Part shown: positions 1 to 54,413 of the stretch, piece after piece | Position numbering within the stretch: the stretch's first letter is position 1 | How the letters are laid out: every line of letters starts with the position of its first letter | Origin: Candidatus Cloacimonadota bacterium | Lineage (GTDB): Bacteria > Cloacimonadota > Cloacimonadia > JGIOTU-2 | NCBI GenBank assembly: GCA_030611765.1 | Contig: JAUWPE010000001.1 | Span: 1 to 54,413, forward strand | Length of the DNA stretch: 54,413 bases | Direction: 5' to 3' | Notes under the pieces: generated by a model | Databases searched by the model: none | The model's input: only the letters and a program-made list of their open reading frames with translations | Told to the model about the DNA's origin: nothing | Translations under genes and position numbers: made by a program

Positions 1-615
1 ATCTCCAAGCCAGACATGTGCATGTGAAAAGTTCGGCTCGAGTGCGAGAATTCTATGTAGTGTCATTTCGAACATCACGTTATCCTGCAGGCGTGAGTAT
101 TCCAGTGCGATCTGATACAAAAGATCGGGATCATTGGTATCTGTTTCCGACAGGTGAAGATATTGCATCGCTCTTGTTCCATCTTCCTCGTGCAGTGCGA
201 CTCTGTACAATTCAAGATTGAGTGGTCCTTTTTCCTCAACCTGCTGAAGTCCTGTCATGAGAATTTCTTTTGCGGGTTCTGTTTCGCCTACTGCAAGGTA
301 ACTTTCTGCAAGCATTATGTACACTTCCGGCAGCACAGTGCCTTTTGCAAGAACATCTTCAGCAAAAGAGATGAGCTTCTCGTCATTCTTAAGATAGTAG
401 AGTACGTTCAGACGTTCGATTATCACCTCTTTCGAGTTTGGGTCGATTCGATAGGCGATCTCGAGAAGAGAGTCCGCAGTGTCATATTGTCCCTGATCTA
501 TTGCTACTTCTGCAAGGGAGTAATAATAAAGCGAATTTGAGGTATAAGCGAGAGAGCAAAGAAATAAAAAGCCGCTCAACAAAATAAGCGGCTTGAGTAA
601 ATTTTTTCCTGTCAT
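1..615 (-). CDS. TPR-repeat protein, partial (C-terminus lies beyond window start)
   Basis: Absent from the ORF track because it runs off the edge. Reverse-strand ATG at 613-615 reads MTGKNLLKPLILLSGFLFLCSLAYTSNSLYYYSLAEVAIDQGQYDTADSLLEIAYRIDPNSKEV... and stays open to position 1 (205 codons). Hydrophobic N-terminus then TPR-like helical repeats. Starts 1 nt after the upstream gene stop. Confidence 0.7.
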   Translation of the reverse strand, partial: MTGKNLLKPLILLSGFLFLCSLAYTSNSLYYYSLAEVAIDQGQYDTADSLLEIAYRIDPNSKEVIIERLNVLYYLKNDEKLISFAEDVLAKGTVLPEVYIMLAESYLAVGETEPAKEILMTGLQQVEEKGPLNLELYRVALHEEDGTRAMQYLHLSETDTNDPDLLYQIALEYSRLQDNVMFEMTLHRILALEPNFSHAHVWLGD

Positions 616-616
616 A

Positions 617-1387
617 CTATAATTGTGCAAAGTATCCGATGGAAATTGAGCGGTCGGGATTTATATATTGATTGCCGAGGAAGTCGCGGAAATTTATTTG
701 TATTCTGATATTTTGTGCAATATTCAGAAGGAGCGCAGCATTCAGATAGCCGTTTCCTTCTCCGAAGCTATCAGTTTTCTGATCTCCGCTTTTGCCATTA
801 TCATTGAAGGCAAAATCGTATTCGACAAGCAATGTTATGTGCTGGTTGATGCTCTTATCGAGTCCAACAAAGAAGTTTAGATTGTCGTCATTATCATCCC
901 ATTCTGTACTGTAATTGATGCCGCCGTGCAAACCGAGGTTTCCAAGAAAATGAAAATTTCTGCTTGTTACTGCATAGAATCCCTTTGATTTTATCGCAAA
1001 GCGGTTTATTTCTGTGCCGTTACTCAGGGAGTCTGTATAAGTGCCGAATCCCCGCGAATCAAATCCGATAGCAATAGCAGGCAGTTTTGGAGATTCGTCA
1101 AAAATGCGGTATTTTACGAACACACCCGGGTAGGAATTCCATTCCGGAATGGAGTCTCCAATGATGTACTCTCCGCCGTATTGGATTCCGAACATGAGCT
1201 TGGGCAGCACCCCTACGCCGGTGCCGAATGAAACGCCCCCTTTATCGAAAATACCGATCGGAAATTTTACTTCCCCCTTTTGCAGAATACCTGCGGTAGG
1301 GCAGTCAATTAGCTCTGTCATCTCCAGCGCAGAAAGAGTCTGGCTTATGATGAGAAGCGCAACCATTATTCCTAAAATTTTTTTCAT
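617..1387 (-). CDS. secreted beta-barrel-like hypothetical protein
   Basis: ORF 617..1438. Start moved to MKKILGIMVALLIISQTLSA (signal peptide) preceded by GGAGG. Alternating hydrophobic/polar strand-like pattern rich in G, Y, F, N. No family recognised. Confidence 0.6.
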   Translation of the reverse strand: MKKILGIMVALLIISQTLSALEMTELIDCPTAGILQKGEVKFPIGIFDKGGVSFGTGVGVLPKLMFGIQYGGEYIIGDSIPEWNSYPGVFVKYRIFDESPKLPAIAIGFDSRGFGTYTDSLSNGTEINRFAIKSKGFYAVTSRNFHFLGNLGLHGGINYSTEWDDNDDNLNFFVGLDKSINQHITLLVEYDFAFNDNGKSGDQKTDSFGEGNGYLNAALLLNIAQNIRIQINFRDFLGNQYINPDRSISIGYFAQL

Positions 1388-1434
1388 GCAACCTCCATAT
1401 TTATACATATGAAAAAGAATTACGTACTTTCTTG

Positions 1435-2703
1435 TCAATTTTTAGAAGATTTTAGAGATTTAGTATTTTGTAGATATCGGTCTTTCCAATAGCGTAATCC
1501 TTTTGGCAGATTATAGGAATTCAGCTTATCCTCAACAAGATCTTTTCTCCATCTGATCTGTACTTGAGTACAATGCTCGTTGTTCGATGCTTTACCAAGC
1601 AGGATCAAACGCATAAGGATATGTTCAAGAGCTTGTGGATTGTAACCTGCTCTTGCTGCATAGAGCAGTCCCAGCTTGTCCGCTTCTTCTTCATATTCTT
1701 CAAGCCGTCCTTGATAGATGGTTTCGTAAATGGAAAGTGCTATATCTTCCAGTTCAGCTTCGACGTCATCATATTTTTCATCGTGTCCGTACAGACTGTC
1801 TGCAAGCATATCGAGTTCTGCAAAGGAGTCTTCTGCGATGATCTGAACTTTCCTTTTTTCCAATTCTTCCATTCCGTGATAATGAGAAACATGCCCAATC
1901 TCATGACCAAGTACTGCAGCGAGTTCAGCTTCATTATCAATAGCTTCCAGCATTCCGGTTGTGATGAAGACAATTCCACCCGGGCAGGAATAGGCATTTG
2001 GTACGTTGATATCAAGAATAAAGAATCTGTAAGGAATGTCATAGGCATCACTTGCCTGAGCGACGAGGAGTCCAACATAATTTACGTAATCCTGAAGTGC
2101 CTTATTGTGGTATAATCCGAGTTCTGCGATCTTATTTGCGATGGCAAAGCCCATTGCTTCTTCTGAGAAAGTGAAGAACTGCGGGGTATCAAAACGGGGA
2201 AGTTTTACGTTCTTTCGGATTTTCTTCAGATTTAACGAGCGGTAGGTGTCATCTCTGAATTGCTCGAAGCTATAAGGATTGATGTGATAACTTAAAAATT
2301 CATCAATAAAATCAATTTTCTCGTCGATCTTTTTTGAGAATTTCCCACTCATTGCTTTGATTCCTGCAGTCATGCCGATCTGTGAAATTTCTGTTATAGC
2401 TTTCTGGGAACCCATCTGAGCAAACAGATCTTCTGATTCTTTCTTGCCCTCTGTAACTTTGCTTGAAATATAGCCGGTCAGTGTGTCCGCCTTTACTTTG
2501 AGCCATGCGTCATTGTCTTCGAGCAAAGTAACTGAATATCCTTCCGGCAGGGTTGCAAGAGGTGGATAGTAGGAGCCGGGTCCGCTTCGGAGATATGCCT
2601 GCTCACGCTTGATTGTGACGTTTCCTACTGCAAAGAGGTTTAGGATAATCACAAAAATACTAAGTAAAACTACAGCAATAAAAAGATAAGATTTCTTTTT
2701 CAT
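1435..2703 (-). CDS. M48-family zinc metallopeptidase with N-terminal SH3b-like domain
   Basis: HExxH motif (LGHEIGHVSHYH) and downstream EEEADKLGLLYAARAGYNP typical of M48. N-terminal TM helix then SH3b-like YLRSGPGSYYPPLATLPEGYSVTLLEDNDAWLKVK. Start at MKKKSYLF after GGAGG; its ATG overlaps the upstream stop (TAATG, 2701-2705). Confidence 0.8.
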   Translation of the reverse strand: MKKKSYLFIAVVLLSIFVIILNLFAVGNVTIKREQAYLRSGPGSYYPPLATLPEGYSVTLLEDNDAWLKVKADTLTGYISSKVTEGKKESEDLFAQMGSQKAITEISQIGMTAGIKAMSGKFSKKIDEKIDFIDEFLSYHINPYSFEQFRDDTYRSLNLKKIRKNVKLPRFDTPQFFTFSEEAMGFAIANKIAELGLYHNKALQDYVNYVGLLVAQASDAYDIPYRFFILDINVPNAYSCPGGIVFITTGMLEAIDNEAELAAVLGHEIGHVSHYHGMEELEKRKVQIIAEDSFAELDMLADSLYGHDEKYDDVEAELEDIALSIYETIYQGRLEEYEEEADKLGLLYAARAGYNPQALEHILMRLILLGKASNNEHCTQVQIRWRKDLVEDKLNSYNLPKGLRYWKDRYLQNTKSLKSSKN

Positions 2704-4916
2704 TATTTTACCTCCAGGGTAAAGATGCCATCCCAATCTTTTGGGGTTTCGTGCTTAAATTTTCTACATCGTTCCAGCATAACACCGGATGCTTTATCAT
2801 TGGTAGGATTTTGAGAAAGTCTTTCAAAAATGTCAATAGCTTTATTCCATTCTGCCTTTTTATAATATGAGAGCGCCTCTTCATAGTCCTTGATCCATGC
2901 ATTGTTCAGGATCGCTTCTTCAGTGTTCTCGTCAATAAGTTCATACACAGAAGTTGGTTCTGTTTTCCCCTTTACACGCAGGCGGTCAAGCTCACGGCAG
3001 AGGAATTGTTTTTTGATCAGGTCATATGTGGATTCGCTTAGCATGATCTGGGTTTTATATATCTTGTTCACTCCCTCGAGCCGTGCTGCAAGGTTCACGT
3101 TATCACCGATCGCAGTGTAGTCCATTCTGCTTTTTGAGCCGATATTTCCTGCAACGATCTGACCGGAGTTCACCCCGATTCTTGTATGAATATGAAAGTT
3201 ATCCGCAGCATCGAATTCCTGCTTTTCCTCTTGTAGTTTCTGGCAGTATTTTCTGTGCTCAAGCGCAGCTCTGCATGCCATTAATGCATGATCATTTTTG
3301 GGAATAGGTGCACCGAAGATCGCCATGATACCATCGCCGGTATATTTGTCGAGAAGTCCGTTATTCTCCAGCACGATACCTGTGATCTTATCAAAATATT
3401 CATTGAGTAATCCCACTAATTCTTTGGGTGTTTTACCTTCCGAAAAGGTCGTGAAGCTGGCAATGTCGGTAAAAAGGACAGTTGCGTTAATGCTGTCTCC
3501 GCCGATCTTTATAGAATCCGGATCAACAAGCAGGGTTTCTATCACATCGGGATGAAGATAGCGAGAGAAGACCTTTTTGATATCCCGTTTGGATCGCCCT
3601 TCCATAATGTAGCTGATCGTGGCGCTGTATCCGTAAGAAAGCACAAAACCGATGAGCGGCATTGAGAGGTTGAGCAGGATCCTGTCTGCTTTCCATAGAA
3701 GTAGTGTGATGCCAACAACATATGCAATAACAAGCAGCATAAGCGGATTTGCGATCTTGGGTTTAAGCCGAATGAAAATAATAAAAGTGATAAAAGCAAC
3801 AAGGATGACATGAAGGAAATTTATCCAGCCGGAAACTATGGTCACAAAATCTTTATTCAGAAAATTGCTTAATGCTGTTGCCCATATCTCCATGCCGGGA
3901 TAGGGGTTAATGAAAGGAGTTGAACGAAGGTCGGAAAGACCTGATGCCGTTGCGCCAAGAATAATATATTTATCTTTGAAAGTTTCGTTCGGAAGCGAAG
4001 GTTCTCCGCCTGTCTGCATGGCAAGAGCTGACTGGAATACTGCAGCAAAGGGATAATATTTGAAAACTCCATCTTTTCCGCCGGGTCCGTACCAGTTAAT
4101 GAAGTATTTGTCATTTTGGGTTACCGGAATAGAGAGCCCATTTGTGATAACGGCATTATTCCGAACAATGATATTTTTTCCTTCCCGTCCCATAAGATAA
4201 CCGCTGTAAGCAATCTGCGGATAATAGTTGTCTTTATAAGAATAAATGAGCGGCACTCTTCGAATGATCCCGTCATCATCGGGACGAATGTTAAGAAATC
4301 CGAGTGATTTTGTGGCTTGCAGAAGCATATCTATGGGTATGATACCGCCTTTGAACTTTTGTGAATAGAGAAGACTTTGCATCTGAGGATCAACAGAGAA
4401 AGATGAAATATCCGGAGTGACATCAGTTTCGTTCATGGTAAATTCGGCGCCGAGAATGACGTTTCCAGCCCGTTTTATAGATCGTGCAAATGCTCCATCA
4501 GTTTCGCTGGCATCTGTTTCAGCCCGGTCAATATCAGGATCATCGAACATCATATCAAAAATGATAACTTTCGCACCAACAGTTTTAAAATAATCGACAG
4601 CAATGCCGTAAAAATTACGAGGCCATTTCCACAAAACACCAAAGTTTTCGAAATAATTTAGACTTGTATTATCAATTGCAACAAGGACTACATTGGAGTC
4701 CGCACGTTCCGGGATAGTAAATTTACGAAAGCGGTAATCAACAGTTTTCCATTCTAATTGTTTTCCAATATCTGTTTCGTGAAAAAGAGAGACCAGAATT
4801 GCAATGATGACTGCAACTATGAGACCTACATACCATCGTTTATATATCTTGCTAAAAAGATGTCCGAAAGTTGATTTTTCTTCAGCGGAATTTTTTTTCA
4901 TAGAAAGACCTTTCAT
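2703..4916 (-). CDS. CHASE2-sensor class III adenylate/guanylate cyclase with C-terminal TPR-like tail
   Basis: N-terminal TM, ~330-aa extracytoplasmic region, then a cluster of TM helices (CHASE2 architecture). Cyclase catalytic core VLFTDIASFTTFSE...YTGDGIMAIFGAP...RIGVNSGQIVAGNIGS...YTAIGDNVNLAARLE. Alternative start at 4901 (MKKNSAEE). Confidence 0.85.
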   Translation of the reverse strand: MKGLSMKKNSAEEKSTFGHLFSKIYKRWYVGLIVAVIIAILVSLFHETDIGKQLEWKTVDYRFRKFTIPERADSNVVLVAIDNTSLNYFENFGVLWKWPRNFYGIAVDYFKTVGAKVIIFDMMFDDPDIDRAETDASETDGAFARSIKRAGNVILGAEFTMNETDVTPDISSFSVDPQMQSLLYSQKFKGGIIPIDMLLQATKSLGFLNIRPDDDGIIRRVPLIYSYKDNYYPQIAYSGYLMGREGKNIIVRNNAVITNGLSIPVTQNDKYFINWYGPGGKDGVFKYYPFAAVFQSALAMQTGGEPSLPNETFKDKYIILGATASGLSDLRSTPFINPYPGMEIWATALSNFLNKDFVTIVSGWINFLHVILVAFITFIIFIRLKPKIANPLMLLVIAYVVGITLLLWKADRILLNLSMPLIGFVLSYGYSATISYIMEGRSKRDIKKVFSRYLHPDVIETLLVDPDSIKIGGDSINATVLFTDIASFTTFSEGKTPKELVGLLNEYFDKITGIVLENNGLLDKYTGDGIMAIFGAPIPKNDHALMACRAALEHRKYCQKLQEEKQEFDAADNFHIHTRIGVNSGQIVAGNIGSKSRMDYTAIGDNVNLAARLEGVNKIYKTQIMLSESTYDLIKKQFLCRELDRLRVKGKTEPTSVYELIDENTEEAILNNAWIKDYEEALSYYKKAEWNKAIDIFERLSQNPTNDKASGVMLERCRKFKHETPKDWDGIFTLEVK

Positions 4917-5018
4917 ATCAATGAATTTAACACTATATAAGAAGGTCTCATTTTTTATGCAATATTTTTGTTTTTATAAGGACACTATTCGGCGTAATCG
5001 TATAATTTTGCACCAAAC

Positions 5019-5037
5019 TATACGATGGTATCGTATA
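5019..5037. promoter_or_regulatory. 19-bp perfect palindrome TATACGATggtATCGTATA within an ATCGTATA octamer cluster
   Basis: Octamer ATCGTATA at 4997-5004 and 5030-5037, its reverse complement at 5019-5026, and CCGTATA at 5041-5047. Lies in the spacer between the serine hydrolase stop (5056) and the cyclase operon start (4916). Confidence 0.3.
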
Positions 5038-5055
5038 AATCCGTATATGGTTTTA

Positions 5056-7197
5056 TTATTCCCGTTCCACCTTTTTTGCATCAAAAGTGCCATTCGGCTG
5101 GATAAAGGTCAGTCCTGTCACTTCATCATTTTTATCAATTATAAATGTAACCCTGAAATTATCCAGATTTCCTATGATAAATTCTGTACCCTCATAAGGT
5201 ATAAGCTCATAAACGGGTTGCCCTGGATATGTGAGCATAAGTGAACCGGATTTATTCAACTCAACTCCTATCTCAACTCCGCCCATTTCGTATTTCCCAA
5301 CGAAACGAATGAGATACTCCGGGGCATAAAGCTCTAAGGGAGGAAGTTTTACAAATTCAATAGGATCGACTGAAGATTCCAGCGAAGAAGAAAATTTATA
5401 AATGTCTCCCTGAATATTTGTATGAAATTCTATGAGGGTATTTGACTCGGAAGGAACGCCTTCAGTGGGCTTGAAAACATCGTAATGCCAGTGTTCAAGG
5501 GGGCTTGCAAAAGAATGATAAACCATATAGAGCTGTGTGCCGTCATTTCCGATTTCAACTTTTCCATAACCTGGATTTTCGTATGTGCCGACGTATGCAT
5601 TAAGGTCGTGGGACGGCTTTGTTCCTTCTACTCGCGGAATTTCTCCTGCCTCGTCTTCCAGTTCCGAATAACTAATCAATTTAGTTAGGTTTCTTTCATT
5701 CCAATCCACTGATTCCATATCCAGTAGGTGATTAATAATAAAATAATTTAGACCGCCCGGATAACCCGAACCATTTTGATTTACCATTATTACAACGCCT
5801 AGATTATCTTCTGGCAATAATGAGACCAGTGTTGAGAATCCGTCAATATTACCCCCATGTTGAACAAAAGGGTGTCCTCTATACGTAAGGATAAACCAGC
5901 CAAGGCCATAGTTTCGGTAGGTAAGCTCTTCGTTAGAGCTTTTTCCGGGAATGAACATGTGTGGCGTAAGGATCGTTTCCAGTGTTCCTTCCATCATAAG
6001 CTGGGTGTCATCGACTTTTCCTTTTTTGAGCAGCATCTTTATCCATTGAGCCATATCGGTTGAAGTAGAGTTTATTGAGCCGGCAGGTCCGATCTCAGAA
6101 ATATTTCTGAAGGAAATTTCTTCCGGCTCGGCTGTTGGGCTTCCATTATAGGGAAGCGCAAAATCATCACTGGTTTGAGAGACATCTACAGAAAAATTGG
6201 ATGATTTCATTCCGAGAGGATTGAAAATTCTTTCCTGCACGACATCTTCCCAAGTGCTGTTTGAAAGCCGCCCGACCATTAAGCCGGCAGTCATAAGCAT
6301 TAGATTCTGATATTGAAAAGTGTATCGGAAGGGCTCATTTGGTTCGAGGTAGCGCAATCTTTCATACAGTTCTTCGCGGGTGAAATAGGAGCCATACCAC
6401 ATCATGTCATGGCGTGGCAGCCCGGAGCGGTGAGTAAGAAGATCGATAGCTGTCATCTGCTCGGTGGCAAAATCATCATACATTTTAAAATCAGGCATGT
6501 AGGTTTTTATCGGGGTATTCCAATCAATGATCCCGTCATCGACAAGCAGTCCTACAGAAAACGCAGTAAAAGCTTTTGTGGATGAGCCAATTGCAAGAAG
6601 CGTATTGGATGTCATGGGCTTGTTATTTTCAAGATCGCTATAGCCGAATCCTTCAGTCATAAGGATTTCTTCGTCTTTGACGATGGATACTGCAACGCCG
6701 GGCACGTTCCATTGAGATAGGGTTGTATCTATGAATGTGCGAATGCTTTGAAGAATTTCTTCAAGATGTGCTGATTCCCGCTCCTTTTCTTTAATGGATT
6801 TTTTATGTAAAATAAAAGGAAAGGTAGCATTATTTTGCGTGAAATCACCTTCAATTGTGTTCATGCCTTCTGATAATGTGCCGTCAAATTGAGGATCTCC
6901 AGGTACATCAACTATATCAAAACGAATAAGCTTATCTTCAATTGAAACAATGTTCAAGGGCAGATCAAACGCCTGCTGTAGAGGGATATCGATCGTACCT
7001 TCAAGGGTCTTTTCATGTATGACAAAATTAACAATGATCTCCAATTCCTGTCCGGGTATTGAGATCGAACCTTCCCAGGTGCCTTCATAGGAAGTGATCG
7101 GATCCGTCTTCATTTCATTACGCCGTGACAGGTCTGCTTGCAAAAGGGGAGTTATGAATAGTGCAAGCATTAAAACCAACATAATTTTCTTTTTCAT
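5056..7197 (-). CDS. secreted serine hydrolase, beta-lactamase/S12 family, with extra N- and C-terminal domains
   Basis: Signal peptide MKKKIMLVLMLALFITPLLQA after AGGAG. SxxK motif (GSSTKAF), YxN (YQN) and HGG triad equivalents of class C beta-lactamase-like esterases. 713 aa, so extra flanking domains. Confidence 0.8.
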   Translation of the reverse strand: MKKKIMLVLMLALFITPLLQADLSRRNEMKTDPITSYEGTWEGSISIPGQELEIIVNFVIHEKTLEGTIDIPLQQAFDLPLNIVSIEDKLIRFDIVDVPGDPQFDGTLSEGMNTIEGDFTQNNATFPFILHKKSIKEKERESAHLEEILQSIRTFIDTTLSQWNVPGVAVSIVKDEEILMTEGFGYSDLENNKPMTSNTLLAIGSSTKAFTAFSVGLLVDDGIIDWNTPIKTYMPDFKMYDDFATEQMTAIDLLTHRSGLPRHDMMWYGSYFTREELYERLRYLEPNEPFRYTFQYQNLMLMTAGLMVGRLSNSTWEDVVQERIFNPLGMKSSNFSVDVSQTSDDFALPYNGSPTAEPEEISFRNISEIGPAGSINSTSTDMAQWIKMLLKKGKVDDTQLMMEGTLETILTPHMFIPGKSSNEELTYRNYGLGWFILTYRGHPFVQHGGNIDGFSTLVSLLPEDNLGVVIMVNQNGSGYPGGLNYFIINHLLDMESVDWNERNLTKLISYSELEDEAGEIPRVEGTKPSHDLNAYVGTYENPGYGKVEIGNDGTQLYMVYHSFASPLEHWHYDVFKPTEGVPSESNTLIEFHTNIQGDIYKFSSSLESSVDPIEFVKLPPLELYAPEYLIRFVGKYEMGGVEIGVELNKSGSLMLTYPGQPVYELIPYEGTEFIIGNLDNFRVTFIIDKNDEVTGLTFIQPNGTFDAKKVERE

Positions 7198-7211
7198 AGA
7201 TACTCCTTTTT

Positions 7212-7329
7212 TGTCATTCTCGAAATCTGATTTATCAGGTTGAAGAATCTATTAACTTATTTTAATGTCTCTAATTAGAGATTCTTCACGGAGTTTATAC
7301 TGAGTGAAACGAATGTATTCAGAATGACA
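7212..7329. repeat. 118-bp composite inverted repeat built from two copies of a hairpin module in opposite orientation
   Basis: TGTCATTCT (7212-7220) pairs with AGAATGACA (7321-7329). GAAGAATCT (7242-7250) pairs with AGATTCTTC (7279-7287). Same TGTCA(T/C)TCT...GAAGA(A/G)TC word as at 11134-11190, 20185-20240, 37898-37922 and 38173-38200. Confidence 0.7.
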
Positions 7330-7484
7330 ACTGTTTTTTTCATTTTCACACTTCTTTTTATTTAAAATTTCTGAATGATCCACAAATAACTTCTCTCATC
7401 TCTTCCATTTCTTGCCTTTTATATTTCTTTCATAACATTTTTTAGGCTACCTACCATTATTATTAATCATGATTGAATTAGTAC

Positions 7485-8354
7485 TCATACTTTCCACCGC
7501 CTGTGAAACCAGAACCACTGGTTAGGATATTTTTTTACCCAGTTTTCGAGCTTAGAGGTGAATAGCTGAGTGTATTTTCCCACTTCTTCATCAAGGGATG
7601 TTGTTACTTTTGGATAAATGGGCTTTTCAAACTGCATCACAAAAGTGCCATTATGCAGGCGGTAGCAAACTGCAAAAACTACAGGAACATGATATTTTAA
7701 GGCGATCTTTGCAGTTCCCGGATTGGTGGATGCGGGCATATTGAAGAACTGAGCCCTTACACCGCTTTTTCCTGCGCTCTGATCACCGAGCATTAGTATT
7801 ACTTTATTCTCTTTGGTAGCAGTCACGATACCCCGAAGTGCGATTTTCATGGGAATTAGATGCACAAAGTTTGATTCCCGCAGGTTATTCACAAAGTCAT
7901 CGAAGAAAGGGTTTTTCTGCTTCTTTGCAACAGCATAAACTTTTTTTGTGAGATTCCCAAGAAGCTGCGCAGCCAGTTCCCAATTGCCAAAATGTCCTGT
8001 AAATATAATGCATCCTTTGTTGTGGGAAAGAGCTTCATTCAAATGCTCCAATCCTTTAAATTGTATGAATTGGTCAAAACTTTCAAGACGTTTCGGAGAA
8101 AACCAGCAGAATTCTACAGCTACATATCCAAATGAGATATTTATCTCTCGAATCAGCTCATAAATTTCCTTTTCAGATTTTGTCGGATATGCTTCTTTCA
8201 ATTGTCTTTTCACGACAGCACATCGCACTTTTACTATACGAAAGTTAAGCAGACCAAGCGTTCGACCAATACGTCGTGCGGCGGGAAGTGAAAACAGGTT
8301 TATTATTTTGAATAGAATCCGGAAGAGCAATGTCTCGATGTAATAATTGAACAT
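7485..8354 (-). CDS. lipid A biosynthesis (Kdo)2-lipid IVA acyltransferase family protein (LpxL/LpxM-like)
   Basis: 289 aa with N-terminal membrane anchor. Acyltransferase HX4(D/E) box in FTGHFGNWE. Length and layout typical of the HtrB/MsbB family. Start overlaps the comEB stop (TAATG, 8352-8356). Confidence 0.75.
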   Translation of the reverse strand: MFNYYIETLLFRILFKIINLFSLPAARRIGRTLGLLNFRIVKVRCAVVKRQLKEAYPTKSEKEIYELIREINISFGYVAVEFCWFSPKRLESFDQFIQFKGLEHLNEALSHNKGCIIFTGHFGNWELAAQLLGNLTKKVYAVAKKQKNPFFDDFVNNLRESNFVHLIPMKIALRGIVTATKENKVILMLGDQSAGKSGVRAQFFNMPASTNPGTAKIALKYHVPVVFAVCYRLHNGTFVMQFEKPIYPKVTTSLDEEVGKYTQLFTSKLENWVKKYPNQWFWFHRRWKV

Positions 8355-8836
8355 TAAAATATTTTTTTTAGGTGACTTTTTGCGTTCATATTCATGAGAA
8401 TGACATTCACGTCAGCATCTGCGAACATGCTTTCTGCGAGTTTGTCCGGATAGGAATCGGCGATGTACACATTTTTTATTTCTGCATTGACGATTATTTT
8501 TGCACAGATCGAACAAGGTTGACATGTGCAATACATGGTTCCGCCTTTTACCGATACACCGTTAACCGCAGCTTGAATGATCGCATTCTGTTCTGCATGA
8601 ACGCCACGGCACAATTCATGACGTTCACCGGCAGGCACTTTCATTTTTGTTCTCAGGCATCCAACATCCTCGCAGTGGGGAACCCCTTTCGGCGCACCGT
8701 TATATCCGGTAGAAAGTATCTGATTTTCACGCACTATTATTGCACCAACTTTTCTTCGAAGGCAGGTAGAACGTGATGCAACGAGTTCTGCAATTTTCAT
8801 AAAATATTCATTCCATAATGGTCTGGCATTCTTCAT
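8354..8836 (-). CDS. comEB: dCMP deaminase (ComEB family)
   Basis: Cytidine/deoxycytidylate deaminase zinc motifs HAEQNAI and PCSICA (CxxC); 160 aa. Confidence 0.85.
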   Translation of the reverse strand: MKNARPLWNEYFMKIAELVASRSTCLRRKVGAIIVRENQILSTGYNGAPKGVPHCEDVGCLRTKMKVPAGERHELCRGVHAEQNAIIQAAVNGVSVKGGTMYCTCQPCSICAKIIVNAEIKNVYIADSYPDKLAESMFADADVNVILMNMNAKSHLKKIF

Positions 8837-9355
8837 TTTACTCCTTGGGAATATTTAGCCACGAAATCACACGAAAATTCACAAAAAATATAATATATTA
8901 GCAAACCAACTTTAATATTGGTTGCATTAAGATAATTAATGATTTGGGCTTGATGACTAAGATTTAATTTTTCTTCTGCTTTTAGTTCCCATATAATTTT
9001 CTTCTCAATAAGAATATCGGCAAAATATTCGCCAACCTTTTTACATTTATAATATACTACTATTGGATATTCCTTTTCAGCTTGAAAACCGTTGTTAATT
9101 AATTCAATAATTAAAGCATTTTGATTCACCCTGTTAAGTAACTCTATTAGATTTATATTGAAATTTATTCTTCCATTCATGTCATATAAAAATCCAATAC
9201 ACTTTGTTTGTATTATACTTAACAGGGTAAACTTTTTCTAAAAACCCATATCCTAATTCATTCCATACGGTGAAGGCACATTCTATAATTTTATAACATT
9301 CTTCTTTGAATAGAATATTTCTTTTCGTGTGATTTTGTGTGGTTTTGTGGCTCAT
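8833..9355 (-). pseudogene. GxxExxY protein (PD-(D/E)XK family) split by a 97-bp insertion
   Basis: The N-terminal 57-codon ORF (9182..9355, below the track cutoff) reads MSHKTTQNHTKRNILFKEECYKIIECAFTVWNELGYGFLEKVY... with the GxxExxY motif. The C-terminal ORF 8833..9180 carries ...VNQNALIIELINNGF..VGEYFADILIEKKIIWELKAEE..AQIINYLNATNIKVGLLI in a different frame. Confidence 0.75.
9130..9226. mobile_element. 97-bp MITE-like insertion with perfect terminal inverted repeats CCTGTTAAGTA / TACTTAACAGG
   Basis: The TIR extends to 13 bp (ACCCTGTTAAGTA at 9128-9140, TACTTAACAGGGT at 9216-9228). AT-rich interior. Removing exactly 9130-9226 joins ...EKVY to VNQNAL... in frame, giving one 141-aa ORF. 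Confidence 0.55.
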
Positions 9356-10356
9356 TTTATATCATTTCTTTTAATAATGTCTACTATCTTTTCAAAAATC
9401 TCTTCAGGTTTTATATCCATCATACATTTGAAATGAGCTTTCGGACATTTACCTCTTCCATGTAAACTGCAGGGACGGCAGGGCAGGTCCTTTTGAATAA
9501 TAACTGCATTTGTATTGATTGGCGAAAAACCAAGTTTCGGATGTGTCGGTCCAAAAATCGCTATCTGCGGTATGCCAAAGGCAGCAGCAATATGCATTGG
9601 TCCACAGTCTCCACTGATGAAAAGGTCTGAATGTTTGATGATCACAGCTGATTCTGTCAAAGTTGTCCTGCCTCCGAGATTGAGAATTTCGGTTTCAGAT
9701 ACAGCAGCAAGTTCCGTTGTCAAATTTTTCTCTTGCGTAGTTCCGATAAGCACAATTCTGACATCGTAATGATCCAAAAGATGCCGAATTATCTTTTTAT
9801 AATACTCGGTAGGATATTGCTTTGTATGCCATGAAGCGCCTGGGGAGATAGTCACGATTCGTGTTTTATCAGCAGGCAAAAAGGAAGCTACGATATCATG
9901 CTCATTATCAGGAAGAAATAACTCAAGTTTCCTTTCATCAAGTGAAAGGTCGAAATCCTCCAGCACTGAAGCGTAAAGATCCACAGTAGAAAAAATCGGT
10001 TTCAGGTCATGATCTTTCAGCATTTTTTTTCTATAGTTATGCTTTTTTTTATAAGTAATAACTTTCCCCCGCACAAAGCGCTTGATCAGAGCAGAGCGTA
10101 ATTTATCATGCAAATCTATGATGTGAGTATAGTGCTCCTTTTGCAGGCGGGTTATAAGCAGAAGCATCGATTCATTTTCGGAATCAAAGCTGATGATAGT
10201 ATCAATAAACGGATTATATTCCAGAAGAGTAGAAAACTGTTTTTTTGTGAGAAAGTGGATTTCAGCATCCGGGAAATGTGTACGAAAAGCACGAATAATC
10301 GGAGTGGTGAGCAGCACATCTCCGAGAGAACTGAACCGTATAAAAAGCACTTTCAT
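9352..10356 (-). CDS. glycosyltransferase family 9 protein (LPS heptosyltransferase-like)
   Basis: 334 aa. N-terminal MKVLFIRFSSLGDVLLTTP and C-terminal GDCGPMHIAAAFGIP are hallmarks of the RfaF/RfaC-type GT9 fold. Confidence 0.8.
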   Translation of the reverse strand: MKVLFIRFSSLGDVLLTTPIIRAFRTHFPDAEIHFLTKKQFSTLLEYNPFIDTIISFDSENESMLLLITRLQKEHYTHIIDLHDKLRSALIKRFVRGKVITYKKKHNYRKKMLKDHDLKPIFSTVDLYASVLEDFDLSLDERKLELFLPDNEHDIVASFLPADKTRIVTISPGASWHTKQYPTEYYKKIIRHLLDHYDVRIVLIGTTQEKNLTTELAAVSETEILNLGGRTTLTESAVIIKHSDLFISGDCGPMHIAAAFGIPQIAIFGPTHPKLGFSPINTNAVIIQKDLPCRPCSLHGRGKCPKAHFKCMMDIKPEEIFEKIVDIIKRNDIK

Positions 10357-10624
10357 AGAGAAAAGTTTAATGTGTACACCACAACTCCTGTCAATCTTTG
10401 CAAATGGAAAATCTTTTCAGGCATACCCCCAAAATTTAGACACCCGTTTTATGCAGAGCCCATTAATAAAGGGATAGCATGATATTTTTGGTGGAAAATT
10501 ACTACTTAATTTCGTTGCGGAAATCTTTCAATAAAACAAAAAAAGCAATGTCATCTTCCGCCAGCTGGCGGAGGACAAGCTTTCACGGGAATGACATTCC
10601 CTTTTTTGGTTGGAAGATTTTTTT

Positions 10625-10934
10625 AACACGAGTCGGTCGTGAAGGGAACGACTCGGGTTGTACTGAATGTTGAATATCGATTAACGAATGATGATCTTAG
10701 AAGGAGATCGTGCACAGACTTGCTTCGTGGCGAAGCATGAAGCGAGGATGTGCATCCGTCCTCGAATCACACTTTTAACCCGTTTACCCTGTGTAATCTC
10801 TTATATCTTTTATTACACATGGGTGAAATCTGTTTTTTATTTATCCTGTGAAATCGCATCTTTATATATTTCACTGGGATTTCACAGGGTCGCTTTGCTC
10901 GCTGCGATTCAAGTCTAAAAGAATTATCTTGTCA
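10625..10934 (+). repeat. ~310-bp composite repeat, copy A (inverted partner at 20456-20767)
   Basis: By-eye alignment with the reverse complement of 20456-20767 gives 6 substitutions and 1 single-base indel over ~310 bp. Confidence 0.9.
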
Positions 10935-11073
10935 CAAGCTTGTCAGGGCGTATCCTAATTTATTTGTCCCGCCTGCCCTGTGAAATAAATCTTCGATTTT
11001 CCATTAAGGGATTTAACAGGGTGAACTGGGATCAGGTGAAGACCGATCTCAGAGCTTGTGATAAGTAATTCGT

Positions 11074-11193
11074 ATGCTTTTGCATCCGCCAGCTGGCGGA
11101 TGCACTCCAAAAAGGATCTCTAAATTAAAAACATTGTCACTCTGAGCATACCTGAAGCACGGAGTGCAAGGGTATAGTCGAAGAGTCTATTTT
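11074..11193 (+). repeat. ~120-bp composite repeat, copy A (inverted partner at 20181-20299)
   Basis: Contains the 22-bp perfect palindrome GCATCCGCCAGCTGGCGGATGC (11082-11103) and the TGTCACTCTGAGC...GTCGAAGAGTCTAT module. Two mismatches versus the partner. Confidence 0.9.
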
Positions 11194-11450
11194 TTATAAA
11201 CAGCACTACATAATTATCTTGTCACAAGCCGCAGAGCTTTGTGATAAGTAATTTCCATGTATTCTTTTCAACTTAAGACATGCTCTTCGACTCACCTTCA
11301 TAATACTTCCGCTTTTGCTGCGCTACAGCGTGATAAAACGGCGCAGCAGGCATGTCTCAAGTCTATATTTGCTTTATCTCAGCAAAAATTATTGTCACAC
11401 TGAGGTACTTGAAGTGTGAATAATGATAAGATAATCAAGATCAATACGAA

Positions 11451-11485
11451 ATAAAAAATCGGCTTACCGTTTCTGATAAGCCGAT
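11451..11485 (-). terminator. rho-independent terminator of the 11519..13003 gene
   Basis: Stem ATCGGCTTA (11458-11466) / TAAGCCGAT (11477-11485) with a 10-nt loop, followed on the minus strand by TTTTTTAT. Confidence 0.7.
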
Positions 11486-11518
11486 CGAAGAATATCGTAT
11501 TGAAATGTTTCCAGAATA

Positions 11519-13003
11519 TTATTTCTGAGAAATCTGAACAATTTCAGGTTTTACGTTTTTATATCGAGGCATGCTCATCCCGATATTTGCATTGATGTAG
11601 GTGGGATCGCATATTATATATTTTTCCCCATTCACTATGACATAATCGCCGGGCACATTATCGATCTTAACCGCAGTGGCAATATGTCCCGGATAATCCA
11701 AGCCGATCACTTCAAGACCAAGAAGCTTTTTCACAAGATAAGCAAAAATAATTGAGCGGTCTTCGCAGTCACAATAGGGATAGTAAAGTGTTTCTTCAGC
11801 AAAGAGACACTTCTCTTTCCCAAATTGCTGTTGGTCTGTCTTATACTCAAAAGCAGTTTGGACAAAACGCAGCAGGATGTTAAGAGCTTCAGATTTTGTC
11901 TTTCCGGTCAAGATCGGTTTAAGTTGTTCGACCAGCGAAGCATAGGATTCATTCATCAGGGGGGTATTAAAATAAATCGGATATGAAGTGTGCGGATAGG
12001 TGTTCAGGAAGTTCACAATGTTTTTATTGTACGTATATTTTATCGTATAATCTGTTCCATTATAGGAAAATATTACCTGCTTTGGCACATCCCCACACAA
12101 AGCAGGAAGCGTGTTCATGTTCAGCGAAACGATCTTTTTTGCGTCGGGATAATCGCCTTCGTAGGTGTACATAGAACCAAGCTGAAGCTCTTTCCCGTCG
12201 AGAGAAACCACGTAGAAACGCCTTTTATCGATCGTAAAGTACGGAGCCCCAAAAATTGTATCTTTGCTTGGAAGAAGCAGATAGACCTGCTTGTTTGAGT
12301 AGCCGACCTTAGCATTATAACCCGATTTGTTCAGCATAAACCAGGTGAACAGGCGCGCTTCGGTCTCTTTACCGGCATTGATAACTTTGCCCATGTTGTA
12401 GAGCAGCGTGCAATAACCCCAGTCATTCAGAGCGAGGGATTTTTTATAGGATTCCGCTTTCTGTAATGTGCTTTCGAATTTCGCATTACTGATCTTTTTC
12501 CAGTACTCTGCAATAGTTTCATTATTTGGCTTTCCTTTTAATGAAATATTTAGAGAGGATTCATCGGGCATAGATATCGGCATTTTATAGAAATTAAAAT
12601 GTGGTGAAAGCACATCTTCTTTTGCCTGTTGTTCGGCAGGAATTGTGCCGTGTTTTGTCTGTAGTTGAGTTTGGGGCGATTTCATGGAAGTATGTGATTT
12701 TGGCACATCGAGTTCCTTTACGGTATCATCCCGTTCTTTTTCGGTTTGCTGGAGCGGTTGTGGTTCTGCTTGCGGGATAACGGCTGGTTTTGGTGTGTCA
12801 TCGACTTTCAATCCCTGGAAAACCTGGAATTGCTTCCAGTCATCTTCGAGGAATTGCATGAACAGCTTGTCCTGCTCGGTTTTATAGTCCTCGATTTTTT
12901 GCTGTTCCTTTTTGAGCCACTCCTCATAGTCGCTTTGGGCGAGCAAGGGTGCTGTGTTAAAAACAAGTAAAATTGCGATAAAAATTTGAATTTTATTCTT
13001 CAT
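11519..13003 (-). CDS. secreted protein with C-terminal transglutaminase-like (Cys-His-Asp) domain
   Basis: Signal peptide MKNKIQIFIAILLVFNTAPLLA. Low-complexity Q/E/K-rich linker. C-terminal YCDCEDRSIIFAYL...YPGHIATAVKI...YIICDPTY matches the Cys...His...Asp spacing of transglutaminase-like cysteine peptidases. Confidence 0.55.
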   Translation of the reverse strand: MKNKIQIFIAILLVFNTAPLLAQSDYEEWLKKEQQKIEDYKTEQDKLFMQFLEDDWKQFQVFQGLKVDDTPKPAVIPQAEPQPLQQTEKERDDTVKELDVPKSHTSMKSPQTQLQTKHGTIPAEQQAKEDVLSPHFNFYKMPISMPDESSLNISLKGKPNNETIAEYWKKISNAKFESTLQKAESYKKSLALNDWGYCTLLYNMGKVINAGKETEARLFTWFMLNKSGYNAKVGYSNKQVYLLLPSKDTIFGAPYFTIDKRRFYVVSLDGKELQLGSMYTYEGDYPDAKKIVSLNMNTLPALCGDVPKQVIFSYNGTDYTIKYTYNKNIVNFLNTYPHTSYPIYFNTPLMNESYASLVEQLKPILTGKTKSEALNILLRFVQTAFEYKTDQQQFGKEKCLFAEETLYYPYCDCEDRSIIFAYLVKKLLGLEVIGLDYPGHIATAVKIDNVPGDYVIVNGEKYIICDPTYINANIGMSMPRYKNVKPEIVQISQK

Positions 13004-13140
13004 AAATATACTCCGATCTTTTAATCTGGAATCTTATGTTAGATAAGATGAAAGATTGAATATTTTATGGCAAGAAAAAAATATAATTGCTTTATCTCAT
13101 GAAGTCGGGATTTTAATTTTTCTGGTTTTCAACTGAAAAA

Positions 13141-13199
13141 ATGTCAACATATTGACTAAATTACGCCAAATTATGTCAACATACTGACAAAATTACGGG
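13141..13199 (+). repeat. tandem 27-bp direct repeat, each unit carrying a TGTCAA-N4-(T/C)TGAC palindrome
   Basis: ATGTCAACATATTGACTAAATTACGCC (13141-13167), 5-nt spacer, ATGTCAACATACTGACAAAATTACGGG (13173-13199); 23/27 identical. Sits in a divergent promoter region. Confidence 0.6.
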
Positions 13200-13229
13200 T
13201 GGCGATCAGGGGTTTTTTGAAATATTTTC

Positions 13230-13540
13230 CAATAATATATCGCGACTATGGCGCTTTGTATCGTTTTTTTCACATACAGGATGCTCACGCATCCGGTTTT
13301 AAACATTCAACACCTACGGTGTAGATGGCTATCATCACTTCCGAAAATGTATTCCAAGACAAAATAACGAGATAAGGATTGAACTAAAAGTTCCGATAGG
13401 AACGATATGTATGTAACAGAGAGCGTAAGCTCTCGGAGCCAAAAAACAATAATGACCTTAGCACCGTAGGCGCGAAATGTAAATTTAACTTTTTTTACCT
13501 GACAACGCAACCGTTCACCGAGCTTGACATTCAATTCCCA
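13230..13540. repeat. array of mini-hairpins (4-6 bp stems, 3-4 nt loops) with AT-rich tails
   Basis: GGATGCtcacGCATCC (~13281-13296), CACCtacGGTG (13311-13321), GTTCCgataGGAAC (13390-13403), GAGCgtaaGCTC (13421-13432). The word TCCGATAGGAACGATATGT resembles TCCATAGGAGCGATATAT at 46711. Confidence 0.6.
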
Positions 13541-13585
13541 TAATAATAATGTATTCCACTTTTATTTTAAGGATTTTGAAATTTT

Positions 13586-16432
13586 ATGAAAAAAAATATA
13601 ATTATTAAGGGTGCATCCGAGCACAATCTTAAGAATATTGATGTCACACTTCCGCGAAATAAACTCATTGTATTCACCGGAGTGAGCGGCTCGGGAAAAT
13701 CATCACTGGCGTTTGATACGCTATATGCAGAAGGACAGCGCAGGTATATAGAATCGCTTTCATCCTATGCACGGCAATTTCTCGGGCAGATGGAAAAACC
13801 AAAAGTTGATTATATCGAGGGCTTATCCCCGGCAGTTTCTATAGAGCAGAAGGCAGCAAGCCACAATCCGCGATCAACTGTCGGAACAGTTACAGAAATT
13901 TATGATTATCTTCGAGTGCTCTATGCCCGTATTGGAACTCAGTATTGTTACCGGTGTGGCGAACCCGTGTCTTCACAAACACTTGATCAGATGGTTGATA
14001 CGCTGCTTGAGATTGAACCGGGAACAAGGATACAGATATTAGCACCTCTTGTGCGTGAAAGGAAAGGCGAACATAAGGATGTGCTCAGCCGCATTAAGCG
14101 GGAGGGTTTTGTACGCATGCGTGTGAATGGCGTGATCCATGACGTAAATGATACTATAAAATTAGATAAAAAAAGCAAGCACAATATCGAAGTTATTGTC
14201 GATAGATTGGTTATTAAGAAGGGCATAGAGAGCAGACTTACGGATTCGATGGAACTTGCCCTCGATCTTGCAGACGGTGTGGTTATGGTAGATTTCACCA
14301 CGAAGAACGAAACCCGGCTTTTCAGCATTCAAAATGCATGTCCGAAATGCAATATCAGTTATCCAAAACTTAATCCCCAGATGTTCTCATTTAACAGTCC
14401 TCTTGGAATGTGCGAAACCTGTAATGGACTGGGCACCCGTATGGAACTCGATGAAGATAAGATCGTTCCGGATAAAAATAAATCCCTTCTGGAAGGCGCA
14501 GTTCATTTTTGGGGAACCTTGCAGGAAAAACGCCGTTCATGGCGATATAAAATTTTACTGCAGTTGTCCGATGAGTTCGGTTTTTCCCTTAAGACGCCCT
14601 GGAATAAACTGAGCGAACTTGCACACGATGTCATTCTCTATGGTTCGAGAGGAAAAAAGTTCAGGATTGACTGGGATATGGAAACCAGCTCCGGACATTA
14701 TATGACCCAATTCGAAGGGCTTATTCCCACAATTCAGCGCAGGTTCAGAGAAACAAAATCCGAAGCAATGCGGAAAATGTATCTGACCTATTACAGCGAG
14801 AAACCCTGCATAAGCTGTGATGGCACAAAGCTTCGTATCGAGAGCAGGCATGTGAAAATAAATGGGAAATCAATAGTTGAACTCTCCCAAATGTCTATAA
14901 GAGACGCTTACGGCTTTATTAAAAATCTGAAATTGAGAGGCAACAAGCAGATCATAGCAGCGGAGCTAGTCAAAGAGATCAAGGCACGTCTGCAGTTTAT
15001 GCTGAATGTCGGGCTGCATTACCTTACACTCGACAGAAGTGCCCCGACACTCTCCGGCGGAGAATCCGAACGCATCCGTCTTGCCAGCCAGATCGGAAGT
15101 GGACTTGTAGGCGTGATGTATATCCTTGATGAACCCACAATCGGGCTGCATCAGCGTGATAACAGACGACTCATAAATATGCTTGCAGGTTTGCGGTCGA
15201 TTGGCAACACTGTGATCGTTGTAGAGCACGATGCAGAAATGATTAAAAGGGCTGACCATATTCTTGATTTCGGTCCTCTCGGCGGAATGTATGGCGGTGA
15301 GATCGTTGCACAGGGTTCGCTTGAGGATATTATTAAAAATGATAATTCCCTTACCGGCAAGTATATTTCAGGCGTCATGAGCATTCCCGATCCGAAATTC
15401 TACCGGGTAAAAAAACATGGCTTTATCACACTCAAAGGGGTGCGTCAGAATAATCTCAAGAATATTAATGTGAAGATCCCGCTTGGAGTTTTTACATGTA
15501 TAACAGGCGTGTCCGGTTCCGGAAAAAGTTCCCTCATCAACCAGACTCTATATCCCGTGATCGCAAACCGGCTGTATCATAGCGCTCATACAGAAGGTAA
15601 ATACAAAAACATAGAAAACCTCGAGAGCATCGATAAAATTATCAATATAACACAAGACCCGATTGGAAGAACTCCAAGGTCAAATCCAGCCACATATACT
15701 AAAGTATTTGACGAGATCCGAAATATCTTTGCTCAAACTCCCTCCGCAAAAGTGCGTGGTTATAAACCAGGACGGTTTAGTTTCAATGTCACTGGCGGAC
15801 GCTGTGAATCCTGCAGGGGAAATGGTGTAAAGCAGATTGAAATGCACTTTCTCGCAGACGTGTTTGTGACCTGTGAGGTGTGTAAAGGTAAGCGCTTCAA
15901 TAAAGAAACCCTCCAAATCAAATACAAGGATAAAAATATTTATGATGTGCTGAATATGGATGTTCAGGAAGCGCTGAAATTTTTTGAAAACATACCTACA
16001 ATAAAAAGAAAATTGCAAACCCTTTGTGAAGTTGGTTTGGATTATATCAAGCTCGGACAACCCTCACCCACACTTTCCGGAGGTGAAGCACAGAGGGTCA
16101 AGCTCTCAAAAGAACTAAGTAAAACGAGCACCGGAAATACACTCTACATTCTTGATGAGCCGACCACAGGTCTCCATTTTCATGATATCAGAAAGCTTAT
16201 TTCAGTTCTAAACAAGCTGATAGACAAGGGAAATACAGTTGTTGTCATCGAGCATAATCTTGATGTGATCAAGTGTGCGGATTATATCATAGATCTGGGT
16301 CCTGAAGGCGGCGACGAGGGCGGCGAGATCGTTACGACAGGCACCCCTTATCAGGTAGCAAAAGAAAAAAAATCCTATACAGGTCAATTTCTCGAGTCTC
16401 TTTTTTCCGAATCAAATAAGCGAAAGAATTGA
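13586..16432 (+). CDS. uvrA: excinuclease ABC subunit A
   Basis: 948 aa. Two ABC modules with Walker [10 protein letters not shown] twice and LSGGE signature twice. CxxC zinc-finger pairs. N-terminal [14 protein letters not shown] typical of UvrA. Confidence 0.95.
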
Positions 16433-16489
16433 CATGCATATAGCATAGCAGTATTTATGATTATCATATATTTAATGGAGAATAAAAAT

Positions 16490-17392
16490 ATGAAAAGGTC
16501 TTTCGTCCCGTTGGTCATGATATGCCTTGTTTTTATCGGGCTGATTTCGTGCACCTCAAATGAGAGACCCTTCAGAGCAGCCAAATTTTCCGTTAAACTA
16601 CAACCAAATCCTCTTGACTCAACTCTCACAGATGTATTCGTGAAAAATGTGAAAAAAGACCAATCTCAGCTCTTCATCACGCTTCCCGACGTAGAGGTAC
16701 AGCATTACCATCAGGCGGAATTTCATAAAGGTTCGGTATATGTTATTCGTCGCAAGTACCCCTTTTCTGAATTTCCTGATCAATGGAAGGATGAGCTGTG
16801 GAAATACACGAGTATGAAAAAAGGCGACTGTATTTATTCTTCACGGGGCATGGATTTTCGAGTATCTCCACAGGAGCGGGATATTGCGCTGGTTTCTGAT
16901 ACAACGCTTTATTTTATTGATGCTATTGACGGATCATTAATAACGCATTTCAACCCTGCGGAATTATCGGATGTACATGCAAAGGATATTCAAATCCAGC
17001 CGCTAACATGGACGAAAGGAGGAACATTCTTCTGGGGATCTCTCTACAGAACAGTGAACATCCTCACCTTTTTCCGTGTTATTGCAGAAACTTGGGAAGT
17101 TGACTACTATGATGTCGATTCACTAAACATAAACTCATCAGACTATGCACTCAATCCCGAAAACGGTATGCTCGTGTACAGTGATTTTCCTGCTATTTTT
17201 GATGTGGATACCTATCAGCACGTGAAAAGGAGTAAGATACGGGTTAATCTTTACCTTTATGGTCTGAAAAGCGGCGAAAGCAGATTGTTGGCGACAACTT
17301 ATTCAAAAGATTTCAAACCCCGATGGTTATCTTCCGGAACAATAGAGGTAAATAATCCCGAAGGCGACGGACGTATAATTCTCTCATTGTAA
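16490..17392 (+). CDS. hypothetical lipoprotein
   Basis: ORF 16457..17392. Start moved to MKRSFVPLVMICLVFIGLISC (lipobox L-I-S-C) with GGAG 9 nt upstream. No family recognised. Confidence 0.6.
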   Translation: MKRSFVPLVMICLVFIGLISCTSNERPFRAAKFSVKLQPNPLDSTLTDVFVKNVKKDQSQLFITLPDVEVQHYHQAEFHKGSVYVIRRKYPFSEFPDQWKDELWKYTSMKKGDCIYSSRGMDFRVSPQERDIALVSDTTLYFIDAIDGSLITHFNPAELSDVHAKDIQIQPLTWTKGGTFFWGSLYRTVNILTFFRVIAETWEVDYYDVDSLNINSSDYALNPENGMLVYSDFPAIFDVDTYQHVKRSKIRVNLYLYGLKSGESRLLATTYSKDFKPRWLSSGTIEVNNPEGDGRIILSL

Positions 17393-17399
17393 TCTCCAA

Positions 17400-17580
17400 A
17401 CGCGGATAGACCGAAACCAAAATGACAAAACCACAGAGAGCACAGAGAACACTGAGAAAATCTCCTCTTGAGGGGAGTCCCCGATTTATCGGGGGAGGTG
17501 TGTTTAATTTGATATTCATCCCGAAAGCGTTCGAAATTTGTAAAAAAGTGAAAGGAATTTAGAATTAAGTGACTAAAGAG
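17400..17580. repeat. hairpin/word repeats including an orphan copy of the GxxExxY-cassette 5' repeat
   Basis: ATGACAAAACCACAGAGAGCACAGAGAACACTGAG (17422-) shares CAAAACCACA and CAC-heptad periodicity with the 5' end of the GxxExxY gene (9336-9355, minus). TCCCCGATttATCGGGG hairpin. The 18-mer TAGAATTAAGTGACTAAA recurs near 52466. Confidence 0.55.
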
Positions 17581-17674
17581 TTTGGATATTCATAAACTCT
17601 ATAAAAATGAACCTTCTATGTTTGAGCAAGAACTGATAATTAGTATAATAAAGTAAATGAAAAAAGGGGATAAC

Positions 17675-20050
17675 ATGAAAAAAATTTGGATTTTTTGTGT
17701 GATAATTTTGGCGAGTATAAGTTCGGTCAATGCCTTTGATTATACCTATTTTCCCACAGCAACGACGGATGATTTCCTGGCGACAAAAGTGAATCCTGCT
17801 GCCTTGGGATTCGGAAACGCATCGGGAGTGGGATATCTTCACTCCTTCCAGGATAAGCAGATAAAGAAAAACTGGGCGCTGTTCCTGAATTTCAAGGATT
17901 TCGGGTACTGCTATGAAAAGATGGATTCAACGGAACTACACACCATTTCTGACGGATTGAAGCTCGTGAAGAATGTGTATTTTGGTACGGATTATATGTG
18001 GAAACCAGCAGGATTCCGGAAAGGTGATTGGAGCTTATATCTGCTTTCCCGACCATGGGATTTCCTTTCCCTTGCCGGCTCATGGCGAAATATTTCTAAG
18101 ACCAATGAAAGCTACACATTGGGTTTTGGACTTCGTCCAATAAGAGTAAAAGGCAGATTCTGTTATAAGATCACCCTGACCTGCGATGTGACCTACGAAA
18201 ACGATGAGTGGAGAAAGCCGATTGCAGGTATTCAAACTAACTTCCTTGATGGCGTTCATTTGAATGGCTATTATGATTTCGAGAACGAAGGCATATCATT
18301 GGGCGTTGGATTTGATATTTCGCACTTCAAGACCGGAGCGCAGTACAGTGATAAGAGCAAAAGCGGCATGGTGTATGGTAACATATCGAAAAAGTGTTAT
18401 CATTCTTTCCTAACATCCGATAAGCAGAATAAGTTTTATGATTACAACCTCTCCGGCGTAGTTTATGATGTCCGACCCACGCAAAAAATCGGTCCTTTTG
18501 AAATCGTGTCATCTTCAGGAAATACAATGGAAGAGATCATAGAAAAGGTGAAAACGCTGAAAAATGATGACAGAATACAGGGAATTATCTTTCAGTCCGG
18601 AAACCTGGGTGCAGGGTTGGCAAAATTTCAGGAACTTCAGGATGCATTTATAGATTTTAAATCTACAGGCAAGAAAATAATTTATTATTATGATTATATC
18701 ACTAATTCCAACTATGTGTTTGCCTCGTCCATTGCCGATAAGATCTATCTCAATCCCGGTGGTATTCTTGATCTGAGGGGAATTTCCGCATCCATTCCTT
18801 ATATAAAGGGCTTGCTTGACACACTCGGTATTGATGTGATAAGATTTCAGAGCCATGCATACAAAAATGCTGCAAATATGTTCACAGAAACTCACATGAC
18901 CGATGCAGAGCGCGAAATGTATGAAGATTTTATCTCGGAGCTGTACGCACAGATCGTTCTTATGATATCCGAAGGCAGAGATATGACTGACGAACAGGTG
19001 AGAACTGCTATTGATAATGGACCTTATCTTCTTGCAGAACGGGCTCTTGATGCAGGACTAGTTGACGGCTTGCTCTATCGGGACCAGCTTGAGGATACAT
19101 TGAAAGCTCTTTACGGCGACATGGAGGTCACAAAGCAGTATAAGATAAATGAGCACAGGTTGGATTGGAGTGATAATCCCACTGCGAAAATCGCTGTCAT
19201 TTATGCAATTGGGAACATTCATTCCGGCGAGAGCACTCCGGGTGAATCCATAGGTGATAAAACCTATATGGAGGCAATAGAGCAGGCGCGAAATAATCCC
19301 TCCGTAAAAGGTATTATCTTGCGAATTGATAGCGGAGGTGGTTCAGCGCTTGCATCGGAAAATATCTATCGTGAAGTATTGCTTTGCAAAGAAGGAGAAA
19401 ACAAAAAACCTGTAGTATCATCCTTTTCCGGTGTTGCCGCTTCCGGTGGATATTACATCGCTTGTCCTTCCGATAAGATATTTGCAGAGCCGACTTCCGT
19501 TACCGGATCCATTGGCGTGATCGCTGCGGTTCCGAATTTTACAAGATTGTTTGAAAAGATACATATAAACTGGGATAATGTAAAAGAGGGCAGAAATGCC
19601 GACTTTGCTTCGATCAGCAGACCTATGACTGACGAAGAAAAGAAGATGATCACGGAATCCGTGAGCGCTGGATACCAAGATTTTGTAGGCAAAGTTGCAA
19701 AGAACAGAGATATGACCTATGAAGAAGTGGATGAGGTTGCCAAGGGGCGTGTGTGGTCCGGCACAAGAGGGCTGGAGTTCGGACTTATCGATGCTTATGG
19801 CGGCATGAAAGAAGCAGTCGATGAGATAAAAAAAATAGCGAATATTGAGAAGGATGTCGAGCTTGTTACCTTCCCAAGGAAAAAATCTGCCTTCTCAATT
19901 AAGCTTGGCATGGAGACTCCGGGTTTAAAATTGAATGATCTTCCTCATGAAATCAGAATTCTTATCGAGAAAATTCAAGAATCGACCTTTTACAATGAAG
20001 AGCGAATTTATTTCCTCATGCCCTATATTATGCCGGAGATACTTGAATGA
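17675..20050 (+). CDS. sppA: signal peptide peptidase SppA (67K type) with long N-terminal extension
   Basis: Two tandem ClpP-like S49 domains (IQGIIFQSGNLGAG...; VKGIILRIDSGGGSA...SGVAASGGYYIA). Start set at MKKIWIFCVIILASISSVNA (GGGGA upstream); the track start 17657 is also possible. The first ~250 aa are not S49-like. Confidence 0.85.
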   Translation: MKKIWIFCVIILASISSVNAFDYTYFPTATTDDFLATKVNPAALGFGNASGVGYLHSFQDKQIKKNWALFLNFKDFGYCYEKMDSTELHTISDGLKLVKNVYFGTDYMWKPAGFRKGDWSLYLLSRPWDFLSLAGSWRNISKTNESYTLGFGLRPIRVKGRFCYKITLTCDVTYENDEWRKPIAGIQTNFLDGVHLNGYYDFENEGISLGVGFDISHFKTGAQYSDKSKSGMVYGNISKKCYHSFLTSDKQNKFYDYNLSGVVYDVRPTQKIGPFEIVSSSGNTMEEIIEKVKTLKNDDRIQGIIFQSGNLGAGLAKFQELQDAFIDFKSTGKKIIYYYDYITNSNYVFASSIADKIYLNPGGILDLRGISASIPYIKGLLDTLGIDVIRFQSHAYKNAANMFTETHMTDAEREMYEDFISELYAQIVLMISEGRDMTDEQVRTAIDNGPYLLAERALDAGLVDGLLYRDQLEDTLKALYGDMEVTKQYKINEHRLDWSDNPTAKIAVIYAIGNIHSGESTPGESIGDKTYMEAIEQARNNPSVKGIILRIDSGGGSALASENIYREVLLCKEGENKKPVVSSFSGVAASGGYYIACPSDKIFAEPTSVTGSIGVIAAVPNFTRLFEKIHINWDNVKEGRNADFASISRPMTDEEKKMITESVSAGYQDFVGKVAKNRDMTYEEVDEVAKGRVWSGTRGLEFGLIDAYGGMKEAVDEIKKIANIEKDVELVTFPRKKSAFSIKLGMETPGLKLNDLPHEIRILIEKIQESTFYNEERIYFLMPYIMPEILE

Positions 20051-20180
20051 ATTATACCTTGCGAATGGTTAAATTCAGGAAACCTTCTCTAAAGCTCAGC
20101 GATGAAGAGCGAAGAGAGAGGAGAGATAAAAGAACAAGGGGTAGAGACGGGTTTATCCCGTCGGTAATAATAAACACAGC

Positions 20181-20299
20181 AAATAGACTCTTCGACTATA
20201 CCTTTGCACTCCGTGCTTCAGGTATGCTCAGAGTGACAATGTTTATAATTTAGAGATCCTTTTTGGAGTGCATCCGCCAGCTGGCGGATGCAAAAGCAT
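20181..20299 (-). repeat. ~120-bp composite repeat, copy B
   Basis: Reverse complement matches 11074-11193 with 2 mismatches. Palindrome GCATCCGCCAGCTGGCGGATGC at 20270-20291. Confidence 0.9.
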
Positions 20300-20455
20300 T
20301 GAGCACATAAACCGAAAGAGTTCTCCACTCCAAATAAAAAAGGGCATGTCATTCCCGTGAAAACGGGAATCCAGAATAATAATAAATCTTTGTCGGAGAG
20401 CATGTCTTAAGTTGGAAGGTGCATACGAATTACTTATTACAAGCTCTTCGATTTA

Positions 20456-20767
20456 TGACAAGATAATTCTTATAGACTTGAATCGCAGCGAGCAAAGCGA
20501 CCCTGTGAAATCCCAATGAAATATATAAAGATGCGATTTCACAGGATAAATAAAAAACAGATTTCACCCATGTGTAATAAAAGATATAAGAGATTACACA
20601 GGGTAAACGGGTTAAAAGTGTGATTCGAGGACTGGATGCACATCCTCGCTTCATACTTCGCCACGAAGCAAGTCTGTGCACGATATCCTTCTAAGATCAA
20701 CATTCGTTAATCGATATTCAACATTTAGTACAACCCGAGTCGTTCCCTTCACGACCGACTCGTGTTT
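20456..20767 (-). repeat. ~310-bp composite repeat, copy B
   Basis: Reverse complement matches 10625-10934 (6 substitutions, 1 indel). Confidence 0.9.
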
Positions 20768-20773
20768 AAGATT

Positions 20774-21169
20774 TTATCCTTCCGGTATCTTCACAAATAT
20801 TTTTCTCTGGCGCGGTCCATCAAACTCGCAGAAGAATATTGCCTGCCACGTGCCGAGCACAAGAGATCCATTCTCGATCATCACCATTTCTGAAGCACCG
20901 ACAAGAGTAGATTTTATATGTGCAGCAGAATTTCCTTCCATGTGCTGATAATTATCCCGAAGAGGAACGATCTTATCGAGTTCCTTCATTATGTCTTTCA
21001 TAACAGAAGGATCAGCCCCCTCATTAATGGTCACCGATGCGGTGGTGTGGGGAATAAATAAGTGAACAATTCCATCAACAATGCCTGATTCATCTACAAG
21101 GTTCTGGATTTGAGCCGTAATATTGATCATATCAAATTGTGAAGCGCTTTTTATAGAAATTAATTTCAT
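20774..21169 (-). CDS. yjbQ: YjbQ/UPF0047 family protein (secondary thiamine-phosphate synthase-like)
   Basis: 131-aa core MKLISIKSASQFDMINITAQIQ...HLFIPHTTASVTINEGADPSV...HMEGNSAAHIKSTLVGAS typical of YjbQ. The track ORF start at 21415 is an upstream extension overlapping the next gene. Confidence 0.85.
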   Translation of the reverse strand: MKLISIKSASQFDMINITAQIQNLVDESGIVDGIVHLFIPHTTASVTINEGADPSVMKDIMKELDKIVPLRDNYQHMEGNSAAHIKSTLVGASEMVMIENGSLVLGTWQAIFFCEFDGPRQRKIFVKIPEG

Positions 21170-21320
21170 ACTGTATCCTTTCTGAATGAAAAATGAATAT
21201 AAAAAATATTTTGTCAACCAAATTATTTGACAATTAAAATATCGTATCCCTATTTGACGTAGCATAATTGAAGCTACATAATATGTGTGAATAATAAAAC
21301 CGAAAAATTTAGGAGGTAGC

Positions 21321-21881
21321 ATGAAGAAAGTACTCTTCGGTTTGCTTATAGCAGTATTTGTCGTATGCGCCATTGGCTGCGGCGGCGGCGAAAAAACAGT
21401 GAAAGAATCCACCATTCCGGATTGGTTCTTGAATCCGCCAAAGGATACTGATTACCTTTTTGGTGTAAATTCAGGAACATCAACCATGATGCAGCTTGCA
21501 CTCGACAAAGCAAAAGCTGGCGCACGTGCAGATATTGCACAGCAACTTGAAACAAAGGTTTCTGTTCTTGTAAAGAGTTTCCAGGAAGAAGTCGGAAGCG
21601 GCGAAGATGCAGAATTGAATGCATTCTACAGCCAGACTATGAAGAACATCGCCAACCAGACGCTTAAGGGCAGCAGAGTTCGCGAGCAGAAAATCGTTCC
21701 AGAAAGCGGCGGTATGTTCAGGGCTTATATGCTCATGGAACTTCCCCTCGTGGAATTCAATCAGAATGTCGTAAAGAAAGTTAAAAACTTGCAGCTTTAT
21801 GACAGATTCCGTGCTTCTCAAGCTTTTGAAGACCTTGAAACTGATATTGAAAAATATCAAGAAGAGGAACAGAACGAGTAA
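21321..21881 (+). CDS. LPP20-family lipoprotein
   Basis: Lipobox VCAIGC after signal peptide. PDWFLNPPKD...YLFGVNSG motif typical of LPP20-like lipoproteins. Confidence 0.65.
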   Translation: MKKVLFGLLIAVFVVCAIGCGGGEKTVKESTIPDWFLNPPKDTDYLFGVNSGTSTMMQLALDKAKAGARADIAQQLETKVSVLVKSFQEEVGSGEDAELNAFYSQTMKNIANQTLKGSRVREQKIVPESGGMFRAYMLMELPLVEFNQNVVKKVKNLQLYDRFRASQAFEDLETDIEKYQEEEQNE

Positions 21882-21897
21882 TTGCCGTATGTTTTAG

Positions 21898-21933
21898 AAA
21901 ACCCTGGGAGCTTTTCCCGGGGTTTTCTTTTTT
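21898..21933 (+). terminator. rho-independent terminator/attenuator between the two LPP20-like genes
   Basis: Stem AAAACCCTGGGA (21898-21909) / TCCCGGGGTTTT (21915-21926) with one G-U pair and a 5-nt loop, followed by CTTTTTTC. Confidence 0.6.
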
Positions 21934-21939
21934 CAACTT

Positions 21940-22668
21940 ATGAAAAAGATCCTTCTTATACTGATCACAGTACTGCTGGTGTTCTCGTGCGCATCATCAC
22001 AAAAAAGTGTAAAAACTCACAAACAAACAAAATACCCCAAATGGTTCATCAATCCGCAAAATGCAGTAACCGGTTATGGACCTGTATATTTTTCTGAGGA
22101 ATCGAGTGCGAGAGAAGCGACCATGCACGCAGTCGATAATTTTGTGAAATTATCCCACTGCTATGTACTTGGCACTCAAACCTATATTCAGTCCATCAAA
22201 GGGCTGGACCTGGTGTACGATTCTCTCTTTATACATGTAGAGGAATCTCCTTCAGACGAAAAGACTCTACAAAAACACTTTGCCCATGCAGACACTTTTG
22301 CCACCAAAAATATTATGATCGTTATCCATTCTAATTCACCACTCGATGAGCTGAGCAAACTACTTGCATTTTCCCAAGAATGCGAATGGATCAGCACACC
22401 ACCTCAGGATAAAGAATATATCTATGCGATAGGTTCATGCAATCGGATCTTCAATGAACACAAAGCATGGGACAGTGCAGAAAACAATGCAATACTCAAC
22501 CTCGCCAGAAAAATATCCCTTGATAATGCAGCAGAAACGCTGGTAAATGAAGACAAACTAATGAGCAAGTTCGATGAAAACGTCAATGTTGAATTGCACA
22601 ATATCGAAGTAGTTGAACGCTGGAAGGACTCGAAAACAAATTCCTATTACGTGCTTATCCGCATGTGA
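21940..22668 (+). CDS. lipoprotein with two LPP20-like repeats
   Basis: Lipobox VFSCASS. PKWFINPQ near the N-terminus and a second WISTPPQDKEYIYAIGSC motif mid-protein. Paralogous to the upstream gene. Confidence 0.6.
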   Translation: MKKILLILITVLLVFSCASSQKSVKTHKQTKYPKWFINPQNAVTGYGPVYFSEESSAREATMHAVDNFVKLSHCYVLGTQTYIQSIKGLDLVYDSLFIHVEESPSDEKTLQKHFAHADTFATKNIMIVIHSNSPLDELSKLLAFSQECEWISTPPQDKEYIYAIGSCNRIFNEHKAWDSAENNAILNLARKISLDNAAETLVNEDKLMSKFDENVNVELHNIEVVERWKDSKTNSYYVLIRM

Positions 22669-22958
22669 TGGAGTTAGATAATTAACCCTTAAAATACAAA
22701 ACACCATATGAAGTATTTTATGAGTATTAAAATGAATAACGAGTGTTGCACTTATTACTTGAATCTACGAAAGTTTAAAACCTCATCCCCCGTTGAAATA
22801 CTCAGAAAGCTAAATTTCATGGGGTAAACTAACCTTCTCCTATTTGAGGAGAAGGCAATATTAAGGAATGTCAAAATTCAATTACCACTTCCAATTGAAG
22901 CTTGACTTGACACTAGCATTTATCTCAAATTTAATTGTGAATAAGCGTGTATAAAATA

Positions 22959-23303
22959 ATGTTAACCCAATGGATACTCTTTTTAATAATCTTTATTCCA
23001 ACAAAAACCATTACATTATGGATTATCAGCAAAATTTTGGCATTAGATGATCAAAGATTAAAAACGGCTTTTATAGTTACCTTGGGCATAACAGTTATCG
23101 TGGTTATAGGTAATCTTTTTAATCCACAGAGCTTTCATCTTTCAATTGTTATTTATCTATTAAATATTTTGATTATCATTTTGGGTTATTTTTTTATAAA
23201 AATTGTTTACGGTCTTGATTTGATGAAAACTATTGTGGTATTACTCGTATGGTCAATTCCGGATATATTTTTGAAAATTATCCACTTTAACTATTTTTGG
23301 TGA
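22959..23303 (+). CDS. small hydrophobic membrane protein, hypothetical
   Basis: ORF 22947..23303 (GTG); ATG at 22959. About four predicted TM segments. Very AT-rich relative to neighbours. No family recognised. Confidence 0.4.
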   Translation: MLTQWILFLIIFIPTKTITLWIISKILALDDQRLKTAFIVTLGITVIVVIGNLFNPQSFHLSIVIYLLNILIIILGYFFIKIVYGLDLMKTIVVLLVWSIPDIFLKIIHFNYFW

Positions 23304-23419
23304 TATTTGATAATAACTTAGTATTAATGAAGAAATTTGTTTTGCAATTTTGGAAAAGAGTTATTTTTTTCGTAAAGAGAAATAAGAAATTTGAATATTA
23401 AAAATATGAAGAGTGCATT

Positions 23420-23697
23420 ATGAAATTAGTTTATAAAGTAATTTTTTATACCTTTATTGCCATATATTTAGCTTATTGTGGAGAAAAATCGGGTAATGTG
23501 GAGATTATCAATAATCCTAAAAATCCTGATGTGGAGCAGATTCAGACAAAATTAATCAGATCAATCCCTTTGCAATTTGATGAAGAAGATTTTACTTCAT
23601 GGACCGTTGCGGATGAGAAAGTTTATTTTTGTAATATGATGCGACATAAGATAACTATTTTAAATTTTGATGGAAAAGAACATGCTCCAAGAAGCGG
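23420..23697 (+). pseudogene. truncated N-terminal fragment of a beta-propeller-type lipoprotein
   Basis: Lipobox LAYC, then ...IPLQFDEEDFTSWTVADEKVYFCNMMRHKITILNFDGKE resembles the first blade region of 6-bladed beta-propeller lipoproteins. The frame then continues only as antisense of the znuB 3' end. Confidence 0.35.
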
Positions 23698-24522
23698 TCA
23701 AATTTTTTTATGTATGAATCGCGTAAGGTTGATTGCAATGAGGTACACAAGTCCGCAAATGATGATGATCGTCGCACCGGTCGGAATGTTCGCAGTGAAG
23801 GAAATAGCGATTCCGCTCAAGGTGAAAACCATACCTAGCCCAATAGCAGAAAACATCATCGCGTGAAGGGTTCGTGTATATAAGCCCGCAATTGCAGCAG
23901 GCAGACTTAGAAGCGCAATCACGAGAATAATACCGACAATTTGGATCAGCACAACGATAGTAAGCGCAATAATACAAAGGAGAAGAATATACAGAAAATC
24001 GACAGGCAAGCCGCGCAATCGTGCCTGCTCCTCATCATAAGTGATCGCAACGAACTGCCTGTAATAGATCAGCACAATAATAATGATAAATATGTTGAGT
24101 CCTGCGAGTATGTAGAGATTCACAGACGAAACCATCAGTATATTTCCAAAAAGATAGGAAAGCAGATCTGCGCTATAACCGGGTGTGAGATACATAAAAA
24201 TCACTCCAACAGCCATGCCCATTGCCCAGAGCGCACTGATGACAGTATCTTCATGCTGGTTTGCTTTCAGCTTTACAAGTCCGATGATTATTGCAGACAA
24301 GATTGCAAAAACAAATGCGCCGATGATGGGTGGAATTCCAAAATAATATGCAATACCCACTCCTCCGAGAACTGTGTGAGCGATCCCTCCGCTGATAAAA
24401 GTTATCTTTTTTACAACTACGAAGGTGCCTGTTATTCCACACACGATACTCGCCAGGATTGCTGCTAGGACCGCATTTTGCAAAAATGTATATGTCGCGA
24501 TGCTCGAGAATAATTCACTCAT
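23698..24522 (-). CDS. znuB: zinc/metal ABC transporter permease
   Basis: 274 aa, 8-9 TM helices, ABC-3 family features. In operon with an ATPase and a His-rich substrate-binding protein. Confidence 0.85.
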   Translation of the reverse strand: MSELFSSIATYTFLQNAVLAAILASIVCGITGTFVVVKKITFISGGIAHTVLGGVGIAYYFGIPPIIGAFVFAILSAIIIGLVKLKANQHEDTVISALWAMGMAVGVIFMYLTPGYSADLLSYLFGNILMVSSVNLYILAGLNIFIIIIVLIYYRQFVAITYDEEQARLRGLPVDFLYILLLCIIALTIVVLIQIVGIILVIALLSLPAAIAGLYTRTLHAMMFSAIGLGMVFTLSGIAISFTANIPTGATIIIICGLVYLIAINLTRFIHKKI

Positions 24523-24524
24523 AA

Positions 24525-25271
24525 TTATAAGTTACAATGATGACGTAGAAATTTACTGTCTTCACTATAAATATCAAAAAGCGATTTTCCGGTGAGTTCT
24601 GCAACTGAATGCATTGATGCATAACGATTCAAGCAGCATATCTTGTTCACATAGGAGGAGACAAAACCAACATCATGAGTGATTAGAAGAATTGTTGTGT
24701 TCCTGTTGAGCATTTTGAGCGTATCGTAAATATCTTTTTCCATAGTGACATCCACGCTGGCAGTAGGTTCGTCCAGTAAAAGGATTTTTGGCTCGTTTAT
24801 CAGCGCCCTTGCAATCAGTGCACGCTGTTTCTGTCCACCTGAGAGTTCATGAAAATTTCTGTATGCCAGATTCCGGATATCTAATTTTTGCAAAAGGGAA
24901 AATGCTTTTTCCGTTACTTCATTTTTGTATGATGGGAAAAGCGAGTTTGAAGTAAGCGTATTCATTTTTACAATATCGACCACATTAATAGGATAATCTT
25001 TGTCAAAGATGCTGTATTGCGGCACATATCCGATGGATTTTCGTGCTTTTACCGGTGTTTTTCCCAAAATTGAAATCGTGCCCTTGCTTGGTTTTAGAAA
25101 TCCCAGTAGCAGTTTGATAAGTGTGGTCTTCCCAGCGCCGTTTGGACCGAGAATTGCAACGAAATCATTCCTGTCTATCTCGATGGAGATATTTTCGAGG
25201 ACCGGCTCGCCGTTGTAGGAGAAGTCCACATCGCGAAAAATTATGATCGGTTCGGGTGCATTATTCTTCAT
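24525..25271 (-). CDS. znuC: zinc/metal ABC transporter ATP-binding protein
   Basis: Walker A GPNGAGKTT, signature LSGGQKQR, Walker B LLLDEP. Start placed at MKNNAPEP (AAGGAAG 6 nt upstream) rather than the track start 25292. Confidence 0.85.
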   Translation of the reverse strand: MKNNAPEPIIIFRDVDFSYNGEPVLENISIEIDRNDFVAILGPNGAGKTTLIKLLLGFLKPSKGTISILGKTPVKARKSIGYVPQYSIFDKDYPINVVDIVKMNTLTSNSLFPSYKNEVTEKAFSLLQKLDIRNLAYRNFHELSGGQKQRALIARALINEPKILLLDEPTASVDVTMEKDIYDTLKMLNRNTTILLITHDVGFVSSYVNKICCLNRYASMHSVAELTGKSLFDIYSEDSKFLRHHCNL

Positions 25272-26175
25272 CGAGCACTTCCTTAAAAACATCAGCGATT
25301 GATTTCATATTTGTGATATAATTTTCTGCAAGCGGATCGATTGAGATGACTTTTCCCTGAATTGCCTGCGCTACAGTTTGTGCTGCCGACGTACTGAACT
25401 GTTTTTGCACAAAGATCACGCGAATATTTTCCTCTTTTGCATAGGCAATGATTTTGGTGAGCTGCTTTGGAGACGGAGATTTGCCCTCTATTTGTATCGG
25501 AATCTGGATCATGCCTAATTCGTCTGCAAGATATCCCCATGAAGGATGAAAAACGAGAAATTCTTTATGTTCAAGCTGTGACAGGTGCTCATCGAAATAG
25601 TGCTGAAGAGCAGTGAGATCATCCAGGAAATTTTGCAGATTTTCAGAATAAAAACCGCTATTTTCAGGATCGATAAGTTGAAGGTTTTTACAGATCGTCT
25701 GTGCCTGAACTTTCACGAGTTCGGGACTCAGCCAGATATGCGGGTCTTTTTGATGGGAGTGGTCATGATCTTCTTTTTTGCCATCATTATGCTGATGAGC
25801 CATTTGTCGCTGAAGTGTAATGAATGAATCCATCGAGCGCAAAGTAATACCTTCTCGTGTATCAACAATTTGCAATTCAGGATTAAGCTGTGCGAGCTTC
25901 TTCATCCAGATTTCTTCAAAGGGAACTCCAATGCGAAAATACAACTCTGCTCGAGAAATTTCTTTCATCTGAGAAGGGGTTGGCTCATAGGTGGCAGGGT
26001 TGTGTCCGGGAAGCACCATCACGTGGACTTCAGCATTATCACCAGCTATACGTTCAACAAAATATTTCTGCGGAAGCACGCTGACAAAAATATTGAGCTT
26101 ATCTGATTTTTCAATAGATTTCGTACAGTTCGTAATGAGAAAGAAGAGGATCAGCGCTGGCACATATTTTATCAT
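25261..26175 (-). CDS. znuA: zinc ABC transporter substrate-binding protein with His-rich loop
   Basis: Cluster A-I SBP fold features. Lipoprotein-like N-terminus (ITNC). Central loop HQHNDGKKEDHDHSHQKDPH characteristic of ZnuA. Confidence 0.85.
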   Translation of the reverse strand: MIKYVPALILFFLITNCTKSIEKSDKLNIFVSVLPQKYFVERIAGDNAEVHVMVLPGHNPATYEPTPSQMKEISRAELYFRIGVPFEEIWMKKLAQLNPELQIVDTREGITLRSMDSFITLQRQMAHQHNDGKKEDHDHSHQKDPHIWLSPELVKVQAQTICKNLQLIDPENSGFYSENLQNFLDDLTALQHYFDEHLSQLEHKEFLVFHPSWGYLADELGMIQIPIQIEGKSPSPKQLTKIIAYAKEENIRVIFVQKQFSTSAAQTVAQAIQGKVISIDPLAENYITNMKSIADVFKEVLDEE

Positions 26176-26597
26176 GATTCAAGACAATCCTTGCATAGAC
26201 CTTCAATCTGAAGAAAGTGTGTTTCTGCTTTGGACTGAAGTTGTTCTTCAACTGATTTTTTTATCTGCTCAAAATCGCAGTATTCAATGCAGGAAACCTT
26301 CTTGCACTTTCGGCAGATAAAATGATGGTGGCTATGCTTAATTGAGCAAAGAAAATAATAAAGCTGGTTGTCCCCCTTCTGTATTGAAGCGGCAATGCCG
26401 ATCTCTTGAAATTGCTGAAGGATCCTATAAACTGTTGGAAGTCCGACCTTTTGAAATTTTTGTTTAAGCAATACCCATAATTCTTGAGGAGAGGAATAGG
26501 TGTTTTTACTATTCATCACTCGAAGGATCTCAACTCTTTTTGGAGTTTTTTTCAAGTTATGATTTGCAAGCTGTGTAAAATAATGCTCGAGAGACAT
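26172..26597 (-). CDS. zur: Fur-family transcriptional regulator (likely Zur)
   Basis: 141 aa. Winged-helix N-terminus, HHHFICRKCKKV and CKDC (two CxxC pairs). First gene of the znu operon; its stop overlaps the znuA start (ATGA). Confidence 0.8.
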   Translation of the reverse strand: MSLEHYFTQLANHNLKKTPKRVEILRVMNSKNTYSSPQELWVLLKQKFQKVGLPTVYRILQQFQEIGIAASIQKGDNQLYYFLCSIKHSHHHFICRKCKKVSCIEYCDFEQIKKSVEEQLQSKAETHFLQIEGLCKDCLES

Positions 26598-26616
26598 GAT
26601 GCTCCTTTCTTCTAAA

Positions 26617-26647
26617 CAAAAATCATTTTCATTTAGAATGCTGTCAA
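26617..26647 (-). promoter_or_regulatory. candidate zur-znu promoter with overlapping Fur/Zur-like operator
   Basis: Minus strand reads TTGACAgcattctAAATGAAAATGATTTttg...AGGAGcatcATG. TTGACA lies at 26642-26647. Tandem AATGA/TCATT hexamers at 26620-26634 sit between the -35 and the RBS. A GATTTTTG -7-like element is also present. Confidence 0.3.
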
Positions 26648-26867
26648 TAATTTTATCATGCTTGCTTGCATACCCCTAAAATTTTTCTAAACTCGACTTG
26701 GGGGAAAACCGAAAAGGGTAATAAATATTAACCGGGTAGTGGTTTCTATTTCAAGAATAGGCAGACTGGACTTCCCGTGACAAGGAGAGTGGAGTTCAGA
26801 ATGCATTTTTCATATCAGGAAGTTCGGACTTATGCATTCCCAAAGAGGGAACAGTTAAATATGATCC

Positions 26868-26911
26868 GCCCTGTGTAATTGCTTTGCACCACTTCGTGGA
26901 TTACACAGGGC
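26868..26911. repeat. 12-bp-stem hairpin of the CCCTGTnnAAT family
   Basis: GCCCTGTGTAAT (26868-26879) / ATTACACAGGGC (26900-26911) is perfect, with a 20-nt loop. Related arms occur at 9128, 10787, 10843 and 10975. Confidence 0.8.
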
Positions 26912-27267
26912 AAGCATTTAACGTCCTAAAGCTTTGGGAATGAGAGGAGGTGGGTCGCTCTTCTGTGTCTTTATATCACGATTCATCGGGGAATTCGAGT
27001 CTCGAAAGACTGAAGTGTAACGGAGACTGGCGGTTTAAAAAATTCAATAATGGTATCTTCGAAAATCTGTAAAGTCTGTGTGGTTCTGCGTGCCAATAAA
27101 AATTAAATTGGTAAAGATGGTAAGAGGTCTTATTCTCATTGACAAAAATGACAATTATTCTCCGGCTCATATTACGAAAAAGATGGCTTATGCGTATGTT
27201 GATAATTCGGAAGTTTTTATCTCTGGAATAAATCTAAATATTTAAGAAGCAGGTAAATCAGGATACT

Positions 27268-27296
27268 AAAAAAGCCGAAATCAATTATGTTTCGGG
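27268..27296 (-). terminator. rho-independent terminator downstream of hslU
   Basis: Stem CCGAAA (27275-27280) / TTTCGG (27290-27295), followed on the minus strand by a TTTTTT run (27268-27273 on plus). Confidence 0.55.
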
Positions 27297-27349
27297 TACA
27301 TTTCACTTTTCCATCTAATGTGGAAATATCAAAAAGAAATAATATTGGC

Positions 27350-28741
27350 TTAAAGAATATATTTCGTCAGATCTTCGTCGGTAATGATCTTTCCAAGTTT
27401 TTGTGTGACCAGATCTTTTGTGATCTTGATCTTTTCAGTCTTGTTGTCCGGTAATTCGTAGAGGTAATCTTCCAGAAGTATGGAAAGGACAGTATGCAAT
27501 CTTCTGGCGCCGATGTCCTCCATTTTTGTGTTTGCAAGCGCAGCAAAATTTGATATCGCTTTGATCGAACCTGGCGTGAAATGAACGTCAACCCCTTCGG
27601 TTTTAAGCATTTCAGTATATTGCTTGATTAGCGCATTCTTGGGAAGAGTGAGGATCTTTGCGAAATCCTCTTTAGTAAGACTTTTCAGCTCAACACGAAT
27701 AGGGAAGCGTCCCTGCAATTCCGGAATAAGGTCTGAGGGCTTTGAAACGTGGAATGCTCCTGATGCAATAAATAGGATATGGGTTGTATCGACCATGCCG
27801 TATTTTGTGGGGACATTTGTACCTTCAATTATTGGAAGGAGGTCACGCTGAACACCCTCGCGTGACACATCGGGACCGTGCATAGATTTCTCACCGGCGA
27901 TCTTGTCGATCTCATCGAGGAAGACAATGCCGTTTTCTTCAACGCGTGTTATGGCGATCTCTTTTACATCGCTCGTATCAACAAGTTTTTTAGACTCATT
28001 ATAAAAGATATAATCGAGTGCTTCATCAATCTTCATCTTTTTCCGTTTCCCTCCCGAGGAGTGCCCAGGCATAAAACCTGCGAGAATCTCACCCATATTT
28101 ATATCAAAACTGTCCATGCCCATGCCTGAGAAAACTTCGATACGCGGCTCAGGCATTTCATCAAGTTTCATCTCTACTTCTCTGTTATCAAGCGAGCCGC
28201 TCCGGAGCATCTTTCGGAGTTTTGCTCTTGTTCTCCCGTGTTTCTCTTTTTCCTCTTCAAACTTTTTACGCTCCAGCTTTTGATCTTCAAGGGAGAGATT
28301 TGTTTTTCTCAGGCGTTTGAGGGAAGGGAGCAGGAGGTCGAGAACCTTTTCTTCTGCCCGTTCTCGTGCTTCTTCTTCAACCTCAAAAGTAAGCTCGTCG
28401 CGAACCTGATTGATGGAGAGACTTATTAGTTCACGAACAATGGATTCTACATCACGTCCAACATAGCCCACTTCAGTGAATTTTGAAGCTTCTATCTTGA
28501 TAAAAGGAGCATTGACGAGATTGGCGAGTCTTCTGGATATCTCCGTTTTGCCCACGCCGGTTGGTCCTATCAAAATGATATTATTTGGAAGTATTTCATC
28601 GCGAAGTTCTTCGGACACATTCTGTCTTCTCCATCGGTTTCGGAGTGCGATAGCTACAGCGCGTTTTGCATTATCCTGGCTGATAATATATTTATCAAGT
28701 TCTTTTACTATCTGTTTGGGGGTAAGTTCGTGCATGTCCAT
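27350..28741 (-). CDS. hslU: ATP-dependent protease ATPase subunit HslU
   Basis: 463 aa. PKQIVKELDKYIISQDNAKRAVAIALRNRWRR and Walker A GPTGVGKTEI. AAA+ with inserted I-domain. Confidence 0.95.
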   Translation of the reverse strand: MDMHELTPKQIVKELDKYIISQDNAKRAVAIALRNRWRRQNVSEELRDEILPNNIILIGPTGVGKTEISRRLANLVNAPFIKIEASKFTEVGYVGRDVESIVRELISLSINQVRDELTFEVEEEARERAEEKVLDLLLPSLKRLRKTNLSLEDQKLERKKFEEEKEKHGRTRAKLRKMLRSGSLDNREVEMKLDEMPEPRIEVFSGMGMDSFDINMGEILAGFMPGHSSGGKRKKMKIDEALDYIFYNESKKLVDTSDVKEIAITRVEENGIVFLDEIDKIAGEKSMHGPDVSREGVQRDLLPIIEGTNVPTKYGMVDTTHILFIASGAFHVSKPSDLIPELQGRFPIRVELKSLTKEDFAKILTLPKNALIKQYTEMLKTEGVDVHFTPGSIKAISNFAALANTKMEDIGARRLHTVLSILLEDYLYELPDNKTEKIKITKDLVTQKLGKIITDEDLTKYIL

Positions 28742-29281
28742 TTAGATTTCCTCTATGACAGTATTATCATTAGTATAGATACAGATTTCAGCAGCGATCT
28801 TTAGCGCTTCTGAGACGATCTCTTTCGGGTTCTTTTTCTTATCTTTGATGAGAACCATAGCAGCAGCTTTTGCATAGGGACCGCCAGAACCGATAGCTGC
28901 AATATTGTGGTCTGGCTCGATTAGGTCGCCGGTACCTGATATCACAAGCAGATGGTTGGCATCACCGGCAATGATCATTGCTTCAAGGCGTCGAAGGAAT
29001 TTATCTGTTCGCCATTCCTTTGCGAGTTCGACGGCGGCTCTCATAAGATTGCCCTTGTATTTTTTAAGTTTCTCTTCAAATTTTTCAAATAAAGTAAACG
29101 CATCGGCGGTTGCGCCAGCAAAACCTGCAATGACCTGTCCTTCATATAGTCTGCGTACTTTATGAGCAGTTGCTTTGAAAATAGTATCGCCGAGTGTTAC
29201 CTGTCCGTCTCCACCAATTGCTACTTTTTTCCCGATCTTAACGCCGATTATTGTTGTTCCTTTAAACTTTATCGCTTCCAT
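28742..29281 (-). CDS. hslV: ATP-dependent protease subunit HslV
   Basis: 179 aa. GTTIIGV...GGDGQVT Ntn-hydrolase N-terminus and GSGGPYA motif. Directly upstream of hslU. Confidence 0.95.
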
Positions 29282-29294
29282 TATCTTTTATATC

Positions 29295-31196
29295 CTATGA
29301 TTTCTTACTCTTATTTTTCTGTTTTTTTTCTTCTTTTTGAAGATTCCCATTGATATATTTTTGGTAAATTTCATCGATTTCCTGTCCGCTGAGGGTTTCC
29401 TTATCCAGTAGTTCGTTGGCAAGTGTATGAAGTAGGGGTTCATTATCAGAGATTATTTTCAAGCATCGCTGGAATTGTTTTTCTATGATAGTTTTAATCT
29501 CTGAATCGACGAGTTTTGTAAGGTCTTCGCTATGATTATTCGGTCTGCCGAGTTCTTTGCCGAGAAATATATTTGTATCTTTATCCACGATTGTCATAGG
29601 ACCGATCTTTTTGCTCATGCCCCATTCGCACACCATTTTTTTTGCCAATTCCGTTGCTTTCTTTATGTCATCTCCCGCTCCGGTCGTAGGTTCACCTCCT
29701 GCGATCTCGTCAGCAGCACGTCCACCAAGCAGGTGTGCAATCGTAGATTCGCAGTAGCTTCTTGAGTAGGTGAGTCTATCATCAAGAGGAAGGAAATGGG
29801 TTGAACCGAGGGAGCGACCGCGGGGTATGATCGTCGCCTTATGGATAGGATCGCTACCGGGTATGAACTTAGCAGTCATCACATGACCTGTTTCGTGATA
29901 AGCAGAATTTCTTTTCTGCTCGTCAGTGAGTACCATACTTCGGCGTTCTCTACCCATGAGCACTTTATCTTTTGCGGTTTCAAAATCATCCATTTGTACA
30001 GATTTATGTCCTACACGTGCACCCCAGAGTGCTGCTTCATTCACAAGGTTTTCAAGATCAGCTCCGGAGAAGCCGGGTGTGCTTTTAGCGATCACAGAGA
30101 GCTTCACATTCTTTGCAAGAGGAACTTTCTTTACGTGTACCTTTAGAATTCCTTCTCTCCCTTTTACATCGGGTCTATCTACTACGACTTGTCGGTCGAA
30201 ACGTCCGGGACGAAGAAGGGCTGGGTCAAGAATATCAGGTCTGTTCGTGGCGGCAATTATGATAACGCTTTCATTATCCTCAAAACCGTCCATTTCAACA
30301 AGGAGCTGATTGAGTGTCTGTTCGCGTTCATCATGACCTCCGCCAAGTCCTGCCCCCCGGTGGCGACCAACTGCATCGAGCTCATCTATGAAGATGATAC
30401 AGGGTGAATGCTTCTTTCCCTGCTCAAAGAGATCACGAACGCGAGAAGCTCCAACGCCGACGAACATCTCGACGAAATCGGAGCCACTTATACTAAAGAA
30501 AGGCACATTTGCTTCTCCTGCAACAGCTTTTGCAAGTAAAGTTTTTCCTGTTCCGGGAGGTCCAAGCAAAATGACGCCTTTCGGTATCCTGCCACCTAAT
30601 CTCTGGAATTTCTTTGGATCTTTGAGAAATTGAATGATCTCTTCAAGTTCTTCTTTTGCCTCATCTACTCCGGCGACATCTTTAAAAGTTTTGTTCGAGC
30701 GGCTGCCGGCGAACATCTTTGCACGGCTTTTTCCAAAACTGAATGCCTTTCCTGCGCCGCCCTGCATCGAGCGCATGATGAATATCCAGAACCCAATGAA
30801 TATTATAAAGGGAAGCCAGTAAGTGAGTAGGGTTGTGAATATCGAGGGTTTCTTAGAAATGATCTCAATATCTTTATGGGCTTCTGCAATATTCTTTACC
30901 AGATCCGGATCATCAAAAGGGATATTTGTAGTTTTTTTTGTACTGCCGATAAAGTAAGAAATATCTTTTCCGCTGAAAATTATTTTTGAAACTTTTCCAG
31001 ACTCTAAATCATTCCGGAACTGAGTGTAAGAAGCTTCAGATGAACCTCCACCGCCTGAGAAAAGCTGAAAGAAAGCAACGACTGCCAGAATAACTATGAG
31101 CCAGACAAGAAGAGAGCTTCCTTTTGGTGATTTTATGGGTAATTTATTTTTGGGAGGTTGATTATTATCTTTTCCCGGAGGTGTTTTATTTGTCAT
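29295..31196 (-). CDS. ftsH: ATP-dependent zinc metalloprotease FtsH
   Basis: Two N-terminal TM helices. AAA Walker [17 protein letters not shown] region, and zinc site HETGH. Confidence 0.95.
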
Positions 31197-31734
31197 TTAA
31201 TTGATATATCTCCTTTTTTAAAATTCCAATATAGGGTAAATTTCTATATTTTTCATCGTAGTCCAAACCATATCCTACAATGAACTCGTTTGGTACATCA
31301 AAGGCTCTGTATGACATTTCAATATCCAGCTCATGGGCATCGACTTTGTCCATAAGCACGCATATTCTCAGAGAGAGCGGGTTCTTTCCCTGCAGATAGC
31401 GAAGTATGTAATTCAGTGAAAGTCCCGTATCAACGATATCTTCGATTATCAGGACGTGTCTATCACTGATATCAATATTGCAATCTTTTGTGATCTGAAC
31501 TACTCCTGAACTTTTTGTGGAATTACCGTAACTTGCCACTCCCATGAAATCGATCTCGATAGGGATGTCCAGTGCCCTAATAATATCTGCCAGGAATACG
31601 ACACCGCCCTTGAGAATGCTTATGAGAATGGGATTTTTATCTTTGTAATCACTTGAAATCTGCTCACCAAGCTCTTTGACTTTTTCCTTAATGTCCTGTT
31701 CAGTATAAAGAATTTCTTCTATATCTTTATGCAT
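31186..31734 (-). CDS. hpt: hypoxanthine phosphoribosyltransferase
   Basis: 182 aa. PRPP-binding loop [14 protein letters not shown]. Conserved tilS-hpt-ftsH synteny. Confidence 0.9.
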
Positions 31735-31805
31735 ACGAAACCCTTTTATATATTTAATTTAAAACGTATAGGTATAATATACTCTAAACGATAATTTAGC
31801 AAACT

Positions 31806-33227
31806 TTATTTCATAAGACGCCGTGCTTTGCGGTAGCTCTCTAATTTTTTCATGATTTTGATACGGAGTACGTGAGAAGTTCGCGAGGTGATCTTGACAA
31901 ACTCATGTATCCGCATACCTGCCACCCAGATAATTCTATTTTGATCCTCTATGATGATCTTTTTCTTACGTTCAAGCCGAGGTATTTTCTCATCAATGAA
32001 GAATTCTTTTAGTTTCTTTTGGTTCTGCATACCAAGTGGAATGAAGCTGTCTCCAGGCTGACGATAATGGGCTTTGAGCGGGAAAGTGACTTTATCAAAA
32101 TCTATATAGCAGGTATTATTCTCATCAAAATTAAAACCGTGAACGGGCAATACTTTTATTTCTGACAGCATTACATAAAAATCACCGAATAGGATATGCC
32201 TTGTGTATCGCTTGATCTCACGGGAATAATCAGAAGTAGTATAATCTGGGGGCGACATCTTGAAAATGAGAGTATTGGCGTTTTTTACGACATAGACGTT
32301 GTGGGGTAGGTGAATGAATTTACCACCGGGTCTCCTAAGGAGTTCATAAATTTCTGACAGGTGCGCGGAATAGAAATCCGATTCTGAGCCGGTCAAAAAG
32401 CCGAAGATCTTTCTGAATACATAGAAATAAAGCACTTCACTTTGTTTGAGTTTGTCCAACAGCACAATATATTCGTCCTCGCTTTTTTGCTGTACGACTT
32501 CCTTAAAAATATCTTTGCTGTGGGTTTGCAGGAACATATCTGTCTTCTGGAAAATATGGGAGCTGTCATAGATCTTATTGATCACTGTGGGGTTGAATTG
32601 CTCAGTGATCATAGGAAGAATGCGATGACGTATCTTATTCCTGTCATACCCAAGGTCGTCATTTGAAGAATCATAGGAAAAGGATATGTTGTTTTTCTCT
32701 GCAAAAGTAGCGATCTCTTCGCGCTTGAAGCTCAGCAGGGGACGAATGACACTACGTCCCTTTGGAAGCATGCCCTTCAAACCGGTGAACCCACTTCCTC
32801 GGAAAAGATGGAGCAAAAAGGTCTCTGCCTGATCATTCATATTGTGCCCGACTGCGATTTTATTGAAGTTATATTTTCTTAAAAGATCTCTGAAAATGCC
32901 GTAGCGTATTTTTCGTGCAGTGTTTTCAATATTCGATTTATCTGTGATCGTGACATTATGAACGATAAGGGGGATGCCCCACTTGTAGCAAAGATTTTTC
33001 ACGAACCACTCATTCTCTTTGGATTCGTCTCCACGAAGATTGTAATTAATATGAGCAGCAAGAGTCGTGAGCTGGAACTCAGCCGTGATTTTCTTCAGTA
33101 AATACAATAGTACGGTGGAATCAATGCCGCCGGAAATACCAATGAGCAACTTGTCGCCCTGTTCGATCAGGTTCTCATGATGAATGAACTGCTTAAGCCG
33201 TGTTACAAGATTTTTACGATTATTCAT
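31806..33227 (-). CDS. tilS: tRNA(Ile)-lysidine synthase
   Basis: PP-loop GISGGIDSTVLL near the N-terminus; 473 aa with a C-terminal TilS substrate-binding domain. Confidence 0.9.
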   Translation of the reverse strand: MNNRKNLVTRLKQFIHHENLIEQGDKLLIGISGGIDSTVLLYLLKKITAEFQLTTLAAHINYNLRGDESKENEWFVKNLCYKWGIPLIVHNVTITDKSNIENTARKIRYGIFRDLLRKYNFNKIAVGHNMNDQAETFLLHLFRGSGFTGLKGMLPKGRSVIRPLLSFKREEIATFAEKNNISFSYDSSNDDLGYDRNKIRHRILPMITEQFNPTVINKIYDSSHIFQKTDMFLQTHSKDIFKEVVQQKSEDEYIVLLDKLKQSEVLYFYVFRKIFGFLTGSESDFYSAHLSEIYELLRRPGGKFIHLPHNVYVVKNANTLIFKMSPPDYTTSDYSREIKRYTRHILFGDFYVMLSEIKVLPVHGFNFDENNTCYIDFDKVTFPLKAHYRQPGDSFIPLGMQNQKKLKEFFIDEKIPRLERKKKIIIEDQNRIIWVAGMRIHEFVKITSRTSHVLRIKIMKKLESYRKARRLMK

Positions 33228-33230
33228 AAA

Positions 33231-33818
33231 TTATTTCTTTATATATTCTTCTGCAAAGTCTCTTCCTCTGTTTAGCGCATCAAGATTTTTTTGCACGATG
33301 TCTTCACCCTTGCGTCCAAAAACTGCCCGAATACTATCTTCCAACATATTAAAAGGAATTCCCAGGAAAGGCGCAGAAGCACCCAATATTACCATATTCA
33401 TGGAACGGGGAGATCCGATCTCCTTAGCGATGGCATCACCATCAATCGCAATGCTGTTTTTGTGAGCTTTTATTTCTTTAAGAAGGTGTTTCATTTCAGG
33501 ATAATTTGGTATATTCACAAAAGGAGTAATATTTGTGATGAGCCAGCCGTCCGGTTTGAGATAGGGAAAATAGCGAAGCGATTCCATCGGCTCCAATGAG
33601 ATGATCATATCTGAGCGACCATGGGGAACGAGGTCGGAGTGAATCTCTTTGTCGGAAATACGAAGATGAGATTCCACTGCACCGCCACGCTGCGACATAC
33701 CGTGCGCTTCTGCCTGTTTGAGATAGATGTCCACTTTTACAACTGCATAACCAATGATAGTTGCAATGGATAGAATGCCCTGTCCGCCTACGCCTGCAAG
33801 TATGATATTTTTTTTCAT
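33231..33818 (-). CDS. iorB: indolepyruvate:ferredoxin oxidoreductase subunit beta
   Basis: 195 aa. N-terminal GVGGQGILS of the OFOR gamma-type domain. Immediately downstream of iorA. Confidence 0.85.
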   Translation of the reverse strand: MKKNIILAGVGGQGILSIATIIGYAVVKVDIYLKQAEAHGMSQRGGAVESHLRISDKEIHSDLVPHGRSDMIISLEPMESLRYFPYLKPDGWLITNITPFVNIPNYPEMKHLLKEIKAHKNSIAIDGDAIAKEIGSPRSMNMVILGASAPFLGIPFNMLEDSIRAVFGRKGEDIVQKNLDALNRGRDFAEEYIKK

Positions 33819-33830
33819 TATGTCCTACCT

Positions 33831-35423
33831 CTACTTCTGTTTTCTGAGTTTTGCCGCAATGTGAATACAGGGACGGCGAGGAATAATAACTGAAACGCCA
33901 TTATAATTTATCTCATTCTTTATGATCTTAACATTTTCTTCGTGATGACCTTTTAGTGGATTGATAACGTGAATATGCTCTTTCTCCACACCGATACCCA
34001 TACAGATATCTTCTACTCTGCCGGTTACTGCAGAATCTTGCATCCCTGTCATTGCCACGATGCCGTTATCAAGAATGAATGCTACAATATTCGCTTTTGA
34101 ATTCACCGCATCCAGAAGCGGTGTCATGCCGGAATGTCCAAACGTGGAGTCGCCGATCACTGCGATGGAGGGGAACAATCCTGCATCCGCAGCGCCCACA
34201 GCCATTGAAATAGACGCACCCATATCCACGCAACTGTTGATCGCATTGAAGGGAGGAAGGAATCCAAGCGTGTAGCATCCGATATCAGAGAAAACATGCC
34301 CGGGTCCGTATTCCTTCATGGCTTCATTGAGGGCATAATAAGTATCTCTGTGCGGACAACCCTTGCATAGTTCTGGCGGACGTCCTTTTACGATTGTTGG
34401 CACTTCTTTTATTGGATATGGTTCGAGACCAAGTGCGGTTCGAAGTTTTGCAGGATCGAGCTCGCCACATCGGGGAAGAGTGCCATCCATACGTCCTTTG
34501 ATCTTCAGACAATTATCAAGATAACCACGCAGCCATTCTTCAATCACCGGCATCCCGTCTTCTACAACAAGAATTTCGTCACATTCATCAATGATCTTCT
34601 GAATAAGTTTTCTCGGAAGTGGGTACTGGCAAATTTTCAGAATAGGATATTCGCACTTGGATTCGACATGGTTTTCCTTCACATAATTATAGCCAAGTCC
34701 GCAGGTAATAATGCCGAGTGATCTATCCTTTCCATCATGATACTCATTGTATTTTGAGTTTTCTGATTCTTTCTCAAGAAGCTCTTGCTTTTCAATAAGA
34801 TTTTTGTATTTCACACGTGCAAAAGCAGGCAGAAGCATGAATTGGTTTGGGTTGTCAGGCAGTTTTATCTCATTTTCATTGAGATATTTTGTGCGGACAA
34901 TGCCTGCACGAGAGTGCGAAAGGCGGGTAACAAGTCTCATAATGACAGGTGTTTTGTATTTTTCAGAAAGAGCGAAGGCATCAAAGGTCATGTTATATGC
35001 CTCCTGCTGATTCGAGGGTTCGAAAACAGGAACAAGTGCGAACCTGCCATAATGACGGGAATCCTGTTCGTTTTGAGATGAGTGCATGGATGGGTCGTCA
35101 GCAACTGCTACGATGAGTCCTCCGTTTGCACCTGTTATGCCGGAGTTCATAAAAGGGTCAGCAGCAACGTTGAGTCCCACATGCTTCATAGTTACCAAAG
35201 CCCGTTTGCCTGTGTATGACATGCCGAGGGCTTCTTCCATTGCTGTTTTTTCGTTTGCAGACCAGGTACGATGAACATTTCGCCGTGCAGCTTCTTTGCT
35301 GTGTTGAACATATTCGAAGATTTCGGTAGAGGGTGTGCCTGGATAGCCGTAAGCACCGGAGAGACCTGCATCAAGAGCACCTTGAGCAAGGGCTTCATCA
35401 CCGAGGAGCAGTAATTTGTCCAT
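33831..35423 (-). CDS. iorA: indolepyruvate:ferredoxin oxidoreductase subunit alpha
   Basis: 530 aa. N-terminal LLLGDEALAQGALDAGL, Cys cluster CKGCPH, and a TPP-binding region GDSTFGHSG. Confidence 0.85.
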   Translation of the reverse strand: MDKLLLLGDEALAQGALDAGLSGAYGYPGTPSTEIFEYVQHSKEAARRNVHRTWSANEKTAMEEALGMSYTGKRALVTMKHVGLNVAADPFMNSGITGANGGLIVAVADDPSMHSSQNEQDSRHYGRFALVPVFEPSNQQEAYNMTFDAFALSEKYKTPVIMRLVTRLSHSRAGIVRTKYLNENEIKLPDNPNQFMLLPAFARVKYKNLIEKQELLEKESENSKYNEYHDGKDRSLGIITCGLGYNYVKENHVESKCEYPILKICQYPLPRKLIQKIIDECDEILVVEDGMPVIEEWLRGYLDNCLKIKGRMDGTLPRCGELDPAKLRTALGLEPYPIKEVPTIVKGRPPELCKGCPHRDTYYALNEAMKEYGPGHVFSDIGCYTLGFLPPFNAINSCVDMGASISMAVGAADAGLFPSIAVIGDSTFGHSGMTPLLDAVNSKANIVAFILDNGIVAMTGMQDSAVTGRVEDICMGIGVEKEHIHVINPLKGHHEENVKIIKNEINYNGVSVIIPRRPCIHIAAKLRKQK

Positions 35424-35582
35424 TATTCCTTCTCCATAAAGATTTTTTTCAAAGAAAGAAGTGGCTGAGAGTTTATGTCAATGAAATCTTGCTAATCTCA
35501 AGATTATGAATAAGAAATAAATTTATGCTTGAGGTATAGAACTGAGTTTTTGATATTTGAATTTGTGATACAAAGTTTTATA

Positions 35583-35705
35583 ATGGCAAATAATGTTAAT
35601 CTTTATCTTGGAGATTGCAAAACAGAATTATCCAGATTATCTGATAATTTAGTTGATCTAATATTTACATCTTCGCCATATATCAAGTATATGATTTCAT
35701 CTTAA
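35583..35705 (+). pseudogene. 40-codon remnant of a DNA N6-adenine/N4-cytosine methyltransferase N-terminus
   Basis: MANNVNLYLGDCKTELSRLSDNLVDLIFTSSPYIKYMISS*. The LYLGDC...VDLIFTSPPY layout is the N-terminus and motif IV of beta-class amino-methyltransferases. Here the motif is degraded to SSPY and the ORF stops 8 codons later. Confidence 0.6.
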
Positions 35706-35828
35706 CCATGCATACCTTCAAAGAATTTTAGATTTATAAGAAGGTGACAAATTTGAGACATCATGTTTGAGTTCCGATTTCCGGGACGATTTTTGTGTCG
35801 AATAGCTTTCATAAAAACATATTAACCT

Positions 35829-35926
35829 CGTTACCAAGCCCCTGTTTACCAAGGCGTAATGCAATGAAGACTGGCTTGGTAACGCAGGATGTTGTTAGAG
35901 CGTTCCCAAACTGGGGTTTGGGAACG
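35829..35926. repeat. two perfect GC-rich hairpins (12-bp and 11-bp stems)
   Basis: CGTTACCAAGCC (35829-35840) / GGCTTGGTAACG (35873-35884). CGTTCCCAAAC (35901-35911) / GTTTGGGAACG (35916-35926) with a 4-nt loop. Confidence 0.8.
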
Positions 35927-36053
35927 AGGAAAAGGATTTCCTTTTTAAATATTAAGTCATCGTTATTACATTTCCCTTGTGACGATGAGAAACCAAAATT
36001 TATTGACACTATAACGAGAAAAAAATTAGAATCCGTTTCTAAAGAAGGATGAA

Positions 36054-36719
36054 ATGGAAATTGATATTAAGAAATTTACTTACGTTCCCGGCTTGATCGG
36101 TGGCAGCTTAATAATTCTGGTTTCAGTAATTACTGCGCTTGTATATCAGGGTACTCAGGGGGAGCATTATTCACCGCTCAACCATTTCATTTCCGAACTC
36201 GGGCAAAGGGAAGTTTCCGAATTTGCACCGCTTTTCAATATCGGGCTCATGATTGGCGGTTTGCTTTGTGCATTATTCATGATTGGACTGGGCTTATACA
36301 TCAAGAAATTCTATTCTTATATTGCTGCTGCGGTTGGAGTTGTTGCCGGCATCTTTTGCGGTTTGGTTGGTGTTTTCCCCATGAACAACATGAATATTCA
36401 TGTTCCGGTAGCGTTGACCTTTTTCCGCAGCGGATTGCTTGTTGTTTTGTTGTTTACACTTATTATCATCTTTGATAAACAGAAAAAGATCTCCAAATGG
36501 ATGATCATTCCGGGTGGAATTACCGTGCTGGTTTTTGCCGCTTTTTTGACCATACCGAAATTGTTGGGATATGCAACAGGCGCTTCTCTTTCTGTGCCCG
36601 ATGTCCGGCCTGCATTCTGGTTGAACCCATTCCTCGAATGGCTCGTTTTTCTGACGGTTATTTGCTGGGTGCTTTCGTTGTCTGGGTATTTGATGAAGCG
36701 GAAAAATAAAATTACTTGA
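36054..36719 (+). CDS. polytopic membrane protein (DUF998-like)
   Basis: 221 aa, 6-7 TM helices. N-terminal ...YSPLNHFISELG... resembles DUF998 proteins. Assignment is tentative. Confidence 0.55.
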   Translation: MEIDIKKFTYVPGLIGGSLIILVSVITALVYQGTQGEHYSPLNHFISELGQREVSEFAPLFNIGLMIGGLLCALFMIGLGLYIKKFYSYIAAAVGVVAGIFCGLVGVFPMNNMNIHVPVALTFFRSGLLVVLLFTLIIIFDKQKKISKWMIIPGGITVLVFAAFLTIPKLLGYATGASLSVPDVRPAFWLNPFLEWLVFLTVICWVLSLSGYLMKRKNKIT

Positions 36720-37030
36720 CGACTAAGGAGGGAGATAAATTAAAGAGTTATGGATTGAGGAGAACATTGTTTTTACTATTGAAGCTGAGCGGAAATAGAT
36801 GTGGAAGTGGTTAAAAGTGAATGTGTTAGCATATCTAAGAAAAAATAATAAGGATATAAGGAAATGAATAATTCCGCAAAATTGTACAAAATTCGTATGC
36901 ACTCCCATTGGGAGTATCCTCGAACTTTTAGGAAATCTAAAGTTGAAATCCACGAACTTGTTCGGGGATACAAACGTTAGTGGCTATGCAAAAAATGGAG
37001 AAATCCAAAATAAATAGAAAGGGAGAAAAA

Positions 37031-37495
37031 ATGAAAAGAATGTTAATCGTTATTACGGTATTAATGCTGATCGTTGGGTGTACTAAAGAACCCATGAACT
37101 TTGAAAAACTACAAGAAAGAGATGGATTAATGTATGAAGTAAACTCTACTAAACCATATTCAGGCAAAGCAATTTCGTTATATGAAAATGGACAAAAGAA
37201 GGGTGAAGGAACTTTAAAGGATGGAAAAAGGGAAGGTTTGTTTGTATCTTGGTACGAAAATGGGCAGAAGTCACAAGAAGGAACTTTCAAGGATGGAAAA
37301 AGGGAAGGTTTGTTTGTATATTGGCACGAAAATGGGCAGAAGTCACAAGAAGAAACTTTCAAGGATGGAAAAAGGGAAGGTTTGTTTGTATATTGGTACG
37401 AGAATGGTAAGAAGAAGTCTGAAGGCACTTTCATAGATGGAACCCCTCAACCAGATTGGAAATATTGGTATAAGAGTGGAAATAGGAAGAATTAA
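37031..37495 (+). CDS. MORN-repeat-variant lipoprotein (YwqK-like)
   Basis: Start moved to MKRMLIVITVLMLIVGC (lipobox) after AGGGAG. Repeated GKREGLFV(S/Y)W(Y/H)ENGQKSQEGTFKD units typical of the YwqK/MORN-variant family. Confidence 0.75.
   Translation: MKRMLIVITVLMLIVGCTKEPMNFEKLQERDGLMYEVNSTKPYSGKAISLYENGQKKGEGTLKDGKREGLFVSWYENGQKSQEGTFKDGKREGLFVYWHENGQKSQEETFKDGKREGLFVYWYENGKKKSEGTFIDGTPQPDWKYWYKSGNRKN
37219..37434 (+). repeat. three tandem 72-bp (24-codon) coding repeats
   Basis: Units begin at 37219, 37291 and 37363 (GGATGGAAAAAGGGAAGGTTTGTTTGTAT...). The first two differ at only 3 positions. Confidence 0.9.
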
Positions 37496-37652
37496 GAGAC
37501 TTGCAATAATTTAATTGATTAGCTTAAAATATATTAAAATTGCATTTATTTTTTTGATTTATTGAAGTAAGAAGATAATGATCAAACCATTATTAGCAGA
37601 AGAATATTGAAATTAATTTTTTAAAATATGTAGATAATACTATGTGCTAATA

Positions 37653-37719
37653 TTTCCCTCTATCAAATATCGACGGTGGACAGAATTCCTCGATCCTCTC
37701 AATTATCCTATCTGCCTGC
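37653..37719 (-). other. displaced duplicate of the deoxynucleoside kinase 3' end
   Basis: Aligns with 38361-38427. Reads QADRIIERIEEFCPPSIFDRGKY* versus gene QAERIIQKIEEFCPPSIFDRGK*: 7 substitutions (4 synonymous, 3 conservative) and one in-frame extra codon. Confidence 0.75.
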
Positions 37720-37735
37720 TTAAAACTTGAGACAT

Positions 37736-38265
37736 GTCGAAGAGCATGTCTTAAGTTGTACTGCGCCTGCGAATCACTTATCACAAGCTCTTCGACTTGT
37801 GACAAAATAATTCATTTTTTGGAGTGCATCGAGCGTCTCGATGCAAAAGAATTCCCCAACCAGAGCCGGCGGAGTCGGCAGCTCCAAATTAAAAAATTGT
37901 CACTCTGAGCTTGCGAAGAGTCTATTCTTTAGGAGCACTGTGTCATAATAAAAATAGTGCTGCGTGTTTTCAGTAAATAGATTCTTCTCCGCCAGCCGGC
38001 GGATGATGGCGAGTCGTAGAGCATGTCTTAAGTTGTATATATTTACGAATTACTTATAACAAGCTCTTCGACTTGTGACAAGATAATTCTTTTTTTGGAG
38101 TGCATCGAGCTCTTATATGTGGGGAAATCTCATATTTAAGCCGACAGAGTCAGCTACTCCAAATTAAAAAATTGTCACTCTGAGCTTGCGAAGAGTCTAT
38201 TCTTTAGGGGCACTGTGTCATAATAAAAATAGTGCTGCGTGTTTTCAGTAAATAGATTCTTCTCC
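37736..38265 (+). repeat. tandem duplication (~276-bp period) of a hairpin-module array (locus C)
   Basis: Unit 1 runs from 37736 and unit 2 from 38013. A ~115-bp stretch (CTCCAAATTAAAAAATTGTCACTCTGAGCTTGCGAAGAGTCTATTC...AATAGATTCTTCTCC) is near-identical, while the central segment has diverged. Confidence 0.85.
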
Positions 38266-38312
38266 CGATGAATCGTGATCAGAATGACAAGGTTCTTTTC
38301 GTAAAGTCTATG

Positions 38313-38349
38313 TTAGAAAACTTTGCGAAACCCCACAGCTTTCGCAAAG
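38313..38349 (-). terminator. rho-independent terminator of the era-dNK operon
   Basis: Perfect 10-bp stem CTTTGCGAAA (38321-38330) / TTTCGCAAAG (38340-38349), followed on the minus strand by TTTTCT. Confidence 0.7.
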
Positions 38350-38356
38350 ATAATTT

Positions 38357-39001
38357 CTACTTTCCTCTATCAAATATCGACGGTGGGCAGAATTCCTCGA
38401 TCTTCTGAATAATCCTTTCTGCCTGTGCTTCAATCTCTTTTTCGGTACAATTATTTGTATTTATCTCAAGAACCTGCGTCATTTTTCGTGCACGAGGGAT
38501 CCAATTATCATATGCATCATTAAGCTGCTGAAGGTAACTCTTCGGAATGCTCTTTTCGCTTTCTCTTCCACGCTGCTGAATACGCTCAATAAGCTCGTTC
38601 ACATCTGCCCAAAGATACACGATCAAGTCCGGATCCTGTAAATAATACGTCATATTTTTGAAAAGATCCTGATAATTCTCAAAATCACGTTCGGTCATAG
38701 AGCCATTCTTGTAGAGGGTTCGCGCAAAAATTTCCGCATCTTCATAAATGGTTCTGTCCTGGATGCATGAGATATTGTTCTCAACGATCTTTTTCTGCAT
38801 CTCGAAACGCTTGGAAAGAAAGTACACCTGCAGATGAAAGCTCCACCTGCTCATATCCGTATAAAAGTCATCGAGATATGGATTTGTGATAACCGGCTCG
38901 TAGTACGCTTCCCACTCCAGCTTTTCGCTGATGAGCCGGGTCATAGTGGTTTTGCCCACGCCGATATTTCCTGCAATCGCAATAAAATAATGGTCTTCCA
39001 T
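38357..39001 (-). CDS. deoxynucleoside kinase (dAK/dGK family)
   Basis: P-loop IAIAGNIGVGKTT. DRT and ERIQQRGRE (arginine-rich LID) motifs. Start placed at MEDHYF (39001), which overlaps the era stop (TAATG), rather than the track start 39046 inside era. Confidence 0.85.
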   Translation of the reverse strand: MEDHYFIAIAGNIGVGKTTMTRLISEKLEWEAYYEPVITNPYLDDFYTDMSRWSFHLQVYFLSKRFEMQKKIVENNISCIQDRTIYEDAEIFARTLYKNGSMTERDFENYQDLFKNMTYYLQDPDLIVYLWADVNELIERIQQRGRESEKSIPKSYLQQLNDAYDNWIPRARKMTQVLEINTNNCTEKEIEAQAERIIQKIEEFCPPSIFDRGK

Positions 39002-39894
39002 TATTTGTATCCGAATTCCTTCAATACCCGTTCTTTTTTTCGCCAATTTTTACGAATTTTTATCCAAAGATGAAGCCGAACTTTTTTCCGGATGAGGTAA
39101 CGAATATCACGCTGTGCAGCAAGGCGTATTTCTTTTATCATTTCTCCATTTTTGCCGATGATTATCTTTTTCTGAGAATGAGATTCTACAAAAACGTTTG
39201 CCCACACCTCTGCTCTGTCATCCTCTTCTTCAAACATATCCACGGTGACCGCAGTTGAATAGGGAATTTCCTGATGAAGATGAAGAAATATTTTTTCGCG
39301 AATGATTTCTTGTGCAAAGAATCTCATATTACGATCTGATATGTTATCAATAGGATAATAAGGCGGGTGGATCGGGAGCAGCAAAAGTATCTTTTCAAAC
39401 AGTACATTTAACCCTATGTCTTTTGTCGCCGAAATAAAAAAGATATCCTCGAAACCCCAGTCTGTAAGCGTGGCTTTTATTTCCTCAATCGCTTTATCAT
39501 TCTTGGCAAGATCAATTTTATTAATAACAGCCAGTTTTGGTATTTTCGATTTCAGTATGATACTGCTTACCTGAGTGTCATAATCTGTGGGGAAGGTTTC
39601 GATGTCGCATATAAATAGAAGCACTTCAACACCTTTGAGCGCTTCCGAGATCGAGGTTTGCATTTTTTCTTGAAGAAGATAGCGTGGTTTCAGAAAGCCG
39701 GGAGTATCAATAAAAACGATTTGATAATCATCGCGGGAGAGAATGCCGAGTAAGTTCTGGCGAGTGGTTTGAGGTTTGGGAGTCGTGATGGAAAGCTTCT
39801 CGCCTAGAAAGGCATTCATCAAACTGGATTTGCCCACATTTGGTTTTCCGATTATAGAAACAAACCCTGCTTTGAAATTCATTTGATCAGACAT
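39001..39894 (-). CDS. era: GTPase Era
   Basis: G1 GKPNVGKSS, G3 DTPG, G4 NKID, and a C-terminal KH domain (IIIGKNGEMIKEI). Confidence 0.95.
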   Translation of the reverse strand: MSDQMNFKAGFVSIIGKPNVGKSSLMNAFLGEKLSITTPKPQTTRQNLLGILSRDDYQIVFIDTPGFLKPRYLLQEKMQTSISEALKGVEVLLFICDIETFPTDYDTQVSSIILKSKIPKLAVINKIDLAKNDKAIEEIKATLTDWGFEDIFFISATKDIGLNVLFEKILLLLPIHPPYYPIDNISDRNMRFFAQEIIREKIFLHLHQEIPYSTAVTVDMFEEEDDRAEVWANVFVESHSQKKIIIGKNGEMIKEIRLAAQRDIRYLIRKKVRLHLWIKIRKNWRKKERVLKEFGYK

Positions 39895-40897
39895 TTTTGC
39901 ACAACCTATATATCATCATCTCAAGAACGGTCTTGTTAAGCTTGGCATCCACAGATTTGAGTTTTTTGTCAGCTTCCAGCAGTAGTGCAAAGATCAGGTC
40001 AAAATTTTCAAGCGAATAATATTCGGAAGAATTCATGAATGACTTCGAGCCCCAGCCGCCAAGCGAGCGTTCAATTTCTGTCTTTGATCTGTTCTGCTGA
40101 AACCGTTGAATGAGAATATCCCAAAGCGTGGTATAGAATCGTGTAAGCATAATGACGATAAGCACAGGCGACATATTATTTGCCATAAGGTTTTCCAGCA
40201 CTTTTATTGATTGCCCCAAATTACGCTGAGTTAATGCATTTTGAAGCTCGTAGATAGTGTTCCCTTTTGAAATGCCAATACATGCCTGCACGTCTTCAGG
40301 AGTAATATGGGTTCTGCCACCGGAGTAAAGCGCAACTTTTTCGAGCTCGCTGTGAAGTTCCTGAAAATTCAATCCTATGTAATCAACCATGATACGCGCA
40401 GCATCATTATCAATTGTCTTATTCAGGGCAGTGGATTCTTCTCTAAGAAATCGGATCGCTTCGCTTTCATTATAAGGATGATAGAAATAATAAGTTTTTG
40501 CGAGCTTTGCAATCTTGGCATAAATTCCGGAACGGATATTTTCCTTATCGGATTCGATCACAAAGATAGTATCCGCGATCGGTTTTTCAAGATACTCAGC
40601 TATTTTTTTCTTATAGACAATGTGCATTGACTGGAAATTCCGCAGAACGACCAATTTTTTATCGGAAAGCATTGGTGGAGTTTGCAGTGCTTCCATGACC
40701 TCATTAGCTTTTGCTTCCTCTCCAAAGAATATATCGAAATTGAAATCCATCACATTGGGTGGAACGATTGCAGTTTTGAGCTGATGAAACGCTTTATCTT
40801 TCAGGAAACTTTCTTCATCTGTGAAGAAGTAATTATTGTGAATGATCCCTTTTTGAAGCTCAGCTTTGAGGTCCCAGTATTTAAGTTTTTTATTCAT
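39887..40897 (-). CDS. holA: DNA polymerase III subunit delta
   Basis: 336 aa. Length and layout of HolA (N-terminal Rossmann-like domain, helical C-terminus). Operon position next to scpB and era. Confidence 0.75.
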   Translation of the reverse strand: MNKKLKYWDLKAELQKGIIHNNYFFTDEESFLKDKAFHQLKTAIVPPNVMDFNFDIFFGEEAKANEVMEALQTPPMLSDKKLVVLRNFQSMHIVYKKKIAEYLEKPIADTIFVIESDKENIRSGIYAKIAKLAKTYYFYHPYNESEAIRFLREESTALNKTIDNDAARIMVDYIGLNFQELHSELEKVALYSGGRTHITPEDVQACIGISKGNTIYELQNALTQRNLGQSIKVLENLMANNMSPVLIVIMLTRFYTTLWDILIQRFQQNRSKTEIERSLGGWGSKSFMNSSEYYSLENFDLIFALLLEADKKLKSVDAKLNKTVLEMMIYRLCKNV

Positions 40898-41489
40898 CAG
40901 AATTTTCAGCGAGTAGTTCGAGTTGGTCTTTTGTTTTCATGTTCTGGGGTTCGGCAATATCTGTCGCCATAAGCTCACGTATCTGGTGAAGATTGGGAAG
41001 GTCTTCAATATCATTGAGTCCGAAAAATTCGAGGAATTTATCAGTTGTCGTATAGAGCAGCGGACGCCCGAAGGTTTTCATCCTGCCCGCAATTTTGATA
41101 AGCTTCACTTCCAGTAGATTTTTTATATGATATTGAGAATTCACTCCTCGGATCGCATCTACTTTTGGGCGTGTAATTGGCTGATGGTAAGCGACAATAG
41201 CGAGTACTTCAAGAGCGGAAGAAGTCAAGCTGATGTCTTTTTTCTCTTCGTATAATTTTTCAATAAGATGATAATACTGCCGATCTGTTGCAAACTTGTA
41301 GCCGCCTGCGATCTTTCTGATGCAGAAGGTTCTCCCCTGATCGCTGTATTCAAGGTTCAATTGCGCAATCAATTTATCGACATCTTGGCTATCATCGATT
41401 TCAAGAAAATGAGCTATCTGTTCAGCCGAGATAGGTTTATCTGAAGCAAAAACAAGCACTTCAATTGATTTTTTTGGATTCTTTGTCAT
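40890..41489 (-). CDS. scpB: segregation and condensation protein B
   Basis: 199 aa. IEVLVFASDKPIS...LEVLAIVAYHQPITRPKVDAIRGVNS...GRPLLYTTTDKFLEFFGL matches the two winged-helix ScpB repeats. Confidence 0.9.
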   Translation of the reverse strand: MTKNPKKSIEVLVFASDKPISAEQIAHFLEIDDSQDVDKLIAQLNLEYSDQGRTFCIRKIAGGYKFATDRQYYHLIEKLYEEKKDISLTSSALEVLAIVAYHQPITRPKVDAIRGVNSQYHIKNLLEVKLIKIAGRMKTFGRPLLYTTTDKFLEFFGLNDIEDLPNLHQIRELMATDIAEPQNMKTKDQLELLAENSDE

Positions 41490-41492
41490 AAT

Positions 41493-42290
41493 TTATATAA
41501 AAAATATTGTGATAATTCCAATGATCCAGCAGTAAATGGAGAAGTAAAACAACTCGGCTTGTTTGATCATTTTTATAAGAAAGGAAATAGCGAAATAACC
41601 CACAATTGCAGCCACTATACCGCCAAGAATGAAATTCAGCACTACTTCACTTGACGACATTGCACTTTGCATATCTTTTATTTTCAAAATAGTGGCACCG
41701 AGAATTGCAGGGATGGAGAGAAGAAAGGAAAAACGTGTCGCCAGATCACGGGTTCTGCCTGTAAAAATGCCGGTCGTAATTGTCGCCCCTGAACGAGAGA
41801 TGCCGGGAATGATTGCAATACTCTGAGCAAAACCTACCAGCAAAGAAGAGGGAACGCTCATTTTCTTTTTGGTCGTATTCCTAATTTTGTCAGACGCAAA
41901 GAGAATACCGCCGGTAATGATGAGCATGAAGCCAACAAGAACCGTGTTTTCGAAAAGTGATTCAAAGATGTCCTTAAATGCGAATCCAATTATCGCAGTA
42001 ATTACTGAAGCGATGATAAGATAAAAAAGAAGGTGGTGTGCATATTTTATATTTTCGGAAGCATCTTTTCTCCAGTTGAAGATAGACTGGATTATTTCCC
42101 ATATATCTTTTCTGAAATAGATGATTACGGCGACAAGTGTGCCAAGGTGCACTGCAATCTCAAAAAGAACACCCGGGTCGTTAAACTTCAGAAGTTTTTG
42201 AAAAATCACCAAGTGGCCGGAACTGCTTACAGGAAGAAATTCAGTAAGTCCCTGCACAATGCCGAGGATTATTGATTTAAGTGCGGTCAT
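41493..42290 (-). CDS. uppP: undecaprenyl-diphosphate phosphatase
   Basis: 265 aa polytopic. BacA motifs GLTEFLPVSSSGHL and PGISRSG. Confidence 0.9.
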   Translation of the reverse strand: MTALKSIILGIVQGLTEFLPVSSSGHLVIFQKLLKFNDPGVLFEIAVHLGTLVAVIIYFRKDIWEIIQSIFNWRKDASENIKYAHHLLFYLIIASVITAIIGFAFKDIFESLFENTVLVGFMLIITGGILFASDKIRNTTKKKMSVPSSLLVGFAQSIAIIPGISRSGATITTGIFTGRTRDLATRFSFLLSIPAILGATILKIKDMQSAMSSSEVVLNFILGGIVAAIVGYFAISFLIKMIKQAELFYFSIYCWIIGIITIFFI

Positions 42291-43468
42291 AGAACATATT
42301 CTTTCGGAAGTACAATATCTGTGATAGGAACGAGCTCGATATTATTTCCTTCAAGATTTTTCAGTATCTGTTTAAGTTCTTCAATACTGCTTTTTTTTGC
42401 ATGGGTAATGACAATGATCTTGTTTTTTCGCGATGCGAGATCCAATATATTATTTGTTTTTGCAATAACTCTATCAGGATACTCTCCGGAATCGAGGAAG
42501 ATATCTCGCTGACAGGTTGAAATTCCCATGTCTTCTGCAAGAGTATAGCCCACAGACTTTGCCGAAGTGCGGCTGTCAAAGAAGAACATGTCATTAGCTT
42601 TCAGAATTTCAAGAACCGGTCTCATGACATACTCATGCTGCGTTGCAAGGGAACCCATATGATTGTTCACACCGATGCACAAGGGGAGTTGTTTGATGAA
42701 CTTTTTCATTCTTTTCTTTATTTCATTTTCCGTCAGATCGACGAAGATCGCATTCTTGCCGGGGTCATTTTTCGGGTAAGTTTCCGGCTCCATAGGCACA
42801 TGTATAATGGTTTCCCTTCCTTGATTATACGCTTTTTGCATGATCTCTTCACTATAGGCAAGATCGGGAAGAATGGCAAAAGTGATCGATTTGTTCAGAG
42901 CCAAAAATTCATCGAGAAGAGGTCCGGAAAAATATCCGAAATCATCAATAATAATTGAGAGTTCTGTAATCTTATCATAGAGACCGCTCATGTCATTTTT
43001 CAAAATGAGAATGTAGTATTCTTTTGACGCAGGGTCAAAAATTTCCATTTCGATCTTGCTGCCGTCATCGGATTCCTTCACACTTAGTATCTGGCCGCCA
43101 TTTTCTTTGACCTTATCAGTAATGAAGATATTGCTGATCGTCAAGCTGAGTTGATTAGAATTTATAGTTATCTCTTTATAAGTTTTATCATCAATTTTGT
43201 AGGTTTTGATGAACTTGTCAGGAATCTCAAGGCGTTTGAGTGCATACTCAATAATGTTGCCTACTCCCTGTACTTCCGTAGTTTCTTCAGTGACGGAAAG
43301 TGTGTGATCCCGAGGTGGTTTTTTGATCGAAATGACCACCTGCCAGATAAAAAAAACAATAATAATAAAAGCTGCGATGAAAAGTAGACTCTTGAATTTC
43401 AAAAGAGTATTTTCGTCTTTCTTTTTTGAAGTTTTCTTCTTATATCGTTTGCGTTGTTTATTTGCCAT
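42287..43468 (-). CDS. divergent polysaccharide deacetylase family protein (YibQ-like) with N-terminal TM and extra domain
   Basis: C-terminal half LSIIIDDFGY...FAILP...HVPMEP...NNHMGS typical of the YibQ family. Basic N-terminus plus one TM. Confidence 0.75.
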   Translation of the reverse strand: MANKQRKRYKKKTSKKKDENTLLKFKSLLFIAAFIIIVFFIWQVVISIKKPPRDHTLSVTEETTEVQGVGNIIEYALKRLEIPDKFIKTYKIDDKTYKEITINSNQLSLTISNIFITDKVKENGGQILSVKESDDGSKIEMEIFDPASKEYYILILKNDMSGLYDKITELSIIIDDFGYFSGPLLDEFLALNKSITFAILPDLAYSEEIMQKAYNQGRETIIHVPMEPETYPKNDPGKNAIFVDLTENEIKKRMKKFIKQLPLCIGVNNHMGSLATQHEYVMRPVLEILKANDMFFFDSRTSAKSVGYTLAEDMGISTCQRDIFLDSGEYPDRVIAKTNNILDLASRKNKIIVITHAKKSSIEELKQILKNLEGNNIELVPITDIVLPKEYVL

Positions 43469-43495
43469 ATAGACTTAAAATGAGTAGTGCTTTTT

Positions 43496-43518
43496 CTTTG
43501 TCAAAATTATTGACAAAG
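43496..43518. promoter_or_regulatory. 23-bp perfect palindrome CTTTGTCAAaattaTTGACAAAG in a divergent promoter region
   Basis: 9-bp arms with a 5-nt centre. Lies 28 nt upstream of the YibQ-like ATG and 170 nt upstream of the oxidoreductase operon ATG. Half-site TGTCAA/TTGACA also occurs in the 13141-13199 repeats. Confidence 0.4.
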
Positions 43519-43688
43519 ATTTAATTGTACGTGAGTTTTGATTAAAGAATATGAATGGAATTGTTCTTGCATGGTTGATATGATTTTTTATATTGTATTT
43601 TTAAAAATAACTCAAGAAATATACATTGTATATCTTGTTCAAAGAAGTTCAAATTTTTACAATATTTATAAAATATGAAGGAGAAAGC

Positions 43689-44240
43689 ATGATTGAAATC
43701 CGTATGCATGGTCGTGGTGGCCAGGGAGCGGTGAAAGCTTCTTTTGTACTGGCTGAAGCTGCTTTCCAGGGTGGAAAGTATGTTCAGGCATTTCCTCGAT
43801 TCGGTGTTGAGCGGCGTGGTGCTCCTGTAGAAGCCTTCACTCGGATTGACGATAAGCCGGTACAGATTCGATCACAAATTTATTACCCGGATGGAATAAT
43901 TGTACTTGATCCGACGTTGATAGAAGTAGTTGATGTCACCAAGGGTTTGAAGAAAGGCGGGTGGATATTGATCAATTCCGATAAGGATCCTGAGTTTTAT
44001 GACTTTGGTGATGACTATAAGGTTTATACTGTTGATGCAACTGAAATTGCAGTTCAAAACAGACTTGGCTCACGTACAGCCCCCATTGTGAACACAGCGA
44101 TTGTCGGCGCCCTTGCAAAAATTACCGGTATTGTTACAATTGATGCAGTTTTTAAAGGAATTGATAGTTCTATTCCCCGATTTCAAGAAGAAAACAAGAG
44201 TGCTGCTAAGCAGGCTTATGACTCAATAGCGAGCGGATAG
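43689..44240 (+). CDS. 2-oxoacid:ferredoxin oxidoreductase subunit gamma
   Basis: MIEIRMHGRGGQGAV N-terminus after AAGGAG. The track ORF begins at an upstream TTG. Confidence 0.85.
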   Translation: MIEIRMHGRGGQGAVKASFVLAEAAFQGGKYVQAFPRFGVERRGAPVEAFTRIDDKPVQIRSQIYYPDGIIVLDPTLIEVVDVTKGLKKGGWILINSDKDPEFYDFGDDYKVYTVDATEIAVQNRLGSRTAPIVNTAIVGALAKITGIVTIDAVFKGIDSSIPRFQEENKSAAKQAYDSIASG

Positions 44241-44253
44241 AAAGGATGTGAAT

Positions 44254-44559
44254 ATGGTTATTAAGTTTCAAAATAATGACAAGCCGGTTAGGATCACAGG
44301 AGCGAAAGATATGCCTCCAATGCCTGCTGCGCTTGGCTCAATGCGTCAGAACAAAACAGGCAGCTGGCGAAATGTCCGCCCTGTCATCGATTATGATAAA
44401 TGCATAAAATGCTTTATCTGCTGGAAATTTTGTCCCGAACCTGCGATCAAGATCGTGGATGAACTTCCTGTCATCGATTATGATTATTGCAAAGGATGTC
44501 TTATGTGTGCAGAAGAATGCCCAAAAGATGCAATTGGTTTCGAAAAGGAGGGTAAATGA
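44254..44559 (+). CDS. 2-oxoacid:ferredoxin oxidoreductase subunit delta (2x[4Fe-4S] ferredoxin)
   Basis: CIKCFICWKFCP and CKGCLMCAEECP cluster motifs. ATG at 44254 is 7 nt after AAAGGA; the track start is a GTG at 44248. Confidence 0.85.
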   Translation: MVIKFQNNDKPVRITGAKDMPPMPAALGSMRQNKTGSWRNVRPVIDYDKCIKCFICWKFCPEPAIKIVDELPVIDYDYCKGCLMCAEECPKDAIGFEKEGK

Positions 44560-45704
44560 AAAAGACAATGATGGGAAACTATGCAGCTTCCTGGGGTGCA
44601 CAGCTTGCTCGAGTGCAAGTAATTGCCGCATATCCGATCACACCCCAGACGCTCATTGTTGAAAAATTGTCAGATATCGTGGCTGATGGTGAGCTTGATG
44701 CGAAATTCATCAAGGTGGAATCAGAACATTCTGCGATGGCAGCTTGTATTGGTGCTTCTGCTACCGGTGCACGAGCGTATACTGCAACCAGTGCTCAGGG
44801 CTTGGCTCTTATGCATGAAATGCTTCACTGGGCAGCGCTCGCACGACTGCCGATAGTAATGACCAATGTGAACAGAGCAATGGCTCCGGGTTGGTCGATC
44901 TGGGCAGACCAGAATGACAGTCTTTCACAAAGAGATACCGGATGGATGCAGATCTATGCTTCGAGCGCACAGGAAATACTTGATTCAACACTAATTGGAT
45001 ATAAAGTAAGTGAAAAAGTATTACTGCCGACCCTCATCTCCTTTGATGCTTTTTTCCTTTCCCACACTATGGAAGTTGTTGATATGCCGGAAATTGAATT
45101 AATTGATAAATACCTTCCACCTTATAAACCTGAATACAAAATGGATGTGAATGATCCCCGTTCTTTTGGCGCTCTCACAGACGAGCAGTATTACTATGAA
45201 TTCCGCTATAAGATGCAGAAAGCTATGGACGAAGCAGTTGATGTCATCAAAGAAGACGGCAAAGAATATGAAAAAATTACCGGCAGAGCTTATAGTCTGA
45301 TCCATCCATACAGATGTGAAGATGCAGATATGATACTTGTTACTTCAGGAACTATCGCAGAGACTACAAATGTTGCTGTTGATGAACTTCGTGCAGAAGG
45401 CAAGAAGGTTGGTAATCTACGAATCCGCGTGATCCGTCCTTATCCAAAGAAAGAAATTCTGGAAGTGGTCAAGGGTGTGAAAAAACTTGCTGTAATCGAC
45501 CGAAACATCTCTCCAGGTTATTCCGGTATTTTTTCCCAGGAATTGAAATCTGCTTTATATAATGAAGTAGATATTCCGGTGCGTTCTTATATTGCAGGAC
45601 TTGGCGGGCGCGATGTAAAAATAGAGGATATTAAAGATATGGCAAATGATACACTCAAGAATGATGCTCCAAATGATCTAATATGGAAAGGAGTCAAAAT
45701 ATGA
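44556..45704 (+). CDS. 2-oxoacid:ferredoxin oxidoreductase subunit alpha
   Basis: 382 aa. MMGNYAASWGAQLARVQVIAAYPITPQT N-terminus typical of PorA/VorA. Start overlaps the delta stop. Confidence 0.9.
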   Translation: MKKTMMGNYAASWGAQLARVQVIAAYPITPQTLIVEKLSDIVADGELDAKFIKVESEHSAMAACIGASATGARAYTATSAQGLALMHEMLHWAALARLPIVMTNVNRAMAPGWSIWADQNDSLSQRDTGWMQIYASSAQEILDSTLIGYKVSEKVLLPTLISFDAFFLSHTMEVVDMPEIELIDKYLPPYKPEYKMDVNDPRSFGALTDEQYYYEFRYKMQKAMDEAVDVIKEDGKEYEKITGRAYSLIHPYRCEDADMILVTSGTIAETTNVAVDELRAEGKKVGNLRIRVIRPYPKKEILEVVKGVKKLAVIDRNISPGYSGIFSQELKSALYNEVDIPVRSYIAGLGGRDVKIEDIKDMANDTLKNDAPNDLIWKGVKI

Positions 45705-46576
45705 GATTAACAATTCCTGAACACGAAATAATGACTCCCGGTCACCTTGCCTGCCAGGGGTGCGGCGGTTCACTTGGGATGCGCTATGCACTAAAAGTGT
45801 TTGGCAAAAATACAATGCTTTCCATTCCCGCCTGCTGCTGGGCAGTGATAGATGGTCCATTTCCTTATACGTCTGTGAACGTACCTCTCTTTCATACTGC
45901 CTTTGAAACTGCTGCAATTATGGCATCAGGAATAAAGGCAGGTCTTATGGTGCAGGGAAAAGATACAACAAATGTAATTGCCTGGGCTGGAGATGGTGGC
46001 ACTTTTGATATCGGTTTGCAGGCAATTTCAGGTGCAGCAGAAAGAAATGATGACATTACCTATATTGTGTATGATAATGAAGCATATATGAACACAGGTA
46101 TTCAGCGCAGTTCTGCGACTCCTCACGGTGCATGGACAACTACTACTCCTGTAAAGCACTACAAGAAAGGACCGAAGAAGAACATGGTCGAGATCATGGC
46201 TGCTCATCGCATTCCTTACACTGCAACTGCATCAGTGGGATACCCGGAAGATTTCTGTAAGAAACTTGAGAAAGCAAAGAACACGAAAGGATTCAAATTT
46301 CTCCATTTGCTTGCACCTTGTCCCACAGGATGGAAATATGACCCGAGATATACTATCAAATTAGCAAAGCTCGCGGTTCAAACTAATTACTTCCCGCTTT
46401 ATGAAATTATTGATGGAATTCACTACAAGCAAACTATGAAAGTGAAAGAACGAAAACCCATCAAAGAGTACTTAAAGTATCAGGGGAGGTTCAAACATTT
46501 GCATGAAGATGAAGTGCAGTTTTTTCAGGATTTCATAGATGAAAACTACGGAATCCTCAGGACGAAATTAGAATAA
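45701..46576 (+). CDS. 2-oxoacid:ferredoxin oxidoreductase subunit beta (TPP-binding)
   Basis: CQGCG and GDGGTFDIG (TPP GDG motif). ATG at 45701 overlaps the alpha stop (ATGA). Confidence 0.9.
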   Translation: MRLTIPEHEIMTPGHLACQGCGGSLGMRYALKVFGKNTMLSIPACCWAVIDGPFPYTSVNVPLFHTAFETAAIMASGIKAGLMVQGKDTTNVIAWAGDGGTFDIGLQAISGAAERNDDITYIVYDNEAYMNTGIQRSSATPHGAWTTTTPVKHYKKGPKKNMVEIMAAHRIPYTATASVGYPEDFCKKLEKAKNTKGFKFLHLLAPCPTGWKYDPRYTIKLAKLAVQTNYFPLYEIIDGIHYKQTMKVKERKPIKEYLKYQGRFKHLHEDEVQFFQDFIDENYGILRTKLE

Positions 46577-46596
46577 TTGTGATAATAAATTCAAAT

Positions 46597-46782
46597 CCCC
46601 TCTTTGCAGAAAGCTGTCCATTACACACAAATATTAATTAGCCTCGTAGAGGTGTAATATTTGTAGCCGATTGCTTTAGCGACAGTAATGTAGAAAAGAT
46701 ATTATAAAGCTCCATAGGAGCGATATATTTCGCCCTTATAGGGCTATCAATTAGGCTTCTTTTTACCTTTGCAGAAAGAGGT
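46597..46782. repeat. mini-hairpin array enclosed by CTTTGCAGAAAG words
   Basis: CCCCTCTTTGCAGAAAG (46597-46613) and CCTTTGCAGAAAGAGG (46766-46782) flank CCTCgtaGAGG (46642-46652), CTCCataGGAG (46710-46720) and GCCCttataGGGC (46732-46744). Confidence 0.65.
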
Positions 46783-46885
46783 AATTGATTTTTTTAATAA
46801 AAAAAATTAATTAAAACTTGACACGTTTTTTTTATAGGATTCATATTAGTGTCCTCATAATTCCCTCCTTTACTCTTAGTAGAGT

Positions 46886-46915
46886 CGAGCCGCCTCCCCG
46901 GCGGCTCGTTTTTTT
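46886..46915 (+). terminator. rho-independent terminator (plus strand)
   Basis: Stem CGAGCCGCC (46886-46894) / GGCGGCTCG (46900-46908), loop TCCCC, then seven T (46909-46915). On the minus strand there is no U-run after the hairpin. Confidence 0.8.
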
Positions 46916-49295
46916 ATATATCACAATCAATAACTTCTCTTTCAGAAATCATTGTTTTAATCTTTAGAGTATTACCTCCGTACAAAAAAATTACTGCCCC
47001 ATCTTGATCTGTACGGAATAATTCATTTATAGAACTATCTAACCTCGCAACGATTTCTTCATCGGGATGATCATATCTATTTTTTGTTCCAACAGAAATT
47101 ACAGCATATTCTGGTGAAACATATTCCAAAAAATCAAGAGTTGAAGAACTATTGCTTCCATGATGTCCAACTTTTAAAAGATCCGAATCAAGTTTATCTC
47201 CCCAATTTTCAACAAGAATTGCTTCAACTTCCTTCTCTGCATCTCCGGTGAAAAGTACAGAAAGGTCACCGTATTCAATTTTTATCACGATTGAATAATT
47301 ATTCACGTTGGTCTCGTTCTTATATTCATAAGTAGGATGAAGAATTTTGAGGTTGATTTGCTCAAACTCCTCAAAGACAAGTGAGGTATCTGCATAGATA
47401 ATTTCTATATCATTATCATCAATAAATGTTAGAACATTATCATAAAGCTGGGATTTATAATCACATCTGGGAAGCAGTACTTTATCTATTTTGAGATTGT
47501 TCATTACAGCTTGAGCACCCCCGATATGATCCGCATGAGGATGGGTAAGGATAAGAAGGTCTATCTCCTTAATTCCACGTGCTTTAAAGTATGGAACAAC
47601 AACCAGTTCTCCATAATCCCTTCGCATAGTTTTATCGCCAGTATCGATGAGTATTGTTTTACGATCGGGTGTGCGGATAACTATCGCATCACCCTGTCCT
47701 ACATCGAGGACTGTGATCTCAAGATTTCTTTCCAGTAATAATCCGGGAACTATTAGAATTGATGCGGTCAAAATTGAAAAGGAAAGAAATTTATATAGTT
47801 TTATCTTTGTATTGTCTGTATTTTTCCAAAGTAAGATCAAAAAAAGCAATACTGCATATAGAGCAATGATCTGAAATTCACTCATATAAAGAAAATCGAA
47901 AAGAAGAATTCTGTGTATTGCAACAAGGCGAGAAATCGCAAAAACGACAAAAAGTAACAACTTATTTGCCGCAGCATAAATGGCACATATTGCAGAAATT
48001 GGAAACAAAATTGAAAAAATGGAGAGGGGAAGCACCAGTGAAATAAGGGGAATCGCTATCACATTTGCAATTATTCCGCCAAGCGCAAGTGTATGGAAAT
48101 AGTGAATAGTAAGCGGCGCAAGAACTATCTGAACCATCAAACTCAATAGTACAAGATTCAACAGCCAGAAGATTTTTGGATGATTTTTTCGAAGCGGATT
48201 TAATTTTTGAGAGAGATACTGAAAGATAACAAGAATGGCAAAGACCGATATAAATGAAAGCTGAAACCCAATGCTGAATAGCTGTAAGGGATTGATAACC
48301 AAAATGATAAAAGCGGCTGCAAAAAGAATATTTATGGTACCGATCCTTCTCTGCAATATTTTTGCCAATAGCACTAAGCTGATCATAATCACTGCTCGCT
48401 GAACAGAAGGAACAGCATGAGCAAGCAGCATATAATACATTAGTAAAATTATTGTAAGAATTCGAGCTGCAGTTCGATTTCTTAATACTATCTGGAAGAT
48501 CGTCAGAAAGATGAGAGCGATCACTCCAGTATGCAACCCGCTGACAGCAAGTATGTGTGACAATCCCGATGAAGCAAAATCCTGTCTTAATTGCAATGGC
48601 AGAGAACTCTTTTCACCAAGAAGGATCGCTTTCAGGAAGCCGGAATATTTTGGTGAATAAAATCTATCGATTCGAGCTCTAATCCAATTTCTGGGCACAA
48701 CAATGAGATAATAATAAGGGTTTTTTGATTCACTTGTAATGGTATAATCAGATTTATAAAGGTACGAAAGCCCGTGAATATTATTGTTCTCAAGGTATTC
48801 CCGATAATTAAAACTGTATGGATTGTTGCTCTTTAACGGTCGAAAGATCGTTCCATTATAACAGATATGATCTCCATAAGAAGGAACAGCGTTACTATAT
48901 TTGTCCTTTATTGTAAGACGAATATTACCCAGCACAGGAACGCCTTCGAGCTTAGTAAGCTTAACTATACAAGTGATCTTATCAGATGAAACTTCGGGTT
49001 CTTCAATTATTTGTCCCTCAATCTGAACCTTCTCAATGCCCAGATGATCTATGAAATGTGCAATATGATGTTCCGGCTGAAGCTGACTGATTTGAAATCT
49101 GAATATCCCGAAAAGAATAAGCAAGCCAATTATCGGAAATAGAGGTCGCTTTTTATGAATTAGAAGAAATGTCGCAGCAAAAATGAGTGCAATTGCAATA
49201 TGAAGAATTGGAACGGAGAAAAATGAACCCAGAAGTAATCCTGCAATAAAACATGTAGTAATGGGAATAAATGGATGATTGAAGATCTTCCTCAT
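46914..49295 (-). CDS. comEC: DNA internalization-related competence protein ComEC/Rec2
   Basis: 793 aa. Polytopic competence domain plus a C-terminal metallo-beta-lactamase domain (VLDVGQGDA...HPHADHIGG). Confidence 0.9.
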   Translation of the reverse strand: MRKIFNHPFIPITTCFIAGLLLGSFFSVPILHIAIALIFAATFLLIHKKRPLFPIIGLLILFGIFRFQISQLQPEHHIAHFIDHLGIEKVQIEGQIIEEPEVSSDKITCIVKLTKLEGVPVLGNIRLTIKDKYSNAVPSYGDHICYNGTIFRPLKSNNPYSFNYREYLENNNIHGLSYLYKSDYTITSESKNPYYYLIVVPRNWIRARIDRFYSPKYSGFLKAILLGEKSSLPLQLRQDFASSGLSHILAVSGLHTGVIALIFLTIFQIVLRNRTAARILTIILLMYYMLLAHAVPSVQRAVIMISLVLLAKILQRRIGTINILFAAAFIILVINPLQLFSIGFQLSFISVFAILVIFQYLSQKLNPLRKNHPKIFWLLNLVLLSLMVQIVLAPLTIHYFHTLALGGIIANVIAIPLISLVLPLSIFSILFPISAICAIYAAANKLLLFVVFAISRLVAIHRILLFDFLYMSEFQIIALYAVLLFLILLWKNTDNTKIKLYKFLSFSILTASILIVPGLLLERNLEITVLDVGQGDAIVIRTPDRKTILIDTGDKTMRRDYGELVVVPYFKARGIKEIDLLILTHPHADHIGGAQAVMNNLKIDKVLLPRCDYKSQLYDNVLTFIDDNDIEIIYADTSLVFEEFEQINLKILHPTYEYKNETNVNNYSIVIKIEYGDLSVLFTGDAEKEVEAILVENWGDKLDSDLLKVGHHGSNSSSTLDFLEYVSPEYAVISVGTKNRYDHPDEEIVARLDSSINELFRTDQDGAVIFLYGGNTLKIKTMISEREVIDCDI

Positions 49296-49316
49296 AATGC
49301 GCCAAGCATGATCCTT

Positions 49317-50447
49317 TTAGTAGCTGGAATAAATTTTTTCTTTTATTTCTTTGTCTTTTCCAATAATTGTTTCAAGATCGGGTTCGTGAATATTCGGTAT
49401 AGAAAGTTCTTTTTCAACGATCTTTGGAATTTCTATGAAAGATATTTTTTCCTGCAGGAAGAGAGTTACTGCAGCTTCATTAGCAGCGTTGAAAATCGTG
49501 GGCATTATGCCGCCATTCTTTCCAACTTCAAAAGCCATGCGCAGCAGAGGGAACTTCTCAAAATTAGGTTTATAAAAGGTGAGCTCGTGGATTTTCGCCA
49601 AATCTATGTATTGAGCTGTTGCATCAAGCCGGTCTGGATAACTAAGAGCGTACTGGATTGGGATCTTCATATCAGGAAAACTAAGCTGTGAAATGATAGA
49701 ACCATCTATATACTCAACCATCGAATGGATAACGGATTGCGGATGGATGAGCACGTCGATTTCATCAAAAGATATATCAAACAGATAGTGTGCCTCAATA
49801 ACTTCCAGTCCTTTGTTTGCCATAGTTGCAGAATCGATGGTGATCTTATCTCCCATCGCCCAGGTAGGATGCTGAAGCGCATCTTTAAGCGTTATGTTCT
49901 TAAATGCTTCAATCTTTAGACTTGAAAAGGGTCCACCCGAAGCTGTAAGCAATATTCTTCGCACTTGAGATTTGTCCTGCGCTCCTTCAAGACACTGCAT
50001 GATAGCGCTGTGTTCGCTGTCAACAGGAATAATTTTACACTGATTTTCTCTGGCAAGGTCAGTAATAATATCACCAGCCATGACGAGTGACTCTTTATTT
50101 GCAAGTGCGATATTGTGAGCTGTTTTCAGTCCGGCTACAGTGTATTTCAGCCCAGCAGAGCCGACCACTGCATTGAGCATAATATCATAATCGATTTCTT
50201 TCAAAAGGGTTAGGAGGGTGTCTTCTCCATGATGAATATTGTGTGCCTGCCCTGTTCTGTCAGCGCCATTTTCACCCGTGATCACAAAATGGTTTATTGG
50301 AACTTCGTTCGCACAATTAAGAAGCTCATCAATCCTGTTATGAGCAGATGCGAGTACGATCTTAAATTCGTCAGGATGTCTTTTAACGACCCCGATGGTT
50401 GACTGCCCGATCGAGCCGGTTGCGCCGAGTAATGCGATTTTTTTCAT
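49317..50447 (-). CDS. dxr: 1-deoxy-D-xylulose 5-phosphate reductoisomerase
   Basis: N-terminal NADPH loop LLGATGSIGQST, LANKESLV and PVDSEHSAI motifs. Confidence 0.95.
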   Translation of the reverse strand: MKKIALLGATGSIGQSTIGVVKRHPDEFKIVLASAHNRIDELLNCANEVPINHFVITGENGADRTGQAHNIHHGEDTLLTLLKEIDYDIMLNAVVGSAGLKYTVAGLKTAHNIALANKESLVMAGDIITDLARENQCKIIPVDSEHSAIMQCLEGAQDKSQVRRILLTASGGPFSSLKIEAFKNITLKDALQHPTWAMGDKITIDSATMANKGLEVIEAHYLFDISFDEIDVLIHPQSVIHSMVEYIDGSIISQLSFPDMKIPIQYALSYPDRLDATAQYIDLAKIHELTFYKPNFEKFPLLRMAFEVGKNGGIMPTIFNAANEAAVTLFLQEKISFIEIPKIVEKELSIPNIHEPDLETIIGKDKEIKEKIYSSY

Positions 50448-50450
50448 AAT

Positions 50451-51269
50451 TTATCCTATCAAAATAAAATAGAAATACAAAAACGGTGCACTTATCAATA
50501 AACTATCGAACCTATCGAGTATGCCGCCATGACCTGGAATGAGATTGGATGAATCCTTCACTCCGAAGTCACGTTTCAGGTTGGATTCGACCAAGTCGCC
50601 CAACTGCCCGAGAAATCCTACAATAATACCATATGCCACTATGTCTTTCCATGAATTGAGCACAAAATATCCAAATATGAGATGTGCCAGTTGATTAAGC
50701 AGATAGGCGCCGACAAAGGCAGTGATAAAACCTGCAACGAACCCCTCGATGGATTTATTCTTGCTGGAACGAAAGATATTTCTATGCTTACCGAATCTGA
50801 CGCCAAGAAAATATGCTGCAGAATCCGTCAGCCAGATGCATCCGTAAAGTATGATGAGGAGAAATTTTCCATGCTCGAGGGTCCGCACAAGATAGAGAAA
50901 AGACAGCAGCAGGGGAATATAGATCAGTGAAAACATACTGTAGGAAATTTTTTCAACTGAGTGCTTTTCTCTGTTTGCAAACACATCCCAGGCAAGGAAC
51001 AAGAATATGAACAGAAAAAATAAAGGCACAATGTATGTGAATTCGAAGAAAAAGATCGACCATGTGACCAGCAGTCCGCAAATAATGAGGACTGGGAGAA
51101 GGAGTTTCACCTCTTTGTGATGGCGGGTGAGGAGGTAGAACTCCCGAATACCAAGTATGGTGACAAGAGAAAGAAGGATTTGAAGTGCATATCCTCCAAA
51201 CCAGGCACAGACCAGCATAATAGGTCCGTAGATCATCGAACTTAACGTGCGGACAACCACCTTTTTCAT
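50451..51269 (-). CDS. cdsA: phosphatidate cytidylyltransferase
   Basis: CTP-transferase signature SNLKRDFGVKDSSNLIPGHGGILDRFDS. Polytopic. Confidence 0.9.
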   Translation of the reverse strand: MKKVVVRTLSSMIYGPIMLVCAWFGGYALQILLSLVTILGIREFYLLTRHHKEVKLLLPVLIICGLLVTWSIFFFEFTYIVPLFFLFIFLFLAWDVFANREKHSVEKISYSMFSLIYIPLLLSFLYLVRTLEHGKFLLIILYGCIWLTDSAAYFLGVRFGKHRNIFRSSKNKSIEGFVAGFITAFVGAYLLNQLAHLIFGYFVLNSWKDIVAYGIIVGFLGQLGDLVESNLKRDFGVKDSSNLIPGHGGILDRFDSLLISAPFLYFYFILIG

Positions 51270-51275
51270 AAGCTG

Positions 51276-51995
51276 TTACACTCCTCCAAATCGGCGCGAA
51301 CGTCTCTGGAAATCAATAATTGCCTGTAGAAATTCTTCCGGAGAGAAGTCAGGCCAGAGCGTTTTTGTAAAGTACATTTCAGAATAAGCGATCTGCCAGA
51401 TTAGGTAATTGCTGATCCTCATCTCTCCGCCTGTGCGGATAAGCAGATCGGGGTCGGGAGCATTTTTTGTATATAAATAGCGCGAAAAATCTTCCAAAGT
51501 TATTGATTTTACATTCTCTTTGAGCAGTGTATTTATACCTTCGACAATTTCCAGTCTGCCACCATAATTGACTGCTACGAGAAGATGAAGCCCGGTATTA
51601 TTTCTGGTCATTTCATAGGAGTTGTCCATTTTCTTGGCAAGTGAGCCAGAGATACCTTCTCGGGAGCCGATGAATTTGATGACAACATTGTTTTCATGTA
51701 GTTCTCTTATCTCTTTCATAAGCGTATTCTCAATAAGAGTAAGCACCGCTCTTGGCTCGTTATTCGGGCGTTTCCAATTTTCTGTGGAGAAGGCGTATAT
51801 CGTAAGATAGTTTAGCCCGATATCACCGCAAACTTGTACAATCCTTTTTAAAGCTTTTGTGCCCTCGAAATGCCCCTTTATGCGAGGCAGTTTTTTTGAT
51901 TTTGCCCATCTGCCATTACCATCCATAATAATTGCTATGTGCTGTGGCAGGGGATTTCTTTTAAGGGCAAGAATAAGTTCGGATTTTGATTTCAT
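51276..51995 (-). CDS. uppS: isoprenyl transferase (undecaprenyl diphosphate synthase)
   Basis: HIAIIMDGNGRWA and the ...RTGGEMRISNYLIWQIAYSE motifs of cis-prenyltransferases. Confidence 0.95.
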   Translation of the reverse strand: MKSKSELILALKRNPLPQHIAIIMDGNGRWAKSKKLPRIKGHFEGTKALKRIVQVCGDIGLNYLTIYAFSTENWKRPNNEPRAVLTLIENTLMKEIRELHENNVVIKFIGSREGISGSLAKKMDNSYEMTRNNTGLHLLVAVNYGGRLEIVEGINTLLKENVKSITLEDFSRYLYTKNAPDPDLLIRTGGEMRISNYLIWQIAYSEMYFTKTLWPDFSPEEFLQAIIDFQRRSRRFGGV

Positions 51996-52129
51996 AACAA
52001 AGATTATTGTTGATAATGGGCAATATCTCTGTCAATAAATGCGTTTGTGAATATAAATGATTCAAGTTATGTATGTGATATTGATGAAAGTTAAATATGC
52101 ACTAATTAGTAAATCCACCTTAAATCTGA

Positions 52130-52540
52130 AATCTTCAATCGGTGTTCGATATTCTTACATCAAATACCTAACTCGGATAAACCCCGTAGGAAAACCCTTT
52201 TTCTGTTCTGTATCCTCGGATATAAGTAGTATCCAACGGGGTAAACCGAAACCAAAGAATTAGCAACGAAACTGTCTTCGTTACACTTCAGTCTTCGCTA
52301 CGCTACGCCCCGACAAAACGCCACGGCAGGCAAAACGAACAAAATCCAACAAAAAATAAAAAAAGTTCGTTGTTGTTAGTGTTTGCCTGCTCCGTTGAAT
52401 CTTTTTTTCTATTCAACTGGAGTTAGTTGCTAAAAATCTTTTGCCAAAAAATGCAAGAATTATAGAATTAAGTGACTAAAATCTAATATCGAATAATGAT
52501 TAACGAATGATGATTTTAGAAGATGGCTGGTAGGAACAGT
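52130..52540. repeat. hairpin/word repeats in the uppS upstream spacer
   Basis: GCAGGCAAA...TTTGCCTGC (9-bp arms) enclosing ACGAAC...GTTCGT. CCGTTGAAT...ATTCAACTGG. Words AATATCGAATAATGATTAACGAATGATGAT (compare 10672-10695) and TAGAATTAAGTGACTAAA (compare 17559). Confidence 0.65.
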
Positions 52541-52592
52541 TCACAAATCCCAAGTTTGCAATTCGTGCCCTGCATTCAAATTACTAATAAAT

Positions 52593-52622
52593 GAAAAAAG
52601 GGACACCCGCGTGATGTCCCTT
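52593..52622 (-). terminator. rho-independent terminator of the Spy/CpxP-like gene
   Basis: Stem AAGGGACA (52598-52605) / TGTCCCTT (52615-52622), followed on the minus strand by TTTTCATTT. Confidence 0.6.
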
Positions 52623-52642
52623 AATAATTATAGGGAGAATGC

Positions 52643-53158
52643 TTACTTGCCCAACTTTTGATGCTTTGCGGGAGGACCTTGAGGTTTCATTTTATGTAAT
52701 GCTTTGAGCTTATCTTTCTGATCTTCTGTAAGAACAGAATCGATCTTTTCTTTAACAGTGATACGTTCCTTAGCAAGAGTTGCTTTTTTCAGGAAAATCT
52801 GATCAACGATCTTGCGAGCTTCTTTATAATTGCCATCGTCCATTGCATTTTTCTGATCGATCTGCAGTTTATTAATATCTGCCTTCACATCGATTGCTAC
52901 TTTGCGGGCAACATCCTGATAATCGTCGATCATTTCAATTTGATCGTCTGTTAGTCCAAGCTCTTCTGCCATCCAGAAAGGAAATCCCATTTGTTGACCC
53001 TTTCCCTGGGGTCCCTGTCTCATAAAATGTCCTTCATGAGATTGTTTTTGAGACATCATAGGCATATGACCTTTTGGGTTATGGAAATTTCCATCTTGAG
53101 CCAGCAACGGAGTTGCAAGCAGGGCTAAAAGTGCTGTGAGTATAAGATATTTTTTCAT
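52643..53158 (-). CDS. periplasmic Spy/CpxP-family (LTxxQ) protein
   Basis: Signal peptide MKKYLILTALLALLATPLLA after GGAGG. Two LTxxQ motifs (LTDDQIEMI, LTEDQKDKL). Helical, K/Q-rich. Confidence 0.7.
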   Translation of the reverse strand: MKKYLILTALLALLATPLLAQDGNFHNPKGHMPMMSQKQSHEGHFMRQGPQGKGQQMGFPFWMAEELGLTDDQIEMIDDYQDVARKVAIDVKADINKLQIDQKNAMDDGNYKEARKIVDQIFLKKATLAKERITVKEKIDSVLTEDQKDKLKALHKMKPQGPPAKHQKLGK

Positions 53159-53537
53159 TTGTACCTCCATGATTTTATTTTTTCACATATTTGTCTCATA
53201 AGATTGGAAAGAATGGAAAAGGTTTAAAAAAGATTATCAGATGAATGAAATAAAAAATATGAACAGAAAAATTTGACAAAGAATGAAATGAATTTTTTAA
53301 AAGGATTACGGAGTTTAATTGAAAACAGAATTCAGCATTCGGTTAATTAACAAACCAACTTGTTTGGAGAAGAATAAGTTTATATAAAAAACCTCTCTAT
53401 CCTGATCCTGGGATAGTGAGGTATATTGAATGCGAACATTGAATAAGAAAGGCAATACGCAGAAGTGTCGATAGAAGCTGGAGTTGAGGGAGTAGCGTAT
53501 TTAAATTTATAGAATATTACAGCTTGAAGAGGATAAA

Positions 53538-54164
53538 ATGAAGAAATTAATTGCATTGGTATTTACAATACTTTTTATCAGTAATTTATATTCTGATGAA
53601 AGATGGCAGGAACAAAATATCTTCAACTCAAATTATCTCAAAACTGTAATTACATCTAAAGACAATAACCAAATAAATATGAAAGGTTATTATTATAATA
53701 AACCAACAAAAAATGATAGTATTACATTAACAGAACCGATTAAGAGACCCAAAGATTGTTTCTTTTTTGCTCTTGATACGATTGTAATGCCTGGAATTCA
53801 AATTGGCTATGGATTTATCAAACGGGATTCTACCTCAACCATGGAAAAGATTTTTATTGCTCATGCAAATTTTGGAGGAATATGGCCGGTATTTACTGCC
53901 GGCATACATTCAAAAATTAATACTTTCAAGTCATCTGAAAGAAAAGGATTTTATACCTGCTACAATATTGGTTTAGACTATGTTCTTATTGCAGGAGTTG
54001 GACCTGGTGGAGGCGACGTACATTCGAAAGAATTTTTATTTCCATACGTTTCTTTTGGTCTTGGTTATAGTTTTCAAATTGGTAGAAGTTCATTTTTCAG
54101 AATATCGGGTGATCTTGGTCTAAAAGCGATCCTTGCAAGTGTAACACTATCATTTGTTTTTTAA
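53538..54164 (+). CDS. hypothetical secreted protein (possibly small beta-barrel)
   Basis: Signal peptide MKKLIALVFTILFISNLYS. G/Y/F-rich C-terminal half ending ...VTLSFVF. No family recognised. Confidence 0.5.
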   Translation: MKKLIALVFTILFISNLYSDERWQEQNIFNSNYLKTVITSKDNNQINMKGYYYNKPTKNDSITLTEPIKRPKDCFFFALDTIVMPGIQIGYGFIKRDSTSTMEKIFIAHANFGGIWPVFTAGIHSKINTFKSSERKGFYTCYNIGLDYVLIAGVGPGGGDVHSKEFLFPYVSFGLGYSFQIGRSSFFRISGDLGLKAILASVTLSFVF

Positions 54165-54177
54165 AAGGAGATAAAAA

Positions 54178-54413
54178 ATGAAAAAGATAGTCATAATAAT
54201 CATAGTATTATTGATTTGTGCAAATTTACAGGCACAAAAATATTGTTCAAATATTCATAAATACTTATTTCAAGAAGGTGTTAACTTTCTTGAACACTAT
54301 AAAGTATATGAAGAATATCAAGAATATAATGCTGGGGTGGAAAACCCGAGATATAATAAAATGAAGGAAGGTTCATGGAAAGAAGATGAGAGTGATTGGG
54401 TATATGGATATGC
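54178..54413 (+). CDS. hypothetical secreted protein, partial (runs off window end)
   Basis: AAGGAG at 54165-54170, ATG at 54178, signal peptide MKKIVIIIIVLLICANLQA. Open to the end of the window, so not in the ORF track. Confidence 0.5.
   Translation, partial: MKKIVIIIIVLLICANLQAQKYCSNIHKYLFQEGVNFLEHYKVYEEYQEYNAGVENPRYNKMKEGSWKEDESDWVYGY

Follow-up and report, generated by a model that had tools for sequence, protein, structure and literature searches.

A GxxExxY (PDDEXK_3) nuclease gene on the minus strand of the analysed stretch of DNA (54,413 nt from a Candidatus Cloacimonadota bacterium; hereafter the window) is interrupted by a 103-nt insertion, for which empty sites were found and which produced no target-site duplication. 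The insertion is probably mobile DNA of a family whose larger members, of ~293-297 bp, carry a GIY-YIG gene; the window copy itself is most readily taken for a defunct relative, lacking an ORF, of such a GIY-YIG element.

The inserted unit occupies positions 9125..9227 (minus strand) and consists of a 99-nt hairpin core and a 4-nt tail; its boundary is ambiguous by a single nucleotide ('A'), such that 9228..9126 is equally possible. Read in the sense of the gene, it runs from CCCTGTTAAGTA to TACTTAACAGGG and ends in TGAA, and it is located directly behind the TTTA of the invariant tyrosine codon. The left terminal inverted repeat, CCCTGTTAAGTA (9216..9227, minus strand), supplies with its first C the last base of the tyrosine codon TAC (9229-9227), and the right terminal inverted repeat, TACTTAACAGGG (9129..9140, minus strand), contains a TAA that in full-length elements is the stop codon of the nuclease gene. 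The TGAA tail (9125..9128, minus strand) is absent at empty sites and thus arrived with the element; it pairs, through one T.G, with the target TTTA (9231-9228), extending the stem to 16 bp (9231-9216 with 9140-9125). The 13-bp perfect terminal match described in an earlier note on this DNA was recovered between 9228-9216 and 9140-9128. When the element was folded, as that note had proposed, the whole segment formed a single long hairpin, with -32.9 kcal/mol and z -6.1 as RNA (0/200 shuffles) and z -4.0 as DNA, and Rfam searches at gathering and permissive thresholds returned only noise, with no known RNA family, intron or ribozyme.

The size of the insertion was read from empty sites. The orthologous locus L003-L005 is syntenic with the window (GT9 - GxxExxY - dCMP deaminase - acyltransferase), is 97-100% identical to it around the insertion, and contains an intact 136-aa gene; there, GAAAAAATATA is followed immediately by TCAAAATGC, without exactly 103 nt. 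A second filled/empty pair was formed by L001/L002 and L006, in which the sequence GGTTTA, insert, CAGAAATG of L001 corresponds to GGTTTACAGAAATG in L006, and L047 is likewise empty at this codon (site A). In duplex form the empty GxxExxY site can be written as GGNCCNGGNYTNYTNGARNNNGTNTA followed by TGAR. The flanks of the insertion are TTTA and TGAA, and the target-site duplication for which the earlier note had suggested looking was absent from them: the filled sites show a net gain of the core plus TGAA only. All 117 intact homologues carry the Tyr-x-x-A-L stretch uninterrupted (as Y-x-N-A-L); the equivalent in-frame segment that the earlier note had named as evidence against an insertion was thus found in none of them. 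The identical insertion was present in two independent assemblies, L026 and L073, and appears to be a fairly recent difference between otherwise closely similar alleles.

These results bear out the proposal that a hairpin splits the GxxExxY gene and that its family inserts into new sites, the empty sites being found within 97-100% identical sequence, and they correct the proposed length of 97 bp, which agrees neither with the two empty alleles nor with the 117 homologues. Deletion of 97 nt (9226..9130) does restore the reading frame, but not precisely, since it leaves behind GTGAAT (Val-Asn), which occurs in 0/117 homologues; excision of 103 nt instead rebuilds GFLEKVY joined directly to QNALIIEL.

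The 5' part of the host gene (9228..9355, minus strand) runs to the TA of the invariant tyrosine codon, and the 3' part (8833..9124, minus strand) resumes at T-CAA AAT GCT, that is (Y)QNAL, and ends in ~20 aberrant codons. As had been reported, the motif-bearing ORF spans 9182..9355 and the C-terminal ORF spans 8833..9180 in another frame: on the minus strand, the former (9355..9182) encodes 57 aa with the C-terminus GYGFLEKVY-PVKYNTNKVYWIFI before its stop, and the latter (9180..8833) encodes 115 aa. Both the TGA that terminates the first (9184-9182) and the ATG that begins the second (9180) are located in the 75-nt AT-rich interior of the hairpin (9141..9215, minus strand). In profile searches, the two parts each matched PF13366 separately; the fused protein, in which the motif GYGFLEKVY is present, matched PF13366 with E 1.7e-32 (112.6 bits; curated cut-off, 22 bits) and TIGR04256 GxxExxY with E 1.3e-31 (109.4 bits; curated cut-off, 35 bits).

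The restored protein had been described as being of normal family length, but it would not be normal. Alignment with L003, L005, L001 and L006 revealed a deletion of ~43 nt, lying between CTAATA repeats of the intact allele and with its junction at 8888..8897 (minus strand), which replaces the conserved C-terminus NFGKEKCDFKRLIF and its stop codon with read-through into the intergenic spacer; the same 3' lesion was observed in L026 and L073. The window gene therefore has neither an uninterrupted GxxExxY ORF nor the conserved family C-terminus (GLLINFG..C..KR..). Because of the 103-nt insertion and the ~43-nt 3' deletion, it is a pseudogene, and with the 3' end of the host lost, the locus is a decaying remnant.

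The GxxExxY host, too, is a nuclease cassette, small and present in multiple copies. It is bounded by a low-complexity inverted repeat, the left arm of which (9322..9349) encodes MSHKTTQNHTK and is also present in L003, and the right arm of which (8860..8886) is located in the spacer preceding the dCMP deaminase gene. In alignment, a block at 8790..9570 (minus strand), spanning the GT9 3' end, the GxxExxY cassette and the initial ~45 nt of the dCMP deaminase gene, was 83-100% identical to L003 (mostly 97-100%), whereas the surrounding genes were only 50-78% identical.

A search of genome and metagenome collections for further copies of the element, as had been suggested, recovered 145 short ones that share identical 11-nt arms; the arms are thus not unique to this locus. 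These ORF-less copies, of ~85-100 nt, were found in Cloacimonadota, in deltaproteobacterial/Syntrophales-type MAGs, in Patescibacteria and in Chloroflexota. Short hairpin copies are numerous in some genomes; in each Cloacimonadota representative genome, only one copy with the exact arms was found. Every short copy that lay outside low-complexity mosaic repeats and matched a known gene family was within a GxxExxY gene, either at the invariant tyrosine codon (site A; window lineage, L001, L020, L110, L132 and L134) or between VQDVY and KKQLL (site B; L047, L085 and L089). The tyrosine codon is occupied by short copies in at least six host lineages and by full-length copies in six.

In every GxxExxY-hosted short copy, removal of the core plus 4 nt restored one long ORF of the family; the mere presence of an ORF across a repaired junction is a misleading test, in that low-complexity flanks stay open by chance. 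The inserts are 99-107 nt in length and unconstrained in frame, with only L027, L047 and L134 in frame. Non-mosaic copies always follow TT(T/C)A; the left flank is TTCA in L110, L132 and L134, where the tyrosine consequently becomes histidine. The tail TGAA recurs in L001, L020 and L047 and is replaced elsewhere by TAAA or CAGG. With such varied tails, the TTCA flank and full-length hosts that are 3 nt short (see below), the junctions fit no single simple rule. The deltaproteobacterial/Syntrophales-type copies may spread as passengers rather than independently, because their flanks are conserved across a ~270-nt composite repeat, within which no empty sites were found. A consensus RNA structure of 100 of these copies comprised the closing stem only, with compensatory changes apparent by eye.

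Full-length elements of ~293-297 bp have the 12-bp ends CCCTGTTAAGTA and TACTTAACAGGG tightly bracketing one intact gene, which encodes a UPF0213-like protein of ~89 aa (range, ~85-92) consisting of the GIY-YIG catalytic domain alone. The ORF fills the element, starting ~7 nt past the left arm and stopping within the right arm, and matched PF01541 GIY-YIG over the whole domain (E 1.7e-15); among proteins of solved structure, the UPF0213 proteins 1ZG2 and 1YWL are closest to it. Elements with CCCTGTTAAGTA ends were found in six host lineages, at the same GxxExxY codon and in the same orientation as the short copies; L085 and L089, which carry short copies at site B, additionally have at site A an element of 293 nt whose arms are the same and whose ORF is intact. 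The CCCTGTTAAGTA arm was identical in the 145 short copies and in all sampled full-length copies. Four further GIY-YIG homologues (P0124, P0125, P0136 and P0144) were traced to 23 contigs, and on all contigs checked the gene had the same arms and lay at the same GxxExxY codon, with a junction pattern of GAR TTT TA/CCCTG...ACT TAA CAGGG/CARGY. The hosts of full-length copies are all 3 nt short (E-F-Y). A scan for larger elements, with arm pairs 0.3-6 kb apart, yielded only adjacent hairpins and GIY-YIG elements, and scans of viral contigs gave no matches. Beyond the earlier note, the analysis added the 103-nt size without target-site duplication, the further damage to the host gene and the presence elsewhere of a GIY-YIG gene between the same ends, the last of which alters the kind of element in question.

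The relatedness of the elements was decoupled from that of their host genes; GIY-YIG proteins were 66-76% identical whether their hosts were 33% or 84% identical, which argues that the element moves between hosts. A single ancient insertion, ancestral to all GxxExxY-hosted copies, is disfavoured by the same comparison (66-76% GIY-YIG versus 33-84% host identity).

The window copy appears to derive, through the loss of internal sequence, from a full-length element, because it has identical repeats, site and orientation, and because a chain of weak homology leads from it to L110. Its interior is 89% identical to that of L001 and only weakly alignable, in the same orientation, with those of L110 and L132. 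When interiors were compared with the ends of full-length elements, L110 scored z 3.0 and the window copy z 1.3 (59/500 shuffles, not significant). The 75-nt interior may hold leftovers from both ends, 5' and 3', of a GIY-YIG gene, although for the window copy the similarity has no statistical support.

The window contains other hairpins of similar design, all of them listed in the earlier note and confirmed here: 10787-10822, 10844-10889, 10976-11021, 20501-20603 and 26869-26910. The first two, CCCTGTGTAAT...ATTACACATGGG (flanks TTTA..TGAA) and CCTGTGAAAT...ATTTCACAGGG, form a pair at 10787..10889 (plus strand), of which 20501-20603 is an inverted copy; the remaining hairpins are CCCTGTGAAATA...ATTTAACAGGG (10976..11021, plus strand; flanks CCTG..TGAA) and CCCTGTGTAATT...ATTACACAGGG (26869..26910, plus strand; flanks TCCG..CAAG). 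CCCTGTNNAA occurs 9 times in the window against 1.1 expected. It is reasonable to link the insertion to these CCCTGTG-type hairpins, because they have in common CCCTGT...ACAGGG ends and 4-nt flanks (TTTA..TGAA, CCTG..TGAA and TCCG..CAAG). Full-length GIY-YIG elements exist also with CCCTGTGAAATA arms, the type of the 10976..11021 hairpin (L170/L174/L183), and this sister clade occupies one position of four-helix-bundle (23S_rRNA_IVP) genes; elements with CCCCGTTAGATA arms lie between hsdR and hsdM and between RhuM and GmrSD genes. The three arm variants each have their own GIY-YIG clade, a pattern that elements with an enzyme of their own typically show.

Elements of this family land beside TT(T/C)A without target duplication, carrying the 4-nt tail along, and the CCCTGTTAAGTA clade is strongly tied to the invariant tyrosine codon of GxxExxY genes (GTN TA/Y GAR), always co-oriented with the host. 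The window copy is a miniature, MITE-like relative, because it has no nuclease gene, and would be mobile only with nuclease supplied in trans; no GIY-YIG gene of the element's family was found within the 54-kb window. The nuclease itself may drive mobility, as suggested by its linkage to the repeats. Against such a role, a GIY-YIG domain of only ~85 aa lacks a DNA-binding module and is not known to catalyse strand transfer. The varied junctions, the single copy with the exact arms found per Cloacimonadota representative genome, the non-significant interior similarity of the window copy, the possible passenger status of the deltaproteobacterial/Syntrophales-type copies and the lack of a GIY-YIG gene of the family in the window likewise weigh against this account. 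Two chemistries can be envisaged: the enzyme could cut the empty site, which would then be filled by copy-in repair, as in homing, or it could make a structure-specific cut at the foot of the repeat hairpin or cruciform, as in transposition.

Tentatively, and with a little less than an even chance of being right, we propose a new class of minimal prokaryotic mobile elements of ~300 bp, in which 12-15-bp repeats enclose a catalytic-only GIY-YIG protein (UPF0213/COG2827-type) as the sole element-encoded mobility function, probably acting on the hairpin/cruciform and/or the empty target. Individual clades would be tuned to one codon of small nuclease-like cassettes (GxxExxY for CCCTGTTAAGTA, '23S rRNA IVS protein' for CCCTGTGAAATA), and the elements would shed miniatures, which are present in many copies across several phyla. 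No description of a ~300-bp GIY-YIG element was found in the searchable literature.

One rival account, in which the insertion is a plain MITE- or REPIN-like hairpin mobilised by a conventional transposase from elsewhere in the genome (DDE, IS200/IS605-type or RAYT Y1) and the GIY-YIG gene is mere cargo, is unlikely. It would suit the small size, terminal inverted repeats, lack of an ORF and hairpin fold of the element; insertion at a fixed tetranucleotide without duplication is reminiscent of IS200/IS605, copies in mosaic intergenic repeat zones are reminiscent of REP/BIME sequences, and REPINs are excising hairpins of ~100 nt (PMC3337134). However, each of the enzymes in question meets a difficulty: a DDE enzyme is at odds with the lack of a target-site duplication, REPIN/RAYT with arms that are not palindromic REPs and have no GTAG/CGTC tag, and IS200/IS605 with a single hairpin in place of two distinct subterminal ones. 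The ten ORFs beside the window repeat zones included no transposase and no RAYT. A role as cargo, moreover, fits poorly with a GIY-YIG gene that is the sole gene between the repeats in every full-length copy and fills the element, and with arm variants that each have their own GIY-YIG clade.

It is very unlikely that host function survives, whether by intron-like removal of the insert from RNA or with the halves acting as separate polypeptides ('genes in pieces'). Both host halves are intact in L001, L110, L134, L020, L047, L145, L155, L156 and L159, and dN/dS between interrupted copies is far below 1 (L110 versus L134, pS 0.82 and pN 0.24; L047 versus L085, dN/dS 0.11). The element is always co-oriented with its host, and C-terminal fragments start overlapping or adjoining the upstream stop, as in L155 (GTG TTG ATA CTT AAC...) and in the window, with its ATG at 9180 after the TGA at 9184-9182. 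Intact halves can, however, be explained by recent invasion, because how closely the GIY-YIG proteins are related does not follow how closely their hosts are. Inserts of 99-107 nt with unconstrained frame and the lack of an Rfam intron or ribozyme match speak against survival of function, as does the result of removal, which would leave histidine for the invariant tyrosine in three lineages and a motif one residue short in all full-length hosts; several hosts, moreover, are visibly decaying (the window gene, L085, L089 and L132). We know of no bacterial machinery for hairpin-defined splicing, which counts further against an intron-like element.

That there was no insertion at all, and that the segment is instead an inverted repeat arisen by chance, a product of misassembly or a native part of the gene peculiar to this lineage, is exceedingly improbable: short inverted repeats are common in this AT-rich region (13 pairs in 800 nt by inverted-repeat scan), but a perfect 13-bp repeat with so stable a fold, present in independent assemblies, missing from 117 intact homologues and two empty alleles, and with arms recovered 145 times elsewhere, is not accounted for in this way.

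Several other known elements were considered and rejected. GTTAAGT and ACTTAAC boxes are both present, but in the opposite order to that of an integron attC (5'-RYYYAAC ... GTTRRRY-3'). CCCT ends and 4-nt flanks recall piggyBac-like TTAA chemistry, but there is no direct duplication and the empty sites have no TTAA. The arm resembles a Xer/dif-like sequence (TGTTAAxT), but the arm spacing is wrong, and a Rickettsia-type palindromic element would be in frame and translated, whereas 103 nt shifts the frame. As to REPIN/REP-RAYT, TTAA is the sole internal palindrome of the arm CCCTGTTAAGTA, and a GTAG/CGTC tag is likewise missing.

If the reading as a new class is correct, many small proteins annotated as 'GIY-YIG nuclease family protein' would belong to selfish elements, and many REP-like CCCTGT...ACAGGG hairpins would be relics of such elements; a nuclease-only element of ~300 bp with inverted repeats, if truly mobile, would rank with the smallest autonomous mobile elements known, and would put the GIY-YIG fold to a new use, intermediate between transposons and homing endonuclease genes. 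Both GxxExxY genes and four-helix-bundle genes are abundant as small cassettes whose role is not established, the structures 1ZG2 and 1YWL (UPF0213-type GIY-YIG) were deposited only as hypothetical proteins, and hairpins of the REP-like type, common in uncultured phyla, still lack an explanation; these three widespread puzzles, cassettes, UPF0213 proteins and hairpins, would become one testable system. The insertions also disrupt genes and give rise to spurious small ORFs, thereby affecting annotation and pseudogene calls in MAGs.

Among known systems, the 'genes in pieces' arrangement (PMC2677866) is similar in placing an endonuclease gene between two separately translatable host halves, but there are no split inteins here, and reassembly of the halves is without evidence. 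REP/REPIN elements with RAYT transposases (PMC3337134) share with the present element hairpins of ~100 nt, mosaic intergenic clusters, the lack of duplication, and gain and loss at precise sites; the window copy, in contrast, is intragenic, and the repeat-linked gene encodes a GIY-YIG protein instead of a Y1 HUH transposase. Similarity to IS200/IS605 elements lies in insertion directly 3' of a tetranucleotide (here TTYA) without duplication, in seamless empty sites and in a short terminal sequence peculiar to the other end. IS200/IS605 elements have two different subterminal hairpins, no terminal inverted repeat and a Y1 transposase, with or without TnpB, whereas here a single hairpin is closed by terminal repeats and no Y1 or TnpB was seen.

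GIY-YIG homing genes (I-TevI, T4 Seg) resemble the family in that a small invasive element carries a nuclease gene and no other cargo, occupies one precise motif position in a conserved gene family, is polymorphic in presence between near-identical alleles, is co-oriented with its host and has a phylogeny decoupled from that of the host; ORF-less remnants, too, are as expected from a homing cycle. The protein here, however, is of ~85-92 aa, the catalytic domain alone without a DNA-binding domain, and the element, having no self-splicing intron or intein, lies within coding sequence and breaks the host gene; the window copy, unlike its full-length relatives, has no GIY-YIG ORF at all. To our knowledge, homing endonuclease genes have neither conserved terminal inverted repeats nor abundant miniatures at non-homologous sites, whereas this element has both, with repeats of 12 bp, and the insertion is shared by hosts with as little as 33% identity, a divergence too great for ordinary homology-driven homing. 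From a MITE, finally, the window element differs in having no target-site duplication and in that its longer partner encodes a GIY-YIG nuclease and not a recognised transposase class; its ORF-less 99-nt core, its hairpin fold, its abundance in some genomes, its perfect terminal repeats of 12-13 bp and the existence of a longer, gene-carrying element with the same ends are those of a MITE.

The minus strand of the window carried two short ORFs (N-part, 9355..9182; C-part, 9180..8833), each matching PF13366, between a heptosyltransferase-like GT9 gene upstream (9352..10356, minus) and a dCMP deaminase gene downstream (8354..8836, minus); joined, they were recognised in profile searches as a GxxExxY protein, a small PD-(D/E)XK nuclease (PF13366, E 1.7e-32; TIGR04256 'GxxExxY protein', E 1.3e-31). 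The AT-rich stretch separating them ended in CCCTGTTAAGTA (9227-9216) and TACTTAACAGGG (9140-9129), an inverted repeat of 13 perfect bp, or 16 bp if one T.G position is allowed, and the segment folded as one long hairpin (RNA, -32.9 kcal/mol, z -6.1, 0/200 shuffles as good; DNA against shuffled, z -4.0). Profile matches, repeat and folding together confirm that the split gene with its hairpin, described in an earlier note, is real.

With the repaired protein as query, 379 homologues were retrieved. The closest intact homologues read GYGFLEK(V/I)Y-(Q/R)NALIIEL, without the 'VN' that a 97-nt deletion leaves, and in all 117 intact homologues x-N-A-L came directly after the Tyr. The closest homologue is encoded on contigs L003-L005, which were syntenic (GT9, GxxExxY, dCMP deaminase, lipid A acyltransferase) and carried an uninterrupted gene of 136 aa; here GAAAAAATATA was joined directly to TCAAAATGC, where the window had GAAAAAGTTTA, 103 nt and TCAAAATGC. 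A second pair consisted of the filled loci L001/L002 (GGTTTA, 103 nt, CAGAAATG), whose C-fragment is protein P0013, and the intact, empty locus L006 (GGTTTACAGAAATG), from a sample common with L001/L002. The two empty sites therefore define the inserted unit as 103 nt, a 99-nt core plus a TGAA tail (9227..9125), which follows the TTTA ending in the Tyr codon, with no target duplication and with a boundary uncertain by one A. The element is thus gained or lost precisely, without duplication, next to TTYA, and brings in its 4-nt tail. The earlier claim of an insertion was upheld, and its reading that the hairpin family inserts into new sites is supported, but the proposed size of 97 nt was not confirmed, and the host gene proved to be additionally truncated. 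Two independent assemblies of close relatives, L026 (Cloacimonetes bacterium SCGC AAA252-N17) and metagenome contig L073, carried the identical insertion, with ~95% identity across this region.

The window (8888-8897), L026 and L073 share a deletion, seen in no other allele, of ~43 nt lying between two CTAATA repeats; with it the stop codon and the conserved C-terminal sequence NFGKEKCDFKRLIF are lost. The window GxxExxY gene is a pseudogene, and the window copy of the element a dead relic. Identity to L003/L005 was 83-100%, mostly 97-100%, and confined to ~9570 to 8790, a block made up of the cassette in full, with ~200 nt from the 3' end of GT9 on one side and the initial ~45 nt of the deaminase gene on the other; outside it, the remaining GT9 was 50-60% identical to L003 and the deaminase gene 65-78%, and the GT9 protein, 58% identical to that of L003/L005 overall, reached ~90% over its last ~100 aa. 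Such identity within divergent surroundings points to a recent exchange of this short gene, along with the sequence directly around it, between otherwise divergent Cloacimonadota; these near-identical alleles have come to differ only recently in whether they carry the hairpin.

A low-complexity inverted repeat (GCCACAAAACCACACAAAATCACACG and its complement; 9322-9349 and 8860-8886) bounded the GxxExxY cassette, and TAAAATGA lay on both sides (9355-9362, 8833-8840), producing ATGA stop/start overlaps with both neighbours. All cassettes seen began TAAAATGAGCCAC, and without GCCAC...GTGGC the locus would read as a normal stop-spacer-RBS-start junction; the cassette itself looks inserted. Opposite window 9258-9271, L003 (~3085-3105) and the proteins P0008 and P0012 had a patch 9 nt longer (AFIPMYREK vs AFTVWK), which makes a small palindrome, CCCGAT-GT-ATCGGG, at the same spot in several sub-lineages and may mark either another small insertion or a hot spot for footprints.

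ORF-less short copies were sought with the pattern CCCTGTTAAGT-N60-90-ACTTAACAGGG in one genome per species, which gave 31 loci: deltaproteobacterial, Syntrophaceae and Thermodesulfobacteriota MAGs with at most eight copies each, two Cloacimonadota, one Moranbacteria (Patescibacteria) and one Anaerolineales. A metagenome scan with the pattern extended by TGAA gave 107 stretches, and short copies numbered 145 in all (120 distinct). The majority formed one intergenic subfamily of deltaproteobacterial/Syntrophales type, part of a composite repeat of ~270 nt whose outer inverted repeats are of low complexity, in the order outer stem (AAATCCGAAAT...), CCCTG hairpin, second hairpin (L007, L014, L016, L023, L029, L032, L035, L036; MAG PEUO01). 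By eye, the hairpin interiors of this repeat differed between subfamilies by paired changes (ATGAC/GTCAT vs ACGAT/ATCGY).

Among the other short copies, nearly all whose host gene could be recognised were in GxxExxY genes, either at the invariant Tyr codon used in the window (site A: window lineage, L001, L020/L080/L087, L110, L132, L134) or at a second position (site B, between ELKSVEKVQDVY and KKQLLTYL: L047, L085, L089). In every GxxExxY case, removing the core plus 4 nt after TT(T/C)A restored one long family ORF; inserts measured 99-107 nt, and there is therefore no frame constraint. The only other gene matched was a Dus-like gene in the Moranbacteria MAG (L027), with two copies (1061-1130, 1721-1803), one of which (83 + 4 nt) was in frame and translated through as 29 extra residues. 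Miniature copies thus occupy non-homologous sites.

Alignment of L085 and L089 with their relative L047 revealed a 293-nt element with the same ends and an intact ORF at site A. Both GxxExxY genes (L085, 1185-1870; L089, 320-880) held two nested invaders, this full-length element at the Tyr codon and a 98-nt hairpin at site B; the orthologue L047 had the site B hairpin only, site A being empty. The ORF, which begins ~7 nt past the left repeat and stops at a TAA within the right repeat (ACT TAA CAGGG), encodes a complete GIY-YIG catalytic domain (PF01541, E 1.7e-15, profile positions 1-74 of 78), its nearest solved relatives being the 'hypothetical UPF0213' proteins BH0048 (1ZG2) and EF2693 (1YWL). 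Of 759 stand-alone homologues of 84-92 aa that were retrieved, four (P0124, P0125, P0136, P0144) were examined on 23 contigs; nearly all loci had a PDDEXK_3 C-fragment after the GIY-YIG gene, many also a ~42-aa N-fragment upstream, and the few exceptions without a C-fragment were explained by a contig end or an intervening IS110 element. In L158 (1770-3270), an IS110-family transposase gene adjoined the element's right end in place of the host C-fragment, with its junction directly after CAGGGCAG.

At all 14 loci read at the DNA level, the junctions were GAR TTT TA, then CCCTGTTAAGTA...ACTTAACAGGG, then CA(G/A)G(T/C) and the host's next codons. Full-length copies occurred in six host lineages, at the same codon and co-oriented with the host, and their GIY-YIG proteins were 66-76% identical to one another whether the hosts were 33% or 84% identical. 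This pattern argues that the element moves among GxxExxY genes, between divergent hosts, and does not co-diverge with any one of them.

The window copy shared its 12-bp ends, codon and orientation with the full-length elements, and no GIY-YIG gene of the family was present in the 54,413-nt window. Its interior was 89% identical to that of L001; for both, L110 and L132 aligned better when kept in the same orientation than when reversed, and L110 in turn matched full-length elements at both of their ends, with a long gap between the two matches. GTG TAT TGG ATT TTT ATA (9202-9185) resembles the nuclease gene start, ATG TAT TAC GTA TAT GTT. When similarity to the full-length ends was tested against shuffles, L110 was supported (z 3.0) and the window copy was not (z 1.3). 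Because of the identical ends, shared codon and orientation, and this chain of interior similarity, the window copy is likely, though not proven, to have arisen from a full-length element by internal deletion.

More distant GIY-YIG homologues had the same architecture with variant ends. Elements ending in CCCCGTTAGATA...TATCTAACGGGG were flanked by TTTA/TTCA..TAAA and lay just 2-12 nt from their neighbours, between hsdR and hsdM of a type I restriction system or between RhuM-like and GmrSD-like genes (L168, L172/L173). Those ending in CCCTGTGAAATA...TATTTCACAGGG (L170, L174-L188; flanks CCTG..CAAG) were, for three different proteins on all 17 contigs, inside four-helix-bundle genes (PF05635, 23S_rRNA_IVP) at ANIA/EG (a slash marks the insertion point), splitting them into fragments of 58-73 and 63-80 aa. 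Host genes and codons are thus clade-specific, and orientation is constant. The CCCTGTGAAATA...TATTTCACAGGG arm type, with the same 4-nt flank repertoire, is that of the short window hairpins at 10844-10889, 10976-11021 and 20501-20603, which supports the earlier grouping of the window hairpins in one superfamily.

The CCCTGTG-type hairpins lie in two inverted, mosaic intergenic repeat zones (10580-11310 and 20180-20770), 96-98% identical, ~9.5 kb apart and with middle modules swapped; a third zone (37600-38430) shares modules. The family-matching ORFs flanking these zones were ordinary housekeeping-type genes (UPF0047, Fur, ClpX-like AAA, dNK), with no transposase among the ORFs scanned beside them. 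Three tandem ~72-nt repeats (37184-37442) lay within an ORF matching MORN repeats.

The canonical V-Y-E codons, GTT TA/T GAA, contain TTTA/TGAA, the flank pair around most non-mosaic copies, and this may be what makes the GxxExxY motif a suitable target. In a homing-like process, the nuclease would cut the empty site and repair would copy the element in, accounting for the use of one site, for the orientation and for junctions that are oddly constant: E-F-Y, 3 nt short, was present in each of the six hosts with a full-length copy, and the TTCA flank of L110, L132 and L134 converts the invariant Tyr to His; both look like co-converted donor flanks. Alternatively, hairpin-dependent transposition would account for 12-bp repeats that are invariant across phyla, with a separate variant for each nuclease clade, and for ORF-less copies in unrelated targets (site B, the Dus-like gene, intergenic sites). 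Each model fits part of the data; we favour a nuclease-driven process that requires the repeats, by either chemistry. Removal at the RNA level, or a host that works as a split gene, is a minor possibility at loci other than the window: host halves were intact, their dN/dS lay well under 1 and the C-fragments had start codons of their own, but recent invasion explains intact halves equally well, and the window gene, given its further deletion, is unlikely to have kept its function. An assembly artefact is ruled out by the insertion in L026 and L073.

What makes the window copy valuable is the family it pointed to, one of nuclease-within-nuclease elements that is widespread and apparently undescribed. 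No Rfam family matched, and a literature search found no description, although many subscription journals lay outside its coverage, so an earlier description is possible; there is a substantial chance that the family will represent a new class of minimal mobile element once its chemistry is known. On the features examined, the element does not fit the definition of a REPIN, an IS200/IS605 derivative or an attC site. It resembles a MITE in look, but without target duplication or a recognised transposase. In its way of working it is closest to free-standing GIY-YIG homing endonuclease genes, from which it differs in a nuclease reduced to the catalytic domain, the absence of an intron or intein, terminal inverted repeats and miniature derivatives.
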